From Escherichia phage vB_EcoM_LNA2, in the sequence record MZ311865.1: DNA of 64,000 bases, one strand, 5' to 3'. Positions within the stretch are counted from its first letter, which is position 1; each line of letters starts with the position of its first letter. Positions 1 through 64,000 of this stretch are shown one piece after another. The position numbers were made by a program, and so were the translations under genes. The notes below the pieces were generated by a model. The model was not told the origin of the DNA, searched no databases, and saw nothing but the letters and a program-made list of their open reading frames with translations.

Positions 1-382
1 GAGAAGCTTTAATTTCGTCAAACTTGTCGAGTACTGCCTGGTCTTCAGCGATTAAATTTTCGTACATCTCGATATCTTTCTTGATAAACTCGATATCTTC
101 CTGGGTTACTTTGGATAAACGAGATGCTTTATCCTTTTTGTACTGCTCGTTAGTTTCACGAGACCAGAATAATGTACGTTTTTTGTTAGTGTTTTTGTAG
201 ACTTCCACAATTCCAACTGAATCGATGATAGCAATCCAATTCCAGCGAGATTTGAAAATCTGACCTCCGTCCACGGTAATCTCGTTACCATAAGCAACGT
301 CATTAAAGAACTTGCTTTGTGCTTCAGATTTAAATTTACCGTCGTTATAATTTACCAGGTTGAAAATATCTTTAGCGTTCAT
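1..382 (-). CDS. hypothetical protein, N-terminal part only (gene runs off the window start)
   Basis: ATG at 382-380 preceded by GGAGG; hand translation MNAKDIFNLVNYNDGKF... stays open to position 1 (about 127 codons, no stop). The track ORF 106..303 is in another frame and is probably spurious. Confidence 0.5.
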   Translation of the reverse strand, partial: MNAKDIFNLVNYNDGKFKSEAQSKFFNDVAYGNEITVDGGQIFKSRWNWIAIIDSVGIVEVYKNTNKKRTLFWSRETNEQYKKDKASRLSKVTQEDIEFIKKDIEMYENLIAEDQAVLDKFDEIKAS

Positions 383-409
383 GTTTTACCTCCAGTAGTT
401 GATAGGTCT

Positions 410-438
410 ATAATAACATAACTATAGACCTTGTAAAC
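410..438 (-). promoter_or_regulatory. T4-type early promoter
   Basis: Minus strand GTTTAC (433-438), 17-bp spacer, TATTAT (410-415), upstream of the gene starting at 382. Confidence 0.6.
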
Positions 439-440
439 AA

Positions 441-728
441 CTAAAAGAAACTTTTTTCGGTATTTTTTCCACTGAACCAAACCGACTTCGGGGTTTTCTG
501 TAATTTTTCGGATTTAAGTTTCTCTTCCTGTTCTTTCTTATATGCATCCTTGTCGTACTGGAACAACTCTAGGGCATTCTTTTGTAGACGGTCTAAGGTA
601 ATTAAGGCTTTAGTTTTTCCTTTCAAGGAAGAGTCCTGGCGAACCTCCTCGCTATATTGCATTGTAGAACTAACCATACGATGAGCATAGAGTTCGACTG
701 CGGCTTTAATTTTTTGCATAAAATCCAT
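441..728 (-). CDS. hypothetical protein (95 aa)
   Basis: ORF track; GAGGA-like RBS before ATG; lies between two other minus-strand early genes. Confidence 0.45.
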   Translation of the reverse strand: MDFMQKIKAAVELYAHRMVSSTMQYSEEVRQDSSLKGKTKALITLDRLQKNALELFQYDKDAYKKEQEEKLKSEKLQKTPKSVWFSGKNTEKSFF

Positions 729-866
729 AACATATCCTCTTTGATTTGTACATCATTATTTTTAAATATTTCTATGCCCTCAGTAGGTTCCTGGTGTCCT
801 TCTTTGAGGTAAGCCATATGATTATTCATCTTTATGGCTTTTGTTACCTCAGAACTTCCTATAAGC

Positions 867-1868
867 TTATTTCAGTAAAGTAACTTCCGAGATTTCTTCC
901 CAACCATCTTTATCAGTTGAAATAAAATCTGCTACATAAAGAGCCGTACGTAATGATACATTGCGAAGACGAGATACGTTAGCCTTCATCCAGGACAATG
1001 CTTTATACGTTTCTGCATCTGTCAGACCACGTTTCTGCATCATGTCAGTAGATAATATTACATCTTCAACTCGAACCATAATCTCTTCATTAGAGTGTAC
1101 TCCAAGGTCGAGATACACTGAACGAGATACTAAAGCTTGAAGGTGTGGAGCAAGTTTCGAACCACGTTCTAACTCTTTATCGATATCAACGTTTGTAATG
1201 AAAACGATAGTACCTTCAAACTCAAATTCTTTATCAATACCCTTATCATCGAGATAAGATGACGCAGTGCTCCAACAAACTTTGCGTTTATCTCCAGTAT
1301 CTAATGCTGCTTTAAGAAGGTTCAAGATGTCCATATCTGAGAATACGTCAACGTCGTCGATTAAGAGAACGCTGTCTGCATCACGGTTGAGCCAAAGTTG
1401 TTCGTAAAGGCCGATACCAGAGATTTTACCATTAATGCTTTTGTATTTGATGAAACCGTTATCATTAGCATTATTAAGTGCTTTATCCAGAGAATACGTC
1501 TTACCAATACCAGCTGCACCTGAAATAATGAGTGAACGAATTTTGCCATCGATAATGCCATTCGTCATCATGTTCATTACTTTAAAGCGTTTGTTGATAC
1601 GAGTTTTCATATCTTCAGTGCTTTCAACAACTGCAACTGGTGATGTCTCAACTCCTTCCATTACGATGTCTGATTTGAAGACCCATACTCCACGTTCAGA
1701 ACCATCAATCATAACGAAAATTTTACCATCACCTAAGTGGGAACATTCAGGATTAAGCTTTGCCGGGAACCAGGTCTTTGTGGCAACATAAGAACCAGAG
1801 ATTTCGTTATTACGATAGATACCTTTTTTGATTTGAACGTTGAACATTTTATTCTCCAATTTACTCAT
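867..1868 (-). CDS. P-loop NTPase (AAA-like ATPase), function unknown
   Basis: Translation has Walker A GAAGIGKTYS and Walker B-like VLLIDDVD; early promoter immediately upstream (1886-1914). Confidence 0.7.
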   Translation of the reverse strand: MSKLENKMFNVQIKKGIYRNNEISGSYVATKTWFPAKLNPECSHLGDGKIFVMIDGSERGVWVFKSDIVMEGVETSPVAVVESTEDMKTRINKRFKVMNMMTNGIIDGKIRSLIISGAAGIGKTYSLDKALNNANDNGFIKYKSINGKISGIGLYEQLWLNRDADSVLLIDDVDVFSDMDILNLLKAALDTGDKRKVCWSTASSYLDDKGIDKEFEFEGTIVFITNVDIDKELERGSKLAPHLQALVSRSVYLDLGVHSNEEIMVRVEDVILSTDMMQKRGLTDAETYKALSWMKANVSRLRNVSLRTALYVADFISTDKDGWEEISEVTLLK

Positions 1869-1885
1869 TTCGTTTCGATAGGTCT

Positions 1886-1914
1886 ATAATAACATGTTTA
1901 AAGCAAAAGTAAAC
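1886..1914 (-). promoter_or_regulatory. T4-type early promoter
   Basis: Minus strand GTTTAC, 17 bp, TATTAT; upstream of the ATPase gene. Confidence 0.6.
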
Positions 1915-1916
1915 AA

Positions 1917-2135
1917 TTATTTGCGACGAGATTTTTTGGTAAGAGGTTGAAAGAACACTGCTTTACCGGCTGGGGTTAAGGTGACTCGTAATGCATTACC
2001 GATTCCTAAGGATGCTTTAACTAGACCTTTAGCTTTCAGTTCACCGAATGCTTGACGTTGGTCTGCATCACGAGTGTTAACCATAAGACCTTTATCACCT
2101 GCTTCACGAATCATTTCTAACATTTTGGTTTTCAT
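1917..2135 (-). CDS. small basic hypothetical protein (72 aa)
   Basis: Track ORF 1917..2192 starts at a GTG inside the upstream promoter; the internal ATG at 2135 follows GAGGAG (MKTKMLEMIREAGDKG...), so the shorter start is preferred. Confidence 0.45.
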   Translation of the reverse strand: MKTKMLEMIREAGDKGLMVNTRDADQRQAFGELKAKGLVKASLGIGNALRVTLTPAGKAVFFQPLTKKSRRK

Positions 2136-2163
2136 TTTGTTCTCCTCTTGTTTTGATAGGTCT

Positions 2164-2192
2164 ATAATAACATATCCTAAAAGCGTGTACAC
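2164..2192 (-). promoter_or_regulatory. early promoter (variant -35 GTGTAC)
   Basis: Minus strand GTGTAC, 17 bp, TATTAT; upstream of the 72-aa gene. Confidence 0.45.
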
Positions 2193-2212
2193 TACTTTTT
2201 AAAAATATTTTA

Positions 2213-2240
2213 ACCCCCTAAAGGGACCCGAAGGTCCCCA
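2213..2240 (-). terminator. hairpin terminator candidate
   Basis: GGGACC-cgaa-GGTCCC stem-loop preceded by CCCCCTAA, downstream of the exported-protein gene; the same architecture recurs at 20664-20686. Confidence 0.45.
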
Positions 2241-2243
2241 CAT

Positions 2244-2525
2244 TTACTTATCGCACTTAGCAACATAATTAGGCATATCACAGAATACGGAGCGAGTAAC
2301 TACTCGACCCTTTGACCATGCTTCAGTTGCTTGTCCGGCAGTGCTATTAATATAGCTTGATTTGATATTCTCAATACCCTGAGAATGTGATGCATTTACC
2401 GAACCGTTGGAAGGCCCAGAAGACTGGTTACCACCAGCTCCTGCACTACCGCTGGCTGCACCCGTGGTAGCACCAACAGAGAACGCCATCATTACTGCGA
2501 ATAAACCAATTACTAATTTTTTCAT
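2244..2525 (-). CDS. small exported Gly/Ser-rich protein (93 aa)
   Basis: N-terminal signal-peptide-like segment MKKLVIGLFAVMMAFSVGA followed by a low-complexity G/S/A/N-rich region; hairpin terminator just downstream (2213-2240). Confidence 0.55.
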   Translation of the reverse strand: MKKLVIGLFAVMMAFSVGATTGAASGSAGAGGNQSSGPSNGSVNASHSQGIENIKSSYINSTAGQATEAWSKGRVVTRSVFCDMPNYVAKCDK

Positions 2526-2556
2526 ATTTACCTCAAGTGAATGGTTATTTATCTAT

Positions 2557-3546
2557 TTATTTATAGTAAGAATTATGATTTTCGAGATAGACTTGCTCAA
2601 GGAAATCATCCCAGAAACTCATATCTACTTTTTGTTGCATACCGTTCTTAGCGGCTTGTTCTGATGCTTGTTCAACTTGGTCAACGATATCTTCTAGGAA
2701 TTCTTGTACAGTTTTAAACGTATGTTTACCAAGCTTAACATCGAGAATAAATGGAGCATCCTGAAGCGGGTAAACCAGGTCACCGGTTTTGTAAATTTCC
2801 AATAATTGAAGTCCACCACGACATGCATGACTCAATGCTTTCCAGTCAATACCTTCGTTGGCTTCCGCCTTACGAGCACGTTCACCATAGTTCTCTTCCA
2901 GTTTAACCAGGATGGCATTGAACTCTTTATTGGTTAACGTGTCTTGGAATTTACGGTCCAACAGATTATAGAATGTTTGCTTACCTGTTTTCTCGTTTTC
3001 GGTTTCAACCCATGAAGCAAATTCACCTACAGGCAGAACGTTCTTCATATGTGATAAACGAATTACTGCACCATTATCAAAGTATTGTCCCCATTCATTA
3101 GAACGTTTAAGGGCTTGACGAAGAACAGCCAGTCGAGAACCCTTGACACCATATTTAGAAGCTTGCTTACGGACATACCCTAAATAAGATTTCATGTTAG
3201 TGGTATAGAAACGAGACCTGTTATCTTGAATATACTTCCATACATCAGGCAAATCAGATTTAACTACTAGACTTTGTGGGGTGTGAAGCATATCTAATGC
3301 GACGGTTTCACCATCTGCAGCTAGTTTAAAGAAATATTTGAGACTATACAACTCATGGTCCACGTCGTCTTTTGTGTTCTTAGAAGCAGTGTTGTTAGTG
3401 TTCTTGCTCATGTGTTCTTTAACGTTACCGGTCAAGATATCACGAGCATGAGGGACATAAATTTCTTTAAAATCGACGTCAGATTCAGGAGTAGACGTTC
3501 CATAAAGGTGGCTACCAAAGTAGCCTTTCATAATTGTTTTCATCAT
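2557..3546 (-). CDS. putative nucleotidyltransferase-fold protein (Pol-beta superfamily motif), subfamily unknown
   Basis: N-terminal GSHLYGTSTPESDVDF fits the hG[GS]-x9-13-Dh[DE]h NTase signature; a downstream hhhD strand candidate (TVALDML); start overlaps the stop of the upstream membrane-protein gene (ATGA). Confidence 0.6.
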   Translation of the reverse strand: MMKTIMKGYFGSHLYGTSTPESDVDFKEIYVPHARDILTGNVKEHMSKNTNNTASKNTKDDVDHELYSLKYFFKLAADGETVALDMLHTPQSLVVKSDLPDVWKYIQDNRSRFYTTNMKSYLGYVRKQASKYGVKGSRLAVLRQALKRSNEWGQYFDNGAVIRLSHMKNVLPVGEFASWVETENEKTGKQTFYNLLDRKFQDTLTNKEFNAILVKLEENYGERARKAEANEGIDWKALSHACRGGLQLLEIYKTGDLVYPLQDAPFILDVKLGKHTFKTVQEFLEDIVDQVEQASEQAAKNGMQQKVDMSFWDDFLEQVYLENHNSYYK

Positions 3547-4016
3547 TTAGCCTTATATTCAAGAGTAGGACAGACTTTTTCTTTACGAGCTTTAATGTAT
3601 TCACCTATTAATGATTTCTTACGTTCAATAGGCTCAAGTCCATTTTTAATTCGTTCTTGGTTTTGTGCAATGAGCTCAATTTCTTTATAATATTTTCTGT
3701 CGTTATATTTGTCTAATAACCAAGATGGACCAATTACCGCCCCGACAGCAATAAGAACCATTACTGATATTGTTAAAATGCCTATACCAATTGAAGCAGG
3801 AACTAATGTCCATAAACTACTAAAGACAAAGAATTTAGTTAAAATTTCTTGGCCAATGATTGCGGCACCTGCTAAAGTTGCAAATCCAACAATTGAAACA
3901 GCCAATACCGGAATAAACGTTTTCCAAAAATAAGCACATAATGTTTTCGGACGATTCCATGTACTATTGAACGTGGCATAAATTTTAAAGTGCCAAGAGT
4001 TTTCATTGATAATCAT
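3543..4016 (-). CDS. small integral membrane protein (2-3 predicted TM helices, charged C-terminal tail)
   Basis: Hydrophobic stretches FIPVLAVSIVGFATLAGAAIIG, FFVFSSLWTLVPASIGIGILTI, SVMVLIAVGAVIG followed by a K/E/R-rich tail; translationally coupled to the NTase-fold gene. Confidence 0.6.
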   Translation of the reverse strand: MIINENSWHFKIYATFNSTWNRPKTLCAYFWKTFIPVLAVSIVGFATLAGAAIIGQEILTKFFVFSSLWTLVPASIGIGILTISVMVLIAVGAVIGPSWLLDKYNDRKYYKEIELIAQNQERIKNGLEPIERKKSLIGEYIKARKEKVCPTLEYKAK

Positions 4017-4025
4017 AATAATTCC

Positions 4026-4556
4026 TTATTTCAAAGTCGGGATAATAGAATCGAGATAAGCTTTAAGAGCAACTGCTTCATCTTTGTCTAATGTAATGAT
4101 ATGTTGACGAAGGTCGTCAATTTGACGAATAACTACAACATCACCGTCTTCATAAGAAGGATTAACGCTCAGGACTGTTGTATAGTCAGGGTTGTCCTGA
4201 TTTGTAATAAAAGCATTACGACATTTAGCCCATTGAAGTTTGGCCTTTTTGGCTGTTTCAGATTCCATGAATTCTTTCACTTTAGCGACGAATGTTTTCC
4301 AATTATTAATAGAAAAACATTCGTCTTCTGTTTCGATATTAACCCCACTATAAAGTCCGTGATAAAAACGAACTTGAAGGTCTTCATCAATGTTAATTAC
4401 AGATGCATGGCCTGGTGGATTGAGTTTCAAAATCTTGTCCAGTTCCATAGGAAGAATAGTAACAGCATCATCTTCTTGCGTCAGAACGTAAGCATAACCG
4501 CGTTTTTCAATACATAAATCACCAAACAATTCAGTTGTTTCAATTACAGTTTTCAT
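4026..4556 (-). CDS. hypothetical protein (176 aa)
   Basis: Track ORF 4026..4568 uses a TTG; the first ATG (4556) is preferred; first large gene of the operon ending with the NTase-fold gene. Confidence 0.55.
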   Translation of the reverse strand: MKTVIETTELFGDLCIEKRGYAYVLTQEDDAVTILPMELDKILKLNPPGHASVINIDEDLQVRFYHGLYSGVNIETEDECFSINNWKTFVAKVKEFMESETAKKAKLQWAKCRNAFITNQDNPDYTTVLSVNPSYEDGDVVVIRQIDDLRQHIITLDKDEAVALKAYLDSIIPTLK

Positions 4557-4557
4557 A

Positions 4558-4737
4558 TTATTCACCAATTAAAGTTTCAACAAAATTCACCAAAGCATTC
4601 TGGCAAGCGTCAACCTGATTTTCATAAAAGTCTCCGTTATCATTTACCGCATGATAAGCTACATCATTCAAATCTGAATCGGCTTCACGTAAGTCATGGA
4701 TAAGGTCCATCAATTTATTAGCTTGTTCACGGGTCAT
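4558..4737 (-). CDS. small hypothetical protein (59 aa)
   Basis: Hand translation MTREQANKLMDLIHDLREADSDLNDVAYHAVNDNGDFYENQVDACQNALVNFVETLIGE; below the 60-aa track cutoff; stop abuts the start of the next gene. Confidence 0.3.
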   Translation of the reverse strand: MTREQANKLMDLIHDLREADSDLNDVAYHAVNDNGDFYENQVDACQNALVNFVETLIGE

Positions 4738-4872
4738 TTTACCATACTCGTTTCAATAAGATTCACTATGCCGTTTACCATGTTATAAGTAAACATCGGA
4801 TAATTGTATTGTACTACAACATAAGCGATAAGCAAAAGTTTCATTTTGTTCTCCGTTCGTTTTGATAGGACT

Positions 4873-4902
4873 ACTATAACATAGTCCTATCAAGTTGTAA
4901 AC
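4873..4902 (-). promoter_or_regulatory. T4-type early promoter with -10 embedded in a palindrome
   Basis: Minus strand GTTTAC, 18 bp, TATAGT; the -10 sits inside the inverted repeat ataggactaCTATAACATagtcctat. Confidence 0.6.
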
Positions 4903-5111
4903 TACCGATTGTGTTTTAAATGTTGATAAAGTTCTTCAACTTGTTTAGGGTCCAAAACAATTAAGTCATTTTCTTGACGAAGATAAATCCATCCCTTATC
5001 CCCAGGGCCATTTTTACAAAACATCACCGTCGTCATATCGTCATCTTCAGCGCTTTCAGGTAAAAGTTCAAGTACACCATCTTCAGATTTTCCAGTATAA
5101 TCGTAAAGCAT
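4902..5111 (-). CDS. hypothetical protein (69 aa)
   Basis: Track ORF 4902..5138; internal ATG at 5111 preceded by GAGGAT is preferred. Confidence 0.45.
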   Translation of the reverse strand: MLYDYTGKSEDGVLELLPESAEDDDMTTVMFCKNGPGDKGWIYLRQENDLIVLDPKQVEELYQHLKHNR

Positions 5112-5118
5112 AATATCC

Positions 5119-5298
5119 TCACATAATCTCGTTAACATACATTTGCAATTCGGTGTGCGTATCAGCCATCTTTTTCATAGCTCTGTTAATGTCGATGTCC
5201 CCATCTTCGCAACCATGAGCATTTTCCCAATCAGATACCGCATTAGCGTACTCTTCAATCAAAAACATTAACTTAGAAATTTTTTCTTTACGTGACAT
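5119..5298 (-). CDS. hypothetical protein (59 aa)
   Basis: Track ORF 5119..5367; in-frame ATG at 5298 preceded by GAGGAG; early promoter 5326-5354 upstream. Confidence 0.4.
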   Translation of the reverse strand: MSRKEKISKLMFLIEEYANAVSDWENAHGCEDGDIDINRAMKKMADTHTELQMYVNEIM

Positions 5299-5325
5299 AA
5301 CGTTCTCCTCTAGTAAGTAAGGTCT

Positions 5326-5354
5326 ACTATAACACAACCTGAGGAAAAGTAAAC
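5326..5354 (-). promoter_or_regulatory. T4-type early promoter
   Basis: Minus strand GTTTAC, 17 bp, TATAGT. Confidence 0.55.
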
Positions 5355-5365
5355 TGCTAAATGCC

Positions 5366-5395
5366 AAAAAGCCCCAACCTTTCGGAAGGGGCTAT
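5366..5395 (-). terminator. hairpin terminator after rI
   Basis: aaaaagccccaacctttcggaaggggctat; GC stem with a U-run on the minus-strand transcript; identical 30-mer at 21363-21392. Confidence 0.55.
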
Positions 5396-5399
5396 TAAA

Positions 5400-5702
5400 T
5401 TAGATAGATGTAGGCTCTAATTTTATTTTCATGAACTCAGCAAATTGTCTGGCGGTTTTTATGCCTTGTTCATGACATTCAAATGCATCATCACAGGGAC
5501 TATTTTTGTAATGCTTTGCCATATACTTATAGAATTTTTCAGAATTCTCGACATTTTGAATTTCAAACAAAGTATATACGTTTTTAATCCCTGATTCCAT
5601 AAAGTTATCAAAATATGGGTCGATATGTGCAGTACCAACGATAGGAGTTGTTGCTGCAAAAAACCCCAGCATCGCTATGACAGCTATCGCTCTTAAGGCC
5701 AT
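5400..5702 (-). CDS. rI: lysis-inhibition regulator rI-like protein (signal-anchor membrane protein)
   Basis: Translation MALRAIAVIAMLGFFAATT...DPYFDNFMESGI... closely resembles T4 rI as recalled; AGGAGG RBS; positioned next to tk as in T4. Confidence 0.8.
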   Translation of the reverse strand: MALRAIAVIAMLGFFAATTPIVGTAHIDPYFDNFMESGIKNVYTLFEIQNVENSEKFYKYMAKHYKNSPCDDAFECHEQGIKTARQFAEFMKIKLEPTSI

Positions 5703-5714
5703 ATAGGCCTCCTG

Positions 5715-5927
5715 TTAATTTTGGCCAGTATTTATTTTTCGCCTTTGGACGGCCTTAACATCTGTGAGGTATTTTTCCAGCTTGCGCTTGCGTGTATAAT
5801 CAGCTTTAGAACCAGTTTGACGGATATCCTCATTTAAATGAGAAATAGAATGTCCTAATTCTCTTCGGATTTCATCCAATTGGGTTACAGTAAGATTACG
5901 AAGTTGTCTTTCGTTTAATTGCTGCAT
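5715..5927 (-). CDS. hypothetical protein (70 aa)
   Basis: ORF track; compact arrangement between rI and tk. Confidence 0.45.
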
Positions 5928-5954
5928 ATATACCTCTTGGTTAGATATTAGTAT

Positions 5955-6536
5955 TTATAACAACCCTGTCAAATCATTCCAATGCTTCCGGCATAATGAC
6001 ACGTATCTATCAGTATCACCAATTTCAATTTGACTGCCATCTGTAATTGGAAGTCCGTCTTCCGTGACTCTAGCTACCATTGTAGCCTTTTTACCACAAT
6101 GACAGACACCTTTAAGTTCAACAAGCTTATCGGCAATAGCCATTAATGCTTGAGAACCTTCAAATAGATTACCTTTAAAATCTGTTCGTAGTCCATATGC
6201 CATTACTGGCACATTGTATACGTCAACAATACGACTAAGTTGATACACCTTTTCAGTAGTTAAGAACTGAGCTTCGTCAACAAATACACAATGAATATCC
6301 TTTTGTGCTGCAGCCCATTTATAGAATTCAAAGATGTCCATGTCTTTTGTAATTATATTGGCATCCTGACGAATACCAATACGAGAGACTATTTCACCTT
6401 TTGAATCACGAGTATCAATAGCCGGTTTAAGAACTAATACACCCATGCCACGTTCTTTATAGTTATGTGCAGCAGTAAGTAATGAAGCAGACTTACCGGC
6501 ATTCATAGCGGCATATGTAAAAATTAAACTAGCCAT
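5955..6536 (-). CDS. tk: thymidine kinase
   Basis: P-loop AAMNAGKS near N-terminus, FVDEAQF motif and C-terminal Cys cluster (CHCGKKA...C) typical of TK1-type thymidine kinases; matches T4 tk organisation. Confidence 0.9.
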   Translation of the reverse strand: MASLIFTYAAMNAGKSASLLTAAHNYKERGMGVLVLKPAIDTRDSKGEIVSRIGIRQDANIITKDMDIFEFYKWAAAQKDIHCVFVDEAQFLTTEKVYQLSRIVDVYNVPVMAYGLRTDFKGNLFEGSQALMAIADKLVELKGVCHCGKKATMVARVTEDGLPITDGSQIEIGDTDRYVSLCRKHWNDLTGLL

Positions 6537-6545
6537 AAGAGTCCC

Positions 6546-6728
6546 TTATAGTGAATTCACGTAGTCAATGAGTTCTTGTTCTTTCCTGTCAAATGATTCC
6601 ATCAATGCGTGATATTCTTCGTCCGTCAAAGGAGCATATTCATCGTACGCATTGGTGGCTGCTTGTTCATCCAATAGGTCATGGATAAGTTCGAACAGTT
6701 TAGCTTTCTCTTCTTTAGTTAATTTCAT
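6546..6728 (-). CDS. hypothetical acidic protein (60 aa)
   Basis: ORF track; tight spacing after tk. Confidence 0.4.
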   Translation of the reverse strand: MKLTKEEKAKLFELIHDLLDEQAATNAYDEYAPLTDEEYHALMESFDRKEQELIDYVNSL

Positions 6729-6937
6729 TTAGGTTCACCTTCTTTAACGAAATCTGGGTAAGGGTAAAATCCTGAGTAAAATCCTTCACCTTTATGATTG
6801 CTACAACCTTTGTTCGAACAGTAACACCAATAATCAAAATCACAAGCCATTTCGTCATTGCATAAAGCAAAAACTACAGGCCATTCGCATTTTTCGCATT
6901 TAGCACCTGTAAGAATTTTTGTTTGGCTCATAACCAT
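6725..6937 (-). CDS. hypothetical Cys-rich protein (70 aa), possible metal-binding
   Basis: Multiple Cys pairs (CEKCEW, CNDEMAC, CYCSNKGC); overlaps neighbours by 4 nt. Confidence 0.45.
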   Translation of the reverse strand: MVMSQTKILTGAKCEKCEWPVVFALCNDEMACDFDYWCYCSNKGCSNHKGEGFYSGFYPYPDFVKEGEPK

Positions 6938-7155
6938 GTCACCTTTAAGCAGTATTCTTCTACATGCTGTTTACGACCTTTCTTATCAATAAAGGTATAT
7001 TCAACGAATGTTCCAATGTAGTCTTTATCTACATCATGTGGACTATTAATTGGACATTTAGTACGACAAATGCGTTCCCATTGACGAATAATTACTGCCT
7101 TATTCTTTGGGTCGTATGGATGTGGATAATGTATATTCATAATAATGGTTCCCAA
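6928..7155 (-). CDS. hypothetical protein (75 aa)
   Basis: ORF track; overlapping start/stop with neighbours. Confidence 0.45.
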   Translation of the reverse strand: MGTIIMNIHYPHPYDPKNKAVIIRQWERICRTKCPINSPHDVDKDYIGTFVEYTFIDKKGRKQHVEEYCLKVTWL

Positions 7156-7634
7156 TCAACAATCACAATTTCTAGTTTAGTGGAATACGTATCTAAAATC
7201 TCTTCGATGATATCCCAGTTTCCGCCACCGATACCAGCACCAATTCTTGGCATATAAATTAAAGGCTTTGTTATCTTATTCTTTCCGAATTTATTTAATT
7301 CTATTATACAATTCATTAAAGCAGAGTACTCAAAATTAGGTCCAGGCTCAAACTGTGTATAAAGATTAAAGCAATAAGCTTTATGGGTCTTAAAATATTT
7401 TTCATAAACCGAATAAGACCCGAGTTTAGATTCGTCTCCGAATTCGGTTTGAAGTTTATCGGCTTCCAGAATTTTTGGATAAGCCTTTGCTAATTGTCCT
7501 GCCACACCAGCGCCCATTGTATGAAAACAATTACACCCATGAGCAATATTATTACCTTTAGAAAACAGGGCGACAATATCGCCCTTGATATAGTTTTTAA
7601 TCACTTGCTGCAAGTCCTCTAGTATAAGAGTCAA
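7137..7634 (-). CDS. macro-domain-like protein (possible ADP-ribose binding/hydrolase)
   Basis: Motifs NNIAHGCNCFHTMGAGVAGQLAKAYP and PRIGAGIGGGNW resemble the two glycine-rich phosphate-binding loops of macro domains; assignment by pattern only. Confidence 0.5.
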   Translation of the reverse strand: MTLILEDLQQVIKNYIKGDIVALFSKGNNIAHGCNCFHTMGAGVAGQLAKAYPKILEADKLQTEFGDESKLGSYSVYEKYFKTHKAYCFNLYTQFEPGPNFEYSALMNCIIELNKFGKNKITKPLIYMPRIGAGIGGGNWDIIEEILDTYSTKLEIVIVDWEPLL

Positions 7635-7944
7635 CTAGACGGTCCACCATAGAATTGCATGCTGCCTTATCTTTAGGTTCCGCCACCGAGCATTCTAATA
7701 TTTGCCATTTTTTATAGTATCTTTTAATTAAGGTAGACGCCTTGAACCTACTAGACGCCCCATCTTTTTCTCCGTCTTTATACGCATATAACAATTTTTG
7801 TGAAAAATCTACTTTACACTCTTGACTTTTACCACAATAATCAGACGCCGTTCTGTTTGTATACTCCGTTACATCAGTATATGTAGTATTAGCAAGAGCG
7901 TTAAATGAAACCAAGCCAACTATTAAAGCCAACATTTTGGTCAT
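7597..7944 (-). CDS. exported small protein (115 aa)
   Basis: N-terminal signal-peptide-like MTKMLALIVGLVSFNALA; several Cys. Confidence 0.5.
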   Translation of the reverse strand: MTKMLALIVGLVSFNALANTTYTDVTEYTNRTASDYCGKSQECKVDFSQKLLYAYKDGEKDGASSRFKASTLIKRYYKKWQILECSVAEPKDKAACNSMVDRLVDSYTRGLAASD

Positions 7945-8483
7945 TCTTTTATTTCCAGTAGTTTATTTGATTTAAGGTAATTAGCCTTTTCTAGGACTTC
8001 AGAAGCATATTTACTTCCAGCACTTGTCTTCCATCCCGCATTGTATGAGGATATAGCTTTTCTTATATCCCCATTATGTATATTTAACCAATAAGAAAAT
8101 TCGATATAAGCCCATCTGGTTGAATTAGACCGCTTAGATAGCATTTTCTTAATTTGGGCATCAGTCATATTATAACCAAGCTGGTTAATTCTTGCCCTCA
8201 TTGTTGGTAGATAATTTTGGAACATTCCATACGCATGGTGACCTTTCTTATCTTTAAGATTAATACCAGCAGATGATTCCTGCCATAGTATTGCGGCCAT
8301 TATGTATCCAAGTCCTTTCTTATGCATATTTTCATGCGTTTTAAATTTTCCATCCTTAGAAAACTGTTCCCCAAACTGATAAGCATAATTCAAGTTATCG
8401 AGTTGGACATTACTAAAAGTATGCTCGGAGCTATGTGCTGATAATGAAAGAGCAAATAGACCAGCGAGTAGTGCTTTTCTCAT
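7941..8483 (-). CDS. exported lytic-transglycosylase-like (SLT-type) protein
   Basis: Signal peptide MRKALLAGLFALSLSA; ILWQESSAG...GMFQ and SYNAG motifs resemble the catalytic Glu-Ser and GLMQ/AYNAG motifs of soluble lytic transglycosylases. Confidence 0.55.
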   Translation of the reverse strand: MRKALLAGLFALSLSAHSSEHTFSNVQLDNLNYAYQFGEQFSKDGKFKTHENMHKKGLGYIMAAILWQESSAGINLKDKKGHHAYGMFQNYLPTMRARINQLGYNMTDAQIKKMLSKRSNSTRWAYIEFSYWLNIHNGDIRKAISSYNAGWKTSAGSKYASEVLEKANYLKSNKLLEIKE

Positions 8484-8491
8484 GTTTACCT

Positions 8492-8950
8492 CTAGATTTT
8501 AATCACTGCTTTAGAAGCTTTTCCTGGTAGTCGTTTATTGTTAATAATAGCCATTCTGCATTGAAGAGTCTTCATTTTGAATGCCGGATTTTCGCGACAA
8601 ACTGTAAGTCCTAACCAAAGATTTCCATCAGTTATTTCTAAACGGCCTGGGCGATATTCGACACCTTCGACAAAATCTTCATCAACATCTGGACGTGCCG
8701 GCATTGATAAAAATTCTGCAACTTCTTTAACATGATTTTTTACTTTACGAAATAATTCAAAAACGTAATTCTCATCTATTTCTCTCTGGATGGCACGATC
8801 TAAGAGATGTTGAGAATACTTGATATGAAAGCCTGGTAGTCCAAGAGACTTTGCAGCATCTTTTATACTGGCATTTATTTTGCGGAACTCCGTTTCAAAG
8901 ATTCGACGGAGTTTATTGCGGCGGATAAAAACGTCTGAATTGATAGTCAT
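8492..8950 (-). CDS. regB: RegB-like sequence-specific endoribonuclease
   Basis: Translation MTINSDVFIRRNKLRR...YSQHLLDRAIQREIDE...GVEYRPGRLEITDGNLWLG... closely resembles T4 RegB as recalled; strong early promoter at 8979-9007. Confidence 0.85.
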   Translation of the reverse strand: MTINSDVFIRRNKLRRIFETEFRKINASIKDAAKSLGLPGFHIKYSQHLLDRAIQREIDENYVFELFRKVKNHVKEVAEFLSMPARPDVDEDFVEGVEYRPGRLEITDGNLWLGLTVCRENPAFKMKTLQCRMAIINNKRLPGKASKAVIKI

Positions 8951-8978
8951 TTTGATTTCTCCTCTAGTTGACAGGTCT

Positions 8979-9007
8979 ATAGTAACACAACTAGAGGAGA
9001 AGTAAAC
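8979..9007 (-). promoter_or_regulatory. T4-type early promoter (regB)
   Basis: Minus strand GTTTAC, 17 bp, TACTAT, about 30 nt upstream of the regB ATG. Confidence 0.6.
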
Positions 9008-9306
9008 TACTCTTTGAAAGGAATTAACTTTTTAACTGCTTTAGATACTTCGTCACGAACCTGGTGGAAGTTCTTGAGCTGTTCAAGGCGTTGTTCGTAA
9101 TACGCAATCTCATCTTCTTCAAGACAATCGTCAGCGTCTTCTTTCAGATATGCCTTGTACTCATTAAAGAGGGCCCATAGGCGATTCTCAAAGTCATCAA
9201 GGCTTTGAATTTTCTTGTGCTTCGGAACAAGGCCAAAAGGATTGCTTTCAGTTATGCGTCGAGATGCTTCATAATGAGTTCCAAAGCCTGATAGGATTTG
9301 AGCCAT
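9007..9306 (-). CDS. hypothetical protein (99 aa)
   Basis: Track ORF 9007..9348; ATG at 9306 preceded by GAGGAAAAA is preferred (MAQILSGFG...). Confidence 0.5.
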
Positions 9307-9572
9307 TAGTATTTTTCCTCTGGTTGAAATACCGCACGACAAGCCCACATACTAGCTTCTTTTAGATGTTGCTTAGCATACTTAAGAGCCTGCACTGCAT
9401 CCATATCTTCTTTGGTTTGTTGCTCTGTTTCATTTTCTTTTAAGATATATGCTTCTTCAATCAGAGCATCAAACATCAATCCAAGACGGACTTCTGCATC
9501 TTTAATAGCGTTCACTTTACTGATTTTATCGTCGGTATGTGGCTTGTAGCCTTTAATATCTTCAATCGACAT
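9306..9572 (-). CDS. hypothetical protein (88 aa)
   Basis: Track ORF 9306..9740; ATG at 9572 preceded by GAGGAAA ([10 protein letters not shown]...) is preferred because the longer form overlaps the upstream gene. Confidence 0.45.
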
Positions 9573-9786
9573 AAGGAATTTCCTCATCTGTGGCAAAGTC
9601 ATATTCGACCAATTGGATAGGCTCATTAATACCATATCCACGTACAGTGATATCAGTTGTCGGATAGTTTCCAGTAATATCACCCATTCTAAATGCTTCA
9701 ATGAATGATTGCTCGCCTGAGCAACTAAACCAGGCGGCAAAACATTTTAAAACATCTTCAGACCCTTCTATAATCAATTTAGCCAT
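9562..9786 (-). CDS. hypothetical acidic protein (74 aa)
   Basis: ORF track; start codon overlaps the stop of the GrcA-like gene. Confidence 0.45.
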   Translation of the reverse strand: MAKLIIEGSEDVLKCFAAWFSCSGEQSFIEAFRMGDITGNYPTTDITVRGYGINEPIQLVEYDFATDEEIPYVD

Positions 9787-10148
9787 TATAGACTCTCGGT
9801 AAAGGTACGAGCGATAACGTCGCGCTGCTGTTCCGGAGTCAGAGAGTTAAAGCGAACTGCATAACCTGATACACGGATGGTCAGCTGCGGATATTTTTCC
9901 GGATGCTTAACTGCATCTTCCAGAGTTTCACGACGCAGAACGTTAACGTTCAGGTGTTGACCACCTTCAATTTTAACTTTAGGTTGATGTTCAATTTCAA
10001 TTTCACGAGCATTCAAACCGTAGAAAATTTCTGGGTCTACAATAGAGTCTTCTTTAAAAGTCTTAGAGACAATAATCCGGGCTTGAGTACCGTCTTCAAA
10101 ATAAATAGTGCCTTTATGTGCACCTTCAAGAATTTGATATGCTTTCAT
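9786..10148 (-). CDS. autonomous glycyl radical cofactor (GrcA/YfiD-like, PFL C-terminal glycyl radical domain)
   Basis: C-terminal [59 protein letters not shown] carries the RVSGYAV glycyl-radical signature and is essentially identical to enterobacterial GrcA as recalled. Confidence 0.85.
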
Positions 10149-10154
10149 ATAACC

Positions 10155-10463
10155 TCAATTAGAAAATAAATTTATCCAAGATTGTTCTTTAATCAAAAAT
10201 GGGTCAGAATTAAACGCCATTAAACTTTGAGTGATTAATCCCTTAATTGGCCCATCAATAAATTCCATTTTGAAATGCGGAATACTAGTCATCAACCGTG
10301 CATTAGGAGCAGTACAAAGAACCTGCTGACCTGCGAACGGACCTTTAGTCAAACGATATCGTTTAGGTTTAAAATGGTAAATCTCGTAATTTTCTACAAG
10401 GGCCCTTTTATTGCATACTGGGCTGTTATAACAATATTCAAAAACTTCAATAGTGGACATCAT
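10155..10463 (-). CDS. hypothetical protein (102 aa)
   Basis: ORF track; 4-nt overlap with the upstream gene. Confidence 0.45.
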   Translation of the reverse strand: MMSTIEVFEYCYNSPVCNKRALVENYEIYHFKPKRYRLTKGPFAGQQVLCTAPNARLMTSIPHFKMEFIDGPIKGLITQSLMAFNSDPFLIKEQSWINLFSN

Positions 10464-10999
10464 TGCATTCCAATCACAAAAAATTGAGGACGAGCATTAC
10501 CGCCGATGCAATATTTGCTTTTGCAACAGTGTTGGACTGTTTTAATATGGACATTGTAAATCTTATCCATATCAGGAGCTTTAATAGGCTCGTCAATTAT
10601 GTACAGAATACGAGAAAGCGTTAATCCACGGAATTTATGTCCTTCATTACCAATAAAACTACGGACAGAATCAGTAAATAAACGGAATCGAATATCATCG
10701 CTAGAATATCGAGAAAATTCTTTTTCAATGTTGCCAGCAGAAATTTTAGCATAAGCTGAAGTATTAGAAAGAACAATAACTGTTCCACCATCATACAGCC
10801 AATTAGCAGCAAAATTAGTTACTGCGGTCGATTTACCTGATTGTCTGCCACCGTCTAAACGAAGTGTACAGTACTGCTTGAGTACGTCTTCAAATGGCGG
10901 GACATAACCGTTCTTACAAATTTCTTCTACTCTAGCATCAGAATGGTGTGTAAAAGCATTCATCAGGGATAGATAAGGACCAGTTAAAAATGTTCTCAT
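10460..10999 (-). CDS. hypothetical P-loop-containing protein (179 aa)
   Basis: Walker-A-like GGRQSGKST in translation. Confidence 0.5.
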   Translation of the reverse strand: MRTFLTGPYLSLMNAFTHHSDARVEEICKNGYVPPFEDVLKQYCTLRLDGGRQSGKSTAVTNFAANWLYDGGTVIVLSNTSAYAKISAGNIEKEFSRYSSDDIRFRLFTDSVRSFIGNEGHKFRGLTLSRILYIIDEPIKAPDMDKIYNVHIKTVQHCCKSKYCIGGNARPQFFVIGMQ

Positions 11000-11172
11000 T
11001 TAGTTTCTCTTAAGGTTGGGGCCATTCCGTGGCACATGTTAGGTCCTTCGACTCGCTATGTAAACCCATTACCGCACTTGGGCTCGACCTTGTTACAGGT
11101 TGGAAAAGGTACATCACTCAGAGGACTCGACGTTCATGAGGAGAGGTTGCGCTTCCCTTTATTAGGCAAGAA

Positions 11173-11502
11173 TTATACTCTAGGCTTTTGAGCTTGTTTG
11201 GTATTGGATTCCCATGCGGCTTTGGTAATTTTGTTAGCGGCATAACCAAAGGCATTAGATAGAACACCTTTAGAGTTGAATACATCCAATCCAATAAGTA
11301 CACCGGCTGTGTTAAATTTAGGAGCAAAGTACGCATTAGTTTTAGAAAGAACTTTTTTCAATTCAGGGTCTTGAACCAAGTCATCAAAAACGCCTTTACT
11401 ATTTACTTTATATGTTACTTTGGGATTTTTACCTTCTTCGATAGCAGCTTTCTGTTCCGCAGATAATGTAACTTCAGTGATAAACTCCTGATATGTTTTC
11501 AT
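11173..11502 (-). CDS. internal-protein-family protein with capsid-targeting leader (109 aa)
   Basis: N-terminus MKTYQEFITE matches the T4 internal-protein capsid targeting sequence (cleaved by the gp21 prohead protease after the Glu). Confidence 0.7.
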   Translation of the reverse strand: MKTYQEFITEVTLSAEQKAAIEEGKNPKVTYKVNSKGVFDDLVQDPELKKVLSKTNAYFAPKFNTAGVLIGLDVFNSKGVLSNAFGYAANKITKAAWESNTKQAQKPRV

Positions 11503-11527
11503 TTTGTTCCTATTGTTTTAATTTATG

Positions 11528-11842
11528 TTATTCTTTAGGGAAGTTTTTAGAGTATGCATCATAAAGTTTATTACCAATACGGCGGAAGACTTTAGCTGCA
11601 AAACGGTTTTCAGGGTTTTTAATCATGATTTGCATCATGTAAGTTCCTGCATCCGAAAGAGCTTCTTCATAGTACCCATTAATTTCTTTAAGAGTCCTAC
11701 GTTTACCGCCAGGACCGTCAACAGTAATTTTCCATTTACCTGTAGAAGTGCGGCTCGGTGGCTCAACTTGTTCAATCCAAATATAACCGCCTTCAACGCG
11801 TTGGTTGGCGGATTCTGCAATAAATTCTTTATACGTTTTCAT
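11528..11842 (-). CDS. internal-protein-family protein with capsid-targeting leader (104 aa)
   Basis: N-terminus MKTYKEFIAE; early promoter at 11874-11903 with a perfect TATAAT. Confidence 0.7.
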   Translation of the reverse strand: MKTYKEFIAESANQRVEGGYIWIEQVEPPSRTSTGKWKITVDGPGGKRRTLKEINGYYEEALSDAGTYMMQIMIKNPENRFAAKVFRRIGNKLYDAYSKNFPKE

Positions 11843-11873
11843 TTTTTGTTTCCTTGTTTGTTTTGATAGAGTA

Positions 11874-11903
11874 ATTATACCATATTAATACTTAAGCGTA
11901 AAC
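11874..11903 (-). promoter_or_regulatory. T4-type early promoter
   Basis: Minus strand GTTTAC, 18 bp, perfect TATAAT; upstream of an internal-protein gene. Confidence 0.65.
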
Positions 11904-11906
11904 AAT

Positions 11907-12167
11907 TTAAGCTTTACCGCCAGAAATAATTCCGAAGTTGTTAAAATCGTATCCAATATCGTCAACATCTACTTTAGGGCTTGCTACAACATAAGCAATT
12001 TCACTACGTTTTGCATAGGTGTTGATTTCTTTACCATCGCCACCTAAGAAAGAATACCCATTACGTTTTAATGAGCCAAAGTCTTCCGCATCACCAATGA
12101 AAGCTTTAACTTTAAATTTAGGACCTTTGGCATCTGCTTCAATGATAAATTCTTGATACATTTTCAT
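11907..12167 (-). CDS. internal-protein-family protein with capsid-targeting leader (86 aa)
   Basis: N-terminus MKMYQEFIIE. Confidence 0.7.
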   Translation of the reverse strand: MKMYQEFIIEADAKGPKFKVKAFIGDAEDFGSLKRNGYSFLGGDGKEINTYAKRSEIAYVVASPKVDVDDIGYDFNNFGIISGGKA

Positions 12168-12173
12168 TTTTCC

Positions 12174-12587
12174 TTAGTAAATTGATTTACCATAGTATTT
12201 GTACCAAGTCGGACGTTGAGCAATTTTTTCATCTAAGCGTGCTTGACTTATCGCAATGGACGCTTCGGACGGGACGTAATTATTACGAAATTCTACAGGA
12301 ATGTCGGAAATATCCTGGACTGTCGTGTCCTTGATTTTGAAACCACGTTTCAAACATTCAGCGATTAGCTCGATTTGACGTAAACGTAAAAATTCGAGTT
12401 TATCGTAAAAGAATGTTACGTGACCTGTGCCTAAGATAAATGTTGGAGAGATTTTAAAATCCTTTACACGTTTACCGTTTTGAACATGTTTACGGACTGC
12501 ACCAAATACGCGTGGTAATTCACGATACTCAGCCATAAGATGTTGGTCGGACAGTTCAGAAACAAGTGTTAAATTGATACGAGTCAT
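12174..12587 (-). CDS. denV: endonuclease V (pyrimidine dimer DNA glycosylase)
   Basis: Translation from the ATG at 12587: [34 protein letters not shown]... closely resembles T4 DenV as recalled; GGAGG RBS. Confidence 0.9.
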
Positions 12588-12614
12588 AATTTCCTCCAAG
12601 TAGTTGATGAATGT

Positions 12615-12644
12615 ATAGTATCAAAACCCCTGGAGGAAGTAAAC
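12615..12644 (-). promoter_or_regulatory. T4-type early promoter (denV)
   Basis: Minus strand GTTTAC, 18 bp, TACTAT. Confidence 0.6.
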
Positions 12645-12645
12645 A

Positions 12646-12927
12646 CTATTTTTCTGAAGCGCCTGAAATATATTTTTCAAGACGTTGTTTCATCAGCGAG
12701 CCGTTCTTAGCGATTTCTTCTGGTTTATCGCACATACGCAACAAGGCTTCAAGCTTAGCGATATCGCTGGTACGTTCAAATTTGCGAGTATCTATCTTAC
12801 TAGCAAGTTCAGAAATACGTGCTAATAGACTTTCAGCTTCAACCAAAGCTGCACCTAGCTTAGTTGCAAATGTGTCAGTAGCTTCGTTAAGAATAGATTC
12901 TGATAAAAATTCACTATATGTTTTCAT
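12646..12927 (-). CDS. internal-protein-family protein with capsid-targeting leader (93 aa)
   Basis: From the ATG at 12927: [10 protein letters not shown]...; its start overlaps the e stop (ATGA). Confidence 0.65.
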
Positions 12928-13412
12928 ATATACGCTTTCCAAGTTCCTGTTTTAAATGTTGAGATTACGCGTTTCGCGCGATTAGGTGTCTGACGATACC
13001 ATTTAGATTGGGCTAGATTTGCTGCCGCTTCATCCCAACGTTTCTGTTTAAGCATACGAAGAGAATTAGTAAAACCGGCGACTCCTGCTACACCCATTTG
13101 GAAGACCATATTGACCAATGCACACCGACGAACTGCATCTAAAGAATCATATACCGGTTTAAGTTTAGCATTACCCAAGATTCCGCGGACGGCTTTATCA
13201 ACGTCTTCATTAAATAGCTTTTCAGCCTCATCAAGGGTAATTGTACCGTTGCATTTACGACCGATCATTCTGTCAAGTTCAGCTTTAGCTACGGCTAAAG
13301 ACGGGTTCTTTGTTACTAAATGGCCTATGCCAATCGTCCAAAAGCCTTCAGTGTCTTTGTATAAAGTCAGTCTAAGACCTTCGTCATTACGAAGCATTTC
13401 AAATATATTCAT
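12924..13412 (-). CDS. e: lysozyme (endolysin), T4 e-type
   Basis: From the ATG at 13412: [32 protein letters not shown]... closely resembles T4 lysozyme as recalled, with catalytic Glu11/Asp20 context conserved; SD sits in a hairpin. Confidence 0.9.
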
Positions 13413-13413
13413 A

Positions 13414-13439
13414 ATACCTCCCACGTTTATAGGAGGTAT
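13414..13439 (-). promoter_or_regulatory. RBS-sequestering hairpin in the e (lysozyme) leader
   Basis: 8-bp inverted repeat atacctcc / ggaggtat with a 10-nt loop; the GGAGG Shine-Dalgarno forms one arm, and the ATG follows 1 nt after the stem. Confidence 0.55.
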
Positions 13440-13446
13440 TTATTAC

Positions 13447-13905
13447 TTATAGGAGGGTAGTGAGCACCTTATATAATGATTTGCCCATTACATATTCCCA
13501 TTGAGAAGGTTTAATTAAAGCGAATGCATCAAATTCAGGAATCTGTCGTCCGTCCGGGAATGTATGATAGGAATTACAAACACTGTTTCTGAATTGCTCG
13601 TGCTCTACAGGGATGGTATATAGGAACAGATGAATATTCTTATTGTCTGAGTAATTATGTTCACCTAGGTCTTTCAGGAAGGCAGGGTCATATTGTGTAA
13701 ACCCAGTTTCTTCTTCGCATTCACGAATAGCGGCTTCGATAGGAGATTCACCCGGCTCGACACGTCCTTTAGGAATATCCCACCGATGAGCTAATGCACC
13801 TTTAGGACGAGAACCAGTTACACGCCCCATGAATAACTCTTTATCTTTTGTCATGAAGATAATACCAGCTGATATCTCTTTCACTTTATTTTTCTTACTC
13901 ATCAT
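13447..13905 (-). CDS. nudE: Nudix hydrolase
   Basis: Nudix box GRVEPGESPIEAAIRECEEETGF in translation; position after e as in T4. Confidence 0.8.
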   Translation of the reverse strand: MMSKKNKVKEISAGIIFMTKDKELFMGRVTGSRPKGALAHRWDIPKGRVEPGESPIEAAIRECEEETGFTQYDPAFLKDLGEHNYSDNKNIHLFLYTIPVEHEQFRNSVCNSYHTFPDGRQIPEFDAFALIKPSQWEYVMGKSLYKVLTTLL

Positions 13906-14146
13906 CTCGGTCCCATGATTTGGCCATTAATTCGGACATAAATTCTTCAATGCGCGTTTCTTTAGATGGACTTTCACTATTAGAGACCGCAAGTTTGTAA
14001 TCTGCAATAGGACGGAACAAATCAAGGTCCGTATTAAGGTCGTCTTTGATTTTTTCTTCTGACACATCTTTATCATATGTGTACAGATAACTATCACATG
14101 ATTCTGATTTAATGTAAATTGCTATACTCATCTCAAATTCCTGCAT
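13895..14146 (-). CDS. hypothetical acidic protein (83 aa)
   Basis: ORF track; its ATG lies inside the ECR codons of the upstream gene. Confidence 0.45.
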   Translation of the reverse strand: MQEFEMSIAIYIKSESCDSYLYTYDKDVSEEKIKDDLNTDLDLFRPIADYKLAVSNSESPSKETRIEEFMSELMAKSWDRDDE

Positions 14147-14619
14147 TCGGTAATAAAACGTTCAACTTCATTATTCTTGGCTTTTATCTTGTCTTTATGT
14201 TCTTGTAAACTACTTTTAATAAGATTAATAATGATGGCGGCGGTACCGCCGCCAATGATGCCACCAACAACACTTATGATACTAGATGCTAATAAGATAG
14301 CAATAATATCAACAAAACCGAAAGAACTCACCTTAGTACTAAAAAACCACACTGACGGTACAAATATAATCCATCCTGTTATCCATTGGCACTTATTGAA
14401 AAACTTTTCAAGCTCAGCTTGAGTTGTTCGTATTACTTCATCGATAGGTTGATATCCGTTAATGTATCTGTTCACAATAATACCTGCTGGCTGGTCGATT
14501 TTAAATGCTTGACAATGACGTTTCACTAAGTAGGATGGACATCCTGTCCAATCTATAGAATAATATGAAGTACCTTCGTCGTCATCGTCCATGTTTGCCC
14601 AGTGAATTTTATGTATCAT
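14128..14619 (-). CDS. membrane protein with C-terminal TM segments and FITECR tail motif (163 aa)
   Basis: Hydrophobic segments near the C-terminus (WIIFVPSVWFF, IIAILLASSIISVVGGIIGGG) and tail ...ERFITECRNLR shared with paralogues. Confidence 0.5.
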   Translation of the reverse strand: MIHKIHWANMDDDDEGTSYYSIDWTGCPSYLVKRHCQAFKIDQPAGIIVNRYINGYQPIDEVIRTTQAELEKFFNKCQWITGWIIFVPSVWFFSTKVSSFGFVDIIAILLASSIISVVGGIIGGGTAAIIINLIKSSLQEHKDKIKAKNNEVERFITECRNLR

Positions 14620-15305
14620 TACCAGCCTTCCATAGGGAATTCCAGATAAACTTGAGCATTGACACGAATTTCATTGGTAATCTTTTTAACTCGGTCTGTA
14701 TTACGAGATACACGTCCGAACCAACGCCATCCGTTACTAATTGCACGAGAACCAGTGTGCCATGTTTGCCAATCAAACTGAAGAAGAGTACGATCTGGAG
14801 CTTCCCATTTCTCTAGTTCACCTTTTTCATTTTTTTCGAGGACTTCTTTGTGCCACTGGCGATAGATAAGTTCGCCATCAGGAATCTGACTGAACTCCGC
14901 AGTTCCTGTTGCAAAATGAGTAGGACACACATCAGCGTTAACAAGACCAAGAATATGTTCAGAATGGTAACGAGGGTTGTCATAGTCAGGTTGTCCTGCA
15001 GTAATAAAGTGTTGACCTACCGGAATATCCGGGCGTGGTACGTCGTCATGGTGATAGCCTGGGATTGCAGGATACCAACCAGGCATCAGCATGTGGACTC
15101 GTGAATCAAATACAACCTGGTCGGTGTTCCAATCATCCGGCAAGTTCATGATGAAGCTGCGAGTAATAGGACCGCCGTTATTATAAGCAAATTCTAAACT
15201 ACAGTTGAAGAACATAGGCTCGTTCTTGATTTTATCATTAGAAATACCGCCGGCAAAACCACCTACTGCACGAGCTTGACTATTAAACACTTTAGAACTA
15301 TTCAT
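14619..15305 (-). CDS. hypothetical protein (228 aa), His/Asp-rich
   Basis: ORF track; GYHHDD and HxxxH-like clusters in translation; function not assignable. Confidence 0.5.
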   Translation of the reverse strand: MNSSKVFNSQARAVGGFAGGISNDKIKNEPMFFNCSLEFAYNNGGPITRSFIMNLPDDWNTDQVVFDSRVHMLMPGWYPAIPGYHHDDVPRPDIPVGQHFITAGQPDYDNPRYHSEHILGLVNADVCPTHFATGTAEFSQIPDGELIYRQWHKEVLEKNEKGELEKWEAPDRTLLQFDWQTWHTGSRAISNGWRWFGRVSRNTDRVKKITNEIRVNAQVYLEFPMEGW

Positions 15306-15306
15306 A

Positions 15307-15612
15307 TTATTTTCCTCGACATTCTTTAATGAAATTTTCTAGATTGGTAGATTCAATAGCTTTTTTACGAGCTTCTGCGTGTTCTTCTTCGGACAATTTA
15401 CGTTTATAATTGACCCAGACATTATGGTCGAAACCAGTCGTGGCATATAATATCAAAGCTCCGACGAATAATAAAAACGGTGATAAAAATATACAACCAG
15501 GAACACCATCCATATCGTAAGCCTTTTGTAATACTGCAACAGAAAGAGTTACGTAAAAAGGTGATGCAAGTATTGTTAAAAGACCAATTCGGTTGGTTTC
15601 TGTTAATTTCAT
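15307..15612 (-). CDS. small membrane protein with C-terminal ENFIKECR motif (101 aa)
   Basis: Two hydrophobic helices; tail ...LENFIKECRGK; early promoter at 15639-15668. Confidence 0.55.
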   Translation of the reverse strand: MKLTETNRIGLLTILASPFYVTLSVAVLQKAYDMDGVPGCIFLSPFLLFVGALILYATTGFDHNVWVNYKRKLSEEEHAEARKKAIESTNLENFIKECRGK

Positions 15613-15638
15613 AATATTCTCCTCAAGTTGATAGGACT

Positions 15639-15668
15639 ACTATAACATAGTCCTATAATTGTGTAAAC
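15639..15668 (-). promoter_or_regulatory. T4-type early promoter with palindrome
   Basis: GTTTAC, 18 bp, TATAGT inside the same ataggactactataacatagtcctat palindrome. Confidence 0.6.
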
Positions 15669-15680
15669 AGTTTTGTGAAG

Positions 15681-16637
15681 TTATTTGAAAGGTTTTACCA
15701 TATGGAAATTTTGTTTGAAACGTTTTACGTAATCGTCGTGTCCTAAGCTTTGGTACATACTTACTACTTTGCTATAATTTTCCCAAGCGAACTCACGGAA
15801 CCAACCGGAGGTGATGCTTGTGCAGACTTTTTCTAATGCCATCATAAAACTATCACGCGGATGGATTTTAAAGTTGTTAGGAATCTGAGAACGTTCTAAT
15901 GCTAGTACACATGATTCTTCGTATACACCTGCCAATTTGACCATTTCTGGTAACGATTCGAACTTCTCGCGTGAGGTCATGACTTCAGAACCGTCTTTCA
16001 TGTAAAACGTATAAGCCGGACGGTCTGTTAGTGCAATGGCTTCATGAATAGTATCATGGTCATATGTATAGATGTCATCTTTAAAGAACGCACTTTTAGA
16101 AGTGTCAAGAACCGGGTGAGCATAGTTCAAAGTTTCTTTCTGGCGTTTCAACATAATTTCAGTAAGTTCATCGTTCAGTGTAACACCTTTACCACGAAGA
16201 TACTGAATATGGTTCATAGTCTTTAAAAAGAATGGATTATTTTTCTTGAAACGATGAGACATCTTAATTGCAAGACATATCTCAGGAGTTGCCCAGTAAA
16301 ACCCAGTCAAACGGTCTTTAGTCAAATTTTTCTTGGCGTATTTTAAAAGGTCATAAGAAGATGTGAAATCTTCAGGAGTGAGTTCACCGACTAATTCACG
16401 GACATTAGTGATTGCCGGAACAATATATGCTTCAAAATGAGTTTCACGTCCATTATGGAAGCATTTGAAAACTTGGACATCAGGGTTATCTTGGTGAACA
16501 TATACACCCATCATTTGATTTTTGAATGCATTCCAAGAACCTTGGTCCGCAATAAAGTCCCAATCGCTATTTTTGATAGCGCTAGAATCAATAAGACCAT
16601 GATAGTGAAGTGCACGAGAACCAATAACTAACATCAT
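15681..16637 (-). CDS. hypothetical protein (318 aa) with N-terminal NTase-like GS...D.D motif
   Basis: N-terminus MMLVIGSRALHYHGLIDSSAIKNSDWDF resembles the Pol-beta-type nucleotidyltransferase signature; weak, pattern-only. Confidence 0.55.
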   Translation of the reverse strand: MMLVIGSRALHYHGLIDSSAIKNSDWDFIADQGSWNAFKNQMMGVYVHQDNPDVQVFKCFHNGRETHFEAYIVPAITNVRELVGELTPEDFTSSYDLLKYAKKNLTKDRLTGFYWATPEICLAIKMSHRFKKNNPFFLKTMNHIQYLRGKGVTLNDELTEIMLKRQKETLNYAHPVLDTSKSAFFKDDIYTYDHDTIHEAIALTDRPAYTFYMKDGSEVMTSREKFESLPEMVKLAGVYEESCVLALERSQIPNNFKIHPRDSFMMALEKVCTSITSGWFREFAWENYSKVVSMYQSLGHDDYVKRFKQNFHMVKPFK

Positions 16638-16665
16638 AATATTTTCCTCGGATTAATTCATCAAC

Positions 16666-16917
16666 TTAAATTTCACGACATGCGATATTATATTCATCCC
16701 AGAGGTCATCATGTGAAGCCTCTACCAATGGAACGATTGTACCGTTTATGTCTTCATTATAAGGGCAAATTGTACAGTGCGCATCTTCGAATCGGATGCC
16801 TTTGTGTTCAGATTTTTTATAACGCATATCGAATATCTTTGCAAACTTTTCACGAGTAATAGTTTTAGCAACTACTTCGGTTCCAATACTTTCGTAATAA
16901 ATCATTGTGGACTCCAT
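16666..16917 (-). CDS. hypothetical protein (83 aa)
   Basis: ORF track; early promoter at 16934-16963. Confidence 0.45.
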   Translation of the reverse strand: MESTMIYYESIGTEVVAKTITREKFAKIFDMRYKKSEHKGIRFEDAHCTICPYNEDINGTIVPLVEASHDDLWDEYNIACREI

Positions 16918-16933
16918 TTAATTTGATAGGACT

Positions 16934-16963
16934 ACTATAACATAGTCCTATCTTATTGTAAAC
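16934..16963 (-). promoter_or_regulatory. T4-type early promoter with palindrome
   Basis: GTTTAC, 18 bp, TATAGT inside the ataggactactataacatagtcctat palindrome. Confidence 0.6.
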
Positions 16964-16967
16964 TGTT

Positions 16968-17165
16968 TTAGCAAGAATAACTAGACGATACCCAGCCTTG
17001 AACAGTAATGCTATTATTAGATAATGAGATCGCGTCCTGGAGATTCAGACCTGCGTTATCTTCAATCCATAATGTAACTTCTTCGCGTTCTTCTGTTGCA
17101 ATTTGGAACAGGTTTTCTAGAGCAGCTACTGCGGTACGTACAGCACAATCTAATTCACGAGACAT
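16968..17165 (-). CDS. small protein of the GW-x-SSS-xx-C C-terminal family (65 aa)
   Basis: C-terminus QGWVSSSYSC; one of three tandem paralogues. Confidence 0.5.
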   Translation of the reverse strand: MSRELDCAVRTAVAALENLFQIATEEREEVTLWIEDNAGLNLQDAISLSNNSITVQGWVSSSYSC

Positions 17166-17174
17166 ATGGTTTCC

Positions 17175-17447
17175 TTAGCAAGTGTGAGAAGATGCAACCC
17201 AACCACCAGTTTCGAGGCTCAGGTTATAGTCGTATTGGTAAACGTCGGCCCATTCAGCATAGCCGTTTTTTGTACAACGTTCAAGATCGGCTTTAAGATG
17301 TCCTGGCGAATGATAGGTTCCACCCATACCATAAGCTGGATACAAGTCGAATGTTGTGTTTTGTTTATCAGCAATTTCTTTGGCAGCCTCAATAGCTGCA
17401 TAGATTTTTGCTACAGCTTCAGCCAGCTCGGTTTGTTCTTTAGACAT
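17175..17447 (-). CDS. small protein of the GW-x-SSS-xx-C C-terminal family (90 aa)
   Basis: C-terminus GGWVASSHTC; GGAA RBS for the next gene follows the stop. Confidence 0.5.
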   Translation of the reverse strand: MSKEQTELAEAVAKIYAAIEAAKEIADKQNTTFDLYPAYGMGGTYHSPGHLKADLERCTKNGYAEWADVYQYDYNLSLETGGWVASSHTC

Positions 17448-17456
17448 AATGATTCC

Positions 17457-17762
17457 TTAGCACAACGCAGAAGACGAAATCCAAGCACCTTCAGTAATAA
17501 CGTAACCATTACCTTCACGCTTAACATCGCCACCATTATTTTCAATTTCGTTTTTCATCCACTGGGATACGATTTCACCTTTAGGATAATAAGTACGACC
17601 GCTACCATAATCACCTACAGAAAACGATACGGCATATTGGTCTGCGATCTTTGTTGCTTCTTCTTCGATACGTTCAGCTTGATTCAGAAGTTTATAAATT
17701 GCATCTGAAGCGGATTTGGCATCATTAAACTCTGGTACTTTAATTTCAATAATCTTACTCAT
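17457..17762 (-). CDS. small protein of the GW-x-SSS-xx-C C-terminal family (101 aa)
   Basis: C-terminus GAWISSSALC. Confidence 0.5.
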   Translation of the reverse strand: MSKIIEIKVPEFNDAKSASDAIYKLLNQAERIEEEATKIADQYAVSFSVGDYGSGRTYYPKGEIVSQWMKNEIENNGGDVKREGNGYVITEGAWISSSALC

Positions 17763-18118
17763 TTTCTACATTCCTTAATAAAGTTTTCGATTGTTTCATT
17801 TTCACGTCTAGCTAGGAGTTCATTATAACTAATCATTTGAGAAGCGTAAACCTTTTTATTTTTCTTGTTATGGTTTATAAAATCGTAGTAAAAATAGACT
17901 ACAGTACAAAATGATGCGATGGATGCAAAGGCTTGGGTATACCGTAAGTCCTGCCATTGGTCTGTGAATCCACCAGTGTTCCCTATAAATCCTAACACAA
18001 CGCCGTCAATAAGAAATCCAATTAATCCAAAGGCAAATCCCATGCCAATACTCATAATAAAAATTAGAATGTTCTCACCAAGAGAAGGCCATACGGTTAA
18101 GAGTTGAGGCTTTTGCAT
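17759..18118 (-). CDS. small membrane protein with C-terminal ENFIKECR motif (119 aa)
   Basis: Hydrophobic N-terminal half (ILIFIMSIGMGFAFGLIGFLIDGVVLGFIG); tail ...IENFIKECRK. Confidence 0.5.
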   Translation of the reverse strand: MQKPQLLTVWPSLGENILIFIMSIGMGFAFGLIGFLIDGVVLGFIGNTGGFTDQWQDLRYTQAFASIASFCTVVYFYYDFINHNKKNKKVYASQMISYNELLARRENETIENFIKECRK

Positions 18119-18522
18119 CTTATTTCCTTAACGAATTCCATAGCTTCTTCATATTCGTACTTTTTAACAGCTTCATCATACTGAGCTTGGGCTTTTGCGC
18201 ACTGGACTTTCCACTCGCGAACTCGAGCTCTGTGATGACGGCCTTGGTGCCAATATCCTGCCCAATTAATAGGCATTAATAAAAACGGTACAATAAGTGG
18301 TGCGACGAACATTAATGAAAACGCTGCATCAGACGATATAACTTTATTGGAATCTAAAATAGCTCCTATAATCATAAAGATTAAAAATGCTAAAGCTAAA
18401 ATAGGGCCAAATAGTACTTCGTTTGGGATTAATTTACGTTTGTATTCGTATGCCCAGGGCTTAATTGGCATGTATAGGGTTGGCTTTGACATATTCTCTA
18501 CATTCCATAATAAATTGCTCAA
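18097..18522 (-). CDS. membrane protein (141 aa), start uncertain
   Basis: Hydrophobic segments (FGPILALAFLIFMIIGAIL, AAFSLMFVAPLIVPFLL); tail ...EFVKEIRCK is a variant of the family motif; overlaps the upstream ORF so the true start is probably an internal Met. Confidence 0.45.
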   Translation of the reverse strand: MSNLLWNVENMSKPTLYMPIKPWAYEYKRKLIPNEVLFGPILALAFLIFMIIGAILDSNKVISSDAAFSLMFVAPLIVPFLLMPINWAGYWHQGRHHRARVREWKVQCAKAQAQYDEAVKKYEYEEAMEFVKEIRCKSLNS

Positions 18523-19078
18523 GGATTAAATTGTTAGTGAAATTAGGACTAACAACCATGGTTTCATAAAGCGCATCAATAGCACTTAAAGCATCAACTC
18601 TTTTAAGCAAAGGCTTGCCTTCATACATAGTTTCAGAATCGACGATTAAAGTGAAGTAGTATTTTTTATTATTGACCAGAACTTCTGTATCAATATAAAA
18701 CATGTTAGACCTTAAAAGCTTGTCTCTAAAGCCTACGTAATCATCTGAACGTTCACTGATGTATTCCCATTCAGTGTTTAAACAACAAACAGACCACGTA
18801 GGAGCAACGAAATCAGTGAATCTAATATCATGGTCTGCAACTAGTTTAGCAATAGCTCCGATATCATGAATCATAATACCTGGGGCTAATAAAGATTTTC
18901 GGTGATTTGCATATTCAGTTGTCTCATAAGAAGACGACCAGTACCATTTACGTCCAGTTGCAACATATCGTAATGAATCAACTAAAGACGTAGGTGGATT
19001 TACCTTATTTCGGAACTCTTCGAACATTGAGTCAATATCATTATTTTGGTTTCGCATGTTAACTCCTTTATTATCCAA
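18461..19078 (-). CDS. hypothetical protein (205 aa) ending in EQFIMECR-like motif
   Basis: ORF track; C-terminal ...LEQFIMECREYVKANPIHAN. Confidence 0.5.
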   Translation of the reverse strand: MDNKGVNMRNQNNDIDSMFEEFRNKVNPPTSLVDSLRYVATGRKWYWSSSYETTEYANHRKSLLAPGIMIHDIGAIAKLVADHDIRFTDFVAPTWSVCCLNTEWEYISERSDDYVGFRDKLLRSNMFYIDTEVLVNNKKYYFTLIVDSETMYEGKPLLKRVDALSAIDALYETMVVSPNFTNNLILEQFIMECREYVKANPIHAN

Positions 19079-19106
19079 AAGGAGGACCGGAGTCCTCCGT
19101 ATTATT

Positions 19107-19700
19107 TTATTTCAAAGAGTTAATATATTCTTGTACATCAGCAGAAGTGGTTTCGACACCGGCTGGAGTACCATTGAACGTTTCAACACGAGTTAGAGTG
19201 TCTTCGATATCAACCTTAGTCAGTGCAGCGATTTCAATTACATCATCGGCCGTAGAGATACCAAGGGCATTGGCTGCTCGAGTTTCACGAATGTATTCGA
19301 GTTTGATTGCCAGATTCTGACGAGCATCATCAAGTTCAACCACCTTACGAGCAATTTCAATTCGCATAGCGGCATACCCGTCAGCTTTTGTATTAAGTTG
19401 TTCTGCAGTTCGACGATACAGAAGACCAAGCTTAGCATGCATGGTAACATCTTGTCCTTCAGCCAGGAGCTTACGAATTTCACGTTCCTTAGAAGCGGCT
19501 TGCTTATTCTTTTCAATAACAAGTTCGCGAATACGTTTTTCTTCATTAATAGATTTAACAGAAGCCGTTTTTAGTTCTTTGATTTGGGTAATCAACTTAT
19601 CTGCAGCTGCGTTATACTGTTCTTCGACAGTCAGATTTTTAGCCATAGCAGTACCCAGTTTAGTGCGAATGAATTCAACAAGTTTCTTCAGTGTGTTCAT
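19107..19700 (-). CDS. coiled-coil protein (197 aa)
   Basis: Track ORF 19107..19715; ATG at 19700 ([10 protein letters not shown]...) is preferred; K/E/A/R-rich heptad-like composition. Confidence 0.5.
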
Positions 19701-19770
19701 ATTATTACCTTTCAATTGGTGGTTTATTATCCAATGAGAGCATTATACTCTGCTCTCAAGAGTTTGTAAA

Positions 19771-19998
19771 TTATTTTTTAATCAAATTGACATAAAACTT
19801 GGCGTCTTCCGGGTGCATGCCTTCACAGTATTCTTCAACCATGAACTTCTTAACAGCTTCGTAAGGACCACTCAGATTAAGCTCAGTTGTCCAGAACTTA
19901 GAATCTTGGACCGAATCGATACGAACGCCAGGGTGACGGTTGCGAATAACTTCTTCGGTGTATTCATAATCAACGACATCAATACTAACTTTAGCCAT
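19771..19998 (-). CDS. hypothetical protein (75 aa)
   Basis: ORF track. Confidence 0.45.
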   Translation of the reverse strand: MAKVSIDVVDYEYTEEVIRNRHPGVRIDSVQDSKFWTTELNLSGPYEAVKKFMVEEYCEGMHPEDAKFYVNLIKK

Positions 19999-20044
19999 TT
20001 TGTTTTCCTCTTGATTTGATGTGATTACTATAACATAAACTTAC

Positions 20045-20209
20045 TTAGATGTAAATTATTTCAACGTCACCTTTAGCGGCTTTATAACCTTCAGCCCAAG
20101 ATACAACAGAGTTTTTATCTGAGGATTCAAATTCAGGCATTGGGCTTTCGCCAATGTTCACACAGTATGTTTCTTCATTTTCGTCAAACCAAATAATTAA
20201 AGTAGTCAT
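20045..20209 (-). CDS. small hypothetical protein (54 aa)
   Basis: Hand translation MTTLIIWFDENEETYCVNIGESPMPEFESSDKNSVVSWAEGYKAAKGDVEIIYI; GGAG RBS; shares its promoter/leader cassette with the gene at 56210-56479. Confidence 0.4.
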   Translation of the reverse strand: MTTLIIWFDENEETYCVNIGESPMPEFESSDKNSVVSWAEGYKAAKGDVEIIYI

Positions 20210-20276
20210 TTTGTTTACTCCACTGTAGTTGATAAGTCTATAGTATCACCATCCTTGGTGCTTGTACATCATTATT

Positions 20277-20582
20277 TTATTTTTTCCAACTTAACAACTT
20301 GTAGTGTCCTTCATTCATACGTGGTTTATCCCAAGAAATACTAATATATGATTCACTGTCAATAGAAGTCGCCGGGTTTTTCTCTACCGTAAGACCTTCA
20401 CTTTCCAGCCATTCAATAGTATTTGCGCATAAATCTGAAGAACACCTCATCGGAAACCGGCAAGATTTTTCACCTTTAGCTGCAGTGTTATACATCTTTT
20501 CTAAAATACGCTTTTGCACGTTTTTAAAAATAGTTTCAGCAGATTCTTCAGATTTTTTATTCAGTTCGGTATAAAGACTCAT
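20277..20582 (-). CDS. hypothetical protein (101 aa)
   Basis: ORF track; early promoter at 20611-20639. Confidence 0.45.
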   Translation of the reverse strand: MSLYTELNKKSEESAETIFKNVQKRILEKMYNTAAKGEKSCRFPMRCSSDLCANTIEWLESEGLTVEKNPATSIDSESYISISWDKPRMNEGHYKLLSWKK

Positions 20583-20610
20583 AACATTTTCCTCATGTTT
20601 TTATAGGTCT

Positions 20611-20639
20611 ATAGTAACACATCTAGGGAAGAAGTAAAC
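20611..20639 (-). promoter_or_regulatory. T4-type early promoter
   Basis: GTTTAC, 17 bp, TACTAT. Confidence 0.6.
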
Positions 20640-20691
20640 AACTTTTTCAGTAAGTTATAGACCCCCTAATGGGGACCGAAGTCCCCATTCT

Positions 20692-21318
20692 TTACTTACG
20701 AGTTTTTGCATACTGAGCAGCGTCAGCAGCCAAACGACCTGCCTGACGAAGTTTTTCTTTAATCGCATCGTGAAGTGGTTGAGTATACTTCAAACCTTCG
20801 ATAGTCAAATAAAGACGATAAAGGTCTGGGGTATCAAGGTTGTTGATATGTTGGCCATTACGAAGACTGTTGAATTCACGAACGAGTGAAGATGTATCGG
20901 ATTCAATATCACGAACAAGCGAAGATAGTTGTTTATATTTTTTTTCCAGGCTAGAAGTATCAAACTTAAGAGCAGGAGCTTTAGGAGTTGCTTTTACTTC
21001 CGGCTTAGGCTCAGGTTTTGCTATTGCTTTAGGGGTCGCAGGTTTAGGAATGGTAGGAGCAGGTTTTACTTTAGGCGAACCCGATTTAGCAGAAACACCA
21101 CCACTAACAATATCTTTGAATGCTTTAGAAGCTCTGTAATATTCTTTTTGGCTAGAAGTGTCGATACCGTACATGGCTTGAACGTTTTTGAAAAACTCTG
21201 TACTAGTTTTTGTACCAGAAATAGCATCGTAAGCAGCTTGCCATTTCTCTTTTGTCATACGTACGCCGGCTTCGGTGATTACTTCCGTTTCGGCTAAAAA
21301 TTCATTAAAAGTATACAT
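20692..21318 (-). CDS. internal-protein-like protein with capsid-targeting-type leader and Pro/Lys/Ala-rich linker (208 aa)
   Basis: N-terminus MYTFNEFLAETE resembles the MKTYQEFIAE leader; central low-complexity PKVKPAPTIPKPATPKAIAKPEPKPEVKATPKAP. Confidence 0.55.
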   Translation of the reverse strand: MYTFNEFLAETEVITEAGVRMTKEKWQAAYDAISGTKTSTEFFKNVQAMYGIDTSSQKEYYRASKAFKDIVSGGVSAKSGSPKVKPAPTIPKPATPKAIAKPEPKPEVKATPKAPALKFDTSSLEKKYKQLSSLVRDIESDTSSLVREFNSLRNGQHINNLDTPDLYRLYLTIEGLKYTQPLHDAIKEKLRQAGRLAADAAQYAKTRK

Positions 21319-21362
21319 TGATGGTCCTTAGAAAGTAGGTTTATTGTTTACTATATTTATAC

Positions 21363-21392
21363 AAAAAAGCCCCAACCTTTCGGAAGGGGCTA
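21363..21392 (-). terminator. hairpin terminator downstream of the tRNA region
   Basis: Identical 30-mer to 5366-5395. Confidence 0.5.
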
Positions 21393-21440
21393 TGCCTTGC
21401 GGCAACCTTGTCGGGTTTCCACCTACTAGGTAAGTGTTTG

Positions 21441-21465
21441 TACGAAACGCCGGGATTCGAACCCG
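21441..21465 (-). pseudogene. tRNA 3'-half remnant (T-arm plus acceptor strand only)
   Basis: Minus strand reads CCGGG-TTCGAAT-CCCGG-CGTTTCG, a canonical T-arm and 3' acceptor strand, but no anticodon or D arm can be folded upstream. Confidence 0.3.
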
Positions 21466-21701
21466 GTTATTAAGCAGTTGACGCTACTCAATATTTTTAA
21501 AAGGCCATATCTCGACCATATCCGAACGTTCCGTCAAAAACGCTACTCGGCTTACGGCAAAGATATTTCCTCGAATCGATAATTCTGTGCGCCGTTTCTG
21601 CTGTGATGTAAGGGGGTATTAACAAATCGTAAAGATTTATTAAGACCAGTCCTTACTCAGGGAACATCAGTCCGACGTCTTGCCGGTAGCGACCCGGCTT
21701 C

Positions 21702-22046
21702 TTATTTTGGCATATCATCAATTTGCTCTCGACGCCGACGCCATAGATTAATCGCTTCATAAACACATTCAGCATTTGGTATATGGCGACAATAGTATAG
21801 TGATTCGCGTTTCTGGAACCGATGTTGTAATGGAATTTCGTTTAAAAGGTCTTTACGGTCAAAGTATTCAAAACTAGTTAACCCGGAACGGTTTTTAAGA
21901 AACTTCCAATGTCCGAATTCATTTTGAAAATAAACGTAATCAGCGTGTTGATATAACGAATTAATCAACCGGTCGGAAATAACTGTATCCTGTTCGTTAA
22001 AATAAAACGTTAAATCATGAACTACCAAATAAATATTGCCTTTCAT
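21702..22046 (-). CDS. hypothetical protein (114 aa) inside the tRNA region
   Basis: Track ORF 21702..22094 would overlap tRNA-Arg; the internal ATG at 22046 preceded by GAGGAAAA (MKGNIYLVVHDL...) is preferred. Confidence 0.45.
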   Translation of the reverse strand: MKGNIYLVVHDLTFYFNEQDTVISDRLINSLYQHADYVYFQNEFGHWKFLKNRSGLTSFEYFDRKDLLNEIPLQHRFQKRESLYYCRHIPNAECVYEAINLWRRRREQIDDMPK

Positions 22047-22064
22047 ATTTTCCTCACTTGAAGT

Positions 22065-22141
<77 letters not shown>

Positions 22142-22144
22142 GAT

Positions 22145-22219
22145 TGGTGACCCTGGCTGGTTTCGATCCAGCTACCTATCAGTTATGAGCTGACAGCTCT
22201 CCCATTGAGCTACAGGGCC
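22145..22219 (-). tRNA. tRNA with CAT anticodon (Met, or Ile2 if C34 is modified as in T4)
   Basis: Hand-folded cloverleaf: acceptor GGCCCTG/CAGGGTC, D-stem GCTC/GAGC, anticodon stem GTCAG/CTGAT with loop CTCATAA, T-stem GCTGG/CCAGC, encoded CCA; 3 nt from tRNA-Arg. Confidence 0.75.
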
Positions 22220-22281
22220 TTAATAACTTTCTATTATGAAAGGCACTTTAGAGCACCTTTGGTAATAGAGGGTATGAATTA

Positions 22282-22307
22282 ATAATAACACATAATTCTT
22301 AAAGCAA
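22282..22307 (-). promoter_or_regulatory. MotA-dependent middle promoter candidate upstream of the tRNA cluster
   Basis: Minus strand TTTGCTTTA (MotA box), 12-bp spacer, TATTAT -10; about 55 nt upstream of the first tRNA. Confidence 0.5.
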
Positions 22308-22814
22308 ATCAATCATTTTAACAGTCGGCAAAACAATTTCTTCTTCAATATAAGCGAATTCAACACGTTCAACTACACGCAAGAAATCGTAATCATAGTA
22401 TTCAGAAGCATAGCCAAGAATATCAATAAGTCCTTGAGATATCTCATCTCCGCTCTCAAAGAATAGGTCGAATACACGTGTTTCATCTTCTTCGGATTTG
22501 TCACCAAGGTCAACTTCGATACCAAAGACCTTTTTAATGAATTCTGGATAAAGCTGGTCTGAGAACAGTCCTTCAACCAAGTATTCATAGATTAAAAGCG
22601 AACAATCACTGAATGGTGTATTACCGCAATAACGTTCGGCTTTAGTGCTAGAATGACGGCTCTTAAATTTCTTCAAGAGATATTTAAACTGTTGGAGCTC
22701 ATGCTCTTCCACACCAAATAATGTTTTTGTTTTATAGTTGTCGCCGTCATTTTCCCAAGTAGTGACATCAATTACGTAACCTTTAGGAATTGTACTGCCT
22801 AAACAAATATTCAT
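22299..22814 (-). CDS. hypothetical acidic protein (171 aa)
   Basis: ORF track; lies between the tRNAs and ipI. Confidence 0.5.
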   Translation of the reverse strand: MNICLGSTIPKGYVIDVTTWENDGDNYKTKTLFGVEEHELQQFKYLLKKFKSRHSSTKAERYCGNTPFSDCSLLIYEYLVEGLFSDQLYPEFIKKVFGIEVDLGDKSEEDETRVFDLFFESGDEISQGLIDILGYASEYYDYDFLRVVERVEFAYIEEEIVLPTVKMIDLL

Positions 22815-22818
22815 TTAC

Positions 22819-23109
22819 TCACCGTACCATATTAATGTAATTATATTCAATGCAACATAATTTCAAAGGATTCTTGAAAATATCATATTCAAGAGGACCT
22901 TTTTCTGTTTCAATAAAGAAATCAAAGTTCACACTATTAAATTTGCGGTCTTCCCAAAGTAATTTAACCTGTGAAGATGAACGGTCGACGTAAACCTTTT
23001 CAACTTCAAAGTGGGTCAAAATACCATAGTAATCGACTAGTGCTTTAGCTGCAGCTCGGTCGCTTTCATATCCATTCTCAATGGATTTTACCTTAGCATA
23101 AAGAATCAT
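22819..23109 (-). CDS. hypothetical protein (96 aa)
   Basis: ORF track. Confidence 0.45.
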   Translation of the reverse strand: MILYAKVKSIENGYESDRAAAKALVDYYGILTHFEVEKVYVDRSSSQVKLLWEDRKFNSVNFDFFIETEKGPLEYDIFKNPLKLCCIEYNYINMVR

Positions 23110-23468
23110 GAATGTTCCACCATTTCAAAGGTATGAGCATCAACAATATGATACCAGTCAAAATTTTCTTCTGCGTTTTTATAAATTTCGCGAAGAACCT
23201 CAACAGTTTTTCCTGTAGCAACAAGGTCGTCAATACCGCCAAGAGGATAACAGTCGTAACCAGCAAACAGAAGGAAATTAATAGTTTCTGTAGGTTCTGG
23301 ATGCAGAACACCGTTATCGTCTACCACTTCAAAGAAAATGTAAGAAGGAGTACAAGTTTTAATCCAAGCCCAGGCTTGAGCTGCTGAATCAAATGGTCTG
23401 CGTATCAAACGACAATCAGGGTCTTTAGAAGGATTTGCTTCAAAATCCGCATATACGTGATATTTCAT
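23106..23468 (-). CDS. hypothetical protein (120 aa)
   Basis: Track ORF 23106..23486; ATG at 23468 preceded by AAGGTGA is preferred. Confidence 0.45.
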   Translation of the reverse strand: MKYHVYADFEANPSKDPDCRLIRRPFDSAAQAWAWIKTCTPSYIFFEVVDDNGVLHPEPTETINFLLFAGYDCYPLGGIDDLVATGKTVEVLREIYKNAEENFDWYHIVDAHTFEMVEHS

Positions 23469-23469
23469 T

Positions 23470-23676
23470 TTACTCACCTTTTGCAATTTTATCCATAACG
23501 ATAGCGATTAAGCCGATTAGAAATGCTACTACCAATGAGATAGAGTTTTCAGTTGTTGTCAGTAGTCCACAAATGAATCCTACAAACATCGAAAAACTAA
23601 AAGCCATTGAAGCAATTACTACAGCAACATTACGAATCAGTTCAGCGCGTTTCATTTTATTTCTCCATTTACTCAT
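23470..23676 (-). CDS. small membrane protein (68 aa)
   Basis: Hydrophobic helices (VAVVIASMAFSFSMFVGFICGLL, LVVAFLIGLIAIV); early promoter at 23693-23722. Confidence 0.5.
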   Translation of the reverse strand: MSKWRNKMKRAELIRNVAVVIASMAFSFSMFVGFICGLLTTTENSISLVVAFLIGLIAIVMDKIAKGE

Positions 23677-23692
23677 TTGTTTTGATAGGACT

Positions 23693-23722
23693 ACTATAAC
23701 ATAGTCCTATCAGTATGTAAAC
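23693..23722 (-). promoter_or_regulatory. T4-type early promoter with palindrome
   Basis: GTTTAC, 18 bp, TATAGT inside the ataggactactataacatagtcctat palindrome. Confidence 0.6.
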
Positions 23723-23725
23723 TAC

Positions 23726-24013
23726 TTACAGAAGAGTTTTTGCAATAATTTTAAGCTGAGCTACAGAAATATGCTTAGCTTTAAACAGTGCAGTCTCTTC
23801 AGCCGGAGAGATAACAATAGTAGCGCCATCTTTCTTAGCAGACCATCCATCCCCTAAGTAAACAGTACCTTTTACTTCTTCACCATCAACCAGACTAATC
23901 ATTGGTTTACCCTCACGTCCTTTATTTGTTTTAATAACTTCAGAAGTAAGGGATGCTTCAGTCAGAGTAGAAACGTTAGCAACAGGTGATATAAATTCTT
24001 TATAGGTTTTCAT
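23726..24013 (-). CDS. ipI: internal protein I-like (capsid-targeted, ejected protein; anti-restriction candidate)
   Basis: N-terminus MKTYKEFISPV capsid-targeting leader; 95 aa; positioned before 57B as T4 ipI; early promoter at 24048-24077. Confidence 0.65.
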   Translation of the reverse strand: MKTYKEFISPVANVSTLTEASLTSEVIKTNKGREGKPMISLVDGEEVKGTVYLGDGWSAKKDGATIVISPAEETALFKAKHISVAQLKIIAKTLL

Positions 24014-24047
24014 TTTATTTCCTTGAGGTCGTTTATTTGATAGGATG

Positions 24048-24077
24048 ATAGTAACACGCCATCATCCTTATGTAAAC
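24048..24077 (-). promoter_or_regulatory. T4-type early promoter (ipI) with a different palindrome
   Basis: GTTTAC, 18 bp, TACTAT; the -10 is flanked by the inverted repeat aggatgat...atcatcct. Confidence 0.6.
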
Positions 24078-24090
24078 TGTTTTGTGAAAA

Positions 24091-24776
<686 letters not shown>

Positions 24777-24780
24777 TTTA

Positions 24781-25515
24781 TTACCTTAAGATTGTTTCAA
24801 TTTTAGAATAAAGCTCTTCTAAAGAGCCGTCGTTTGTAATAACTAAATCGCCTTCTTCAATAGGCAACCCAGCTTCTGTAATATGTTTATCGGTGGATTC
24901 CGTACCAGAGCGAACCACATGAATAACTGTAGCACCCATCGCTCTAGCGGTTTCCATTTCATGGACTTGGCGTGTATCGGTCACAACATAGTAATCGAAA
25001 TCACTTCCAATATAATCCATATAGTTTAATGCAAAAAGTTTAACCCAATACATACGGTCAAATAAATTAACGACAACATCCGTACCGAGGGCTTGCATAA
25101 GACGGCGGATTGACCATGTGTCGTTGATATTATTTATAGCTTCACGCAGGGCTTCATATGGTTTAATATCTAGATACGAATATCCACCTTCTAACGATGA
25201 TAATACTTTAACATTATTAATCGGTAAATATTGACTTTGTAAATAAATTAGCGCTTCTTCCATTAATTCAATAACATCCAACTTATTGAGATTTAATGGT
25301 GTTTCACGGTCATATCCGACACCTTCAAAGTATTCGTATTTCAACTCTGTGAATACATCAGGGTTTTCAGCATGTTTACGTCCCCAGGCTATTGCTAGAG
25401 CGTCTTTAATCGGATATGCTAATTGGTATTTTACGGATTTAAAGTTTGAATTGATGTAATCAGCAGTAGTGTCTTTACCACTACGTTTGATGCCACTTAA
25501 AAAGATTAGCTCCAT
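24781..25515 (-). CDS. 1: deoxynucleoside monophosphate kinase
   Basis: P-loop FLSGIKRSGKDT at N-terminus; length 244 aa; resembles T4 gp1 as recalled. Confidence 0.85.
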   Translation of the reverse strand: MELIFLSGIKRSGKDTTADYINSNFKSVKYQLAYPIKDALAIAWGRKHAENPDVFTELKYEYFEGVGYDRETPLNLNKLDVIELMEEALIYLQSQYLPINNVKVLSSLEGGYSYLDIKPYEALREAINNINDTWSIRRLMQALGTDVVVNLFDRMYWVKLFALNYMDYIGSDFDYYVVTDTRQVHEMETARAMGATVIHVVRSGTESTDKHITEAGLPIEEGDLVITNDGSLEELYSKIETILR

Positions 25516-25568
25516 AGGTTTTCCTCATATAATTTATGAGTGATTATAACATACGGAGCTAGAAGCGA

Positions 25569-26153
25569 TTAACGCAAGGAAGGGTGCCTAGAAATGGATT
25601 TAGATTCGACTGCTTGACGTGGTTGTTGAGATACAATGACTTCACCATCCTTTTCTATCGTCATATACGCATAGTGAATAGTTGCTACGCACGTAACGGC
25701 AGGGTCAGAGTCTTCGGTGTAACTAAATTCAATTTCACTCAAATCAGAAATCCATGGTTTATAGAAATTCGCCGTCAAAACTACTTCAGTCTTATTGTTG
25801 TTTAAAATGTGCAAAGTAACAAACTCAGGACCATCGGAGTGGGCCGTATTATGTCCGGTTATATAGTTATTAGTGCTGAGCATCCATTTATACATGTTCA
25901 TCCAGGACGTCATGTCTTCATCAACTATAAATCGTACAACAAAAGGGTCATATTCAAATGTGGTGCCTGCACGCATTGCACGCCCTAACCCCATTGTGCC
26001 TGTCACAGTTTCAACAACAGGAATTCTCACACCTGGTAATGGAGCCGTTTGGGCATTGAGCACAAAACCTGAAGTTCGTGTACTATCCGGGATATCCACA
26101 ACAAAGTTTGTTATATTTGTTTGGTTAAAAATCTGTCTCGTTGGACGAGTCAT
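25569..26153 (-). CDS. 3: tail completion / sheath stabiliser protein gp3-like
   Basis: ATG at 26153 with AGGTG RBS (MTRPTRQIFNQ...); position between genes 1 and 2 as in T4. Confidence 0.65.
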   Translation of the reverse strand: MTRPTRQIFNQTNITNFVVDIPDSTRTSGFVLNAQTAPLPGVRIPVVETVTGTMGLGRAMRAGTTFEYDPFVVRFIVDEDMTSWMNMYKWMLSTNNYITGHNTAHSDGPEFVTLHILNNNKTEVVLTANFYKPWISDLSEIEFSYTEDSDPAVTCVATIHYAYMTIEKDGEVIVSQQPRQAVESKSISRHPSLR

Positions 26154-26255
26154 AAGCACCTCAAAAACGCTTTAATAAAAATGCAGTATAATGGTTTTAG
26201 GTCTCTTCCATTAATCCGGTTCAACAGAATATCAGAAGAACGGAAGAGAATAGAA

Positions 26256-27077
26256 TTAAGATTTCCAAACAGTATTCGCAGAGAAACGTTTTCCTTTTGA
26301 CATAAACTGCTGAGTAGGTAACATGATTATGTTAGCCCAGTCTTTAGGAGCTATTTCTGTTATTGTTCCTCTAATGTGGCCTGGCAGGTATGCTTTAATC
26401 ATTTTGTCAGCACCTTGAAATCCTTTCACCTTGCTCCAGTCTATCTTCAACTTTGTGTTATTAGTAATAGTAGTTGTGCTAGCATATTGCTTCAGCAATT
26501 CTTCAAGAAACTGTTGACGTGCTTTAGGTGGGATATAGTGCAAGTTTAACCCATACATCAAATTATGTTTACCTAATCCTAAATAAATAATCAAAGGATA
26601 ACGGTCCCAGTATGGCAGAGTATCTTTATGTTTAGCATCATAAACGTAAGTATAAATTTTGCCTGGCGTAGGCTTGACTACTTTATGACCTTTTACACTT
26701 TTCTTAATTGTTTCAACAAACCACTTAGATGATTTGTTGTTTACTGCTGCGCCTTCATTTCTAATCTTTTCTCGTATTGAACTGCGAAACGAGTTTATCA
26801 TCAGAAGTTGACGTTCTTGCTTATTGAGTTTATTTTTAGGTTTAGATTCAAGCGTTTCAATTTTCTGTGCAGTCTTAATAGATGATGCATATCTAGACAT
26901 TGCAGATGTAAACGACGAGTATTTTATTCCTTTTGATTCTGCAAATGCTTTTGCAGTGATTCCTTTCTCTTTAGCTTTCTTGTATTCTAATCCTATCTCA
27001 ATCCATTTTCTTTCATTCATAGACTGAGCAATCTTAGGGGCTTGTACGCCTTCAGATATAATTTGGAATATGCTCAT
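26256..27077 (-). CDS. 2: DNA end-protector protein gp2-like
   Basis: 273 aa basic protein; position and size match T4 gp2. Confidence 0.7.
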
Positions 27078-27079
27078 AA

Positions 27080-27529
27080 TTACCCCTTGTATCCGAGTTT
27101 TCTAAGTCCGTCTTCGGTTAGAACTCGAAATTTTATATTTCTCTTTTCAGCAACAGCTGAGGCAGCTTTCCATTTGTCACAGTTCACAGACCACGTGTAG
27201 ATTTCATTCATATAACGTTTCTTAGCCGCAGTTGTAAGATTCACCGGTTTAATAGGTGGCTGAGTTTCTTTCTTTGGTTTTATTTCTACAAAGAACTCTT
27301 GACCTGATGCATCTTTCATCCATATGTCCATATAGTATCGACGTTTCTTACCTTCAGCATTACAAAAATATGGAATTACTGCTGTTTCACTACCCCATGC
27401 AATAATTTCTGGATTTTTATCCAACCATTCGAAAAAGAATTTTTCCCAGTTTGAACGATACGTTATTTTGGTATGGTCTCCACGGTATTTTTTTAAATTT
27501 TTTGGGACCCATTTACCAGAGTAGGCCAT
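27080..27529 (-). CDS. 4: head completion protein gp4-like
   Basis: 149 aa; position and size match T4 gp4; minus-strand TATAAATA late promoter upstream (27556-27563). Confidence 0.7.
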
Positions 27530-27540
27530 GTTGTCCTCCT

Positions 27541-27548
27541 TATAAATA
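27541..27548 (+). promoter_or_regulatory. late promoter (TATAAATA) for gene 53
   Basis: Exact TATAAATA about 45 nt upstream of the gp53 ATG. Confidence 0.6.
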
Positions 27549-27555
27549 GTATTAT

Positions 27556-27563
27556 TATTTATA
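27556..27563 (-). promoter_or_regulatory. late promoter (TATAAATA on minus strand) for genes 4-2-3
   Basis: Plus-strand tatttata is TATAAATA on the minus strand, about 27 nt upstream of the gene 4 ATG. Confidence 0.5.
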
Positions 27564-27590
27564 CCAATTTCATATTGGAAGGAGACTATC

Positions 27591-28166
27591 TTGTTATTTA
27601 CATTCTTCGACCCAATAGGATATAGTGCTAAAACAGTTGATAAGAATGCACCTACTATTCCTATGACAGATATATTTCGTAACTATAAAGAGTACTTTAA
27701 GCGTGTTGCTGCCAATTATAGATTACGTTCTTATTACATTAAAGGCTCTCCACGTCCTGAAGAACTAGCAAACATAATTTATGGAAACCCTCAATTATAC
27801 TGGGTCCTTTTGATGTGCAACGATAACTATGACCCGTATTATGGTTGGATTACATCTCAGGAAGCAGCGTATCAAGCTTCTATTCAGAAATATGCAAATG
27901 CCGGCGGAGACCAAATTCTTTATCATATTAACGAGAACCGTGAGAAATTTTACAATTTGGTTTCATATCCGGACGAGCCTTTAGTGTGGTACGATAAAGG
28001 TGATGAAGCTCGTAAGTATCCGCAATATAAAGGACCTTTAGCTGCAGTAGATACTTATGAAGCGGCAGTATTAGATAATGAAAAACTTCGTAAAATAAAA
28101 ATTGTTGCAAAAGAAGATATAAACTCGTTTATCACAGATTTGATTCGAGAGATGGAGATTGCATAA
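27591..28166 (+). CDS. 53: baseplate wedge protein gp53
   Basis: Translation MLFTFFDPIGYSAKTVDKNAPTIPMTDIFRNYKEYF... resembles T4 gp53 as recalled; late promoter at 27541. Confidence 0.8.
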   Translation: MLFTFFDPIGYSAKTVDKNAPTIPMTDIFRNYKEYFKRVAANYRLRSYYIKGSPRPEELANIIYGNPQLYWVLLMCNDNYDPYYGWITSQEAAYQASIQKYANAGGDQILYHINENREKFYNLVSYPDEPLVWYDKGDEARKYPQYKGPLAAVDTYEAAVLDNEKLRKIKIVAKEDINSFITDLIREMEIA

Positions 28167-29899
28167 TGGAAATGATTAGCAGTAGCCTTAATTGGTTCGT
28201 GGGTGTTGTCGAGGACAGAATGGACCCATTAAAACAAGGGCGAGTTCGAGTTCGAGTCGTTGGTCTTCATCCGGCACAGAGGGCACAAGGTGATGTACAA
28301 GGTATTCCTACAGAAAAACTTCCATGGATGACTGTTATTCAACCTATTACGTCTGCGTCAATGTCAGGTATTGGTGGTTCTGTTACAGGTCCTGTTGAAG
28401 GAACTCGAGTATATGGTCATTTCTTAGACAAATGGAAAACAAACGGGATTGTACTTGGTACATACGGTGGAATCGTACGTGAAAAGCCTAATAGACTCGA
28501 AGGTTTTTCCGACCCTACAGGTCAATATCCACGACGTTTAGGTAATGATACGAACGTATTAAACCAAGGTGGTGAAGCTGGTTATTATTCGAACTCTAAC
28601 GTAATTCAAGATAACAACTTGGATTATGGTATAAACCCAGATGATACAGATTTAGCAAATATTCCAGAAGATGATGACCCTAATTTTACAATAACAGAAA
28701 TGTTACGTCGTGACGAAGGTCTTCGTGATAAAGTGTATTGGGACCATCTCGGATATCCTACGGTAGGTATTGGACACCTTATCGTAATGGAAAAGACCCG
28801 AGATATGTCTCGAATTAATAAATTGTTATCTGATCAAGTAGGGCGTGAAGTAACAGGAAATCCTGGAACTATTACATTAGAAGAAGCAACAGCGTTATTT
28901 GAGAAAGACCTTGCTAAGATGCAAAAAGACATTCGTTCTAATTCTAAAGTAGGTCCTGTTTATGCTAAAATGAACAGATCTCGCCAAATGGCATTAGAAA
29001 ACATGTGCTTCCAAATGGGCGTTGGTGGTGTAGCAAAATTCAATACTATGCTTAAAGCAATGGCCGCAGGCGATTGGAAAACTGCATACAAATCTGGGCG
29101 CGATTCATTATGGTTCCAACAGACTAAAGGACGCGCTTCACGTGTAACAACAATTATTTTAACCGGTAACATGGAATCATATGGTGTTCCTGTTAAAACA
29201 CCGCCTTCACCAGGAGTTGGTGCCGATTTAGTTACTAGAAATACCGATCCAGAAGACCCGGCCGGTCCTCCTGTTCCGTTAGATTCACGTATCCTTTTTA
29301 AAGAACCAGAATCAAGTTATCGTGGTGAGTATCCATACGTTCATGCTATGGAAACGGAAAGCGGTCATATCCAAGAATTTGACGATACTCCAGGTAATGA
29401 ACGTTATCGCTTAGTTCATCCAACAGGGTCATATGAGGAAGTTTCTCCATCTGGGCGTCGTACTCGTAAAACTGTAGAAGACCTTTTTGACATCACTAAT
29501 GGCGATGGGAACTTCTTGATTTCTGGTGATAAACTTGTTAACGTTGGTGCTAATGAAATATATTATAACATGGCAGACCGCCTCCATCAAATAGACGGCA
29601 ATGATACAATCTTTATTCGTGGTAACCAATCTAAAACTGTTGAAGGCGATGGAACTCTTTACGTTAAGGGCAATATCAAAATAGTCGTTGACGGAAATGC
29701 AGATATTCTTGTTAAAGGCGATGCTAAAACTCAGGTCGAAGGGAATCATGATTACACCGTCAACGGAAACGTTAAATGGACTGTTAATGGTAATGTTGAT
29801 ATGACTGTTGCAGGGGATTGGGCAGAAACAATGTCTACAATGAGCTCAGTAGCTTCAGGACAATACACTGTTGACGGATCTCGTATTGATATTGGGTAA
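28166..29899 (+). CDS. 5: baseplate central spike / tail lysozyme gp5
   Basis: Internal lysozyme domain (RRDEGLRDKVYWDHLGYPTVGIGHL) paralogous to e, plus a C-terminal beta-helix VxG repeat run (VKGNIKIVVDGNADILVKGDAKTQVEGN...). Confidence 0.9.
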   Translation: MEMISSSLNWFVGVVEDRMDPLKQGRVRVRVVGLHPAQRAQGDVQGIPTEKLPWMTVIQPITSASMSGIGGSVTGPVEGTRVYGHFLDKWKTNGIVLGTYGGIVREKPNRLEGFSDPTGQYPRRLGNDTNVLNQGGEAGYYSNSNVIQDNNLDYGINPDDTDLANIPEDDDPNFTITEMLRRDEGLRDKVYWDHLGYPTVGIGHLIVMEKTRDMSRINKLLSDQVGREVTGNPGTITLEEATALFEKDLAKMQKDIRSNSKVGPVYAKMNRSRQMALENMCFQMGVGGVAKFNTMLKAMAAGDWKTAYKSGRDSLWFQQTKGRASRVTTIILTGNMESYGVPVKTPPSPGVGADLVTRNTDPEDPAGPPVPLDSRILFKEPESSYRGEYPYVHAMETESGHIQEFDDTPGNERYRLVHPTGSYEEVSPSGRRTRKTVEDLFDITNGDGNFLISGDKLVNVGANEIYYNMADRLHQIDGNDTIFIRGNQSKTVEGDGTLYVKGNIKIVVDGNADILVKGDAKTQVEGNHDYTVNGNVKWTVNGNVDMTVAGDWAETMSTMSSVASGQYTVDGSRIDIG

Positions 29900-29902
29900 C
29901 AT

Positions 29903-30418
29903 ATGGCACAAATACTTCCTTTAAATACCGACTTAGGAGAAGACATGGAAGGGGCGTCTATTGACGTCCTTTTTACTCCACAGTTAGAAACAACCGAAAC
30001 TTTAGTGTCAATAAATATAACAGATTATGAACCGACACAAGGCATTACGGTAGATGGTAATCGTTTATATGGAACATATGAAAGTGTGTTTAGCTTTTCT
30101 TCGGACGCATTGAAATACCGATTAAATGATGATTTTGAAACCGCATCTTCATGGGATGATTTACCAAAAGATGAGTCCACACAGTTATATTTGTGGAGAG
30201 CTCCTCAGAATCTTCGTAAAGTGTTTAGTTATACGGTTGAAATGATTTATAACTACCAAGAAGAAAGTTCATCAGGCGGTTCTAGAAGTGACTCTGGTAC
30301 AGAACCTCCACCGGCTCCAGTACAAAAAACTCTTACTAAGGTTTATACAAAAACTATAGTAGGAAATTGGAGCAAATGGGCTCATCAATTACGAAACTAT
30401 GTTTATGTGAGGCCGTGA
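29903..30418 (+). CDS. 5.1: gp5.1-like protein
   Basis: ORF track; position between 5 and 5.4. Confidence 0.6.
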
Positions 30419-30420
30419 AA

Positions 30421-30714
30421 ATGTCTGGCTTAAGTTACGACAAGTGCGTTACAACAGGTCATGAAGCATGGCCTCCTACTGTAATAAATGCTTCCCAATC
30501 TAAAGTATTCACCGGCGGTATTCCTGTTCTTGTGGCAGGAGACCAAATAACACCTCATACAGAAATTAAAAAACCATACGAGACTCATGGAGGTGTTACT
30601 GAACCTCGTACATCTAAAGTATACGTCACCGGTAAAAAGGCTGTTCAAATGGCTGACCCAATTTCATGCGGGGATACTGTTTCTCAGGCCTCGTCAAAAG
30701 TCTTTATAAAATAG
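30421..30714 (+). CDS. 5.4: PAAR-repeat spike tip protein gp5.4
   Basis: From the ATG at 30421: [41 protein letters not shown]... (97 aa) resembles T4 gp5.4 as recalled. Confidence 0.75.
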
Positions 30715-30722
30715 GAATTAAA

Positions 30723-32696
30723 ATGGCAAACACTCCTGTAAATTATCAATTAACCCGAACAGCGAATGCTATTCCCGAGATTTTTATCGGGGGCACATTT
30801 GCCGAAATCAAACAGAACATTATCGAATGGCTCAATGGACAGAATGAATTTCTTGATTATGATTTTGAAGGTTCGCGTTTAAACGTATTATGTGACCTTT
30901 TAGCATATAACACTCTTTACATCCAACAGTTCAGTAATAGTGCAGTGTATGAAAGTTTTATGCGTACTGCAAACTTGCGTAGTTCTGTTGTACAAGCGGC
31001 TCAAGATAACGGATATCTGCCTTCATCTAAATCAGCAGCACAAACAGAAATTATGCTCACATGTACGGATGCATTAAATAGAAACTATATCACCATTCCA
31101 CGTGGCACTCGTTTTTTAGCATACGCTAAAGATACTTCTGTTAACCCGTATAACTTTGTTTCTACTGAAGATGTCATTGTAGTTAAAGACAAAAATAACC
31201 AATATTTTCCACGTCTTCGATTAGCTCAAGGACGTATTGTTCGCACTGAATTAACATTTGATAGATTAAAACCTATCATTATACGTGATAAGAACATTGA
31301 CCGTAATTTGGTTAAGTTGTATGTTGACGGAGCAGAATGGATTAACTGGACTCGTAAGTCGATGGTTCACGCTGGTTCTACGTCAACAATCTATTATATG
31401 CGTGAAACAGTTGATGGGAACACCGAATTTTATTTTGGTGAAGGCGAAATCTCTATTAACACGTCAGAAGGTGCGTTAACGTCTAACTATATTGGTGGCC
31501 TTAAACCTGTTCAGGGTTCTAAAATCGTAATTGAGTATATTTCTACTAATGGCGCAGATGCTAACGGTGCTGTAGGATTTTCTTATGCAGATACATTAGC
31601 TAATATCACGGTAATCGATATTAACGAGAACCCTAGCAATAACCCAGACTTTGTCGGGGCCGATGGCGGTGGTGACCCTGAAGATATTGAACGTATCCGC
31701 GAATTAGGCACAATTAAACGCGAAACTCAACAACGTTGTGTAACCGCTTCCGACTATGACACATTCGTTTCTGAGCGGTTTGGTTCTATTATTCAAGCGG
31801 TTCAAACATTCACAGATTCATCTAAACCAGGGTACGCATATATTGCTGCTAAGCCTAAATCTGGATTGTATTTGACTTCTGTTCAACGTGATGATATCAA
31901 AAACTATTTAAATGATTATAACTTAGGGACTATTACACCTGTTGTTATTTCGCCTGATTATTTGTTTATCAAAATGAATATCAAAGTTACATACGCGTTG
32001 AATAAACTCCAAGAATCAGAACAATATCTTGAAGGGCAAATTATTAATAAAATTGACCGATATTATATTGAAGATGTAGAAATTTTTAACTCATCGTTTG
32101 CAAAATCTAAAATGCTAACTTATGTCGATGATGCAGATATTTCTATTATTGGTTCTTCAGCTACTATTCAAATGGTTCGCGAAGTACAAAACTTCTATAA
32201 AACGCCTGAGGCCGGTATTAAATACAATAATCAGATTAAAGATAGATCGATGGAATCTAATATATTCTCGTTTGATTCGCACAGACCTAATCCAGAAAAT
32301 GCAAACGAAACTATTAAATATGGTGTTCGCATAGTATCTTCTGACCGTAATGACCGTGGCATAGGTCAAGTTATTATTGGTCCATTTGCAGATGGCGATG
32401 TTGTTGAAAACGAAAATATACAACCTTATACAGGTAATGATTTTAATAAACTTACTGTTACTGACGGACGAAACAAATACTATTCAATTGGTGAAGTGAA
32501 TTATCCTGCCGATTCGATTTATTGGAACATTGCTAAAATTGACCTCACTTCAGACCGTTTTGAAGTTCAAACAATTGAACTTTATTCCGACCCTGCAGAT
32601 GATATTATTTTTACAAAGGATGGTTCTTTAATCGTATTCGAAAACGACTTACGTCCTCAGTACTTAACTATAGATTTGGAGCCTATTTCACAATGA
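30723..32696 (+). CDS. 6: baseplate wedge protein gp6
   Basis: Start at the ATG at 30723 (MANTPVNYQLTRTANAIPEIFIGG...), after the gp5.4 stop. Confidence 0.85.
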   Translation: MANTPVNYQLTRTANAIPEIFIGGTFAEIKQNIIEWLNGQNEFLDYDFEGSRLNVLCDLLAYNTLYIQQFSNSAVYESFMRTANLRSSVVQAAQDNGYLPSSKSAAQTEIMLTCTDALNRNYITIPRGTRFLAYAKDTSVNPYNFVSTEDVIVVKDKNNQYFPRLRLAQGRIVRTELTFDRLKPIIIRDKNIDRNLVKLYVDGAEWINWTRKSMVHAGSTSTIYYMRETVDGNTEFYFGEGEISINTSEGALTSNYIGGLKPVQGSKIVIEYISTNGADANGAVGFSYADTLANITVIDINENPSNNPDFVGADGGGDPEDIERIRELGTIKRETQQRCVTASDYDTFVSERFGSIIQAVQTFTDSSKPGYAYIAAKPKSGLYLTSVQRDDIKNYLNDYNLGTITPVVISPDYLFIKMNIKVTYALNKLQESEQYLEGQIINKIDRYYIEDVEIFNSSFAKSKMLTYVDDADISIIGSSATIQMVREVQNFYKTPEAGIKYNNQIKDRSMESNIFSFDSHRPNPENANETIKYGVRIVSSDRNDRGIGQVIIGPFADGDVVENENIQPYTGNDFNKLTVTDGRNKYYSIGEVNYPADSIYWNIAKIDLTSDRFEVQTIELYSDPADDIIFTKDGSLIVFENDLRPQYLTIDLEPISQ

Positions 32697-35600
32697 CAGT
32701 AAAAGCGCCAGCAGTCACAAGTCTCAGAATATCCAAGTTGTCCGCTAACCAAGTTCAAATACGCTGGGATGACGTTGGTGCTAATTTCTACTATTTCGTA
32801 GAAATCGCTGAGACTAAAACGGCAGACGGGGAAATAATTCCCCCTGCCAGCTACAGATGGATAAATTTAGGATATACTCCTAATAGCAACTGGTTCGAAA
32901 GTAGCTTAGACCCATTAACTTCTTATATTATTCGTGTATCAACTGCCGCCGAAGGCTTCGAGAGATCTGATTGGGTATATACCGAAATATTTGAATCATT
33001 TCAGACTAACGCGTATACATTTCAACATATGATTGAAATGCAATTGGCTAACACTTTTATTAGAGAAAAATTTACAAATAACAACATGGCTTATGTCGAT
33101 TTTAATAACGACACTATAATGGCAGCTCTAATGAATGAATCGTTCCAATTTAGCCCTGCTTATGCAGATATTTCATCTATTAAAAATTTCATTATTGGCG
33201 AAAATGAGTATCATGAAATTCAAGGTTCGATTCAACAGGTGTGTCATGATATAAACCGTGTTTATTTGATGGAATCCGAAGGAATTCTTTATTTGTTTGA
33301 ACGGTATCAGCCTGTGGTTAAAGTCTCTAATGATAAGGGACAAACCTGGAAATCAGTTAAATTGTTTAATGACCGTGTAGGGTACCCTGTATCAAGAACA
33401 GTGTATTACCAGACAGGTTATACCACGTATGTTCTTGGGTATGATAAATTATTTTACGGCCGTAAATCAACTGACGTTCGTTGGTCTGCTGATGATGTGA
33501 GATTTAGTTCTCAAGATATAACATTTGCTAAAATTGGTGACCAGTTAAATTTAGGATTTGATGTAGAAATATTTGGTAACTACGCATCATTACCTGCTAA
33601 CGTATCACGTATTGCAGAAGCTATCGTTTGCAACGACGATTATGTATACGTTGCTGCTCGAGATAAAGTTCGTTTTATTAAAACTAGTAATGCCCCTATT
33701 GATTCAGACCCGTTATCTCCGACATATTCCGAACGTTTGTTTGAACAAGAAACATTTAACATCACAGGTAACCCTAAGGCAGTTTGCTATAAAATGGATT
33801 CTGTTGGCGGTAAAATATTTGCACTGATTATCGGCGAAGTTGTTAATCTTAATGACGACCCGAGGACCACTCCTATTGTTGATTCTGCTGATAAGGGCGT
33901 TTACGTTCTAGACCATGATGCTGGCACATTTAAACGTGTGTTTGGTAATACTGAAGAAGAACGCCGTCGTATTGAACCTGGGTACACCAGTATGTCTACT
34001 GATGGTGTTGAGTTATCTATTTCATCTAGTAATTTTAAATTTCTAGAATCGGATATTGTTGATGACCCAAAAACACAAATCAAGTACGGTTTAATCGGTG
34101 CTGTTAAATATGAGTATCCTCGCGAATGGTTGGCTGATAAACATTATCATATGATGGCATTTATTTCAACTGAAGACTCTCAATGGGAATCGTTCACTCC
34201 TCAACCGATGGAATACTACGCTGAGCCATTCTTTAGTTATTCTAGAAAGTCCGGTACTCGATGTTGGATTAATAACTCAGACAAGGCTGTTGTAATTTAT
34301 TCTGATTTACTTTACACTAAGGTTATTGAGAATCATCCACTTAGTTCTTCAGACCGTGAAGTTCATGAATATTGGAAGGACGGTGACTGTACAATAGTGA
34401 TGCCTAACGTAGATTTCACCGGATTTAAAAAATATGCATCCGGCATGATTTTCTATAAATCATCAGGTGAGATTATTTCTTATTATGATTTTAGTTATCG
34501 TGTTAGAGATAATGTTTCTATAATTTGGAAGCCTACTAATATATTCTTAACAGCATCGTTACAAAACCAAGAAAAAGATACCACATGGACTCCTGTAGAA
34601 GAGAACGGTATTGCAGACCCAGATTTACGACCATTGCTCACTACAATGATGCCGGAGTCTTATCTTTTAGATAATACAAACTTCGAAGCATTCTGCGAGG
34701 CTTATATTCAGTATCTTTCTGACGGTTATGGGACTCATTATAACAACCTTTTAAATCTTATTAAAAATCAATATCCGCGAGAAGAACATGCGTGGGAATA
34801 TTTATGGTCTGAGATTTATAAACGAAACATTTACTTAAACGCCGAAAAACGCGATTTAGTGTCTCGTTTCTTTGAATCAAGAAGTTATGACTTCTATTCA
34901 ACTAAAGGAACCGAAGCGTCATATAAATTCTTGTTTAAAGTGCTTTATAACGAAGATGTTGAAATTGAAATTGAATCTAGTTCCGGGACCGAATATGATA
35001 TCATCATTGAATCTGATTCGTTGACAGAAGATTTGGTCGGACAAACCATATACACCGCTACAGGACGTTGTAATGTGACGTATATCGAGAGAAGTTACTC
35101 TAAAGGTAAATTACAATGGACTGTAACAATTCACAACCTCTTAGGTCGTTTAATCCAAGGACAGGAAGTTAAAGCTGAAAGACTCCCTGGTTTTGAAGGT
35201 GAAATTGTTCGTGGTATTAAAGGTAAAGAGCTTTCTCAGAACAACATCGATTACATAAATCGTGGTAGAGCATACTACGTAATGAAGATTAAATCTAAAC
35301 TTCCATCATCTCGTTGGAAATCAGACGTATTACGTTTTGTTCATCCGGTTGGATTTGGATTTATCGCAATTACCCTTCTCACAATGTTTATTAACACCGG
35401 ATTAACACTTAAACATGTTGAAACCATTATTAATAAATACAAAAACTATAAGTGGGATTCTGGATTACCAACTAAATATGCAGACCGAGTGGCTAAATTA
35501 GACCCACAAGGAAATGTTGAGTTTGACCCTATTACAGGTAAAGCGATATATGAAATAGGCCCTATGGCTGGTCAAGATTATCCATTGCCTGAAGATTATA

Positions 35601-35791
35601 ACGCTGAAAACAATAACTCCATATTTCAAGGTCAACTTCCATCGGAACGACGTAAACTGATGAGCCCATTATTTGATGCGTCCGGAACAACATTCTCTAG
35701 ATTTAGAGATTTGGTTGAACAACGGTTAATCGATAATGTAGGAAATCCAAGAGACCCCGTGAATCCACCACAGGTTAAATTAGATGAATGA
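32693..35791 (+). CDS. 7: baseplate wedge protein gp7
   Basis: 1032-aa ORF in the conserved 6-7-8 order; overlapping stop/start. Confidence 0.85.
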   Translation: MTVKAPAVTSLRISKLSANQVQIRWDDVGANFYYFVEIAETKTADGEIIPPASYRWINLGYTPNSNWFESSLDPLTSYIIRVSTAAEGFERSDWVYTEIFESFQTNAYTFQHMIEMQLANTFIREKFTNNNMAYVDFNNDTIMAALMNESFQFSPAYADISSIKNFIIGENEYHEIQGSIQQVCHDINRVYLMESEGILYLFERYQPVVKVSNDKGQTWKSVKLFNDRVGYPVSRTVYYQTGYTTYVLGYDKLFYGRKSTDVRWSADDVRFSSQDITFAKIGDQLNLGFDVEIFGNYASLPANVSRIAEAIVCNDDYVYVAARDKVRFIKTSNAPIDSDPLSPTYSERLFEQETFNITGNPKAVCYKMDSVGGKIFALIIGEVVNLNDDPRTTPIVDSADKGVYVLDHDAGTFKRVFGNTEEERRRIEPGYTSMSTDGVELSISSSNFKFLESDIVDDPKTQIKYGLIGAVKYEYPREWLADKHYHMMAFISTEDSQWESFTPQPMEYYAEPFFSYSRKSGTRCWINNSDKAVVIYSDLLYTKVIENHPLSSSDREVHEYWKDGDCTIVMPNVDFTGFKKYASGMIFYKSSGEIISYYDFSYRVRDNVSIIWKPTNIFLTASLQNQEKDTTWTPVEENGIADPDLRPLLTTMMPESYLLDNTNFEAFCEAYIQYLSDGYGTHYNNLLNLIKNQYPREEHAWEYLWSEIYKRNIYLNAEKRDLVSRFFESRSYDFYSTKGTEASYKFLFKVLYNEDVEIEIESSSGTEYDIIIESDSLTEDLVGQTIYTATGRCNVTYIERSYSKGKLQWTVTIHNLLGRLIQGQEVKAERLPGFEGEIVRGIKGKELSQNNIDYINRGRAYYVMKIKSKLPSSRWKSDVLRFVHPVGFGFIAITLLTMFINTGLTLKHVETIINKYKNYKWDSGLPTKYADRVAKLDPQGNVEFDPITGKAIYEIGPMAGQDYPLPEDYNAENNNSIFQGQLPSERRKLMSPLFDASGTTFSRFRDLVEQRLIDNVGNPRDPVNPPQVKLDE

Positions 35792-36788
35792 TTCAAGTGT
35801 TATCTATCGTGCAATAGTTACATCAAAATTTAGAACAGAGAAAATGCTGAATTTTTATAATTCAGTTGGGGATGGAGATGATAAGAACTCCATTTATATT
35901 ACGTTTGGACGTTCAGAGCCTTGGGCGTCAAATGAAAATGAGGTGGGCTTCGCCCCACCTTATCCTACAGATTCTGTTCTTGGTGTTACTGATATGTGGA
36001 CCCATATGATGGGCACCGTTAAAGTTTTACCTTCAATGTTAGATTCTGTTATTCCTAGACGTGATTGGGGAGATGTGCGATATCCAGACCCTTACACGTT
36101 TAGAATTAACGATATAGTCGCATGTAATACTGCTCCGTACAACGCGACAGAAGTTGGAGCTGGTTGGTTAATTTACCGTTGTTTAGATGTCCCTGACGTA
36201 GGGCTCTGTTCAATAGAATCTTTAGATAATAAAGATGAATGTCTTAAATTGGGTGGTAAATGGACTCCGTCTGTTCGTTCTATGTCTCCTCCTGAAGGCA
36301 GAGGCGATGCTAATGGGGTTATCGAAACCGGTGATGGATATATTTGGGAATATCTTTATGAGATTCCTGCCGATGTGTCAATTAACCGTTGCACTAACGA
36401 ATATCTTGTAGTTCCATGGCCGGAAGAAATTAAAGAAGACCCCACCCGTTGGGGATATGAAAATAACTTAACTTGGCAACAAGATGACTACGGTTTGATT
36501 TACCGTGTTAAAGCTAATACGATGCGGTTTAAAGCATATTTTGATTCTGTTTATTTCCCTGAGGCAGCTTTGCCTGGTAACAAGGGTTTTAGACAGATAT
36601 CAATTATCGCAAACCCGTTAGAAGCTAAGAAAAATCCAAATGACCCTAATGTTAAAGCAGAAAAGGATTATTACGACCCTAGAGACCTGCAACGTCATTC
36701 TGGTGAAATGATTTATATGGAAAACCGACCACCTGTTATTATGGCAATGGACCAAACAGAAGAAATTAACATTTTGTTTATGTTTTAA
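35784..36788 (+). CDS. 8: baseplate wedge protein gp8
   Basis: 334 aa; followed by hairpin terminator and late promoter. Confidence 0.85.
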   Translation: MNDSSVIYRAIVTSKFRTEKMLNFYNSVGDGDDKNSIYITFGRSEPWASNENEVGFAPPYPTDSVLGVTDMWTHMMGTVKVLPSMLDSVIPRRDWGDVRYPDPYTFRINDIVACNTAPYNATEVGAGWLIYRCLDVPDVGLCSIESLDNKDECLKLGGKWTPSVRSMSPPEGRGDANGVIETGDGYIWEYLYEIPADVSINRCTNEYLVVPWPEEIKEDPTRWGYENNLTWQQDDYGLIYRVKANTMRFKAYFDSVYFPEAALPGNKGFRQISIIANPLEAKKNPNDPNVKAEKDYYDPRDLQRHSGEMIYMENRPPVIMAMDQTEEINILFMF

Positions 36789-36791
36789 TTA

Positions 36792-36815
36792 GGGAGCCTT
36801 CGGGCTCCCATTTTT
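36792..36815 (+). terminator. rho-independent terminator after gene 8
   Basis: gggagccttcgggctccc hairpin followed by TTTTT. Confidence 0.65.
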
Positions 36816-36820
36816 GTATC

Positions 36821-36828
36821 TATAAATA
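36821..36828 (+). promoter_or_regulatory. late promoter for gene 9
   Basis: Exact TATAAATA after the gp8 terminator. Confidence 0.6.
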
Positions 36829-36860
36829 GAATATAATATCGGACAACAAAAGGCAGAATT

Positions 36861-37733
36861 ATGGCATTTTTTAAGCAAACTCCTAAACAATTAATCGATA
36901 CCGGCGAAATTGGTAATGCCTCAACAGGTGATATCTTATTCGACGGTGGTAATAAAATAAATGATGATATCAACGCTATTTACAATGCATTTGGCGATCA
37001 ACGTAAAATGGCCGTAGCAGATGGAACCGGACCTACAGGTCAAACTATTCATGCCACAGGCTATTATCAAAAAGGAAAGGCGGTCGATTATCAAACTCCT
37101 ATTAAACCAGGCACTATGCATGATATTGATGCTTCTGATGGTGGTGTGATTGTTATTATTGACCGTCCTGAATTAGGTGACTCTGTAGAATTCATAAACT
37201 CTAATGGGTCTATTTCTGTTAACAATCCTTTAAGTATCCAAGTAACCGATGGTTCGATTAAAGGTGTTCTTAATAATCTTGTTATTTCAACCCCTTATAC
37301 CCATGTTGTTCTTCGTTGTGTTGAAATTAATGGGCCAACTTCAGTATGGAATTATTCTACTGATAGCATGTTTGGGCAGAAAGAATCTCCTGTCGATGGG
37401 ACTTGGAGTCTTACAGGAAACACAGTTTCTATTCCTCTGTTTTATCGCACAGATTATAACATGGCTAAATTGCTTGTTACATGCCAATCCGCTGACGGTA
37501 GAAAAATAAAAACATGCGAAATAAATATTCTAATAGATACAATTAACTCAGAAGTTCTTTCTACCGAATTTGCAGTAATGCGAGTTGGTAATGTAGATGA
37601 AACCGACGAGATTGCTAATATTAGCTTTAGTATTATTAACAACTTTGCTACTATGACGATTACATCCGATATTATTGGATTACGTTCGGCAGTTAAAATT
37701 ATCTCAACTCAGAAAATTGGGGTCGCTCAATAA
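36861..37733 (+). CDS. 9: baseplate wedge / long tail fibre attachment protein gp9
   Basis: Translation ...LIDTGEIGNASTGDILFDGGNKIN...QKIGVAQ resembles T4 gp9 as recalled; late promoter at 36821. Confidence 0.85.
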   Translation: MAFFKQTPKQLIDTGEIGNASTGDILFDGGNKINDDINAIYNAFGDQRKMAVADGTGPTGQTIHATGYYQKGKAVDYQTPIKPGTMHDIDASDGGVIVIIDRPELGDSVEFINSNGSISVNNPLSIQVTDGSIKGVLNNLVISTPYTHVVLRCVEINGPTSVWNYSTDSMFGQKESPVDGTWSLTGNTVSIPLFYRTDYNMAKLLVTCQSADGRKIKTCEINILIDTINSEVLSTEFAVMRVGNVDETDEIANISFSIINNFATMTITSDIIGLRSAVKIISTQKIGVAQ

Positions 37734-39538
37734 TGAAACAAAATATTAAAATTGGTAACGTCGTTGATGACGGACAAGGCGATTACCTTCGTCGAGGTGG
37801 TGAAAAAATAAATGAGAACTTTGACGAAATCTATTATGAATTAGGTGATGGTGAAGTTCCTTATGCCGCTGGCGCATGGAAGACTTATGATGCGGCTGAT
37901 GGTCTTAATCTTAAGGCTGCTTGGGGTAAATCTTATGCAATTAATACTACTTCTGGGCGAGTTTCGGTAAATCTTCCTAAAGGGACAATTGCAGACTATA
38001 ATAAAGTTATTCGTGCTCGTGACGTATTTGCAACTTGGAACATTAACCCTGTTACTTTAATTCCGGCAAACGGAGACACGATTAAAGGTTCTTCATCTCC
38101 GGTAGAAATTAACGTTCAGTTCTCTGATTTAGAATTAGTTTATTGTGCTCCTGGACGTTGGGAATACATCAAGAACAAACAAATTGATAAAATAGTTAGC
38201 TCTGACATTAGTAATGTTGCTCGTAGAGAATATCTGGTTGAAACCCAAGGTCAGACCGATTTCATGGATGTTTTTAACGGTACCTCTTATAACGTTAACA
38301 ACATTCGCGTAAAACATCGTGGCAACGAATTGTATTATGGTGATGTATTCAGTGATAACAGTGATTTTGGTTCTCCAGGCGCTAATCCTGGTGAACTGGT
38401 TGCACTCGATGGATTTAATATTAGATTACGCCAACCATGTAATGTTGGGGACACTGTACAAATTGAGACATTCCTAGACGGTGTTTCTCAGTGGCGTAGT
38501 TCATATACTCGTCGCCAAGTTCGCATTTTAGATAGTAAATTGACTGCTAAAAAGTCTATTGACGGAAGTATTTACGTCACTGATTTGAGTACATTCAGGT
38601 CTATTCCATTTACAGCATTTGGTATTAATCCTACAGAACCACCTAACCCGAATTCATTAGAAGTTCGCTTCAATGGTATTCTCCAAGAATTAGCGGGTAC
38701 TGTTGGAACTCCTATTTTCCGTTGTGAAGGTGTGGATGCTGATTCTGAAGAGTCATGCGCTAATCTCGGTGGGACATGGACTCAATCGTATACAGATTAT
38801 GCGATTGAATATACTGATAATATCCCTAGCGCAATTCTGTTTGACCGTCAATTTGAAGACCAAGACATTATTACCATCACATGGTTTAATAACGATTTAG
38901 GAACTCTTCTTGAAATGGAAGAAATCCTTGATGTCGCTGATGAGAAATATGTTTCTCAAGGGTCTAACGTTGAAATTACTGGTGACGTTGCATTAACCGA
39001 TTTCGATAAAATTGGATGGCCTAATGTAGAACCTGTTCCTAAATATGAACGTGAATTCTCGACTATCTCAGCAATATTTGATACAATTTATCCTGTCGGG
39101 ACTATTTACGAAAATGCGGTTAACCCTAATAATCCGGCCACTTATTTAGGTTTTGGTTCGTGGAAAATTTGGGGACAAGGCAAAGTATTAGCAGGTTGGA
39201 ATGATGACGCGTCGGATCCTAATTTTGCATTAAATAATAATGACCTTGACGTCAATGGTAACCCTACTCATACCGCAGGTGGTACCGTTGGTGTAACAAC
39301 CATCACATTAGAAAATGCTGATTTACCAGCTACACAAACCGATGAAAAGGTTCTTATTTCTGATGATAATGGTACAGTAATTATAGGCGGTTGCCAATAC
39401 GACCCGGATGAAGAAGGTCCTATTTACACTAAATATCGTGAAGACCATGCAAAGACTAATGAATCTCATGTTCCAGCGCGTTCTATAACTAATATTCAGC
39501 CATCTATAACTGTATACCGTTGGGTAAGGATTGCATAA
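37733..39538 (+). CDS. 10: baseplate wedge / short tail fibre attachment protein gp10
   Basis: 601 aa, [40 protein letters not shown]... as T4 gp10. Confidence 0.85.
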
Positions 39539-40197
39539 TGACTGTACTTAATACAAAGGCGGGAGTTATTTCCCGCCATGCTGATTTTTTGAATTACAGA
39601 AAAAATCCAGCTCAAATTGATGTTTTAAACAACCAAGCTGTAGGTTCCGTGACTATTTCTCAGTTAGCTCGCGGTTTTTATGATGCTAACGTAGAATCTG
39701 CAATAAATGATGTCCATAATATGGCACGAGCTGATATTGGTACTGTTGTCACAAACACTTCAGGCATATCGCCTGAAGGTACAGCACAAGTTGATTATTG
39801 GACCTTTTCCGGTGATGTTCTCGACGATACTTTGGACACTGGAACGCCAGTCGTTATTAACGTATTTGGACTTGCTGTTAAAGCAACAATCGGTATGACT
39901 GATAACGAATTAACGGCACAAGTTCGTATAGCTTTACAAGAAGCCATTGCTAATCAAATCGCTATTTCTTCTTATAAAGACCATCCGTCTGAAGGTAATA
40001 AACTTCAGGTGACATATTTAGATAACCAACGTCATGTGTTGCCAACATATGCTTCGTTTGGTGTAACAATTTCGCAAGAAATTTTGTCTGAAGCAAAATC
40101 CGGATACGGAACATGGAATTTATTGGGTGCCCAAACGGTTACTCTTGATAACCATGATACTCCTACCGTTTTCTACCACTTTGTGAGAGCCTCATGA
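39538..40197 (+). CDS. 11: baseplate wedge protein gp11
   Basis: Start at the ATG at 39538 overlapping the gp10 stop (TAATG); 219 aa as T4 gp11. Confidence 0.8.
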
Positions 40198-41777
40198 GTA
40201 ATAACAATACATACCAACACGTTTCAAACGAATCCATTTACGTTGAATTCGACCCTACGGGGTCGAATTTTCCAGATACAGTCACTAATGTCCAAGCCGC
40301 ATTAGCTGCCATTTCTCCTTCAGGTGTTAATGGGGTACCGGAAGCAACAACTACTACACCAGGAATTATTCAAATAGCTACTCCACAAGAAGTTATTGAT
40401 GGATTAGATAATAGTAAAGCTGTTACTCCGGCATCACTGAATGCTCGTCTACAATATCCTAATGCAACCGAAACTCAATATGGCTTAACTCGTTATGCTA
40501 CTGAAGATGAAGCAGTAACAGGAACTATTGACGATGCATCGATTACTCCGCTTAAATTGAATCAAAAAATAGACGATGTATTTCAGACAAAAGTGTCAAC
40601 AGAAGCAACAAATGGTGTAATTAAAATTTCAACTTCTGCTGCGGCATTAGCCGGTTCTGATGATACGACGGCAATGACTCCGTTAAAAACGCAACAATTA
40701 GCAATTAAACTTATTTCGCAAATTGCTCCAAATAATAGTGACGCCACCGAATCTATTACCGGTGTTGTTCGTTTGGCTACAGTTGCTCAAGCGCAACAAG
40801 GCACCCTACGTGAAGGCTATGCAATTTCACCTTATACCTTTATGAATTCAGTAGCATCAGAAACTAATAAAGGTGTCGTTAAACTAGGGACACAGACTGA
40901 AGTAAATAGTAACAACTCTTCAGTTGTAGTGACCGGCGCAACATTAAACGGACGTGGTGCTACAACTTCTTTACGTGGAGTTGTTCGTTTAACTACACAA
41001 GCGGGTAGCCAATCAGGAGGTGATGGTTCTTCTGCTCTTGCTTGGAATGCTGATGTTATCCACCAGCGAGGCGGACAAACTATTAATGGCACGCTTCGCA
41101 TTAATAATACGTTGACGGTTGGTTCTGGCGGCGCTAATATATCGGGCAATGTCAATATGTCCGGTGGTTATATTCAAGGCAATCGTATTGTGACTCAAAA
41201 TGAATTAGACCGAATTCTTCCAGTTGGCGCTATTACAATGTGGGCTGCAGATAGTTTACCGAGTTCTGATTGGCGCTTCTGCCATGGTGGGACCGTTTCT
41301 GCTTCAGAATGTCCGGTATATGCTTCCAGAATTGGGACACGATATGGTGGTAGTTCTTCTAACCCAGGCTTGCCTGATATGCGTGGATTATTTGTTCGTG
41401 GCTCAGGTCGTGGCTCTCACTTAACAAATCCAAATGTTAATGGTAATGACCAGTTTGGTAAGCCTAGATTAGGTGTAGGTTGTACTGGTGGATATGTTGG
41501 TGAAGTACAGAAACAACAGATGTCTTATCATAAACACGCTGGCGGATTTGGTGAGCATGATGATTCTGGAGCATTCGGTAATACCCGTAGATCAAATTTT
41601 GTTGGTACACGTAAAGGACTTGACTGGGATAACCGTTCATACTTCACCAATGACGGATATGAAATTGACCCGGCATCACAACGAAATTCCAAATATACAT
41701 TAAATCGTCCTGAATTAATTGGAAATGAAACACGTCCATGGAACATTTCTTTAAACTATATCATTAAGGTAAAATAA
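40194..41777 (+). CDS. 12: short tail fibre protein gp12
   Basis: 527 aa; position after gp11; repetitive Gly/Thr/Ser-rich fibrous sequence. Confidence 0.85.
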
Positions 41778-43225
41778 TGGCTGATATAACTCTGGTAGAT
41801 TTACCATATGTTGACGGCCCGCCAGACGCGGGTCAGAGTCGTATTGAATGGATTAAAAACGATGAAGAAATAACAGGTGCTGACACAAAATACGGTTCTG
41901 AAGGTGTAATGAACCGTCCTATTGTTGAAGTTCAACGTAACGTAGAAGCGTTAGATGTTAATATTAAAACTATAGCATCTTCTTTGAATACGGCCAATGA
42001 AGATATCAAAGTTATTCAAGGTATTTTAGATGTTTCCGGGGATGTTGATGCTCTTGCACAGATAGGCCAGAACACCCAAGATATTGATGTCATTAAAGTC
42101 ACAGTTCAAACCCATGCTAGTGAATTGAATGATTTGAATGAACATATTGATGCGAATACTGATGATATTGGTGTTTATAATCAGGAAACAGATTCAGTTT
42201 ATAGAACTGTTCGTAATGACCTGCTTTGGATTAAAAACGAATTAGGACAATATACGGGTCAAGATATTAATGGGGTTCCTACTCCAGGAAATGATAGCAC
42301 TGGTATGAAACGCCGTATTATGACTAATAGCTCCGTAATTGTTGACCACGGTGTTCGATTAACTGATTTAGAAACTAAATTTGCTGATTCTGACGTCGGC
42401 TCTTTAACTATTGAAGTTGAACACTTGCGCGAAGAAATGGGGCCTCGCACTTCTTTCACTACTCCAGTGTTTAGTCGTCTTTCCAGTATTGATTTAACTT
42501 TGTCACGTCAAAATGCTGACTTGGATGGCATTAAACAGTCTATTGGGTATCCTAATACGACTTCTATTATTACTACAACTAATGCGAATAGTTCAGCAAT
42601 AAATGACATTAATCTTGAGCTCAATCAATCCGGTGGTATTAAACCTCGTTTGACTACAGTAGAAACTGCCATTGGCGGCGATGATTTGCCTACTACAATC
42701 CAAGGACGTATTAAACTCAATACTGATGCTATCGGAGCATTGAACACTGTTGTCGGCTCTGATTCTTCGTCAGGATTGCGTTTTAATGTGTCATGGTTAA
42801 ATAACGTAGTTGGTGTTGACGCTTCAGGTGGGAAACCGGAACCAGACGGCTCTTTGCTTTATCGTACTCGAGAGCTTGAAGGAACTATCAGTGGGATGAG
42901 TAATGACATTCAGAACATTCAAACTGATGTTGGGACTAATTCCACAGGAATTAAAGGTTCTGTAAACACATTAAATACTCTTATAAATGGCACCAACCCA
43001 AATGGTTCGACTGTTGAAGAACGAGGTATATTGCCTACAGTTAAAAGTCATGATACGACAATTAATGGTTTAACTTCTAGAATTGCTACTCTTGAAACTG
43101 ATTTGGCCGCTGCAGAAGCTGAAATCCAAACTCTTAAGGACGCTGGATATATTGAAGATGCTCCTTCAGACGGTAAATTCTATGTTCGCAAAGATGGTGC
43201 ATGGGTTGAACTTCCTACAGCTTAA
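41777..43225 (+). CDS. wac: fibritin (whisker) Wac
   Basis: 482 aa with repetitive coiled-coil segments and C-terminal foldon-like GYIEDAPSDGKFYVRKDGAWVELP. Confidence 0.8.
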   Translation: MADITLVDLPYVDGPPDAGQSRIEWIKNDEEITGADTKYGSEGVMNRPIVEVQRNVEALDVNIKTIASSLNTANEDIKVIQGILDVSGDVDALAQIGQNTQDIDVIKVTVQTHASELNDLNEHIDANTDDIGVYNQETDSVYRTVRNDLLWIKNELGQYTGQDINGVPTPGNDSTGMKRRIMTNSSVIVDHGVRLTDLETKFADSDVGSLTIEVEHLREEMGPRTSFTTPVFSRLSSIDLTLSRQNADLDGIKQSIGYPNTTSIITTTNANSSAINDINLELNQSGGIKPRLTTVETAIGGDDLPTTIQGRIKLNTDAIGALNTVVGSDSSSGLRFNVSWLNNVVGVDASGGKPEPDGSLLYRTRELEGTISGMSNDIQNIQTDVGTNSTGIKGSVNTLNTLINGTNPNGSTVEERGILPTVKSHDTTINGLTSRIATLETDLAAAEAEIQTLKDAGYIEDAPSDGKFYVRKDGAWVELPTA

Positions 43226-43257
43226 TGAAAAGGGCCTTCGGGCCCTAAAGGATTTAT

Positions 43258-44184
43258 ATGTCAGGTTATAATGCACAAAACCCTAAAGAATTAAAGGATG
43301 TAATATTACGTCGTTTAGGCGCTCCTATTGTAAATGTTGAATTAACTACAGACCAAATTTATGATTGTATTTCACGGGCGTTAGAACTTTATGGCGAATA
43401 CCATTTTGACGGGTTGAATAAAGGTTTCCATGTATTTTTTGTTGATGACGAAGAAAAATACCGTCACGGCGTATTTGATATGCGTGGTTCTAACGTATTT
43501 GCTGTAACAAGAATTATAAGAACAAATGTTGGCTCTATTACTTCAATGGATGGTAATGCAACTTATCCGTGGTTCACTGATTTCCTTTTAGGAATGGCCG
43601 GTGTTTCAGGTGGTATGGGTAGTAATTGCGGTAAATTCTACGGCCCGAACGCTTTTGGCGCTGATCTCGGGTATTATTCTCAATTAGTATCTTATATGGG
43701 TATGCTTCAAGATATGATTGCTCCTCTTCCAGATTTTTGGTTTAACTCTGCAAACGAGCAATTAAAAGTAATGGGTAACTTTAGACAGAAAGATGTCATT
43801 ATCGTTGAATCATATGTTCGCTCTTATATCGAGACCCATAAGATGGTAGGAAATACAGTAGGGTACGGTCAAGTAGGTCCTCGTGATTCATGGTCTATTT
43901 CTGAACGTTATGATAATCCAGACCATAATTTGGTCGGACGCCGAGTTGGTGAAGATCCTGCAACTAAACAAGGCGCATATAACAACCGCTGGGTTAAAGA
44001 TTATGCAACTGCATTAGCTAAAGAGCTTAATGGACAAATTCTTGCTAAACATCAAGGTATGATGTTACCGGGTGGCGTCACTGTTGATGGTGTTCGATTA
44101 ATTGAAGAAGCTCGTTTAGAGAAAGAAGCTTTACGAGAAGAGTTATATTTACTGGACCCTCCTGCAGGTATTTTGGTAGGTTAA
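43258..44184 (+). CDS. 13: neck protein gp13
   Basis: 308 aa; conserved position. Confidence 0.8.
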
Positions 44185-44185
44185 T

Positions 44186-44950
44186 ATGGCAACTTATGAT
44201 AAAAATCTTTTCGCCAAACTAGAAAATCGCGGTGGGTATTCTCAGACAAATGAGACCGAAATCCTCAATCCATTTGTCAATTTTAATAACTATGAGAATA
44301 GTCAGACATTAGCCGATGTTCTAGTGGCAGAAAGCATACAGATGCGCGGTATTGAATGTTTTTATGTTCCACGTGAATATGTTGCCGTGGACCTTATCTT
44401 TGGTGAGGATCTTAAAAATAAATTTACTAAAGCATGGAAATTTGCTGCATATCTGAACTCTTTTGAAGGTTATGAAGGAGCGAAATCGTTCTTCAGCAAC
44501 TTCGGAATGCAAGTTCAAGACGAAGTTACATTATCTATTAACCCGGGTCTTTTCAAACACCAGGTCAACAATCAGGAGCCTAAGGAAGGTGATTTAATAT
44601 ACTTCCCAATGGATAACAGTTTGTTTGAGATTAACTGGGTTGAACCATATGACCCATTCTATCAAGTAGGTAAAAATGCGATTCGTAAAATTACTGCAGG
44701 CAAGTTTATTTACTCTGGCGAAGAAATCAATCCGGTGCTTCAGAAAAATGAAGGTATCAATATACCTGAATTTAGTGACTTGGAACTTAACCCTGTTAGA
44801 AATCTTGACGGTATCCATGACATTAATATCGATGAATATTCTGAAGTTGAGCAAATCAATTCAGAGGCAAGTGAATACGTTGAGCCGTATGTAGTAGTTA
44901 ACAACCGTGGTAGACAAAATTCACCATTTGACGATGGGTTTATGAATTAA
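44186..44950 (+). CDS. 14: neck protein gp14
   Basis: 254 aa; conserved position. Confidence 0.8.
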
Positions 44951-45002
44951 TAAATAGATAAGATAAAGCAAACACCGGTCGAAAGGCCGGTTAGGAGAAA
45001 TG

Positions 45003-45824
45003 ATGTTTGGTTATTTTTACAACTCGTCGTTCAGGCGATATATCACAATGATGGGCGATTTGTTTTCAAATATCCAAGTTAACCGTCAATTGTCTACAGG
45101 CAATAAATTAATTAGAGTTCCTATTACGTACGCATCTAAAGAGCACTTTATGATGAAACTTAATAAATGGACCTCTATAAACTCACAAGAAGATGTGGCT
45201 AAAGTCGAAACTATTCTACCGCGTATAAATCTTCAAATGGTAGATTTCGTTTATAACCCAACGTTTAAAACGAATATATTGAATAACTCTCTTTTGAGTA
45301 AATCGACTAAGGATATTGTAGACCAATACAACCCATCACCAATTAAAATGATTTTTGAACTGAGCATCTTTACTCGTTATGAAGATGATATGTTCCAAAT
45401 CGTTGAGCAAATTATTCCATATTTTCAGCCGCATTTTAATACGACTATGATTGAGCAATATGGGCAGGATATTCCATTTGAAAGGGATATTAAAGTCGTA
45501 TGGATGGCAGCAGCAATGGATGAACAAATAGACGGTGATAATTTATCCCGTCGACGTTTAGAGTGGTCATTAACATTTGAAGTAAATGGATGGATGTATC
45601 CTCCGGTAGGCGCAGCTGAAGGCCTTATTAAAACGACTTATCTTGATTTTCATGCTAATGAACGAGACCTTCAAACAGCCGCCAGCGTTTTTGAATCAGT
45701 TGATACAGAAATTAAACCGAGAGACGTTGAAGCCCAAGATTGGAATGGTGAAGTTGAACAAACTTATACTCATGATATTCCAATCCCGACTCCACCAACC
45801 CCTCCTGGTCCTAGAAAACAATAA
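45003..45824 (+). CDS. 15: tail sheath stabiliser / tail terminator gp15
   Basis: Second ATG (45003) has better RBS spacing; MFGYFYNSSFRRY... as T4 gp15. Confidence 0.8.
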   Translation: MFGYFYNSSFRRYITMMGDLFSNIQVNRQLSTGNKLIRVPITYASKEHFMMKLNKWTSINSQEDVAKVETILPRINLQMVDFVYNPTFKTNILNNSLLSKSTKDIVDQYNPSPIKMIFELSIFTRYEDDMFQIVEQIIPYFQPHFNTTMIEQYGQDIPFERDIKVVWMAAAMDEQIDGDNLSRRRLEWSLTFEVNGWMYPPVGAAEGLIKTTYLDFHANERDLQTAASVFESVDTEIKPRDVEAQDWNGEVEQTYTHDIPIPTPPTPPGPRKQ

Positions 45825-45833
45825 GAGGTAAAT

Positions 45834-48150
<2,317 letters not shown>

Positions 48151-48177
48151 AAATAAAGCAAATTAAGAGGAATTAAA

Positions 48178-50160
48178 ATGGCACTTCTCTCTCCGGGCGT
48201 TGAGCTCAAAGAAACTACCGTACAGAGTACTGTAGTTAATAACTCCACTGGTACTGCTGCCCTGGCTGGAAAATTCCAATGGGGACCTGCATTCCAGATT
48301 AAACAAATCACTGATGAAGTTGCATTAGTTGATATGTTTGGTACTCCTAATACAGATACAGCAGATTATTTCATGTCTGCTATGAACTTCCTTCAATATG
48401 GTAATGACCTTCGTGTTGTACGCGCAGTTGACCGTGATACTGCTAAGAACTCATCTCCTGTAGCAGGCAATATTGAATTCACAATCTCTGCTGCTGGTAG
48501 TAACTATGCAGTTGGTGATAAAATTATCGTTAAGTATTTGACCGAAACTGTTGAAGCAGATGGTTATGTCACTTCAGTTGATGTCGATGGTAAAATTCTT
48601 AACATTTATATCCCAACCGGTAAAATTATTGCTCGTGCAAAAGAAATTAATGAATATCCGGCATTGGGTTCTAACTGGACCGCCGAAGTTGCCAGTTCTT
48701 CTTCTGGACTTTCTGGCGTTATTACAATTGGTTCTATCGTAACCGATTCGGGTATTCTGTTAACTGAAGTTGAAACTTCTGAAGAAGCTATTACTTCTCT
48801 AACTTTCCAAGAATCTATTAAAAAATATGGTGTCCCAGGCGTAGTTGCTCTTTATCCTGGTGAACTTGGCGACCAGCTCGAAATTGAAATCGTATCTAAA
48901 GCAGACTACGACAAAGGTGCTTCAGCCCAGTTAAAAATTTATCCTGATGGTGGTACTCGCGCATCTACTGCTAAAGCAATATTTGGGTATGGCCCACAAA
49001 CTGATGACCAATATGCAATTATCGTTCGTCGTAACGATGCTGTAGTCCAGAGTGTAGTTCTTTCTACTAAACGCGGTGAACGCGATATTTATGGTAGTAA
49101 TATCTTTATTGATGATTTCTTTGCTAAAGGCGCAAGCAATTATATTTTCGCTACTGCACAAGGTTGGCCAAAAGGTTTCTCTGGCGTAATCAAACTGGGT
49201 GGTGGCTTATCATCTAATGAAACGGTTGACGCTGGTGATTTAATGGAAGCTTGGGATTTGTTTGCTGACCGCGAATCTGTTAATGCGCAGTTGTTTATTG
49301 CAGGTTCTTGTGCAGGTGAATCTTTAGAAGTTGCTTCTACAGTTCAGAAACATGTTGTAGCAATTGGTGATTCTCGCCAAGATTGCTTGGTTCTTTGCTC
49401 ACCGCCACGTGCAACTATAGTCGGTATTCCTGTTAATCGTGCAGTTGATAATCTGGTTGATTGGCGTACTGCGTCAGGAACTTACACTGATAATAACTTT
49501 AATGTAAGTTCTACTTATGCCGCTATTGACGGTAACTATAAATATCAATATGATAAATATAACGATGTGAATCGTTGGGTTCCGTTAGCTGCTGATATCG
49601 CCGGTCTTTGTGCTCGCACAGACAATATTTCTCAGCCTTGGATGTCTCCTGCTGGCTATAATCGTGGACAAATTCTTAACGTTATTAAGCTTGCAATTGA
49701 AACTCGTCAACCACAACGTGATCGTTTGTATCAGGAAGCTATTAACCCTGTTACTGGTACCGGTGGTGATGGGTATGTTCTGTACGGTGATAAAACTGCC
49801 ACTTCTGTTCCTTCACCATTTGACCGTATTAACGTTCGTCGTTTGTTCAATATGGTTAAAACGAACATTGGTTCAGCATCCAAATATCGCCTGTTTGAAT
49901 TGAACAACGCATTTACCCGTTCTTCTTTCCGTACAGAGACTTCTCAATATCTACAGGGTATTAAAGCTCTCGGTGGTGTATATAACTTTAAAGTTGTTTG
50001 TGATACTACCAATAACACCCCAGCAGTTATCGACCGTAATGAATTTGTAGCTACTTTCTACTTACAACCTGCCCGCTCGATAAATTATATTACGTTGAAC
50101 TTTGTAGCAACAGCAACAGGTGCCGATTTCGACGAACTGATTGGTGCTGTAGGTGGTTAA
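48178..50160 (+). CDS. 18: tail sheath protein gp18
   Basis: 660 aa MALLSPGVELKETTVQSTVVNNSTGTAALAGKFQWGPAFQ... as T4 gp18; late promoter at 48143. Confidence 0.9.
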   Translation: MALLSPGVELKETTVQSTVVNNSTGTAALAGKFQWGPAFQIKQITDEVALVDMFGTPNTDTADYFMSAMNFLQYGNDLRVVRAVDRDTAKNSSPVAGNIEFTISAAGSNYAVGDKIIVKYLTETVEADGYVTSVDVDGKILNIYIPTGKIIARAKEINEYPALGSNWTAEVASSSSGLSGVITIGSIVTDSGILLTEVETSEEAITSLTFQESIKKYGVPGVVALYPGELGDQLEIEIVSKADYDKGASAQLKIYPDGGTRASTAKAIFGYGPQTDDQYAIIVRRNDAVVQSVVLSTKRGERDIYGSNIFIDDFFAKGASNYIFATAQGWPKGFSGVIKLGGGLSSNETVDAGDLMEAWDLFADRESVNAQLFIAGSCAGESLEVASTVQKHVVAIGDSRQDCLVLCSPPRATIVGIPVNRAVDNLVDWRTASGTYTDNNFNVSSTYAAIDGNYKYQYDKYNDVNRWVPLAADIAGLCARTDNISQPWMSPAGYNRGQILNVIKLAIETRQPQRDRLYQEAINPVTGTGGDGYVLYGDKTATSVPSPFDRINVRRLFNMVKTNIGSASKYRLFELNNAFTRSSFRTETSQYLQGIKALGGVYNFKVVCDTTNNTPAVIDRNEFVATFYLQPARSINYITLNFVATATGADFDELIGAVGG

Positions 50161-50192
50161 TAAGACGCCTGATGGGCTATTTCGGTAGCCCA

Positions 50193-50200
50193 TATAAATA
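50193..50200 (+). promoter_or_regulatory. late promoter for gene 19
   Basis: Exact TATAAATA following a hairpin after gp18. Confidence 0.6.
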
Positions 50201-50272
50201 TACTATATCGTTTAAAAATTAATTCTATGGGCATCAGGTTAATCCTAAGCCCATATTACTACAGAGGCTAAT

Positions 50273-50764
50273 ATGTTTGTAGATGACGTAACTCGTGCCT
50301 TCGAATCAGGTGATTTCGCACGCCCTAACCTGTTCGAAGTAGAAATCTCTTATCTTGGGCAAAACTTTAGCTTCCAGTGTCGTGCTACGGCTCTTCCTGC
50401 TGCGATCGTTGAAAAGGTTCCTGTTTCTTATATGAACCGTAAAATTAACGTGGCTGGTGATCGTACATTCGATGATTGGACTATTACAGTAATGAACGAT
50501 GATGCTCATAGCATTCGTCAGAAATTTGTTGATTGGCAAGGTATTGCAGCAGGACAAGGTAATGAAATTACCGGTGGTAAACCTGCTGAATATAAAAAGA
50601 CTGCTATCGTTCGTCAATTTGCTCGTGATGCTAAAACGGTCACTAAAGAAGTTGAAATTGTCGGCTTGTGGCCTACTAACGTTGGCGAAGTATCTCTTGA
50701 CTGGGACAGCAATAACGAGATTGAAACGTTCGAAGTAACTCTTGCTCTTGATTGGTGGGAATAA
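50273..50764 (+). CDS. 19: tail tube protein gp19
   Basis: 163 aa MFVDDVTRAFESGDFARPNLFEVEISYLGQNF... as T4 gp19; late promoter at 50193. Confidence 0.9.
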   Translation: MFVDDVTRAFESGDFARPNLFEVEISYLGQNFSFQCRATALPAAIVEKVPVSYMNRKINVAGDRTFDDWTITVMNDDAHSIRQKFVDWQGIAAGQGNEITGGKPAEYKKTAIVRQFARDAKTVTKEVEIVGLWPTNVGEVSLDWDSNNEIETFEVTLALDWWE

Positions 50765-50811
50765 TCTGGTTGGGGAGAAATCCCCAGCTTCCCGTGATGA
50801 CGGAGAAGTCC

Positions 50812-50819
50812 ATATAAAT
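50812..50819 (+). promoter_or_regulatory. late promoter for gene 20
   Basis: Exact TATAAATA about 30 nt upstream of the gp20 ATG. Confidence 0.6.
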
Positions 50820-50848
50820 ATAACTATAATTCCCATTCGGAGAATACA

Positions 50849-52420
50849 ATGAAATTTAATATCTTAAGTTTGTTTGCTCCATGGGCAAAAATGGACGAAC
50901 GTGATTACAAAGACCAAGAAAAAGAAAATTTAGAATCTATCACCACACCAAAATTAGACGATGGTGCTAAAGAATACGAAGTATCTGAAAATGAAGCACA
51001 GCAAACATATAATGCTATGTTTCAGAGAATGTTTGGTAGTCAAGAACCAGGGCTCAAATCAACCCGTGAATTAATCGATACGTATCGAAATTTGATGACG
51101 AACTATGAAGTGGATAATGCAGTCTCTGAAATAGTTTCCGATGCTATCGTATATGAAGATGATACAGAAGTCGTTTCTATAAATTTAGACAACACAAAAT
51201 TTAGTCCAAATATAAAATCAATGATGTTGGATGAATTTAACGAAGTGTTGAATCATTTATCTTTCCAACGTAAAGGTTCAGACCATTTTAGACGTTGGTA
51301 CGTAGATTCTCGAATTTTCTTCCATAAAATTATTGACCCTAAACGCCCTAAAGAAGGTATTAAAGAGCTTCGTCGTTTAGACCCACGTCAAGTTCAATAT
51401 GTCCGTGAAGTTATTACAACCACTGAAGCCGGTGTTAAAATAGTCAAGGGTTATAAAGAATATTTCATTTATGACACATCACACGAATCTTATGCTTGTG
51501 ATGGTCGCATATATGAAGCTGGCACAAAAATAAAAATCCCTAAAGCCGCGATTGTTTATGCCCATTCTGGTTTAGTTGATTGTTGTGGTAAAAATATCAT
51601 CGGTTATTTGCATCGGGCTATTAAGCCGGCGAACCAATTAAAACTTCTTGAAGATGCCGTCGTAATTTATCGTATTACTCGTGCTCCTGATCGTCGTGTA
51701 TGGTACGTTGATACAGGTAATATGCCTTCAAGAAAAGCAGCAGAACATATGCAGCATGTTATGAATACGATGAAAAACCGTATTGCATATGATGCTACTA
51801 CAGGCAAGATTAAAAACCAGCAGCATATTATGTCGATGACCGAAGATTATTGGTTACAACGACGTGATGGTAAAGCAGTAACAGAAGTTGACACATTACC
51901 AGGTGCAGATAATACTGGAAATATGGAAGATGTACGTTGGTTCCGTAATGCGCTTTATATGGCTTTACGTATTCCTATTACCCGTATTCCAAGCGACCAA
52001 GGTGGTATACAGTTTGATGCTGGTACTTCTATTACACGAGATGAATTATCATTTGGTAAATTTATTCGTGAGCTGCAACATAAATTTGAAGAGATATTCC
52101 TAGACCCGCTTAAAACTAATTTAATTCTTAAAGGAATTATTACAGAAGATGAGTGGAATGATGAAATAAATAATATTAAGATAAAATTTCATCGGGATAG
52201 TTATTTCTCGGAATTAAAGGATGCTGAGATTCTGGAGCGTCGCATTAATATGCTTCAGATGGCCGAACCATTTATTGGTAAATATATTTCTCACAGAACA
52301 GCTATGAAAGATATTCTTCAGATGTCTGACGAGGAAATTGAACAAGAGGCTAAGCAAATTGAAGAAGAGTCGAAAGAGGCTCGTTTCCAAGACCCCGACC
52401 AAGAACAAGAGGATTTTTAA
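50849..52420 (+). CDS. 20: portal vertex protein gp20
   Basis: 523 aa; late promoter at 50812; followed by the prohead core genes. Confidence 0.9.
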
Positions 52421-52659
52421 TGGACGATTTAATTCAAGCTATTAAATCAAACGACCTCGTTGCTACTCGAAAGTTTTTTGAAAGTGCAATGGCAGAAAAA
52501 ACGGTTCGTTTGATTGAAGCACGCAAAGCAGAAATCGCTTCTCAATTTTTGATTGAAGGCGAAGAACCTGAAGAAGAAGAAAAGAAAGCTAAAGCTTCGG
52601 AAGACGACGCTGATGAAGGCGATGACGACGAAGACGAAGATGATGAGGACGATGAATAA
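52420..52659 (+). CDS. 67: prohead core protein gp67
   Basis: 79 aa with extremely acidic C-terminus ([32 protein letters not shown]). Confidence 0.75.
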
Positions 52660-53084
52660 TGTATCTTATCCCTGAATCTTATGAATTGGTACTCGAAAAT
52701 GTCGAAGCACTTATTCCTGAAGCACAGGGCCGAATCGATGCATTGTCTTCTGCTCTCGATATTGACGATATAAATACTATTATCGAGAACATGCTTGAAA
52801 CTGAAACGGATTTAGCTGTTGCAATGGCTTCCATTATTAATGAAGAACAGTTAAATGAGTTTATCGTTAAACATGTTTCTTCTCGTGGTGAAGTCACCCG
52901 CACTAAAGACCGTAAAACTCGTGAACGTAACGCGTTCCAAACAACCGGACTTTCTAAAGCAAAACGTAGACAAATCGCTCGTAAGGTCGTTAAAGCTAAA
53001 AAAGCTAACCCTTCAGGCCAAGTTAAAGGCCTGCGTAAGCGTAAAAAAGCTCTTAAACGTCGTAAAGCATTAGGATTAAGCTAA
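52659..53084 (+). CDS. 68: prohead core protein gp68
   Basis: 141 aa with basic C-terminus; conserved position. Confidence 0.75.
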
Positions 53085-53725
53085 TGAATAAACCCGAGTT
53101 ACTTATTGAAACTTGGGGTCAACCCGGTGAGATTATTGATGGCGTTCCAATGTTGGAATCTCATGATGGAAAAGATTCTGGCTTAAAACCAGGGCTTTAT
53201 ATAGAAGGTATTTTTCTTCAGGCAGAGGTTGTTAACCGAAATAAACGTTTATATCCTAAACGCGTTTTGGAAAAAGCAGTAAGTGACTATATTAAAGAAC
53301 AAGTCGCAACCAAACAAGCCCTTGGAGAATTAAACCATCCACCTCGCGCAAATGTTGACCCTATGCAAGCCGCTATCATTATTGAAGATATGTGGTGGAA
53401 AGGAAACGATGTATATGGACGCGCTAGAATTATTGAAGGCGACCACGGTCCCGGTGATAAATTAGCTGCTAATATACGAGCTGGTTGGATTCCAGGTGTT
53501 TCCTCTCGTGGTCTTGGTTCTTTAACCGACACCAATAAAGGGTACCGTATCGTGAACGAAGGATTTAAATTAACCGTCGGTGTAGATGCCGTATGGGGGC
53601 CTTCTGCTCCAGATGCTTGGGTTACTCCTAAACAAATATCAGAATCAGAAAATTCGGTGGAAATCACCAAAAACAGTGCTGATGAAGCATTTAAAGCTCT
53701 CGCAGAGAGTTTAAAAGCATTATAA
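53084..53725 (+). CDS. 21: prohead core protease gp21
   Basis: 213 aa; conserved position between 68 and 22. Confidence 0.85.
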   Translation: MNKPELLIETWGQPGEIIDGVPMLESHDGKDSGLKPGLYIEGIFLQAEVVNRNKRLYPKRVLEKAVSDYIKEQVATKQALGELNHPPRANVDPMQAAIIIEDMWWKGNDVYGRARIIEGDHGPGDKLAANIRAGWIPGVSSRGLGSLTDTNKGYRIVNEGFKLTVGVDAVWGPSAPDAWVTPKQISESENSVEITKNSADEAFKALAESLKAL

Positions 53726-53728
53726 ATA
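53721..53728 (+). promoter_or_regulatory. late promoter for gene 22
   Basis: Exact TATAAATA at the gp21 stop. Confidence 0.6.
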
Positions 53729-53758
53729 ATAATGTAATCTAAACCACAGGACACTAAA

Positions 53759-54571
53759 ATGATCAAAGAACAACTTTTGAAAGAAGCTCAGAATATCGAG
53801 ACTTCAGTTGCTCTTAATAGTGTTTTCGAATCAGTAGAACTGTCTCCGGACGTTAAAGCTAATTTCAGCACTGTATTCGAAGCCACCGTTAAGCAGGAAG
53901 CAGTCAAACTAGCTGAATCTCATATCAAAGCTATCGCCGAAAAAGCCGAAGAAGAAGTTGAAAAGGCTAAAGAAGATGCTGAAGAGAAAGCTGATAAAAA
54001 ATTGGCTGAACAAGCTTCTAAATTCCTAGACCATCTTGCAAAAGAATGGCTCGCAGAAAACCAAATCGCAGTTGATAAAGGCATTAAAGCTGATTTGTTC
54101 GAATCCATGCTTGGTGGTCTGAAAGAACTGTTTGTTGAACATAACGTTGTTGTTCCAGAAGAATCTGTAGATGTTGTAGCAGAAATGGAAGAAGAGCTGG
54201 CCGAACATAAAGAAGAAACCGCTCGTTTGTTCGAAGAAGTTACCAAACGTGATGCATATATCAATTACGTTCAGCGTGAAACCGCTATTAATGAAAGCGT
54301 AAAAGACCTGACTGAATCTCAGAAAGAAAAAGTTATTGGCCTGGTTGAAGGTATGGATTATTCTGACGCATTTGGTACTAAGTTAACTGCTATTGTAGAA
54401 ATGGTTAAAGGTTCTACTAAAGAAGAAGCCGCTATTACCGAAAGTATAAATACAGTTGACAATGACGCTGCCGGTCTTAATTTTGTTGCCGAAGCAGTTG
54501 ACACTACCACAACTCAGGTAGAACAGAATTCTAATGTAAGTTTATATGCGAAAGTCGCATCTCGTTTCTAA
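53759..54571 (+). CDS. 22: prohead core scaffolding protein gp22
   Basis: 270 aa acidic coiled-coil protein; late promoter at 53721. Confidence 0.85.
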   Translation: MIKEQLLKEAQNIETSVALNSVFESVELSPDVKANFSTVFEATVKQEAVKLAESHIKAIAEKAEEEVEKAKEDAEEKADKKLAEQASKFLDHLAKEWLAENQIAVDKGIKADLFESMLGGLKELFVEHNVVVPEESVDVVAEMEEELAEHKEETARLFEEVTKRDAYINYVQRETAINESVKDLTESQKEKVIGLVEGMDYSDAFGTKLTAIVEMVKGSTKEEAAITESINTVDNDAAGLNFVAEAVDTTTTQVEQNSNVSLYAKVASRF

Positions 54572-54588
54572 TTTAAAGGTTAACACAA

Positions 54589-56157
54589 ATGACTACTATC
54601 AAAACTAAAGCTCAGCTCGTAGACAAATGGAAAGAACTGCTGGAAGGTGAAGGCCTGCCGGAAATCGCTAATAGCAAGCAGGCTATTATCGCTAAAATCT
54701 TCGAAAACCAGGAAAAAGATTTCGAAGTATCCCCTGAATATAAAGACGAGAAAATCGCTCAGGCATTTGGTTCTTTCTTGACCGAAGCTGAAATTGGTGG
54801 TGACCATGGTTATAATGCTCAGAACATCGCAGCAGGTCAAACCTCTGGTGCAGTAACCCAAATTGGGCCGGCAGTTATGGGTATGGTTCGTCGTGCTATT
54901 CCTAATCTGATCGCTTTTGATATTTGTGGTGTTCAGCCTATGAACAGCCCGACCGGTCAGGTATTTGCTCTCCGTGCAGTATATGGTAAAGACCCTATCG
55001 CTGCTGGCGCTAAAGAAGCTTTCCATCCGATGTATGCTCCAGATGCGATGTTCTCTGGTCAGGGTGCTGCTAAGAAATTCCCAGCTCTGGCTGCTGACAC
55101 TACTACTGTTGTAGGTGATATCTATACTCACTTCTTCCAAGAAACTGGTACTGTATATCTGCAAGCTTCTGCTGTCGTAACACTTGATTCTGGTGCAACT
55201 GATGCAGCTAAATTAGATGCAGAAGTTAAGAAACAAATGGAAGCTGGTGCACTGGTAGAAATCGCTGAAGGTATGGCTACTTCTATCGCTGAACTCCAGG
55301 AAGGTTTCAACGGTTCTACCGATAACCCATGGAATGAAATGGGCTTCCGTATCGATAAACAAGTTATCGAAGCTAAATCTCGCCAGCTGAAAGCTGCTTA
55401 CTCTATCGAATTAGCACAAGACCTCCGTGCAGTACACGGTATGGATGCTGATGCTGAACTGAGCGGTATTCTGGCTACAGAAATTATGCTAGAAATCAAC
55501 CGTGAAGTTGTTGATTGGATTAACTACTCAGCACAGGTCGGTAAATCTGGTATGACCCTGACTCCTGGTTCTAAAGCTGGTGTATTTGACTTCCAGGACC
55601 CGATTGATATCCGTGGTGCTCGTTGGGCCGGTGAAAGCTTTAAATCTCTGTTGTTCCAGATTGATAAAGAAGCAGTTGAAATTGCTCGTCAAACCGGCCG
55701 TGGTGAAGGTAACTTCATTATCGCTTCCCGTAACGTAGTTAACGTACTGGCTTCAGTTGATACTGGTATTTCTTACGCTGCACAGGGTCTGGCTTCTGGT
55801 TTTAATACCGACACTACTAAGTCTGTATTTGCCGGTGTACTTGGTGGTAAATACCGCGTATACATCGACCAGTATGCTAAACAGGATTACTTCACCGTTG
55901 GTTACAAAGGCGCTAACGAAATGGATGCAGGTATTTACTATGCTCCTTACGTTGCACTTACCCCACTGCGTGGTTCCGATCCTAAGAACTTCCAGCCGGT
56001 AATGGGCTTTAAAACTCGTTACGGTATCGGTGTTAACCCGTTTGCTGAAAGTTCCCTGCAGGCTCCAGGTGCTCGCATCCAGTCCGGTATGCCGTCTATC
56101 CTGAACAGCCTTGGTAAGAACGCTTACTTCCGCCGTGTATATGTAAAAGGCATCTAA
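54589..56157 (+). CDS. 23: major capsid protein gp23
   Basis: 522 aa MTTIKTKAQLVDKWKELLEGEGLPEIANSKQAIIAKIFENQEKDF... near-identical to T4 gp23 as recalled; strong terminator downstream. Confidence 0.95.
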   Translation: MTTIKTKAQLVDKWKELLEGEGLPEIANSKQAIIAKIFENQEKDFEVSPEYKDEKIAQAFGSFLTEAEIGGDHGYNAQNIAAGQTSGAVTQIGPAVMGMVRRAIPNLIAFDICGVQPMNSPTGQVFALRAVYGKDPIAAGAKEAFHPMYAPDAMFSGQGAAKKFPALAADTTTVVGDIYTHFFQETGTVYLQASAVVTLDSGATDAAKLDAEVKKQMEAGALVEIAEGMATSIAELQEGFNGSTDNPWNEMGFRIDKQVIEAKSRQLKAAYSIELAQDLRAVHGMDADAELSGILATEIMLEINREVVDWINYSAQVGKSGMTLTPGSKAGVFDFQDPIDIRGARWAGESFKSLLFQIDKEAVEIARQTGRGEGNFIIASRNVVNVLASVDTGISYAAQGLASGFNTDTTKSVFAGVLGGKYRVYIDQYAKQDYFTVGYKGANEMDAGIYYAPYVALTPLRGSDPKNFQPVMGFKTRYGIGVNPFAESSLQAPGARIQSGMPSILNSLGKNAYFRRVYVKGI

Positions 56158-56181
56158 TCTTAATTGATTAAATCTTATTTT

Positions 56182-56210
56182 GGGAGACTTCGGTCTCCCA
56201 TTTTTGGTTT
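56182..56210 (+). terminator. rho-independent terminator after gene 23
   Basis: gggagacttcggtctccc hairpin followed by a T-run. Confidence 0.7.
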
Positions 56211-56479
56211 TATTTCTGTGCAATTTTGATGTAAGTTTTCAAAATATTTTGCCAATTAGGCATACCTTCTTGGACATATGCCGGAGAACCGTCTTTGTTT
56301 TTGAATGATGCAAGTTTATCAGTGGCCCAATAACCTTTAGCTCGAGCTTCAGAATCAACTTTCATCCATACTTTGTTGAAGGCATTACCATTAACTTTTG
56401 CACTATATTTTTCTACTAACTTAACTGCTTCAGCTTCCAGAACTTTTAAAGTATCTCGTAAGAAACGTGCTTTAGTCAT
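56210..56479 (-). CDS. hypothetical early protein (89 aa) encoded antisense between genes 23 and 24
   Basis: ATG at 56479 with GGAG RBS and its own early promoter (56510-56539); occupies the slot where T4 carries segD. Confidence 0.55.
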   Translation of the reverse strand: MTKARFLRDTLKVLEAEAVKLVEKYSAKVNGNAFNKVWMKVDSEARAKGYWATDKLASFKNKDGSPAYVQEGMPNWQNILKTYIKIAQK

Positions 56480-56509
56480 TTTGTTTACTCCTCTGTAGTT
56501 GATAAGTTT

Positions 56510-56539
56510 ATAGTATCACATACTAAATACGTTGTAAAC
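56510..56539 (-). promoter_or_regulatory. T4-type early promoter driving the antisense gene between 23 and 24
   Basis: GTTTAC, 18 bp, TACTAT; divergent from the gp24 late promoter 7 bp away. Confidence 0.55.
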
Positions 56540-56545
56540 AATCTT

Positions 56546-56553
56546 TATAAATA
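56546..56553 (+). promoter_or_regulatory. late promoter for gene 24
   Basis: Exact TATAAATA about 27 nt upstream of the gp24 ATG. Confidence 0.6.
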
Positions 56554-56579
56554 ATCTATATCACATAAGGAAAAATGCA

Positions 56580-57863
56580 ATGAGTAAAATCCAAAAATTA
56601 TTGCGTGAATCTACAACGTCTACTAGCAACTCAATTGGTCGCCCAAATCTCGTTGCTTTGACTCGCGCTACGACTAAATTAATATATTCTGACATTGTAG
56701 CAACACAAAGAACTAATCAACCTGTTGCTGCTTTTTATGGTATCAAATATCTTAACCCAGATAACGAATTCACATTTAAAACTGGTGCTACTTATGCAGG
56801 CGAAGTTGGATATGTAGACCGAGAAAAAATTACCGAACTCACAGAAGAATCAAAAGTCACACTAAATAAAGGTGATTTTTTCAAATATAATAATATCGTC
56901 TATAAGGTGTTAGAAGATACACCATTTGCAGATATTCAAGAAAGTGATCTAGAATTAGCTCTTCAGATTGCAGTCGTTCATTTAAAGGTACGGTTATTTT
57001 CAGATGCAGCGGTAACAAGCAAATTTGAAAGCTCTGATAGCGAAATTTCTGATGCAAGATTCCAGATTAATAAATGGCAAACTTCAGTCAAATCTCGTAA
57101 ACTTAAAACTGGCCTCACGGTCGAATTAGCGCAAGATTTGGAAGCGAATGGATTTGATGCCCCTAACTTCTTAGAAGATTTGCTTGCTACTGAAATGGCC
57201 GATGAAATTAATAAAGATATTCTTCAGTCTTTAATTACTGTATCGAAACGTTATAAAGTTACTGGAATTACTGACACCGGATTTATTGACTTGAGTTATG
57301 CATCAGCTCCAGAAGCAGGTCGTTCATTATATCGAATGGTGTGTGAAATGGTATCACACATTCAAAAAGAGACAACTTATACTGCAACGTTTTGTGTAGC
57401 CTCAGCTCGTGCAGCTGCTATTCTTGCTGCTTCCGGTTGGTTAAAACATAAGCCAGAAGATGACAAGTATCTTTCACAAAATGCTTATGGATTCTTGGCA
57501 AATGGATTACCTCTTTACTGCGATACCAACAGCCCGTTAGATTATGTTATTGTGGGTGTTGTAGAAAATCTCGGCGAAAAAGAAATTGTAGGGTCCATCT
57601 TTTATGCTCCATACACTGAAGGAGTAGATTTAGATGACCCAGAACATGTTGGTGCATTTAAAGTTGTAGTTGATCCAGAAAGCTTGCAACCGTCTATCGG
57701 ATTATTGGTTAGATATGCTTTATCAGCAAATCCTTACACAGTAGCAAAAGATGAAAAAGAAGCGAGAATAATTGATGGCGGGGACATGGATAAAATGGCA
57801 GGACGTTCAGACTTGTCTGTTTTATTAGGTGTTAAACTACCAAAAATTATCATTGATGAATAA
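56580..57863 (+). CDS. 24: capsid vertex protein gp24
   Basis: 427 aa; late promoter at 56546; bidirectional terminator downstream. Confidence 0.9.
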   Translation: MSKIQKLLRESTTSTSNSIGRPNLVALTRATTKLIYSDIVATQRTNQPVAAFYGIKYLNPDNEFTFKTGATYAGEVGYVDREKITELTEESKVTLNKGDFFKYNNIVYKVLEDTPFADIQESDLELALQIAVVHLKVRLFSDAAVTSKFESSDSEISDARFQINKWQTSVKSRKLKTGLTVELAQDLEANGFDAPNFLEDLLATEMADEINKDILQSLITVSKRYKVTGITDTGFIDLSYASAPEAGRSLYRMVCEMVSHIQKETTYTATFCVASARAAAILAASGWLKHKPEDDKYLSQNAYGFLANGLPLYCDTNSPLDYVIVGVVENLGEKEIVGSIFYAPYTEGVDLDDPEHVGAFKVVVDPESLQPSIGLLVRYALSANPYTVAKDEKEARIIDGGDMDKMAGRSDLSVLLGVKLPKIIIDE

Positions 57864-57893
57864 AAAAAAAGGGACCGTAAGGTCCCTTTTTTT
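57862..57893. terminator. bidirectional terminator between gene 24 and rnlB
   Basis: A9 - gggaccgtaaggtccc - T7: a hairpin flanked by an A-run and a T-run serves the convergent genes. Confidence 0.7.
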
Positions 57894-57895
57894 CG

Positions 57896-58894
57896 TTATG
57901 ATACTAATTCAATCCATGCAGGACGCAGAACATCTTGCACCATTCGGACCAATTCTTTCTTAACAAGATTCGGATTATCAGATGATGTTAATACAATACC
58001 TTCACGAGAAGTTTCTTCCAGAATATCTTGAACAGTCAATCCCATCACTTTGCCAAAATCTTTTGGCGTTACAGCACCAATCTTAGAAATCACATTATTA
58101 ACACGATTTAATGTAACATAACAAGCTAGAACATCAAGCAAGTTTTTGTCAGTTTCGGTTAATGGAACCTGAGTTTTAATAGGCTTATCAGACTTTTTCT
58201 TTTCGCTGAATTTAGAGTTCTTGCACTTAATAGCTACACGAGTACCGTTTGGCAGCCATTTAGGGAAACAAGGTTTCAGAACATAACCTTCCGCAGTATT
58301 ATCACCAATAACATTAGCATCAAATACGCAATTATTTGCTTCGACAAGGTCTTCTGACGCAGTAGCATTATAAGCGGCTAAGACGGAATCAAGGTCGTTT
58401 GGAATCATGATAAGAGCGTCAAATGTTCCACGACCAAGCATTGGTGCCATTTTAAAACCAAATTCATTACAGAAATCTTGCATTTCGTAATCGGTCAAAT
58501 ACGTATTATCACCACTTTCTGTATTGATAAGGATATCGAACACATAAAAATCTTTTTCACCGTAGTCAACACCTTTCTGGATTCCACCACCGGCGAATTC
58601 ACCGAATACTTGATATGATACGGCTCGAGCTGTATACATGAATTCCTGAACGGCTTTAATAGCTTTATCATACTTCTTGAGTACGATTTCATAACCATAA
58701 AAATCTTCTGCTGGAAGAATAGGGCCTGTGCGCTTGGCGCATGTGACGTTGTCACGTTCAATTATTAACGAGAAGTTGGTCCCATGGATTTTCTCACGTG
58801 CTACCCAAACACCAGTAGTCAAACCATTAGTGTAGAGTTTTTCAATAAACTTAGAGTTGTAGTGGTTTTCAAGACTGCTGTATTTCTTAAACAT
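57896..58894 (-). CDS. rnlB: RNA ligase 2
   Basis: [21 protein letters not shown]...[14 protein letters not shown]... with the KxHG nucleotidyltransferase lysine motif; resembles T4 Rnl2 as recalled. Confidence 0.9.
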
Positions 58895-59013
58895 AAATCA
58901 CCATTATAAATAATAATATCAAAATAATTAGCAGAGACTCTGTCTCCGACCAGATGTTTAATTTGAATGGATAGAACCTAGATTCATTATACCATCAAAA
59001 AATGTAAAGCATA

Positions 59014-59265
59014 TTAGAACTTGATTTCTATCCAATGACCATCACGTTGGTCGTGATTAATTTTATACTGAAAGCCATTATCACGTAACCACTGCCCAAC
59101 TTGCTCAGTGATAGTTAAATCATTCTTTGATGGATAGTACGTGAATTGTGTCTGACCTTTGTCAGCAGCTTTCTCTGCCATCACAGAGAAGTTAGCAATA
59201 AAATCACTCAACAAATTAGCTTTAGTGGCCAGAGCCCTTTCTCTTAATTCCTGTGCAAAACTCAT
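59014..59265 (-). CDS. hypothetical protein (83 aa)
   Basis: ORF track; between rnlB and hoc. Confidence 0.5.
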   Translation of the reverse strand: MSFAQELRERALATKANLLSDFIANFSVMAEKAADKGQTQFTYYPSKNDLTITEQVGQWLRDNGFQYKINHDQRDGHWIEIKF

Positions 59266-59468
59266 TTCTTCACCTTTTTGTTAATCAAACGTTTACGGTA
59301 TACAACTTTTTCTTTTGCTTTAAACTTTGACCGAGCTGTCTCGGCTTTAGTCCATAGTAATCCAACTTCTTTAGGTTGTAAACCGATTTTTTGAGCAATT
59401 TCTACGAATGAAAATCCCGCCTCATGTAATGTATAAACTTCAACCTCAGTTCTCATAATCAATCTCAT
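59262..59468 (-). CDS. small basic protein with helix-turn-helix-like segment (68 aa)
   Basis: AGFSFVEIAQKIGLQPKEVGLLW resembles an HTH; basic C-terminal tail. Confidence 0.5.
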   Translation of the reverse strand: MRLIMRTEVEVYTLHEAGFSFVEIAQKIGLQPKEVGLLWTKAETARSKFKAKEKVVYRKRLINKKVKK

Positions 59469-59536
59469 GTTATCGAGTTGGTGCCATTATATACATCAAT
59501 CTCAAGTTGTGTTTTTATGCTTTAAAAACGAAGAAA

Positions 59537-59550
59537 GGGGCCGAAGCCCC
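59537..59550 (-). terminator. hairpin terminator after hoc
   Basis: ggggccgaagcccc hairpin followed by a U-rich tract on the minus-strand transcript. Confidence 0.5.
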
Positions 59551-59556
59551 TTACGA

Positions 59557-60972
59557 TTATGGATATGTATAGATGATACCAGTTTCTAAAGCAGTTTTAT
59601 GGATGATGTATCCATTACGTGATTCTTGAACATCAACTTCTGGGTAGTCTTTCATCATCTTCTGAAGAGTATAACGATGCAAGTAGTATTTACTATCTGG
59701 ATCGTCAATTTTCCAATCTTTACCTTCTTCAGTCATTTTTTGGATTTCATCCATAACCCACCATCCGCACCAGATGTAAGCTGAAGTACGATGTGGAAGA
59801 GGATGAACATAAGGTAGTTCACCTTCTGGTTCAACTGGAGTCCGTTCAGCAATGACAACTTCAGCGGTTGAACTAATTGTCTTTGAAGTATAATTATCTT
59901 TAGTTAATACTGCTTCAACTTTAATTGTATGAGTACCCGCTGTGGAGGTATCAATACTATAAGTATTAGTAGAATTACTTTCTGCTACATTGTCTTTCTT
60001 CCAAGAGTACACAATATTAGTATCACCAGGAGCACCAGTAACAGATGCTGTTAAAGTTGCAGTTTCACCAACAGTAGTATTAACTGATGACGGAGATAAA
60101 GAAATGGTGGCACTATTAAATGTCGCATTATTAGTTACTACTGTTGCTTCTGCTGAAATTTCTTTTGTAACATAATTTGTTGCAGAAACAGATGCGGTGC
60201 ATTTAAGAGTTTTACTTCCGACTTTGGTTGGAGTGAATTTATACGTAGCAGAAGTTGCATCCGGAATATTACTGTCATCCATTGACCATTGGAATGTTAT
60301 AGTAGCACCTGAAGGTGCACTAGAGACATTTGCAGTTAAAGTAATAGGAACACCAAAGACTGTAGTCGGAGACTCTGGTGTAATTTTTAGCGTTGAAGAA
60401 TTAGCCTTTTTATTTACAGTCAAAGAAACCGCTGATGATTCTACCGTTTTATCAACGTAATCAGTTGCAGTCACTGTGGCAGAGCAAGTTATAGACTTAG
60501 TTCCTTCAGATGTTGGTGTATATTCAAAGGTTGATTGTTTTTGACCGTCGACAGCGACCCCGTCAACTTTCCATGTATAAGCAATAGCAGCACCACTAGG
60601 TTGATTGCTTACATTAGCAGTGAATGTTGTTGCTGTTCCAATTTCTACTGCCGCCGGAGAAGCCGGAGTAACAGCGACGGTAGAATTATTTTCTTTCTTA
60701 TTAACAGTGATAGTTGTTGACGCTTCAGCTATTTCCGGATCTCCTGCGGAAAGTGTATTAGTTGCAACCACTTTAATTTTTTTTGTTCCTGCTGGAGAAG
60801 CAAGAGTATAATCCATTGTAGCAGCCGTAGAATCCTGTGCTATATCATCTACAGTCCAGACGTATGTAATAGTACCGTCCGGAGTTTCACCTGCAGGTGT
60901 AGCAGTGAATGTTTGTGAACCTCCAATAACCCCTGTAGGAGTTAAAGGAGATAACGTGACAGTGAATGCCAT
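59557..60972 (-). CDS. hoc: highly immunogenic outer capsid protein Hoc with tandem Ig-like domains
   Basis: About 95-aa internal repeats (TVNKKENNSTVAVTPASP... / TVNKKANSSTLKITPESP...) and C-terminal capsid-binding-like domain; position before inh. Confidence 0.8.
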   Translation of the reverse strand: MAFTVTLSPLTPTGVIGGSQTFTATPAGETPDGTITYVWTVDDIAQDSTAATMDYTLASPAGTKKIKVVATNTLSAGDPEIAEASTTITVNKKENNSTVAVTPASPAAVEIGTATTFTANVSNQPSGAAIAYTWKVDGVAVDGQKQSTFEYTPTSEGTKSITCSATVTATDYVDKTVESSAVSLTVNKKANSSTLKITPESPTTVFGVPITLTANVSSAPSGATITFQWSMDDSNIPDATSATYKFTPTKVGSKTLKCTASVSATNYVTKEISAEATVVTNNATFNSATISLSPSSVNTTVGETATLTASVTGAPGDTNIVYSWKKDNVAESNSTNTYSIDTSTAGTHTIKVEAVLTKDNYTSKTISSTAEVVIAERTPVEPEGELPYVHPLPHRTSAYIWCGWWVMDEIQKMTEEGKDWKIDDPDSKYYLHRYTLQKMMKDYPEVDVQESRNGYIIHKTALETGIIYTYP

Positions 60973-60981
60973 AAGTTATCC

Positions 60982-61650
60982 TTATTTTAATGTTACGAAA
61001 GAAGAATTACGAGTTTCGCGAATTAGAACTGATCCATCGCGATTAATATAATAAATTAAGCTAAATAATGTTTGGTGTGCCGACGCATGTTCAAAACTGG
61101 TTGGGCGAGATTTCCAATCAGGTGTTTCGGCTATCCATTGATAAATCCACCAAGGAACAGTAACATACCCTGGGCCTTTGCCTAATTTAATAAGCGTAGG
61201 ACTAAAATTTTCAGGCAGAACAAATTTTACTTCTTTATTTACTTCTGGCTCAGGCTCTTTTTCAGATTCAACAACCTGAGTAATTGCTTCTTCAAATTTA
61301 TCATGGTCGAATTCTATTTCTTGTTCGACAACTTCTAATACTTCAACTTGTTCTGTTGGAGAATCAAACAACAGAATAGCTTCTTCTTTAACTTCTTCGT
61401 TGGTGAAATTAACACCGTCTACATCATCTGCGGCAGTAATTAAATCAGTGATAGATAATCCATCAGTTTCAGGTAATGGTTCATCAGCCAGTGCGTTAAG
61501 AGCTTCTTCGATATCAATAACAATATTATCGAATGATTTTGTTTTCTTAACACTAATACCAAATTGTTCCGCATATTCAGACAGTTTAGCTTTGGCTTCC
61601 TTTTTATCAGAAAGAGCACGTAACTCTTCAATATAGTCTTTATCGATCAT
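60982..61650 (-). CDS. inh: Inh-like prohead protease inhibitor
   Basis: 222 aa acidic protein positioned between hoc and uvsW as in T4. Confidence 0.65.
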   Translation of the reverse strand: MIDKDYIEELRALSDKKEAKAKLSEYAEQFGISVKKTKSFDNIVIDIEEALNALADEPLPETDGLSITDLITAADDVDGVNFTNEEVKEEAILLFDSPTEQVEVLEVVEQEIEFDHDKFEEAITQVVESEKEPEPEVNKEVKFVLPENFSPTLIKLGKGPGYVTVPWWIYQWIAETPDWKSRPTSFEHASAHQTLFSLIYYINRDGSVLIRETRNSSFVTLK

Positions 61651-61663
61651 GGTATTTCCTCAT

Positions 61664-61671
61664 TATAAATA
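61664..61671 (+). promoter_or_regulatory. late promoter for uvsW
   Basis: Exact TATAAATA about 30 nt upstream of the uvsW ATG. Confidence 0.55.
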
Positions 61672-61700
61672 TAACTATATTTATTACATGGTAATTTGAC

Positions 61701-63215
61701 ATGACTGACATTAAAGTACATTTTTATGATTTTAGTCACGTGCGCATTGAATGCGACGAAAGTACGTTTTACGAACTTCGTGACTTTTTTAGCTTTGAAG
61801 CTGACGGGTATAAATTTAACCCAAAATATCGCTATGGGCAATGGGATGGTAGAATTCGACTTTTAGATTACAACCGTTTGTTACCATATGGACTTGTAGG
61901 ACAAATAAAAAAGTTCTGTAGCAATATGAGTTATTCTGTATGGATTGACCCTAAAATCTTTGAGACCGAAGACCTTACCAGAGAAGATTTTGACGCATGG
62001 CTTTCTAAACAAGAAATTTATTCGGGCAACACCAAAATCGAACCACATTGGTATCAAAAAGATGCAGTATATGAAGGACTAGTTAATCGTCGTCGAATTT
62101 TAAACCTTCCGACATCAGCAGGTAAATCACTAATCCAAGCACTTTTAGCTCGGTATTATTTAGAGAACTATGAAGGTAAAATTCTCATTATCGTCCCTAC
62201 AACAGCATTGACAACCCAGATGGCTAATGATTTTGTTGATTATCGCTTGTTTAGTCATTCGATGATTAAGAAAATTGGCGGTGGTGCTGATAAAGCGGAC
62301 AAATCTAAAAGTGATGCTCCAATTATTGTTGGCACATGGCAAACGGTAGTTAAGCAGCCTAAAGAATGGTTCTCTCAGTTCGGTATGATGATGAACGATG
62401 AATGCCACTTAGCAACAGGCAAAAGTATTTCTTCAATCATCTCAGGATTAAATAATTGCATGTTTAAATTCGGATTATCCGGCTCATTAAGAGACGGAAA
62501 AGCCAATGTAATGCAGTATGTAGGCATGTTCGGCGAAATCTTCCGTCCTGTTAGCACGTCTAAATTAATGGAAGACGGACAGGTAACCGAGCTTAAGATT
62601 AATAGTATTTTCCTTCGTTATCCGGACGAATTCGCCACCAAATTAAAAGGTAAAACATACCAAGAAGAAGTTAAAATTATTACCGGACTAAAACGACGTA
62701 CAAAGTGGATTGCTCAACTTTCAGTCAAATTGGCTAAGAAAGACGAGAACGCCTTTGTAATGTTTAAACACGTTACACACGGTAAAGAAATATTTGAAGC
62801 TATTAAAGAGCTTGGATACGAAAAAGTTTATTACGTATCAGGTGAAGTTGATACTGAAACACGTAACGCGCTTAAAGTCATGGCAGAAAATGGTAAAGGC
62901 ATTATTATTGTCGCATCATATGGAGTATTCTCTACTGGTATTTCAGTCAAGAATCTTCATCATGTTATTTTTGCCCATGGTGTTAAATCAAAAATTATCG
63001 TACTTCAAACCGTAGGTCGCGTGCTTCGTAAGCATGGTTCTAAAGCTGTTGCTACAGTTTGGGATCTCATCGATGACGCAGGTGTAAAACCTAAATCATT
63101 AAATACTAAAAAGAAGTATACTCATCTTAATTACTTGTTAAAACACGGTATTGATCGTATCCAACGTTACGCTGATGAGAAATTTAACTATGTAATGAAA
63201 ACAATTAATTTATAA
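61701..63215 (+). CDS. uvsW: UvsW SF2 DNA helicase
   Basis: Walker A LPTSAGKS and DEAH-type box MMNDECH; 504 aa; late promoter at 61664. Confidence 0.85.
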   Translation: MTDIKVHFYDFSHVRIECDESTFYELRDFFSFEADGYKFNPKYRYGQWDGRIRLLDYNRLLPYGLVGQIKKFCSNMSYSVWIDPKIFETEDLTREDFDAWLSKQEIYSGNTKIEPHWYQKDAVYEGLVNRRRILNLPTSAGKSLIQALLARYYLENYEGKILIIVPTTALTTQMANDFVDYRLFSHSMIKKIGGGADKADKSKSDAPIIVGTWQTVVKQPKEWFSQFGMMMNDECHLATGKSISSIISGLNNCMFKFGLSGSLRDGKANVMQYVGMFGEIFRPVSTSKLMEDGQVTELKINSIFLRYPDEFATKLKGKTYQEEVKIITGLKRRTKWIAQLSVKLAKKDENAFVMFKHVTHGKEIFEAIKELGYEKVYYVSGEVDTETRNALKVMAENGKGIIIVASYGVFSTGISVKNLHHVIFAHGVKSKIIVLQTVGRVLRKHGSKAVATVWDLIDDAGVKPKSLNTKKKYTHLNYLLKHGIDRIQRYADEKFNYVMKTINL

Positions 63216-63240
63216 GGGCTTCGGCCCTTAGGAGATAAAA

Positions 63241-63474
63241 ATGGTACTTGAATTTAAACAATTTTTATACGAAGCATCTATTGACGAATTCATGGGTAAA
63301 ATTGCTAGTTGTCATACCTTAGAAGGGCTTGAAGAATTGGAAGCTTATTATAAGAAACGTATAAAAGAAACGGAATTAAAAGATACAGATGATATTTCTG
63401 TCAGGGATGCCTTAGCAGGTAAGCGTGCCGAACTTGAAGGCGACGATGATGAGGATGAGGAAGAAGACTTCTAA
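63241..63474 (+). CDS. uvsW.1: UvsW.1-like small acidic protein
   Basis: 77 aa with acidic C-terminus; directly after uvsW. Confidence 0.6.
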   Translation: MVLEFKQFLYEASIDEFMGKIASCHTLEGLEELEAYYKKRIKETELKDTDDISVRDALAGKRAELEGDDDEDEEEDF

Positions 63475-63532
63475 TTAAAAAAAGGCCCGACCTTTTTGGA
63501 AGGGCCAAAAACCATAGGCAAAAAAAGGTAAC

Positions 63533-63700
63533 ACTATAGTAAAAGTTGGGTTTCGTTCAATTGCTCTTCTGAACTTTCTGAAACCGGCAATTGTTGGACA
63601 TAATTATAACAAGGACCAGGATGTGCCGGACCTTTGTCTGTTTCAACAACCAATGCAGAATCGATTGGAGTTTTACAGACAACACAAATCTTATCTGACA
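63533..63700 (-). CDS. small Cys-containing protein (55 aa)
   Basis: Hand translation MSDKICVVCKTPIDSALVVETDKGPAHPGPCYNYVQQLPVSESSEEQLNETQLLL; AGGAGG RBS; below the track size cutoff. Confidence 0.4.
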
Positions 63701-63733
63701 TGATTGCCTCCTAAGTTGAAATTACATATCTAT

Positions 63734-63958
63734 TTATACCATTCGCATGCACATATCGATACCCATATCTTTTGTATAAAAATACTCGTCGATGTACCCG
63801 GCAAACTTCCCTTTAATATAAAGGACGTCTTCGCCACAAGGGTGGTCCGCCAGAATACGAATATCCTGGCGACGCAGACGATACTTTTCCATTAAGAATT
63901 TAATTTCAGTTTCAAATTCTTCATCATTATTAAAGGCATCTTCAATTGAATAACGCAT
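63734..63958 (-). CDS. hypothetical protein (74 aa)
   Basis: ORF track; upstream of the small Cys protein on the same strand. Confidence 0.5.
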   Translation of the reverse strand: MRYSIEDAFNNDEEFETEIKFLMEKYRLRRQDIRILADHPCGEDVLYIKGKFAGYIDEYFYTKDMGIDMCMRMV

Positions 63959-64000
63959 TATTGCCCCGCTTCAAATTCTCGCATATCCTGGATATGTTTA

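Follow-up and report, generated by a model that had tools for sequence, protein, structure and literature searches.

Six genes with T4-type internal-protein leaders in a Mosigvirus genome

The diversity of the internal proteins (IPs) of the T-even phages was reportedly published by Repoila in 1994, and the three IPs of T4 are said to have been paired with three different GmrSD enzymes only in the years 2007 to 2025. For Ip4 to Ip10 and the later variants, the sources are Repoila 1994 and Comeau 2007, together with the GenBank entries for ip5, ip7 and ip10 of T6, VR7/VR25 and SP18. More than 30 IP variants are known (PMC2839356), and the IPs have been described as a diverse defence set of which the N-terminal leader, the CTS, is the sole shared part (PMC3012670). 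In T4 the CTS is both necessary and sufficient for packaging, and its critical residues are 4 and 7 (Y/F and F), which matter in targeting, and 8 and 10 (I/L and E), which matter in processing (PMC9026906). Each of T4 Ip1, Ip2 and Ip3 is an inhibitor of its own, different GmrSD enzyme (PMC12373910), and plasmid-borne IPIII remains active when its CTS is missing (PMC9391042).

We report the analysis of a stretch of 64,000 nucleotides from Escherichia phage vB_EcoM_LNA2 (MZ311865.1), referred to below as the window, which is that of an RB69-like Mosigvirus with 98.8% identity to phage APCEc01. A sequence-only reading of this DNA had claimed six leader-bearing genes, and all six ORFs were found, on the minus strand, where that reading had placed them (Table 1). 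One of them exists as a TTG-extended ORF at 12646-12942, which accounts for the end coordinate 12942 given there; the true start is the ATG at 12927, as annotated in APCEc01 and RB69. We put at roughly 0.8 the probability that the six genes encode T4-type IPs which are packaged, processed by gp21 and ejected, each blocking a host nuclease. The phenomenon is an established one and not new, the gene class having been known since 1994, and neither is the general principle of injected internal proteins; the novelty that is left is small and lies in the 109-aa (RB69ORF123c) and 208-aa families, which are 'hypothetical' among the records listed.

Table 1. Positions of the leader-bearing genes, promoters and prohead genes in the window
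Feature	Position	Strand	Leader, predicted cleavage site or promoter motif	Basis
109-aa CTS gene	11173-11502	-	MKTYQEFITE/V; ITE/V	orthologue of RB69ORF123c, 96% identity
104-aa Ip10-family gene	11528-11842	-	MKTYKEFIAE/S; IAE/S	73% identity to VR25 ip10
T4 early-type promoter, upstream of Ip10 gene	11874-11903	-	GTTTAC-N17-TATAAT	
86-aa internal head protein gene	11907-12167	-	MKMYQEFIIE/A; IIE/A	phrog_2667 'internal head protein', E = 7e-21
93-aa Ip5-family gene	12646-12927	-	LSE/S and LNE/A	phrog_3499 'internal head protein', E = 2e-46
208-aa candidate internal protein gene	20692-21318	-	MYTFNEFLAE/TEVITE/A; LAE/T and ITE/A	leader and second cleavage motif
Terminator-like GC hairpin and T-run, then perfect T4 late promoter (21354-21361)	21354-21392	-	TATAAATA	
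ipI	23726-24013	-	LTE/A	Pfam IPI_T4 residues 20-95, E = 2.6e-49; PDB 2JUB residues 20-95
T4 early-type promoter, upstream of ipI	24048-24077	-	GTTTAC-N17-TACTAT	
Prohead core and processing machinery	52420-54571	+		Pfam GP67, Peptidase_S77 (E = 3e-107), T4_CASP
gp67	52420-52659	+		Pfam GP67
gp68	52659-53084	+		ORF at gp68 position
gp21 protease	53084-53725	+		Pfam Peptidase_S77, E = 3e-107
gp22 scaffold	53759-54571	+		Pfam T4_CASP

Leaders, predicted cleavage sites and prohead machinery

The leaders of the six ORFs follow the consensus M-[K/Y]-[T/M]-[Y/F]-x-E-F-[I/L]-x-[E/P], and all six are of the CTS form MKTYxEF(I/L)xE, in which position 4 is aromatic and position 7 is Phe. A six-frame scan of the window with the pattern M..[YF].EF[ILVM].[EDP] gave exactly six matches, all of them these ORFs; 200 first-order Markov sequences simulated from the window held 0.005 matches on average and 1 at most. 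Each of the six lies 2-16 codons past an in-frame stop and has a Shine-Dalgarno-like GGA/AGGA ahead of it. In every family the orthologues retain the leader, even at identities as low as 34-47%; the losses seen in RB69, of Glu10 in ORF123c and of residues 5-10 in the Ip5 homologue, imply that details of processing differ between strains and that a given copy could be decaying.

Sites of the form (L/I)-x-E occur at residue 10, 15, 16 or 19 in all six proteins, and at the level of the motif each protein has a putative gp21-type site, in which such a triplet is followed by a small residue within the first ~10-20 residues. The window's own maturation sites are of the same kind, LTE/A at 64-66 in gp23 and LRE/S at 8-10 in gp24. 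The suggestion that gp21 removes a leader of about 10 residues agrees with the presence of predicted sites in all six proteins, but the predicted cut does not always follow residue 10. IPI is predicted to be cut after Glu19, since Pfam IPI_T4 and PDB 2JUB both match from the next residue on. For Ip5 the probable cut is at LNE/A (residue 15), a conserved motif that survives drift of residues 5-10 such as that seen in RB69; for the 208-aa protein the probable site is ITE/A (residue 16), likewise conserved. The gp21 protease and the gp22/gp67/gp68 core that CTS proteins require are encoded within the window. With a leader of the T4 CTS type, cleavage motifs and the prohead machinery all present, the earlier interpretation of these genes as internal-protein genes was upheld.

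We infer that the six products are probably head cargo, injected together with the DNA. In the mechanism that we propose, the short N-terminal CTS would bind the gp22/gp67/gp68 scaffolding core during prohead assembly and gp21 would then cut after the Glu of (L/I)-x-E, 10 to 19 residues in, freeing a small, mostly basic mature protein within the capsid; at infection this protein would exit with the DNA and act in the cytoplasm before phage gene expression. Each mature domain would most likely block one specific first-line host nuclease, as T4 Ip1, Ip2 and Ip3 do, and the best candidates for the targets are type IV restriction enzymes of the GmrSD/BrxU type, whose substrate is DNA with sugar-modified hydroxymethylcytosine, although for the five non-IPI proteins it is by analogy that GmrSD-type inhibition appears most likely. 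Mosigvirus DNA is arabinosylated, not glucosylated, so the relevant host enzymes may differ from those facing T4. Virion proteomics for these proteins was sought in the literature on Mosigvirus, JS98 and fHe-Yen9-01 and none was found.

Mature domains and gene families

The mature parts, unlike the leaders, had been described as unrelated to one another, and this agrees with our comparison, in which BLASTP of the paralogues from residue 11 on gave no match with E < 0.1. Paralogy of the 109-aa and 104-aa proteins, which both match phrog_3966, was considered and dropped: with the leaders removed, BLASTP returned nothing and an hhalign profile comparison of the two families gave a 0.2% probability of relationship. 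It is probably the leader that holds phrog_3966 together. Membership of the IPI family (Pfam PF11634) is confined to ipI, which adjoins 57B, as in T4, and whose product consists of a 19-residue propeptide (MKTYKEFISPVANVSTLTE/A) and a 76-aa IPI* domain; its mature part is 91% identical to T4 IPI and it is thus a true orthologue. The remaining five mature domains have no sequence relationship to any T4 IP, BLASTP found no homologue of IPII or IPIII in this phage, and a Pfam search with the five proteins gave nothing above threshold. Pfam and PDB searches, with Foldseek for the 208-aa model, gave no fold or family indicating function for any mature domain except IPI*. Four of the six mature proteins have a predicted pI of 9-9.9; the two that are not basic are the 86-aa protein and Ip5.

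Named families (IPI, Ip5, Ip10 and 'internal head protein') cover four of the six CTS genes, and the 109-aa and 208-aa genes are still without annotation as internal proteins. The 109-aa protein (~10.7 kDa and pI 9.6 in its predicted mature form) belongs to a phrog of 'unknown function', is 'hypothetical' among the records listed and has a Dhakavirus homologue, WG01_115, at 36% identity with the start MKTYQQFITES. One record labels a homologue 'RNA polymerase ADP-ribosylase', which is a mislabel. The 104-aa protein (predicted mature form ~10.8 kDa, pI 9.6) falls in UniRef/NCBI clusters named 'Ip10' ('Ip10 [Shigella phage SP18]') and 'IpII internal head protein', and its Tequatrovirus counterparts in teqhal and slur11 are 96% identical to it, a match across genera; its structure model is poor (pLDDT 49). 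The 86-aa gene directly follows the denV stop codon, and its product (predicted mature form ~8.1 kDa, pI 6.4) is annotated 'internal head protein' in APCEc01, a20 and RB69 and has 74% identity to VR25 gp125. The 93-aa gene starts with an ATG that shares bases with the stop of gene e (ATGA). Its product is 88% identical to VR25 ip5, annotated 'similar to T6 Ip5', and this identity, with that of the 104-aa protein to VR25 Ip10, places the two in the Ip5 and Ip10 families. Early promoters similar to that of the Ip10 gene stand ahead of T4 ipI, ipII and ipIII and of the window's denV and ipI.

We also observed a conserved RNA-like element at 11061-11107, which 1074 phage records carry. The 173-nt vs.8-proximal spacer has no Rfam match at E up to 1, and its interpretation as a coding remnant was rejected, since the conserved blocks do not share a reading frame between T4 and the window.

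The leader of the 208-aa protein (predicted mature form ~21 kDa, pI 9.7) departs from the consensus in this phage at positions 2 (Y) and 4 (F); F4 is also found in T4 IPI, and 208-aa orthologues carry the canonical MKTYNEFLNES. Orthologues at 34-47% identity keep both M-x-x-[YF]-x-[EDQ]-F-[IL]-x-E and (I/L)-[TS]-E-A, with F7 and E16 invariant in a nine-sequence alignment. The late promoter lies 35 nt upstream of the gene, which fits a head component, and the Dhakavirus (L053) and Karamvirus PG7 orthologues have the same conserved arrangement of hairpin and TATAAATA upstream. Across genera the family retains its leader, second cleavage site and own late promoter. The gene is 'hypothetical' among the matches listed (143 records matched) and falls in phrog_2280, of 'unknown function'; the records and papers that could be searched did not name the family as an internal protein. 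An AlphaFold model (pLDDT 71) suggests a helical N-domain, a disordered Pro/Lys/Ala linker and a helical C-domain; with this model Foldseek against BFVD returned orthologues only, and a PDB sequence search returned nothing. The protein is about the size of IPIII, and its gene forms a unit of terminator and late promoter directly downstream of the tRNA/rnaC/rnaD cluster. Equivalence to IPIII was rejected, there being no sequence similarity; Dhakaviruses carry both proteins, so the 208-aa protein is not a replacement for IPIII. Possible, if too tentative to be called probable, is the joint proposal that the 208-aa protein is an unrecognised conserved internal head protein, marking a third non-T4 Tevenvirinae IP locus, and that the Mosigvirus IP set, the 109-aa protein included, comprises injected inhibitors tuned to host nucleases with arabinosyl-hmC DNA as their substrate.

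Alternative roles for the leader and the proteins

A shared start could also arise at the DNA level, from a duplicated translation-initiation cassette (the RBS and the first codons) whose peptide has no function. Conserved promoter and stem-loop elements at IP loci could drive such shuffling, following Repoila et al. and Arbiol et al. (PMC2839356), and the 30 nt of leader DNA are indeed 72% identical on average among the six genes. The 40 nt upstream, however, RBS included, are at a background level of 36% and the 30 nt downstream at 28%, so that conservation stops sharply at codon 10, and within the leader the codons vary (ACA/ACG/ACT/ACC for Thr3, ATC/ATT/ATA for Ile8, GAA/GAG for Glu6) while the peptide is conserved. 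Conservation therefore acts on the peptide; the codon usage and flank identity rule out a shared RBS-start cassette, and the nucleotide-level duplication that the sequence-only reading had named as its own refutation was not what the alignment of the leaders gave. Given also that orthologues of 34-47% identity retain the leader and that CTS function is experimentally established in T4 (PMC9026906), we hold a functionless peptide to be extremely improbable.

It is quite unlikely, too, that some of the six, above all the 109-aa and 208-aa proteins, are cytoplasmic early or late proteins which inherited the leader by recombination and do not enter proheads: although neither is annotated as an internal protein among the records listed, Glu10 is lost in the RB69 copy of the former and the leader of the latter deviates at two positions, purifying selection acts across genera on both the leaders and the cleavage motifs, where a chance relic would decay, and the late promoter of the 208-aa gene speaks for the head. 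The proteins might instead be packaged and yet mainly serve the virion, through neutralisation of DNA charge or assembly of the core and head, as suggested for T4 IPIII. T4 IPs were long thought to be DNA-binding and IPIII mutants are slower in head assembly (PMC9026906), the basic pI of four of the mature proteins points the same way, and the 208-aa family is found in many genera, is late-expressed by its promoter and, in its model, has a linker and coiled-coil-like helices that look more structural than arms-race-like. We nevertheless regard a mainly virion-serving role as rather doubtful, for T4 without all three IPs is viable (PMC9026906), specific nuclease targets are now described for all three (PMC12373910), and among close relatives the small IP genes undergo exchange, loss and replacement, as fits adaptive accessory genes. 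The reading that we prefer remains that of injected proteins directed against host nucleases.

Comparison with known systems

Three variable loci hold CTS genes as exchangeable cassettes, namely vs.8-denV, denV-e and the region from the tRNA/stable-RNA cluster to 57B, and the same slots carry different CTS genes in RB69, VR25, WG01, Kosakonia phage 305, KaAlpha and teqhal; the genes thus combine a conserved leader and a hypervariable mature domain with exchangeable loci. WG01 has four CTS genes around denV, and teqhal, a Tequatrovirus and hence of T4's own genus, has Ip10 and Ip4 between denV and vs.8. That T4 has no IP genes between vs.8 and denV, as had been stated, is borne out by a gap of only 26 nt there. 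The further claim that this phage carries more cargo than T4 stands as far as its six candidates go, but such a set is usual for the subfamily, as VR25, WG01 and teqhal demonstrate.

Injected IPs, acting before phage gene expression, help to decide which wild strains are open to a therapeutic or model T-even phage, and screens for anti-restriction activity could draw on the Ip5, Ip10, 86-aa, 109-aa and 208-aa families as concrete candidates. The annotation of some 90 and 140 phage genomes, respectively, would improve if RB69ORF123c-like and 208-aa-like proteins were marked as probable virion cargo.

The proposed route through the head resembles that of T4 Alt, a CTS-like cargo that enters by way of the prohead core, is shortened by gp21 and leaves by ejection (PMC9026906), although Alt is a large ADP-ribosyltransferase with a different propeptide. 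P1 Dar, the T7 internal core and the phiKZ/SPN3US ejection proteins are likewise head-internal and DNA-delivered, some of them anti-restriction, and the SPN3US proteins also have propeptides removed by a protease, but these proteins and their targeting signals are unrelated and lack the MKTYxEF leader. With the T4 IPs the present genes share the CTS leader, the gp21-type motif, the neighbourhoods (denV-e and beside 57B), a small and mostly basic product and, for most of them, early-type promoters; they differ from them in the lack of an IPII or IPIII homologue, in five unrelated mature domains and in the three genes between vs.8 and denV. The likeness to Ip4-Ip10 and the later T-even variants is closer, with Ip5 and Ip10 of the same families and an arrangement, vs.8 / ip / ip / ip10 / denV / ip5 / e, identical to that already annotated in VR25 with its named ip7, ip10 and ip5, except that the slot beside vs.8, which holds Ip7 in VR25, is occupied here by the unrelated 109-aa protein.

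The predicted capsid-targeting leader and its six genes

The sequence-only reading had placed a shared capsid-targeting leader (CTS) of the MKTYxEFIxE type, degenerate in one case, at the starts of six genes, and the open reading frames, read on the minus strand at their coordinates (see table), begin as it described. A six-frame scan of the window with M..[YF].EF[ILVM].[EDP] returned only six matches, each the start of one of these same ORFs and preceded by a Shine-Dalgarno-like sequence, against an average of 0.005 matches in simulated sequences; a looser pattern over the window yielded no additional plausible gene. The possibility that the leaders are duplicates of one ribosome-binding-site and start cassette is rejected, as DNA identity between paralogues is 72% in the leader, 36% in the 40 nt upstream and 28% in the next 30 nt, and synonymous codons vary (all four for Thr3, three for Ile8, two for Glu6). 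The mature parts, described as unrelated, have no similarity to one another; the sole hint of paralogy, a match of both the 109-aa and the 104-aa protein to phrog_3966, was rejected by hhalign without the leaders (0.2% probability). The observation of six leader-bearing genes is confirmed and their interpretation as internal proteins (IPs) is supported.

Coordinates of the IP candidates and of neighbouring or homologous features
Feature	Location	Strand	Basis or remark
109-aa gene	window 11173-11502	minus	CTS-type leader
Ip10 (104-aa)	window 11528-11842	minus	CTS-type leader
86-aa gene	window 11907-12167	minus	CTS-type leader
Ip5	window 12646-12927	minus	CTS-type leader
208-aa gene	window 20692-21318	minus	CTS-type leader
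ipI	window 23726-24013	minus	CTS-type leader
rnaC homologue	window 21441-21579	minus	98.6% identity to T4 stable RNA
rnaD homologue	window 21587-21705	minus	86.7% identity to T4 stable RNA
RNA-like element core	window 11061-11107, inside spacer 11000-11172	minus	conservation and covariation
RB69 IP copies with decay or drift	RB69 (L004) 1076-1357, 2160-2432, 2501-2830		comparison with window

Four of the genes have named relatives. Both Pfam IPI_T4 and the solved IPI* structure 2JUB match residues 20-95 of IPI, whose mature part is 91% identical to that of T4. Ip5 is 88% identical to VR25 ip5 (annotated 'similar to T6 Ip5') and matches phrog_3499; Ip10 is 73% identical to VR25 ip10, its public cluster names being 'Ip10 [Shigella phage SP18]' and 'IpII internal head protein'. 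The 86-aa protein, encoded directly after denV, belongs to phrog_2667 and is already an 'internal head protein' in APCEc01, a20 and RB69. The 109-aa protein corresponds to RB69ORF123c, with matches in 90 phage records, those listed being 'hypothetical' apart from two evident mislabels, and its Dhakavirus homologue (36% identity) has the same kind of start, MKTYQQFITES. The IP principle is old and the phenomenon textbook for this phage subfamily. The novelty left is modest: the 109-aa and 208-aa families can be proposed, from their sequences, as internal proteins, a label seen for neither among the matched records listed. Of the two, the 208-aa family holds more interest, being conserved across many genera, with its own late promoter and at a third locus.

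In the window the 208-aa gene (MYTFNEFLAE) is the least certain IP member, and comparison strengthens its candidacy. Of the 143 records matched, all those listed are 'hypothetical', and phrog_2280, which it matches, is of 'unknown function'. Orthologues of 47-71% identity start MKTYNEFLNES, MLKFKEF, MLNFNEFITES or MLQYNEFLKES and have in common a further motif, (I/L)-(T/S)-E-A, near residues 14-17, with F7 and E16 invariant; that of Karamvirus PG7 (34% identity) starts MLNFKEFITES...ITEAG. Phe at position 4 is found in T4 IPI too. A perfect late promoter, TATAAATA, directly behind a GC hairpin and T-run, stands 35 nt upstream of the gene, and this unit is kept in Dhakavirus and Karamvirus. The predicted mature product (~21 kDa, pI 9.7) is similar to T4 IPIII in size and charge but unrelated in sequence. 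In its AlphaFold model (pLDDT 71) the leader is disordered, and two helical parts, a small domain and then the C-terminal domain, are joined by a Pro/Lys/Ala linker that is likewise disordered; a fold search with the model found orthologues only. The rnaC and rnaD homologues, which have no family in Rfam, lie just upstream of this gene and just downstream of tRNA-Arg/tRNA-Met (22065-22219); small ORFs called over them (e.g. 21497-21625) are probably spurious.

Processing, expression and function

Among the window's genes are those for gp21, the prohead protease (Peptidase_S77), for gp22, the scaffold, and for gp67, with an ORF in the gp68 position; its gp23 carries LTE/A and its gp24 LRE/S, where the slash marks the predicted cut, at the positions where the T4 proteins are cut. 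As a sequence motif, a similar site occurs in the first 10-19 residues of each IP candidate. The removal of roughly ten residues, as had been supposed, does not fit IPI and probably does not fit Ip5. The predicted IPI propeptide is of 19 residues ending LTE/A, not 10, because the IPI_T4 and 2JUB matches begin at residue 20, and Ip5 is probably cut after residue 15, since LNE/A at 13-15 is kept in both RB69 and VR25, where residues 5-10 have drifted. In T4 IPIII the first ten residues are enough for packaging, residues 4 and 7 counting in targeting and 8 and 10 in processing (PMC9026906); these positions are kept in all six leaders with the exception of Glu10 of IPI, which has the downstream site instead.

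Expression signals are alike in T4 and the window, early-type promoters (GTTTAC-N17-TAnnnT) standing upstream of Ip10, denV and ipI in the window and of ipI, ipII and ipIII in T4. The e stop codon shares bases with the ip5 start codon in an ATGA overlap (window 12924-12927), which implies a putative translational coupling of the internal protein Ip5 to the endolysin gene. In T4, IPI* blocks GmrSD (PMC3012670), two further GmrSD variants are blocked by Ip2 and Ip3 without cross-protection (PMC12373910), and IPIII lacking its CTS is active in the cytoplasm (PMC9391042); the function presumed for the window's IPs rests, by analogy, on T4.

In uncultivated phages, an exact-pattern scan of IMG/VR (MKTYxEF[ILM]xE; matches listed as loci L009-L128, e.g. 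L010:235 and L063:3967) found the CTS-like leader pattern in front of mature domains that form at least 63 unrelated clusters by sequence. The largest among the matches listed (at least 25 members, ~165 aa, MKTYKEFMQES...) matches the S-AdoMet_lyase family (PF23780, E = 1.4e-15); phage T3 uses an enzyme of the S-adenosylmethionine lyase type against restriction. Another cluster, L074 (358 aa), matches DUF6267 and has a KWDG motif.

A conserved RNA-like element beside vs.8

Between the 109-aa gene, the last of the IP genes, and vs.8 lies a 173-nt spacer with G+C above its surroundings, holding an RNA-like element whose DNA sequence is conserved across 1074 phage records. The 34-nt core, ACCTGTAA-N-AAGGTCG-R-GCC-NN-AG-N-GCGGTAA-N-G (as RNA, ACCUGUAANAAGGUCGRGCCNNAGNGCGGUAANG), is invariant in 23 diverse copies, and copies occur in T4-like genera and unrelated phages (137-kb rV5-like; 44-47-kb). 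Base pairs covary in the stem that closes the core (AU/UA/CG/GC/UG, CG/GC/UA, CG/GC), with a score of 0.261 against 0.069 +/- 0.021 when shuffled (0 of 500 shuffles as high), and an upstream stem covaries as well. A search with a covariance model turned up a copy whose first inner hairpin carries a compensatory change, and a divergent one whose second hairpin differs; by its G-U wobble pairs, the early-gene strand is favoured.

In T4 the element falls inside the first 40 codons of annotated vs.8, and a coding role is rejected since the reading frames of its conserved blocks differ between T4 and the window. The T4 ORF (219 aa) runs 40 codons upstream over the element (T4 64785-64912, or 4786-4913 of locus L003; window 10999), and vs.8 of the window, RB69 and others starts at the equivalent of T4 Met41. 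Because the upstream blocks lie in other frames, the annotated T4 start is probably over-extended and the true start Met41. The rV5-like and 46-kb phages carry the element on the strand of a tRNA cluster that follows 250-600 nt downstream. It had no match in Rfam or in E. coli genomes, its exact core none in 185,579 species genomes (GTDB), and its sequence string none in a literature search; it resembles a structured RNA or regulatory element, not yet described, of virulent enterobacterial phages.

Related phages and the exchange of IP cassettes

Escherichia phage APCEc01 is 98.8% identical over window 10900-13500, the other related matches belonging to the genus Mosigvirus, RB69 among its members. 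The minus strand follows a T4-like order (vs.6/vs.7/vs.8, denV, e, nudE, e.x genes, stable RNAs and tRNAs, ipI, 57B, 57A, gene 1), and genes 20, 67, 68, 21, 22, 23 and 24 lie farther along on the plus strand. In RB69 the Ip10 homologue ORF124c differs at its C-terminus and is shorter (90 aa; 104 aa in the window), the ORF123c leader is without Glu10, and the Ip5 leader has drifted to MKTYMNFYQN with LNE/A retained.

IP cassettes are exchanged, since Ip10 is near-identical across genera and the occupants of the vs.8-proximal slot differ (the 109-aa protein in the window, Ip7 in VR25, another protein in WG01); Ip10 points to recent exchange between Mosigvirus and Tequatrovirus. The window's exact layout is annotated in VR25, as vs.8 / ip7 / IP / ip10 / denV / ip5 / e, denV of WG01 has four CTS genes around it, one an IPIII homologue, and relatives of Ip10 occupy other slots in Kosakonia phage 305 and KaAlpha. 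The remark that T4 has no IP genes between vs and denV is true of T4 itself and fails for its genus: in Tequatrovirus teqhal, Ip10 (teqhal/slur11, L156 2201-2518; 96% protein identity to that of the window) adjoins Ip4 between denV and vs.8.

What the first reader, a model, noticed from the sequence alone, without database searches (positions are those of the whole stretch)
14128..19078. Paralogous family of small membrane proteins ending in E-x-F-I-x-E-C-R
Five neighbouring genes end with ...ERFITECRNLR (14128-14619), ...ENFIKECRGK (15307-15612), ...ENFIKECRK (17759-18118), ...EFVKEIRCK (18097-18522) and ...EQFIMECREYV (18461-19078); the rI-like protein ends with the related ...QFAEFMKIK. Four have TM helices. 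Synonymous codon differences (TTC/TTT, TGT/TGC, CGA/AGA/AGG) show protein-level selection, although the ECR codons also overlap the next gene's RBS or start. A diversified set of membrane-anchored proteins with a common tail fits superinfection-exclusion or lysis-timing functions (rI is the lysis-inhibition sensor).
Basis: partly seen in the sequence, partly recalled or inferred. Interest (0 to 1): 0.5.

Follow-up and report, generated by a model that had tools for sequence, protein, structure and literature searches.

The report
Shared C-terminal peptide on T-even early proteins
Several otherwise unrelated early proteins of this RB69-like phage (the T4 e.2–e.5 genes and one extra gene) really do end in the same short peptide (hydrophobic-E-x-F-I-x-x-C-R), which selection maintains at the protein level across T4-like phages; it looks like a common cytoplasmic docking tag with an unknown partner, not the signature of a lysis-timing membrane-protein family.

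Summary
The window is a Mosigvirus (RB69-like T-even phage). The five genes are T4 e.2, RB69 ORF133c, e.3, e.4 and e.5.

**What holds up**
- Four genes end in E-x-F-I-x-E-C-R. e.4 carries a shifted variant (F-V-K-E-I-R-C-K). The rI resemblance is not real.
- The motif is far beyond chance. In six-frame T4 it occurs at the C-termini of e.5, e.3 and a split e.2, plus only one internal and one non-coding-frame match.
- In 45 loci anchored on the neighbouring gene e.6, from several T4-like genera, it occurs 151 times within 25 residues of a C-terminus and twice internally.
- Codons at the conserved residues are fully mixed (Cys TGC 55/TGT 52; six Arg codons). The distance to the next start codon varies from 0 to about 85 nt. 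Selection therefore acts on the peptide, not on the ribosome-binding site.

**What does not hold up**
- About 30 families unlinked by BLAST carry the tail, and about half have no transmembrane (TM) helix. Profile comparisons align the five families only over the tail, except e.3–e.4 and ORF133c–e.2, weakly.
- T4 imm, sp, rI, rIII and t lack the tail.

**Reading**
In membrane carriers the tail is predicted cytoplasmic. Tail genes always lie 0–7 kb downstream of e.6. The most likely role is a C-terminal amphipathic docking or assembly helix; the partner is unknown. I found no prior description.

The parts
14128..14619 (-). Long form of T4 e.2 (163 aa): N-terminal soluble domain, hydrophobic TM region (about aa 92-135), basic helix, then the tail.
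   Evidence: PHROG phrog_2203, E = 1.4e-50. PhAPEC2 annotation reads 'similar to e.2'. Hydropathy.
14140..14166 (-). Tail core of e.2: V-E-R-F-I-T-E-C-R (aa 152-160), followed by NLR*.
   Evidence: Scores 17.7 bits on the tail HMM built from non-window tails.
15307..15612 (-). RB69 ORF133c homologue (101 aa): two TM stretches, basic helix, tail. It has its own early-type promoter-like site at 15667-15639.
   Evidence: phrog_9798, E = 1.2e-64. Weak hit to the C-terminal half of the e.2 profile phrog_2203, E = 5.4e-4. Promoter scan. Hydropathy.
15316..15342 (-). Tail core of ORF133c: L-E-N-F-I-K-E-C-R (aa 91-99), followed by GK*.
   Evidence: Scores 22.6 bits on the tail HMM.
17759..18118 (-). 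T4 e.3 homologue (119 aa), membrane protein with the tail.
   Evidence: phrog_2330, E = 4.7e-50. 36% identical to T4 e.3.
17765..17791 (-). Tail core of e.3: I-E-N-F-I-K-E-C-R (aa 110-118), followed by K*.
   Evidence: Scores 18.4 bits on the tail HMM.
18097..18492 (-). T4 e.4 homologue (131 aa from ATG 18492): two TM stretches and a basic helix. Its tail is a variant, A-M-E-F-V-K-E-I-R-C-K (core 18118-18144).
   Evidence: phrog_2604, E = 2e-63. 53% identical to T4 e.4. e.4-type tails in other genera are F-[VL]-x-E-[IMS]-R-[CK], without Cys at +4. Scores 1.2 bits on the Cys-type tail HMM.
18461..19057 (-). T4 e.5 homologue (198 aa), soluble alpha/beta protein. The tail forms its last helix.
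   Evidence: phrog_2607, E = 3.1e-94. 47% identical to T4 e.5. AlphaFold2 gives pLDDT 66 and pTM 0.68, with helix 177-192.
18497..18523 (-). Tail core of e.5: L-E-Q-F-I-M-E-C-R (aa 179-187), followed by 11 more residues.
   Evidence: Scores 15.9 bits on the tail HMM.
19107..19700 (-). T4 e.6 homologue (197 aa). This is context, not a regex member. It is a conserved helical-hairpin protein encoded immediately upstream of the tail-bearing genes in every locus examined. Its own C-terminus (..[10 protein letters not shown]) has a tail-like pattern.
   Evidence: Found in 1101 phage records. Synteny. AlphaFold2 gives pLDDT 76 with a hairpin at 25-80/86-145 and a C-terminal helix at 186-196. C-terminal conservation. 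A terminator-like hairpin at 19098-19081 separates it from e.5.

Best explanation
The shared ending is a short C-terminal peptide module. Its consensus is hydrophobic(-3)-E/N/D(-2)-x-F(0)-I/V(+1)-x-x-C(+4)-R/K(+5), followed by 0-25 more residues. It is maintained by purifying selection on the protein.

It is carried by several proteins that are otherwise not detectably related: membrane-anchored e.2, ORF133c and e.3, and soluble e.5. e.4 has a Cys-less variant. All are encoded in one early gene block just downstream of e.6.

The residues at -3, 0, +1 and +4 fall on one face of a predicted alpha-helix. In the membrane members the helix follows the last TM segment and a basic stretch, so it should lie in the cytoplasm, as in the soluble members.

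The most likely role is a docking or assembly helix. Through it these varied N-terminal modules would bind one common site: a phage protein (e.6 is the obvious candidate), a host protein, or each other.

- **Shown:** the motif, its positional restriction, its peptide-level selection, and its synteny with e.6.
- **Inferred:** the helix, the cytoplasmic location, and the binding function.
- **Unknown:** the partner and the role of the Cys.
For: **Non-random and C-terminal**
- Four strict hits in the window, all at gene ends.
- In six-frame T4 (168.9 kb) the regex [FW][IVL]..C[RK] hits five times. Three are the C-termini of e.5, e.3 and the split e.2. These are also the top three HMM hits among 2384 ORFs.
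- In 45 e.6-anchored loci plus the window there are 151 C-terminal hits against 2 internal hits in 265,480 coding-strand residues.

**Selection on the peptide**
- 107 distinct nucleotide versions use TGC 55/TGT 52, six Arg codons and TTT 69/TTC 34.
- The gap to the next start codon is 0-10 nt in most cases but 20-85 nt in others.
- Only 3 homologues of tail-bearing families lack the motif: one frameshifted gene, one Cys-to-Val change, and one spurious ORF.

**A module rather than whole-protein homology**
- About 30 N-terminal families are unlinked by BLAST, roughly half with and half without TM segments.
- hhalign aligns the window families only over the tail.

**Cytoplasmic helix**
- The basic flanks after the last TM segment follow the positive-inside rule.
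- In the e.5 model the tail is helix 177-192.

**Link to e.6**
- 145 of 147 tail ORFs lie 0-7 kb downstream of e.6, and 2 lie upstream, although both flanks were sampled equally.
- The first ORF after e.6 carries the tail in 41 of 44 loci. The exceptions are a frameshift and an F-I-N-Y-C-I variant.
- In the Aeromonas phage avDM5 and the Pseudotevenvirus EC-F2 loci, the e.6-adjacent gene is the only regex carrier.
- e.6 itself ends in a conserved [VI]-x-[ED]-Y-[IL]-x-S-L-K* helix.
Against: - No interaction was tested.
- My collection of loci was anchored on e.6. The e.6 association is therefore partly built in. I did not scan T4-like phages that lack e.6.
- The invariant Cys is partly a product of the regex. 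e.4-type tails and one e.3 orthologue use I/M/S/V there. The Cys may be just a small hydrophobic residue, or it may have a chemistry I cannot see.
- The e.6 tail-like pattern fits only a relaxed regex, which also hits about 1.6% of T4 ORFs by chance.
- A tail-profile search of 1.84 billion proteins returned only the window's own families. The breadth outside T4-like phages is therefore unknown.
Confidence: 0.45

Rival explanations
1. Reader's view. The five genes are tandem paralogues of one ancestral small membrane protein. The tail is the last recognisable remnant of common descent, and the family acts in superinfection exclusion or lysis timing like rI.
For: - The four membrane members share an architecture: TM hairpin, basic helix, tail.
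- e.3 and e.4 are adjacent and align without the tail (hhalign 79%, 33 columns).
- ORF133c hits the C-terminal half of the e.2 profile (E = 5.4e-4) and, faintly, the e.3 profile (E = 0.096).
Against: - Roughly half of the tail carriers have no TM segment: 13 of 25 in the first six loci, and many families.
- e.5 is a soluble alpha/beta protein.
- All other family pairs align only over the tail.
- The rI resemblance scores 0.1 bits.
- T4 imm, sp, rI, rIII and t lack the tail.
- The tail is predicted to be cytoplasmic.
Confidence: 0.15
2. The tail is a turnover tag or a modification site. It would be a C-terminal degron read by a host protease (FtsH, Lon or Clp), or a site where the conserved Cys (or Arg) is modified. 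This would give a set of early proteins a common fate or timing.
For: - The motif is close to the C-terminus (0-25 residues) and exposed at the end of a helix.
- Cys and Arg are near-invariant while their codons vary.
- The motif occurs on unrelated proteins that are all expressed from early-type promoters.
Against: - It does not resemble the degrons I know (ssrA-type LAA, MuA-type, SulA-type; own knowledge).
- e.4-type tails lack the Cys at that position.
- No data on stability or modification exist here.
Confidence: 0.12
3. The tails bind one another. Their amphipathic helices would bundle, possibly around a metal held by the Cys residues, and tie the soluble e.5-like protein to the membrane-anchored members as one complex.
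For: - Each enterobacterial T-even locus has 3-5 tail genes, mixing soluble and membrane proteins.
- The hydrophobic face at -3/0/+1/+4 is suited to helix packing.
Against: - The Aeromonas phage avDM5 and Pseudotevenvirus EC-F2 loci carry only one regex tail gene, the e.6 neighbour, so a hetero-complex of tails cannot be its general role.
- One Cys per chain and a 9-residue core make a small interface.
Confidence: 0.12
4. The conservation is at the nucleotide level. The tail-coding stretch would be the ribosome-binding or translational-coupling region of the next gene, or a short repeat used for recombinational shuffling of genes (in the spirit of the PeSL cassettes of T4-like phages).
For: - In the window the E-C-R codons overlap AAGGA/GAGGA-type Shine-Dalgarno sequences or the next ATG.
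- Most tails end within 10 nt of the next start codon.
- The block is a plastic region in which gene content differs between genera.
Against: - Synonymous codons are fully mixed at F, I, C and R.
- The motif lies 20-85 nt from the next start codon in several genes.
- The longest exact nucleotide match between tails within the window is about 10 nt (read).
- There is no Rfam hit in 13000-20000.
- PeSLs are intergenic promoter-plus-stem-loop units (PMC4122927, abstract), whereas the tail is inside coding sequence.
Confidence: 0.03
5. The tail is a C-terminal counterpart of the T4 capsid-targeting sequence, which contacts the prohead scaffold.
For: The internal-protein-like ORFs in the window start MKMYQEFIIE.. 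(11907-12167) and [10 protein letters not shown].. (12646-12942). This is the same hydrophobic-x-x-F-I/L-x-E pattern as L-E-N-F-I-K-E. I-x-E is the gp21 protease site type (own knowledge of T4 head assembly).
Against: - The tail is at the wrong end of the protein.
- The E at +3 is present in only 34 of 107 tails, while Cys and Arg, which are absent from the capsid-targeting sequence, are near-invariant.
- Half of the carriers are integral membrane proteins.
- The tail HMM does not pick up the internal proteins.
Confidence: 0.04

Closest known systems
T4 genes e.2, e.3, e.4, e.5 and RB69 ORF133c (PHROGs 2203, 2330, 2604, 2607, 9798)
   Same: The window genes are orthologues of these, with E-values from 1e-50 to 1e-94. 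They are 36-53% identical to the T4 proteins. Gene order matches T4 and RB69-like phages.
   Different: Nothing differs; these are the same genes. All are annotated only as hypothetical or predicted membrane proteins. I found no record of the shared tail.
Capsid-targeting sequence of T4 internal proteins (a short conserved terminal peptide on very diverse proteins in a plastic locus)
   Same: Same logic: a roughly 10-residue amphipathic peptide is kept constant while the rest of the protein varies freely between T4-like phages. The two even share the pattern hydrophobic-x-x-F-I-x-E (own knowledge of the T4 sequence MKTYQEFIAE).
   Different: The capsid-targeting sequence is N-terminal, is cleaved by the gp21 protease, and directs proteins into the head. 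The tail is C-terminal, has a near-invariant Cys-Arg, sits on early and often membrane-bound proteins, and is not detected by cross-search.
C-terminal hub-binding peptides (T4 gp43, gp33 and gp55 tails that bind the gp45 clamp; the FtsZ C-terminal peptide that binds FtsA and ZipA)
   Same: Short C-terminal hydrophobic/charged motifs let unrelated proteins share one binding site. The spacing hydrophobic-x-x-F-hydrophobic resembles I-P-A-F-L of FtsZ (own knowledge).
   Different: The resemblance is recalled from memory, not tested. The sequences differ: there is no Cys-Arg in those motifs and no Pro in the tail. No binding data exist.
PeSL cassettes (promoter-early plus stem-loop) that mediate gene shuffling in T4-like hyperplastic regions (PMC2839356, PMC4122927)
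   Same: Both are repeated short elements at gene boundaries in the plastic early regions of T4-like genomes.
   Different: PeSLs are intergenic DNA elements conserved as nucleotides. The tail is coding sequence conserved as amino acids with mixed codons. PeSL-like promoter or terminator sites in the window (19098-19081, 16962-16934, 15667-15639) are separate from the tails.
T4 rI (lysis-inhibition sensor), Imm and Sp (superinfection exclusion)
   Same: These are also small early membrane or periplasmic proteins of T-even phages.
   Different: There is no tail and no sequence similarity. The rI functional domain is periplasmic (own knowledge), whereas the tail is predicted to be cytoplasmic.

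Membership tests
T4 e.2 / e.3 / e.4 / e.5 orthologous groups | Significant full-length sequence similarity to the T4 proteins or their PHROG profiles. | tested here: met
   phrog_2203 1.4e-50, phrog_2330 4.7e-50, phrog_2604 2e-63, phrog_2607 3.1e-94. BLASTP to T4 e.3 3e-22, e.4 5e-54, e.5 1e-64. T4 e.2 matches only over the N-terminal 46 residues because T4 e.2 is split.
T4 e.2 / e.3 / e.4 / e.5 orthologous groups | Conserved position between e.6 and nudE/e on the early strand. | tested here: met
   The order e.6-e.5-e.4-e.3-...-e.2-ORF130c-nudE-e in the window matches PhAPEC2 and T4.
   hhalign without tails gives only e.3-e.4 at 79%; all other pairs are at or below 9%. BLASTP matches are confined to 9-29 tail residues. 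Partial exception: ORF133c against the e.2 profile, E = 5.4e-4.
   e.5 has no TM segment and is modelled as alpha/beta. 13 of 25 tail proteins in six loci, and many of the roughly 30 families, have no TM segment.
   rI scores 0.1 bits on the tail HMM, and the cited stretch scores -3.4 bits. rI also continues past it (LEPTSI*).
rI-type lysis-inhibition sensor | Functional domain exposed in the periplasm, where it meets the holin. | tested here: not met
   The positive-inside rule places the C-terminal tails of e.2, ORF133c, e.3 and e.4 in the cytoplasm. This is a prediction only; no experimental topology exists.
Superinfection exclusion (Imm, Sp) | Similarity to Imm or Sp, or a demonstrated block of DNA entry. 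| tested here: not met
   The T4 imm and sp products are not among the regex or HMM hits in whole-genome six-frame scans. The phenotype is not testable here.
PeSL recombination cassette | Intergenic early promoter plus stem-loop, conserved at the nucleotide level. | tested here: not met
   The tail is intragenic, its codons are mixed, and no structured-RNA family matches. The definition is taken from the abstract of PMC4122927.
T4 capsid-targeting sequence | N-terminal M-K-x-Y-x-E-F-[IL]-x-E, cleaved after the Glu by gp21. | tested here: not met
   The tail is C-terminal. Glu at +3 occurs in only 34 of 107 tails. The internal-protein-like ORFs are not hit by the tail HMM. Cleavage is not testable here.
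PspA / ESCRT-III-like scaffold (considered for the neighbour e.6) | Sequence-profile match to PspA_IM30/Snf7, or a specific structural match. | tested here: inconclusive

The most novel reading that the evidence does not exclude
The tail is a docking peptide for the conserved helical-hairpin protein e.6. In this reading e.6 forms a membrane-associated scaffold whose hairpin can bind either its own tail-like C-terminal helix or, in trans, the F-I-x-x-C-R helices of whichever effector modules a given phage has acquired downstream. T4-like phages would then carry a plug-in system: one constant hub plus a fast-evolving set of soluble and membrane-anchored early proteins recruited through a common 9-residue tag.
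Probability: 0.15. Interest if true: 0.75.

Novelty: new variant of a known kind. Interest (0 to 1): 0.45.

Why it matters
- The block e.2-e.8 is one of the conserved but functionally blank regions of the best-studied virulent phage.
- A peptide tag shared by about 30 unrelated protein families, always next to e.6, gives a concrete experimental handle. A single tail peptide used as bait could reveal the partner and so suggest a function for several ORFan families at once.
- It would also be a second example in T4-like phages, after the capsid-targeting sequence, of a constant short address peptide on freely exchangeable protein bodies. That bears on how phages evolve new early functions.
- If the tail turns out to be merely structural, the finding remains a useful annotation feature and little more.

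Tried and rejected
1. **Word-indexed protein search with e.3.** It returned only 3 near-identical clusters and was useless for distant relatives. I switched to tblastn on phage records and to loci anchored on e.6.
2. **The search for related loci with e.4.** It gave only 2 loci.
3. **Tail profile (5 window tails, 30 positions) against 1.84 billion representatives.** Only 5 significant hits came back, all from the window's own families. The motif is too short for a database-wide search.
4. **Family libraries and PDB sequences.** Pfam, NCBIfam and PDB sequence searches of the five proteins and e.6 found nothing meaningful.
5. **e.5 structure.**
   - The model is of medium quality (pLDDT 66).
   - Foldseek against viral models finds only uncharacterised T4-like phage proteins.
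   - The afdb50 library was unavailable.
6. **e.6 as a PspA-like protein.** Not confirmed.
7. **Literature.** Searches by gene names were swamped by noise or came back empty. Searches for the motif strings found no paper.
8. **RNA-level explanation.** No Rfam match in 13000-20000.
9. **The out-of-frame ATG created by GAA-TGY (E-C).** It is present in only about two-thirds of tails and opens inconsistent frames (read), so I dropped it as a by-product.
10. **Nascent-peptide stalling.** Rejected because the distance from the motif to the stop codon varies from 0 to 25 residues.

Full report
**What the window is**

The 5.2 kb around the finding is 95-97% identical to Mosigvirus genomes, which are RB69-like T-even phages such as SSE1, PhAPEC2 and JS09. 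The genes lie on the minus strand in the early region between the tRNA/e.6 side and nudE-e-denV.

By the PhAPEC2 annotation and PHROG profiles, the five genes are as follows:

| Window coordinates | Identity |
|---|---|
| 14128-14619 | T4 e.2 (long form) |
| 15307-15612 | RB69 ORF133c |
| 17759-18118 | T4 e.3 |
| 18097-18492 | T4 e.4 |
| 18461-19057 | T4 e.5 |

They are not all adjacent. Three small paralogues ending in W-x-S-S-x-x-C, one small ORF and a DUF7275/DUF7277 protein lie between e.3 and ORF133c. ORF132c lies between ORF133c and e.2.

**Observation check**

- The quoted C-termini are correct.
- The strict pattern E.F[IV].E[CI]R occurs four times in the six-frame translation of the whole window. 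Each time it is 9-19 residues before the stop of e.2, ORF133c, e.3 or e.5.
- e.4 has F-V-K-E-I-R-C-K: an Ile where the others have Cys, and the Cys two positions later.
- The rI protein (5400-5702) reads ..ARQFAEFMKIKLEPTSI*, so it does not end with the cited stretch.
- I built a tail HMM only from tails of other phages (96 unique seeds). Scores are in the table below.

| Protein | Tail HMM score (bits) |
|---|---|
| ORF133c | 22.6 |
| e.3 | 18.4 |
| e.2 | 17.7 |
| e.5 | 15.9 |
| e.4 | 1.2 |
| rI | 0.1 |

- Four of the five proteins have TM-type hydrophobic stretches. e.5 does not.

**More than chance**

- I assembled the complete T4 genome from five fetched pieces. The looser regex [FW][IVL]..C[RK] matches only five times in all six frames.
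  - Three matches are the C-termini of e.5, e.3 and an unannotated ORF between e.2 and nudE.
  - One is internal to gp30.3.
  - One is in a non-coding frame.
- The same three are the top HMM hits among 2384 T4 ORFs.
- In 45 loci from T4-like phages plus the window, the coding strand has 151 matches within 25 residues of a C-terminus and 2 internal ones in 265,480 residues.

**Peptide or nucleotides?**

The E-C-R codons overlap AAGGA/GAGGA-type Shine-Dalgarno sequences or the next ATG.
- Across 107 distinct nucleotide versions of the tail, however, the conserved residues use every synonymous option:
  - Cys TGC 55 / TGT 52.
  - Arg AGA 29, CGT 29, AGG 19, CGA 11, CGC 10, CGG 2.
  - Phe TTT 69 / TTC 34.
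  - Ile ATT 53, ATC 17, ATA 11.
- The distance from the Arg codon to the next start codon is 0-10 nt in most genes. It is 20-32 nt in the e.5-position genes of QL01, IME523 and Merlin, and about 60-85 nt in others.
- No Rfam family matches the region.
- The constraint is therefore on the amino acids.

**Homologues**

- T4 e.3 ends ..KEFVIDCRKIK*, e.5 ends ..EKFVKECREYVKAITIPSK*, and e.4 ends ..KFVKESRCKSQS*.
- T4 e.2 as annotated (102 aa) lacks the tail. Related Tequatroviruses have an intact 162-aa e.2 ending ..NLNNFITECRKLK*.
- T4 has lost one A in an A-run. In a recent T4 assembly the downstream 66 codons, tail included, form one open frame that ends on the nudE start.
- The tail also closes e.2-like, e.3-like and e.5-position proteins, and further small soluble proteins, in these phages:
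  - Dhakavirus QL01
  - Kanagawavirus IME523
  - Marfavirus Marfa
  - Moonvirus Merlin
  - Biquartavirus avDM5
  - Pseudotevenvirus EC-F2
- The consensus is hydrophobic(-3), E/N/D(-2), F or rarely W (0), I/V/L(+1), C(+4), R/K(+5), then 0-25 residues.
- The Cys is invariant partly because the regex required it. A check through N-terminal homology found only three homologues without the regex: a frameshifted e.5, one Cys-to-Val e.3-like protein, and a spurious ORF.
- The e.4 family uses F-[VL]-x-E-[I/M/S]-R-[C/K] throughout.

**Is it a paralogous family?**

- BLASTP between the five window proteins aligns 9-29 residues at the tail and nothing else.
- hhalign on small family alignments gives 64-90% probability for five of the ten family pairs, always over 10-20 tail columns.
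- With the tails cut off, every pair collapses (9% or less) except e.3-e.4 (79%, 33 columns of the post-TM helix).
- ORF133c hits the C-terminal half of the e.2 PHROG profile at E = 5.4e-4, and the e.3 profile at E = 0.096.
- Some membrane members are therefore probably old duplicates.
- Across phages, the 133 unique tail proteins fall into about 30 groups that BLAST does not link. About half have TM segments and half do not.
- e.5 is modelled as a soluble alpha/beta protein whose last helix (177-192) is the tail.
- The tail behaves as a module, not as the vestige of one family.

**Location**

In e.2, ORF133c, e.3 and e.4 the segment after the last hydrophobic stretch is rich in Lys and Arg, and the N-terminal flanks are also basic. 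By the positive-inside rule both ends, and hence the tail, face the cytoplasm. This is a prediction. The soluble carriers have no signal sequence or TM segment.

**Context**

- 145 of 147 tail ORFs lie 0-7 kb downstream of e.6 and only 2 lie upstream, although 9 kb was sampled on each side.
- The ORF directly after e.6 carries the tail in 41 of 44 loci. The three exceptions are a frameshifted e.5 and two large Aeromonas phages with F-[IV]-N-Y-C-I.
- In the avDM5 and EC-F2 loci this neighbour is the only regex-positive ORF.
- The e.5-position proteins of most genera are remotely related to each other without the tail. hhalign gives 74-95% for several cluster pairs, and Foldseek E-values against viral models range from 8e-6 to 1e-3.
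- The pair e.6 plus tail-bearing e.5-like gene therefore looks ancestral, and the enterobacterial T-evens have expanded the set to 3-5 genes.
- e.6 is very conserved (1101 phage records).
  - It is modelled as an N-terminal helix, a long hairpin (25-80/86-145, pLDDT about 90) and a confident C-terminal helix.
  - Its C-terminus, [VI]-x-[ED]-Y-[IL]-x-S-L-K*, fits the tail pattern in relaxed form. That relaxed form is not specific, since 10 of 631 T4 ORFs match it.
- My sample was anchored on e.6, so the association needs an independent survey.

**Mechanism**

The facts to be explained are these:

- a roughly 9-residue amphipathic C-terminal helix;
- held constant on many unrelated cytoplasmic or cytoplasm-facing protein ends;
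- several copies per genome;
- confined to one early gene block.

The simplest reading is a docking or assembly motif for a common binding site (confidence about 0.45). The partner could be e.6, a host hub, or the tails themselves. The rivals are:

| Rival | Confidence | Status |
|---|---|---|
| Degron or modification site | 0.12 | untested |
| Tail-tail bundling | 0.12 | untested |
| Capsid-targeting-like address | 0.04 | weak pattern resemblance only |
| Nucleotide-level signal | 0.03 | essentially excluded |

**Comparison with what is known**

- The genes themselves are known hypothetical T4/RB69 genes.
- The local Pfam, NCBIfam, PHROG descriptions and PDB sequences assign neither a function nor a named motif. 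The protein database lists a precomputed Pfam accession PF26876 for e.5 homologues, whose name I could not look up.
- No paper in the searchable library contains the motif strings.
- The nearest concepts are the N-terminal capsid-targeting sequence of T4 internal proteins and C-terminal hub-binding peptides such as the gp45-clamp-binding tails (own knowledge), and the PeSL cassettes at the DNA level (PMC2839356, PMC4122927). The tail fails the defining features of each.
- I therefore class it as a new variant of a known kind (a shared terminal address or docking peptide). It is of moderate interest: real, widespread and apparently undescribed, but without a demonstrated function.

Noticed in passing
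window 16968-17165, 17175-17447, 17457-17762 (minus strand); also L006 1960-3553 and L007 6282-7321: A second paralogous set sits inside the same block. These are small acidic proteins (65-101 aa) that all end in W-[VI]-x-S-S-x-x-C* with the Cys as the last residue (phrog_899). There are 3 copies here and 4-5 in QL01 and IME523. This is another C-terminal Cys signature in the e.6-nudE block, with unknown function.
   Followed up: partly
T4 NC_000866 67472-67633 (minus strand), locus L002 1973-2134; T4 assembly OZ209057.1 in L055: T4 e.2 is split. Related Tequatroviruses have an intact 162-aa e.2. T4 lacks one A in an A-run (TTTTTTATAAAAAT). The downstream frame ends in the intact tail ..NLNNFITECRKLK* on the nudE start codon, yet it is unannotated. 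NC_000866 differs from a recent T4 assembly by 3 nt here. In the newer sequence the whole C-terminal 66 codons are one open frame. This could be a recent lab-strain lesion or a slippage site.
   Followed up: partly
window 19107-19700 (minus strand): e.6 is one of the most conserved proteins of this region (88% identical to T4; 1101 phage records). It is modelled as a long helical hairpin with a confident C-terminal helix. Its last residues ([10 protein letters not shown]) resemble the tail pattern. Some databases call it 'host specificity protein', and I saw no evidence for that name.
   Followed up: partly
window 14389-14415 (minus strand), e.2 residues 69-77: The N-terminal soluble domain of e.2 ends, just before the first TM segment, in L-E-K-F-F-N-K-C-Q. 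This is an internal tail-like motif (1.5 bits on the non-window HMM, and picked up by the first HMM). It looks as if e.2 arose by fusion of a tail-bearing soluble gene with a tail-bearing membrane gene.
   Followed up: no
   Followed up: partly
window 11907-12167 and 12646-12942 (minus strand): These internal-protein-like ORFs start MKMYQEFIIE.. and [10 protein letters not shown]... These are capsid-targeting-type N-termini whose Y-x-E-F-I-x-E pattern echoes the tail's L-E-x-F-I-x-E.
   Followed up: partly
window 14619-15305 and 15681-16637 (minus strand): ORF132c (228 aa, phrog_1843, ends ..VYLEFPMEGW*) and the DUF7277+DUF7275 protein (318 aa) are strongly conserved between Mosigvirus, Dhakavirus, Kanagawavirus, Marfavirus and Moonvirus, but absent from T4. 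They form the insert that separates e.3 from e.2 in non-T4 phages.
   Followed up: no
protein P0058 (60 aa, metagenomic): A database protein joins an e.3 N-terminal fragment to the e.4 C-terminal helix and tail (..ENETIE|AVKKYEYEEAMEFVKEIRCKSLN). It is either an assembly artefact or a natural deletion that fuses the two neighbouring genes.
   Followed up: no
T4 130785-131033 (rIII): T4 rIII ends ..RHFVVTLK*, which fits the relaxed pattern [FWY][IVL]..[CILMV][RK]. That pattern is non-specific (10 of 631 T4 ORFs), so I treat this as chance.
   Followed up: partly

Follow-up and report, generated by a model that had tools for sequence, protein, structure and literature searches.

Organization of the small-gene array

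The window, that is, the whole stretch of 64,000 nucleotides from Escherichia phage vB_EcoM_LNA2 (MZ311865.1) analysed here, carried three consecutive small genes on the minus strand, which were transcribed in the order 101, 90 and 65 aa and all started with ATG (Table 1). Judged from related records, the array lay close to the lysozyme gene and the tRNA cluster, in a variable region flanked by the e.2-like and e.3-like genes, and the 3-kb stretch around it was 97-98% identical to many RB69/JS09-like T4-type genomes (genus Mosigvirus). The start of the 101-aa gene shared an ATGA overlap with the upstream e.3-like gene. Both internal junctions consisted of TAA, 9 nt (GGAA...) and ATG, and were spelled TGC TAA GGAATCATT ATG and TGC TAA GGAAACCAT ATG.

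The initial annotation of this DNA had described three consecutive genes with the tails given in Table 1, and the ORF list and the sequence agreed exactly with its coordinates and sizes. Its remark that codon usage differs among the copies was also borne out: since the tail codons were different, the tail was conserved at the protein level. The claim that each stop is directly followed by a GGAA ribosome-binding site held for the two internal junctions but not after the 65-aa gene, where a hairpin and a promoter-like site were found. What had been observed was thus sound, but it did not include the minus strand, the YGMGGTYYP motif or the N-terminal helix, nor the size of the family, its spread among phages and a partner gene 331 nt downstream.

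Table 1. Features of the array, the partner enzyme gene and the flanking region
Feature	Position	Strand	Description
Flanking ORFs with C-terminal motif F-[IV]-[KM]-E-[CI]-R	15307-15612; 17759-18118; 18097-18522; 18461-19078	-	RB69ORF133c-type protein, e.3-like and e.4-like membrane proteins, e.5-like protein
Partner enzyme gene	15681..16637	-	318 aa; Pfam DUF7277 (N-terminal) and DUF7275 (C-terminal)
83-aa ORF, phrog_3723	16666..16917	-	Between array and enzyme gene; seen only in T4-type (Tevenvirinae) relatives
Hairpin overlapping early-promoter-like TTTACA-17-TATAGT	16925-16952 (hairpin); 16962-16934 (promoter-like)	-	Just after the 65-aa gene
Paralogue 3, RB69ORF136c-type	16968..17165	-	65 aa; phrog_4882 E 1.1e-36; family HMM E 2.5e-11; helix and tail QGWVSSSYSC-COOH kept, YGMGG motif lost
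Paralogue 2, unnamed in related records	17175..17447	-	90 aa; phrog_899 E 3.5e-19; family HMM E 8.3e-24; YGMGGTY motif, tail GGWVASSHTC-COOH
Paralogue 1, RB69ORF139c-type	17457..17762	-	101 aa; phrog_899 E 3.5e-22; family HMM E 4e-20; long N-terminal helix, YGSGRTYYP hairpin, tail GAWISSSALC-COOH
Promoter-like TTTACG-17-TATAAT	17822..17850	-	Inside the e.3-like gene, upstream of the array; consensus match

All genes of the module had the same direction and belonged to the early/middle region. A terminator was annotated in a related record at the same place as the hairpin, and, as far as the consensus matches indicate, the hairpin and the overlapping promoter-like site probably end or attenuate the array transcript and restart transcription for the 83-aa and enzyme genes. 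At the equivalent of the other promoter-like site, upstream of the array, a T4 middle-promoter-like site was annotated in phage SA79RD. The 83-aa ORF possessed an invariant Cys48 and P-Y-N-E-D, and occupied the same position in Mosig-, Dhaka- and Karam-type phages. BLAST chaining had hinted that this ORF is a degenerate fourth copy of the small gene, but hhalign against the family gave a probability of 0.3%, and this reading was rejected.

Another C-terminal motif, F-[IV]-[KM]-E-[CI]-R, was shared by four flanking ORFs (ends include ...ENFIKECRGK, ...ENFIKECRK, ...EFVKEIRCKS and ...QFIMECREYV), which were the only ORFs matching it in the window; it also ended the e.5-like and e.3-like proteins of a Dhakavirus (L003). 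In unrelated phages, RNA-repair or tRNA-related genes were seen repeatedly near the module, as individual sightings (L004-L007, L012, L017, L023, L026; L046; L052; L059; L043/L051). They included a P-loop polynucleotide-kinase-like gene on 355-371-kb contigs, Pnkp in Salmonella 7t3, an RNA ligase near the enzyme locus of Streptomyces Annadreamy, a PTH2 peptidyl-tRNA hydrolase in L059, and tRNA clusters near the module of the window and in Gordonia Smoothie. Ser/Thr phosphatase and SIR2 genes were found near the module of phAPEC8-type phages.

Paralogy and family membership

Pairwise BLASTP gave E = 6e-6 for the 90-aa and 101-aa proteins, 2e-4 for the 65-aa and 90-aa proteins and 3e-3 for the 65-aa and 101-aa proteins, a weak but significant similarity by which the three can be regarded as old paralogues. 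The 90-aa and 101-aa proteins were assigned to PHROG 899 and the 65-aa protein to PHROG 4882, both of them 'unknown function'. Over the window, the family HMM matched exactly the three proteins of the array, and a loose tail expression run on all ORFs of the window returned these three together with two short ORFs (36 and 72 aa) of non-coding appearance.

A profile search of 1.84 billion representative proteins identified 587 clusters (50% identity) at E<=1e-3, nearly all of 60-140 aa and with the profile match extending to the protein end. Longer members had only uninformative N-terminal extensions, and no fusion to an informative domain was seen among them. A subfamily of 74-76 aa ending in W-x-P-S-S-C, which had no member in the window, consisted of true relatives (hhalign probability 90.7%). 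Loss of the motif in orthologues from related phages had been named beforehand as the finding that would speak against the shared signature; in fact the tail was kept in orthologues of other genera and in hundreds of distant relatives.

The earlier statement that no named family has this signature was confirmed: no significant match to the small proteins was obtained in Pfam, NCBIfam, PADLOC, PDB or the literature, and only the PHROG entries of 'unknown function' were hit. Accessions, DUF names, PHROG ids and motif strings led to no papers or curated names on the small family, its tail or its linkage to the enzyme. The family profile had no match at E<=10 among PDB chain sequences, a set which may lack MenA1. 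The Pfam matches of the 101-aa protein to XkdF peptidase (17.4 bits) and E217 gp32 (16 bits) were below the cut-offs and absent in the paralogues, and were rejected. The label 'inhibitor of prohead protease', borne by a homologue in Escherichia phage vB_EcoM_ESCO10 (L003, OM386655.1), was discarded as well, with T4 Inh being unrelated (hhalign probability 0.65%). The product names in this record were implausible for the gene sizes and followed the T4 gene order: a 117-aa membrane protein was called 'head outer capsid protein', and other family members 'helicase' and 'group I intron endonuclease'. The names appear to be shifted relative to the genes, apparently an artefact of annotation that could mislead database searches.

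The family could be defined by a tail W-x-[SAP]-S-[ST]-x(0-2)-C that ends the chain or is followed by no more than 3 residues, in an acidic protein of about 60-140 aa whose gene lies within about 2 kb of a DUF7275 gene. All three proteins of the window have these properties, and the name Cys-tailed NTase-associated small proteins is proposed.

Conserved tail, second motif and predicted structure

Cys was the last residue in 135 of the 145 best-scoring family members. In these Cys-ending proteins Trp at position -7 and Ser at -4 were present without exception (135/135 each), Ser at -3 was present in 133/135, and position -5 was S, A or P; the other 10 of the best 145 (about 7%) had 1-3 residues beyond the Cys. 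Two Ser, the Cys and one Trp stayed fixed while the overall identity within the family was about 22-60%. A second, central motif resembling Y-G-M-G-G-T-Y-Y-P was found in 133 of the best 145 members, the median length and pI of which were 86 aa and 4.56. One Dhakavirus array with five members ended in ...AWVSSSEMC, ...GWVSSSSEC, ...SWVSSSYEC, ...FWFTSSMSC and ...IWYPSSC. In addition, extra internal W-x-[SAP]-S units (for example ...RWESSSEGWESSSEGWVSSSSQC) were observed 31 times against 1.8 expected from shuffling, an enrichment of about 17-fold.

The tail was missing from the RB69 reference ORF139c (P0002; 71 aa, ending ...SQWYEK), and in mar005P1 one homologue of the 90-aa protein (P0017) had 75 aa, an out-of-frame end and no tail. 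Either frameshifts or errors of sequencing account for these copies, or the phage can do without single paralogues.

The AlphaFold model of the 101-aa protein had a pLDDT of 92.6. In this monomer the tail was placed within the fold as a strand (93-96) and a helix (97-100) with pLDDT of about 90 and not as a free peptide, so the conservation of the tail could be partly structural if the model is right. The family can be described as small acidic cytoplasmic proteins composed of an N-terminal helix and a small beta-sheet, usually with a YGMGGTYYP hairpin, and a near-invariant tail. A metagenomic protein of 2289 aa (P0023) gave 17 matches to the family profile, all limited to profile positions 32-53, the Y-G-x-G-x-T-Y-Y hairpin region; the sequence suggests that the YGMGG-type hairpin may also serve as a repeat unit in this unrelated giant protein.

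Distribution of the family

No relative was found in 185,579 bacterial and archaeal species genomes scanned for the YGMGGTYY pattern, and the same kind of scan gave 39 loci on viral contigs, many of them 90-390 kb; since both scans used the YGMGGTYY-bearing subset, members without the exact motif were under-sampled. On this basis of YGMGGTYY-bearing members, the family was essentially restricted to phages. It occurred in T4-like, phAPEC8-like, Pseudomonas, Xanthomonas, Acinetobacter and jumbo phages, with 1-8 small genes per single enzyme gene. The largest array was that of L059 (GCA_040384425.1, contig JAWVGW010010837.1, 2588-4739), where eight consecutive genes had W..S[ST]..C-type ends and were followed by a DUF7275 gene that was apparently split or shortened (ORFs of 169 and 138 aa).

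Linkage of the array to a nucleotidyltransferase gene

When same-strand neighbours were clustered across the loci, exactly one recurred everywhere, the homologue of the 318-aa DUF7277 and DUF7275 protein. Anchored on the small proteins, all viral contigs counted (35/35, taking only loci with >=1.6 kb beyond the array) carried the enzyme in the same orientation, separated from the array by 9-1170 nt. These contigs represented 26 enzyme lineages at 70% identity from phages of 90 kb to 390 kb, and the other neighbours were not conserved across the lineages.

Anchored on the enzyme, family genes were found within about 2 kb in phAPEC8, PHB09 (Pseudomonas), Acinetobacter Berthold, phiWec186 and 7t3 (Salmonella jumbo), and in the metagenome contigs L054, L057 and L059, where arrays of 2, 3 and 8 members were followed by the DUF7275 gene. 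The order was inverted in Xanthomonas BUDD and Stenotrophomonas IME-SM1, with the small genes downstream of the enzyme, again within about 2 kb. Only 5 records of the genome collection contained the enzyme, all of them MAG contigs, and all 5 had small-family genes just upstream. In total, the loci anchored on close enzyme homologues were linked in 13/13 cases (7 phage records, the own relative of the window phage and 5 MAG contigs). For the distant, N-terminally shortened homologues of Streptomyces Annadreamy, Gordonia Smoothie, Mycobacterium WXIN and Vibrio VH7D no small partners were detectable, and these enzymes were devoid of Cys272 and most of the KVCTSITSGWFRE (SITSGWFRE) segment.

On the JGI contig Ga0572173_00420401 (L055, 94-1352), the family member P0089 lay directly downstream of a true RlaP (PF10127) gene and overlapped its stop, a second, unrelated NTase family for RNA ends adjoining a Cys-tailed protein; this contig is only 1.5 kb long, and a DUF7275 gene may lie beyond its end.

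The partner enzyme had a Pol-beta-type nucleotidyltransferase (NTase) fold, with invariant G6-S7, D25-x-D27, E69 and K125; the hG[GS] and [DE]x[DE] motifs and the downstream catalytic Lys of the MenT/AbiEii fold were all present. H128, R165, H174, D193-H194-D195, H198, E240-E241, E248-R249 and C272 were also invariant. The C-terminal domain was helical and highly conserved (YDHDTIHEA, GVYEExCVLALER, KVCTSITSGWFRE). The enzyme was well conserved (40-75% identity), and its homologues numbered more than 2,200, all of them 'hypothetical'. The nearest structural relatives were the MenT/AbiEii tRNA-nucleotidyltransferase toxins and the small-molecule adenylyltransferases (ANT/Lnu). The enzyme did not belong to PF08843/DUF1814, as Pfam returned only DUF7275, DUF7277 and noise at E<=1, and its profile found no MenT among PDB sequences.

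Possible role of the tail

There is little doubt that the small family is real and functionally coupled to the DUF7277-DUF7275 enzyme as a two-part phage module. We infer that the small proteins cooperate with the enzyme and that the tail is the element which the enzyme engages. The tail had been suggested earlier as a shared interaction or modification site, and this would fit the linkage to an enzyme of NTase fold. Gene linkage alone does not discriminate among substrate, inhibitor and adaptor.

The small proteins are tentatively regarded as dedicated partners of the enzyme, most likely as its acceptor substrates, engaged through the tail. Array and enzyme would be expressed early in infection, and the enzyme would recognise the conserved tail with the Trp as anchor. 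The tail would then enter the cleft between the NTase and helical domains, where the thiol of the cysteine or either near-invariant serine would act as nucleophile and be nucleotidylylated. The fast-diverging bodies, present in 1 to 8 copies per phage, might then act on different host targets.

This reading is favoured because, apart from a single aromatic anchor, all invariant residues are nucleophiles, because the W-x-S-S unit is repeated, and because the diverging copies of an array share a single enzyme. The internal W-x-[SAP]-S units look as a repeated recognition or acceptor unit would be expected to look, and one enzyme per 1-8 small genes resembles the layout of a substrate family and its modifying enzyme. 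NTase-fold enzymes that nucleotidylylate small protein partners are known from GlnD/PII and MntA/HepT. Several findings speak against acceptor substrates. Among the nearest structural relatives, MenT, like the analogous RlaP family, uses the RNA 3'-OH and ANT/Lnu use small molecules, and none uses proteins. The tail geometry is not rigid, with residues after the Cys in about 7% of members and W-x-x-S-S-C in one subfamily. In T4-type phages a hairpin and a promoter separate the array from the enzyme gene, and conservation of a tail that forms part of the predicted fold may be partly structural.

It is possible, though doubtful, that the module is a phage protein-modification system, in which a MenT-like NTase nucleotidylylates Ser (or the terminal Cys thiol) in a shared 'tail tag' of diversifying effectors and so arms or regulates them against host targets, for example tRNA-directed or nucleotide-based defences.

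The main rival to an acceptor substrate, judged rather unlikely on the whole, is that the small proteins are antitoxin-like or pseudo-substrate regulators, which block or time the RNA-binding cleft of a MenT-like enzyme whose true substrate is an RNA 3' end, e.g. of tRNA. MenT toxins put nucleotides on tRNA 3' ends, and MenT1 is blocked by MenA1, a helical antitoxin of 68 aa encoded upstream (PMC10435456). Such inhibition agrees with the fold neighbours of the enzyme, with the position of the small genes upstream of it in nearly all lineages and with the 9-nt spacers within the array, and the long conserved N-terminal helix and the acidity (median pI 4.56) are compatible with nucleic-acid mimicry. 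One inhibitor would be enough, however, yet up to 8 diverged copies occur per array. In an interface used for binding alone, an invariant Ser-Ser-Cys would be unusual, and the C-terminus of MenA1 is dispensable. Moreover, the module belongs to lytic phages and was absent from the bacterial genomes scanned, unlike toxin-antitoxin systems.

It is unlikely that the small proteins are independent effectors (nucleic-acid mimics, anti-defence proteins or nucleotide 'sponges') that are co-inherited with the enzyme or bind its nucleotide product; as 'sponges' they would bind nucleotides by means of the Gly-rich YGMGGTYY loop together with the aromatic/hydroxyl tail. They are indeed encoded by small, acidic, early-region accessory genes in a hyperplastic region, known phage counter-defence genes show similar variation in size and copy number, and in both motifs Gly, Ser, Thr, Tyr and Trp are abundant, as in phosphate- or base-binding sites. 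However, the subfamilies of 65 aa and 74 aa have no Gly-rich loop and still possess the tail and the linkage. The adjacency also persists across 26 enzyme lineages and in inverted order while all other neighbours change, which is difficult to account for unless the two are coupled directly in function.

Specificity adaptors seem improbable. The tail and helix would dock on the C-terminal domain of the enzyme, and the variable bodies would recruit host RNAs or proteins for nucleotidylylation. This could account for invariant docking elements, divergent bodies and a variable copy number with a single enzyme, and enzyme segment 272-286 was conserved only where small genes were linked; but there is no precedent among MenT/ANT-type enzymes, and a docking motif need not consist of Ser and Cys or occupy the chain end. 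An equally improbable reading is a purely structural tail, in which the Trp is buried, a turn caps the small fold and the terminal Cys is incidental. The high-confidence strand and short helix of residues 93-100 in the AlphaFold model agree with it. Protein cores, however, tolerate conservative substitution, while here S(-4) and C(0) were kept in 135/135 and S(-3) in 133/135 at about 25% overall identity; the W-x-[SAP]-S unit was repeated in linkers predicted to be variable and acidic, and the Cys was the chain end in 93% of cases.

RiPP-like (AviCys) or ubiquitin-like C-terminal chemistry (adenylation of the terminal carboxylate as in ThiS/MoaD/MccA) can practically be dismissed. Only the S(-3)-x-x-C(0) spacing, which equals that of the epidermin AviCys ring, and the layout of tandem precursor-like genes adjoining one enzyme are shared. 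The members are folded proteins of 60-140 aa (pLDDT 92.6 for the model), neither a LanD/HFCD decarboxylase nor a dehydratase nor an E1-like enzyme was seen nearby, and the partner enzyme has a Pol-beta and not an E1-like (Rossmann) fold. The end is Cys and not Gly-Gly or Asn, 10/145 members (7%) continue beyond the Cys, and SSC without spacer occurs in one subfamily.

Significance of the module

Most early accessory genes of large lytic phages are still 'hypothetical', and the tail signature ties hundreds of such orphans to one enzyme; a nameless gene cluster thereby becomes a two-component system open to direct testing. On the bacterial side, the MenT/AbiEii structural class is concerned with tRNA poisoning and abortive infection. 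Should the small proteins prove to be substrates, protein nucleotidylylation would gain a further branch of enzymes and a place in phage biology. If the tail is indeed the tag of a protein-modification system, the MenT-like branch would receive its first member directed at proteins, and a new enzyme-plus-substrate-array module would be present across T4-like, rV5-like, Otagovirus and jumbo phages. Should the small proteins instead be inhibitors, the module would represent a relative of toxin-antitoxin systems that is carried by phages and has several antidotes. In both cases, a usable annotation rule is provided for >500 protein clusters.

Comparison with known systems

The enzyme class and the idea of a small NTase partner are already known; the small family, its tail, the array organization and the phage context are new. 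The proteins of the window are members of PHROG 899/4882 (small proteins), PHROG 2141 (enzyme) and Pfam DUF7277/DUF7275, with E values of 1e-19 to 1e-150. These PHROG and DUF clusters are unannotated and record neither the tail motif nor the gene linkage, and the PHROG clusters do not join the 65-aa and 74-aa subfamilies with the rest of the small family.

Compared with MenAT1 of M. tuberculosis and AbiEii-DUF1814, the enzyme of the window has a larger, very conserved C-terminal domain (DUF7275) and no PF08843 match. Its partners form arrays of 1-8 and possess a beta-sheet, YGMGGTYYP and the Ser-Ser-Cys tail, all of which are absent from MenA1. MenAT1 resides in bacterial chromosomes, whereas the module of the window resides in lytic phages.

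RlaP adds 1-2 NMP to damaged RNA 3' ends (PMC12776372). This RNA-ligase-associated family (PF10127; T4 NrdC.11) has the same plan as the window enzyme, an N-terminal NTase and a helical C-terminal domain with a cleft between them, and is likewise common in large phages; no small Cys-tailed partners are described for it (PMC12776372). The reading of the enzyme as RlaP was rejected, as there was no PF10127 match and hhalign of the true RlaP of L055 against the enzyme profile gave a probability of 0.2%.

GlnD/PII and MntA/HepT offer an analogy only. Their partners have no homology to the small family, the acceptor there is Tyr, and the window module has no HEPN or ACT domain and no confirmed HD domain. 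The concept is nevertheless alike, as a Pol-beta-fold enzyme acts on hydroxyl groups of small partners, and PII has paralogues (GlnB/GlnK), as has the small family described here.

Follow-up and report, generated by a model that had tools for sequence, protein, structure and literature searches.

Three of the four genes that fill the interval between the tRNA genes and ipI in Escherichia phage vB_EcoM_LNA2 are the long-annotated T4 genes trna.4, trna.3 and trna.2 at their usual position. We read the interval as a conserved T-even trna.4-trna.3-trna.2 block with one optional gene, ORF171, which would together form an early, tRNA-linked operon of accessory proteins, and we give this reading a probability of about 0.6. 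The analysis covered a stretch of 64,000 nucleotides of record MZ311865.1 (the window), and the window phage is a Mosigvirus, an RB69-like T4-type phage. The preliminary description had listed four consecutive minus-strand ORFs of 171, 96, 120 and 68 aa, and these exist at 22299-22814, 22819-23109, 23106-23468 and 23470-23676, with a likely revision of the start of the 68-aa ORF. They are flanked by tRNA-Met/tRNA-Arg (22065-22219) and ipI (23726-24013). Purifying selection acts on all four (dN/dS 0.03-0.4 against relatives), which marks them as genes rather than chance ORFs. The trna.4-trna.3-trna.2 block itself is already known: its annotation in T4 and RB69 goes back two decades, and the RB69 gene names tRNA.2, tRNA.3 and tRNA.4 date from the original annotation of that genome.

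BLASTP identified ORF96, ORF120 and ORF61 (the 68-aa ORF read from its likely start) as orthologues of T4 Trna.2, Trna.3 and Trna.4 over essentially their full length. The T4 order ipI, trna.4, trna.3, trna.2 and tRNA array on one strand is matched by the window, where the three genes have the order, strand and place between ipI and the tRNAs of their T4 counterparts (NP_049746-8). The T4 block also has the same early promoter upstream and the same middle promoter downstream, and no structural difference was found beyond the diverged and shorter Mosigvirus Trna.3. The order and position are shared by T4, slur07, RB69, 308Ecol101PP, dhabil (Dhakavirus) and S16 (Gelderlandvirus), the last with an extra small ORF and a shortened trna.3, and also by VR25 (Gaprivervirus), which is without trna.2. 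The three genes occur in essentially every Mosigvirus and Tequatrovirus: Mosigvirus-type trna.4 (at least 95% identity) was found in 148 records compared to 152 with Mosigvirus-type gp1, and Tequatrovirus-type trna.4 in 506 compared to 505 with Tequatrovirus-type gp1. The only length difference that was traced among close relatives falls between trna.4 and ipI, in 308Ecol101PP, and the remaining two-piece matches among close relatives have an insert of similar size. Sequence comparison thus establishes orthology, synteny and purifying selection for the block.

The gene nearest to ipI, trna.4 (23470-23655, minus strand), encodes a 61-aa protein that is 84% identical to T4 Trna.4 over 61 aa (E 8e-36, BLASTP); tblastn found matches in 778 phage records, and dN/dS against relatives is 0.09-0.24. 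Its product had been described as membrane-embedded and 68 aa long. It is indeed hydrophobic (GRAVY 1.24, two hydrophobic segments), but a length of 61 aa from 23655 is more likely than 68 aa from 23676. The start lies at 23655 in T4 Trna.4 and all annotated relatives, GGAG is found 7 nt upstream of it, and the upstream ATG in 308Ecol101PP is out of frame and runs into a stop. Trna.4 is predicted to form a two-helix hairpin, probably in the inner membrane, and the other three products would be small acidic cytoplasmic proteins.

The next gene, trna.3 (23106-23468, minus strand), encodes a 120-aa acidic soluble protein (pI 4.6) when read from its ATG; an in-frame TTG comes earlier, as the first possible start, and would give 126 aa. 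It is 38% identical to T4 Trna.3 (E 9e-26, BLASTP), with tblastn matches in 749 phage records, and is the fastest-diverging gene of the four. Compared with T4 Trna.3, Mosigvirus Trna.3 is 16 aa shorter, and it has diverged far more than its neighbours. Residues 79-99 of ORF120 resemble the PRPP loop of xanthine phosphoribosyltransferase (E 0.035), a likeness that we attribute to chance because it is not kept in Trna.3 of T4, slur07 or VR25. Precomputed data tag Trna.3 homologues with PF26894; our Pfam profile search gave no match of Trna.3 to this family and a literature search returned no mention of it. The 96-aa product of trna.2 (22819-23109, minus strand), whose start overlaps the trna.3 stop in ATGA, belongs to family phrog_2023 and is 80% identical to T4 Trna.2 (E 2e-52, BLASTP), with tblastn matches in 798 phage records. 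A TusC/DsrF match of ORF96 (E 0.017 in NCBIfam, 0.85 in PDB) was dropped because the scores are far below the cut-offs.

ORF171 (22299-22814, minus strand) is the sole gene of the four that varies in presence. It encodes a 171-aa acidic protein (pI 4.4) and corresponds to RB69ORF151c, a homologue of 516 nt at the identical position in RB69. Its residues 1-170 align with positions 1-164 of the 165 positions of the phrog_2290 profile (E 7.3e-69), which was matched by 105/105 aligned relatives as well; phrog_2290 is without a described function, Pfam family or solved structure. ORF171 varies as a clean indel of a single gene located between trna.2 and the middle promoter of the tRNAs: all Mosigviruses have it, as do ~10 of the 46 sampled Tequatrovirus-type junctions (about a fifth to a quarter), and it is lacking in T4, dhabil, S16 and Bas37. 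TGCTTTAA after T4 trna.2 was considered as a scar of ORF171 deletion and is better explained by the mapped tRNA promoter, whose MotA box it forms. The predicted model of ORF171 is a confident, compact single domain, for which a fold search found no matching fold in PDB, and no extra domain was recognisable in longer phrog_2290 proteins among the best 150 of 1,216 relatives. The family comprises at least 1,200 clusters spread over unrelated phages with an invariant W-E-N-D-G-D hairpin, and ORF171 carries an invariant E-x-D-x-D/Arg/Asn constellation on a beta-hairpin. This pattern on the predicted model makes a host-specific decoy less likely than either a small metal-dependent enzyme or a protein that binds some universally conserved target.

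The best promoter-like site in the region is an early sigma-70 promoter at 23693-23721 on the minus strand (TTTACA-17-TATAGT; 10/12 matches plus TG), from which the four-gene operon would start. An exact 26-bp palindrome, ATAGGACTA...TAGTCCTAT (23685-23710), overlaps this promoter and has four copies in the window where none are expected; in 308Ecol101PP the promoter/palindrome unit also lies on both sides of the extra internal-protein gene. The unit agrees, with one mismatch in the -10, with the PeSL type described for T4/PST (TTTACW-N17-TAYWAT and an AGNA...TCNT stem; PMC4122927). Direct reading of the junctions showed a 1-nt gap between trna.4 and trna.3, the ATGA overlap of trna.3 and trna.2 and a 4-nt gap between trna.2 and ORF171, with visible Shine-Dalgarno sequences. 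No terminator-like site was found on the operon strand before the tRNAs, so the four-gene transcript would run into tRNA-Met and tRNA-Arg.

A second, MotA-dependent middle promoter for the tRNAs is predicted at 22282-22306 on the minus strand. Its TGCTTTA box (22306-22300) overlaps codons 170 and 171 and the stop of ORF171, and a 12-bp spacer separates it from the -10 TATTAT (22287-22282), which places the predicted +1 at 22275. The site, ATTTGCTTTA followed by 12 bp and TATTAT at 22309-22282, fits the MotA consensus (a/t)(a/t)(a/t)TGCTTtA located 12 +/- 1 bp upstream of a TAnnnT -10 (PMC2988021), and the window contains 9 matches to the middle-promoter pattern compared to 1.83 expected. In T4, the promoter PtRNAE (PtRNAsc1) has been mapped with a start at 72593 (PMC2988021), exactly 7 nt past the homologous TATTAT. 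The box, 12-bp spacer, -10 and start context are identical base for base to window positions 22306-22275, except that the box lies just past the trna.2 stop in T4 and inside the last codons of ORF171 in the window. Homology to the mapped T4 start is thus established by alignment, and activity in the window phage is predicted. The 5' leader of the tRNA precursor contains a hairpin (22229-22269, minus strand); the 86-nt stretch 22215-22300 that includes it has an MFE of -18.9 kcal/mol (z -2.8), and this sequence block is kept in T4, slur07, dhabil, S16 and VR25.

These elements suggest the following order of events, in which the four genes are probably co-transcribed in the window phage with read-through into the tRNAs. 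The early promoter/stem-loop (23721-23693) would fire directly upon infection and the four genes would be expressed as one early, translationally coupled operon, with ribosomes crossing the 1-nt gap, the ATGA overlap and the 4-nt gap, while the transcript would continue into tRNA-Met and tRNA-Arg. Later, MotA/AsiA-modified RNA polymerase would restart at the middle promoter. Since the MotA box is formed by the last two codons and the stop of ORF171, the tRNAs would also be made independently of the operon.

The flanks differ from what had been assumed. The preliminary description placed the four ORFs where T4 carries segB, and this was mistaken: segB, a GIY-YIG homing endonuclease gene of the same general region, lies within the T4 tRNA array between tRNA-Arg and tRNA-Ile (PMC2330249), and the T4 tRNA-to-ipI interval consists of trna.2, trna.3 and trna.4. 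The four-ORF interval of the window contains no segB homologue, and the four ORFs have no sequence relation to it. The flanking genes had been taken as conserved; relatives show close to the reverse, and the variability lies in the tRNA array and, on the side of ipI, in the internal-protein cassette. In the window, ARAGORN located tRNA-Met(CAT) at 22145-22219 and tRNA-Arg(TCT) at 22065-22141, both on the minus strand as downstream cargo of the transcription unit; Rfam matched these tRNAs at 59 and 71 bits and found nothing else. ipI and 57B/Acb1 do adjoin the interval, as had been stated. The ipI gene (internal protein I; 23726-24013, minus strand) has its own early promoter/stem-loop at ~24048-24076 and belongs to phrog_4363, and its product is 86% identical to T4 IPI. 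Relatives carry one to four differing internal-protein genes at its position, and the true cassette slot lies beyond trna.4, between 57B and the early promoter. Repoila et al. (1994; cited in PMC12373910) reportedly dealt with this T-even internal-protein cassette locus. The cassette with its PeSL repeats (Arbiol 2010, Comeau 2014) adjoins the operon upstream and shares its promoter/palindrome unit; unlike cassette genes, the four ORFs lack the leader MKTYxEFIxE and, except for ORF171, are not exchanged among relatives. Variability is thereby relocated to the internal-protein cassette and the tRNA array, with trna.4-trna.3-trna.2 as a fixed spacer between them. The finding originally flagged matters little, as it came down to a known gene block and a misplaced segB.

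Two negative statements of the preliminary description were borne out by our searches. No GIY-YIG or HNH endonuclease domain was detected in the four ORFs with Pfam, NCBIfam or PADLOC (E <= 1); homing endonuclease genes in relatives are flagged by the same libraries or by annotation. The capsid-targeting leader MKTY(K/Q)EFI.E is absent from all four products, which begin with MNICLG, MILYAK, MKYHVY and MKRAEL, and present in ipI (MKTYKEFISP) and in the extra internal-protein gene of 308Ecol101PP (MKTYKEFIAE). Searching the four products against Pfam, NCBIfam, PADLOC and the sequences of PDB yielded nothing above noise, and no anti-defence family was matched in library and fold searches, in which the PADLOC models represent defence systems rather than inhibitors.

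Transposon data bear on function. By HIDEN-SEQ, trna.2, trna.3 and trna.4 of T4 and their Bas37 orthologues are non-essential on laboratory hosts, with insertions at 23/25, 39/40 and 16/17 TA sites of T4 trna.2, trna.3 and trna.4, respectively, and the conditional phenotype of the three genes was not significant (adjusted p = 1) in the comparisons examined. The preliminary description had named conservation at this position in most relatives, combined with known housekeeping roles, as what would contradict it. For three genes the conservation is present, since trna.2-4 occupy the same position in ~750-800 records, and a housekeeping role is not, the genes being non-essential. We propose that the four products would be early accessory proteins that bind or modify host or defence components and take part in no core phage process. 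By analogy with their neighbours IPI and 57B/Acb1, they may have a counter-defence or host-modulating role. Between genera, trna.2 and trna.4 are strongly conserved (80-84%), which would be unusual for genes in an arms race and counts against counter-defence.

The whole 1.4-kb interval had been proposed to be a variable cargo slot at the T4 segB place, into which accessory or anti-defence genes are swapped. The precise one-gene indel of ORF171 agrees with this, as do the absence of trna.2 from VR25, the altered gene content of S16 and the position of these non-essential genes next to ipI and 57B/Acb1. However, trna.4-trna.3-trna.2 is fixed in order and position from Mosigvirus to Gelderlandvirus in ~750-800 records, segB is elsewhere in T4, and the traced length difference of 308Ecol101PP falls between trna.4 and ipI. 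What survives is the presence or absence of ORF171; for the interval as a whole the proposal is largely refuted, and we regard it as very unlikely. Nor do we see much to recommend ORF171 as a selfish or recent mobile insert, a homing-type remnant beside the tRNA array with no phage function. Its gene-sized, clean indel with a fixed junction would suit such an element, and tRNA arrays are known targets of homing endonucleases (segB in T4, an HNH gene in JoYop and Bas37). Yet ORF171 has no endonuclease motif or family match, is under strong purifying selection (dN/dS 0.03-0.18), folds confidently into one compact domain, keeps invariant residues in at least 1,200 clusters across unrelated phages and is translationally coupled to trna.2, which makes an insert of this kind barely credible.

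A service of these genes, chiefly ORF171, to the phage tRNAs, in maturation, modification, repair or protection from host anticodon nucleases, would account for their staying in a single transcription unit with the tRNA array. They are co-oriented and apparently co-transcribed with the tRNAs, and ORF171 homologues lie in or beside tRNA arrays in Tequatro-, Mosig-, Gapriver-, Karam- and Tulaneviruses, Klebsiella T4-likes and GAP32. By raw counts that have no background control, a tRNA lies within 5 kb in 28/60 IMG/VR loci, ~11/35 lineages that are not T4-like included, and in several of the latter the distance is below 400 bp (L034, L053, L060, L091). The invariant acidic and Arg residues of ORF171 may further point to catalysis. 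On the other hand, many phrog_2290 members have no tRNA within 5-6 kb, hyperplastic regions hold both small early genes and tRNAs anyway, T4, dhabil and S16 retain their tRNAs without ORF171, and no similarity to a known tRNA enzyme was found. We consider a tRNA-service role unlikely, and continue to favour the early operon of accessory proteins.

Any engineering or deletion at the end of ORF171 must keep the MotA box, as the stop region doubles as this element. Two leads emerge from the operon. The first is phrog_2290, a large family whose fold has no known match; its members share an invariant acidic hairpin and may be linked to tRNA arrays. The second is Trna.2: in a DRT1 pull-down (PMC13275509), it was one of two T4 proteins enriched and thus co-purified with DRT1, a result that the authors of that study did not follow up.

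The window comes from a Mosigvirus, a genus of T4-type phages; over a 3-kb stretch around the four flagged ORFs it shares 96-97% identity with phages AV117, 308Ecol101PP, HX01 and JS09. Every gene of this stretch is carried on the minus strand. In transcription order, gp1, 57A and 57B (24091-24546) come first, followed by ipI (23726-24013), the four ORFs, tRNA-Met (22145-22219) and tRNA-Arg (22065-22141), all on that strand. The four ORFs are real genes; each is preceded by a Shine-Dalgarno sequence and has a full-length match to a PHROG family, and dN/dS, measured against relatives of varying distance, spans 0.03-0.40, much as for ipI and 57B. The preliminary description gave products of 171, 96, 120 and 68 aa. 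The first three sizes hold, and the last is more likely 61 aa from a start at 23655: T4 Trna.4 and every annotated relative begin there, a GGAG precedes it by 7 nt, and in 308Ecol101PP the ATG further upstream is in another reading frame. The last product had been described as membrane-embedded, and the 61-aa protein is strongly hydrophobic. As had also been described, a domain search of the four ORFs found no endonuclease domain, and the capsid-targeting leader MKTYxEFIxE is absent from all four.

The interval had been equated, wrongly, with the place where T4 carries segB. The T4 reference record puts segB between tRNA-Arg and tRNA-Ile, inside the tRNA array, and the SegB paper locates it within the T4 tRNA cluster (PMC2330249), whereas the array-to-ipI stretch of T4 holds trna.2, trna.3 and trna.4. 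ORF96 (22819-23109), ORF120 (23106-23468) and ORF61 (23470-23655) are orthologues of these genes, with 80%, 38% and 84% identity and in the same order, and the annotation of RB69, the type Mosigvirus, reads RB69ORF151c, tRNA.2, tRNA.3, tRNA.4, ipI. The trna.4-trna.3-trna.2 block was known and annotated before, which gives the finding a low rank; the earlier observation is partly confirmed.

The block is flanked by one or more internal-protein genes on one side and by the tRNAs on the other in T4 and slur07 (Tequatrovirus), RB69 and 308Ecol101PP (Mosigvirus), dhabil (Dhakavirus) and S16 (Gelderlandvirus); in VR25 (Gaprivervirus), trna.4 and trna.3 are followed directly by the ORF171 homologue. 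Among 50,697 phage records, tblastn found trna.2 in 798, trna.3 in 749 and trna.4 in 778. With records typed by gp1 as the denominator, Mosigvirus-type trna.4 occurs in 148 of 152 Mosigvirus-type records, and 506 records carry Tequatrovirus-type trna.4 compared with 505 of that type by gp1. On these counts, trna.2, trna.3 and trna.4 are fixed, not variable. The proposal of a variable cargo slot thus fails for these three genes; it stands for ORF171 (22299-22814), and the genes are indeed accessory and non-essential.

ORF171 is the sole variable gene among the four. It is absent from T4, dhabil, S16 and Bas37. In a spread sample of 46 Tequatrovirus-type trna.2/tRNA junctions, about 31 were T4-like, about 10 had an insert of about 510 bp and about 5 were otherwise different, in agreement with the counts of 127 records with ORF171 homologues at 80-90% identity and about 506 Tequatrovirus-type genomes. 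The junctions are precise. Where ORF171 is present, the gene ends in ...TTGCTTTAA, followed by GAATTAT(G/T)TGTTATTATTAA; where it is absent, (A/T)TGCTTTAA plus a spacer directly follows trna.2, the same as in genomes with the gene.

The sequence conserved at this junction fits the consensus for a MotA box, (a/t)(a/t)(a/t)TGCTTtA, spaced 12 +/- 1 bp from a -10 element of the form TAnnnT (PMC2988021). The start of the mapped T4 middle promoter PtRNAE, coordinate 72593 (PMC2988021), falls exactly 7 nt past the TATTAT in the T4 copy of this motif, and by base-for-base homology to PtRNAE the predicted tRNA middle promoter of the window has its MotA box at 22306-22300 and its -10 at 22287-22282 and would start at 22275 (minus strand). 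The MotA/-10 pattern has 9 matches in the window against 1.8 expected. Codons 170 and 171 of ORF171 and its stop codon thus double as the predicted MotA box, a coding/regulatory overlap in which the box is kept with or without ORF171. The tRNA precursor has, in its predicted 5' leader, a hairpin (22229-22269, minus strand) that lies after the middle-promoter start and ahead of tRNA-Met and may act as a processing site or stabiliser. The folding energy of the 86-nt stretch around it is -18.9 kcal/mol (z -2.8), and T4, slur07, dhabil, S16 and VR25 all share the conserved sequence block.

Upstream of the four genes, a predicted early promoter, TTTACA-17-TATAGT, overlaps a 26-bp palindrome; the two occupy 23721-23685 (minus strand). 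The exact palindrome, ATAGGACTATGTTATAGTAGTCCTAT, has four copies in the window against 0 expected (4865-4890, 15631-15656, 16926-16951 and 23685-23710, all minus strand), embedded in T4-type early promoters. PeSL units are proposed mediators of cassette shuffling. The promoter/palindrome units fit this type, which is known from T4-type phages (PMC4122927), and variable loci probably lie at the other three copies as well. In transcription order, the first two genes are 1 nt apart, the next pair overlap by ATGA and the last two are 4 nt apart, and a scan of 21500-24700 found no terminator-like sites on the minus strand. A single early polycistronic transcript would cover the four genes and run into the tRNAs, and the middle promoter would supplement tRNA transcription later.

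The flanking genes had been regarded as conserved, but in relatives the flanks vary on both sides of the block. The 57B-to-trna.4 interval holds one to four different internal-protein genes. The window has ipI alone, while 308Ecol101PP has an extra internal-protein gene with the leader MKTYKEFIAE between ipI and trna.4 (3619-3882 of retrieved locus L001), bracketed by two promoter-plus-palindrome copies, and RB69 also has an extra one (3284-3610 of L015). The ipI-to-trna.4 position is the genuine cassette slot. Polymorphic internal-protein loci were reportedly described by Repoila et al. in 1994, a study cited in PMC12373910, and the variation upstream of the block fits those loci. The HIDEN-SEQ preprint describes the ipI locus as variable amid highly conserved flanks. 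On the other side, the variable neighbour is the tRNA array, not the ORF block: the array has 2 tRNAs in the window (Met-CAT and Arg-TCT, 22065-22219), 8 in T4 and 10 in slur07, and homing endonucleases occur in it, segB in T4 and an HNH gene in place of tRNA-Gln in JoYop and Bas37. The HNH gene directly follows the tRNA leader in some Tequatroviruses, among them JoYop (2199-2807 of L096) and Bas37 (bas37_0256), a second endonuclease site of the array besides that of T4 segB. Relatives have an annotated 345-nt gene (about 21702-22046) of phrog_3355, a family of unknown function, right after the tRNAs, where T4 has rnaC and rnaD; at 21702-22094 the window has a mechanical ORF with a TTG start that overlaps tRNA-Arg, and Rfam finds no small RNA there.

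The most interesting remainder is the family of ORF171, phrog_2290, together with a lead connecting Trna.2 to DRT1. ORF171 homologues occur in 565 phage records, and an exhaustive search yielded 1,216 clusters (50% identity), nearly all of them proteins with one domain and a length of 130-200 aa. The members come from Straboviridae, GAP32-like jumbo phages and unrelated large contigs. The sampled members all match phrog_2290 and none matches Pfam, and the longer relatives carry no informative fusion domains. The AlphaFold model of ORF171 is confident (pLDDT 92.7), with the invariant W-E-N-D-G-D at a beta-hairpin turn. In every T4-like lineage examined, the homologues lie in or beside tRNA arrays. 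A tRNA lies within 5 kb at 28/60 IMG/VR loci with a homologue, including roughly 11/35 non-T4-like lineages; on several of the unrelated, non-T4-like, large-phage contigs (L034, L053, L060, L091), distant homologues are 30-400 bp from tRNA genes. Many phrog_2290 loci have no nearby tRNA, and the link of the family to tRNAs is only suggestive.

Within the block, Trna.3 (ORF120) diverges fastest, with 38-43% identity between Mosigvirus and Tequatro-, Gapriver- and Dhakaviruses compared with 80-86% for its neighbours trna.2, trna.4, ipI and 57B between the same genera. This pattern reflects either local accelerated divergence or single-gene allelic replacement. Trna.3 retains a C-terminal motif, and its model (pLDDT 77) has no fold match. 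A precomputed PF26894 tag is attached to close homologues but gives no hit in the local Pfam copy. By HIDEN-SEQ transposon data, T4 trna.2, trna.3 and trna.4 are non-essential (23/25, 39/40 and 16/17 TA sites hit), as are their Bas37 orthologues, and none of the comparisons examined there gave a significant conditional effect. Pull-down with the DRT1 defence protein enriched two phage proteins, one of them T4 Trna.2 (PMC13275509).
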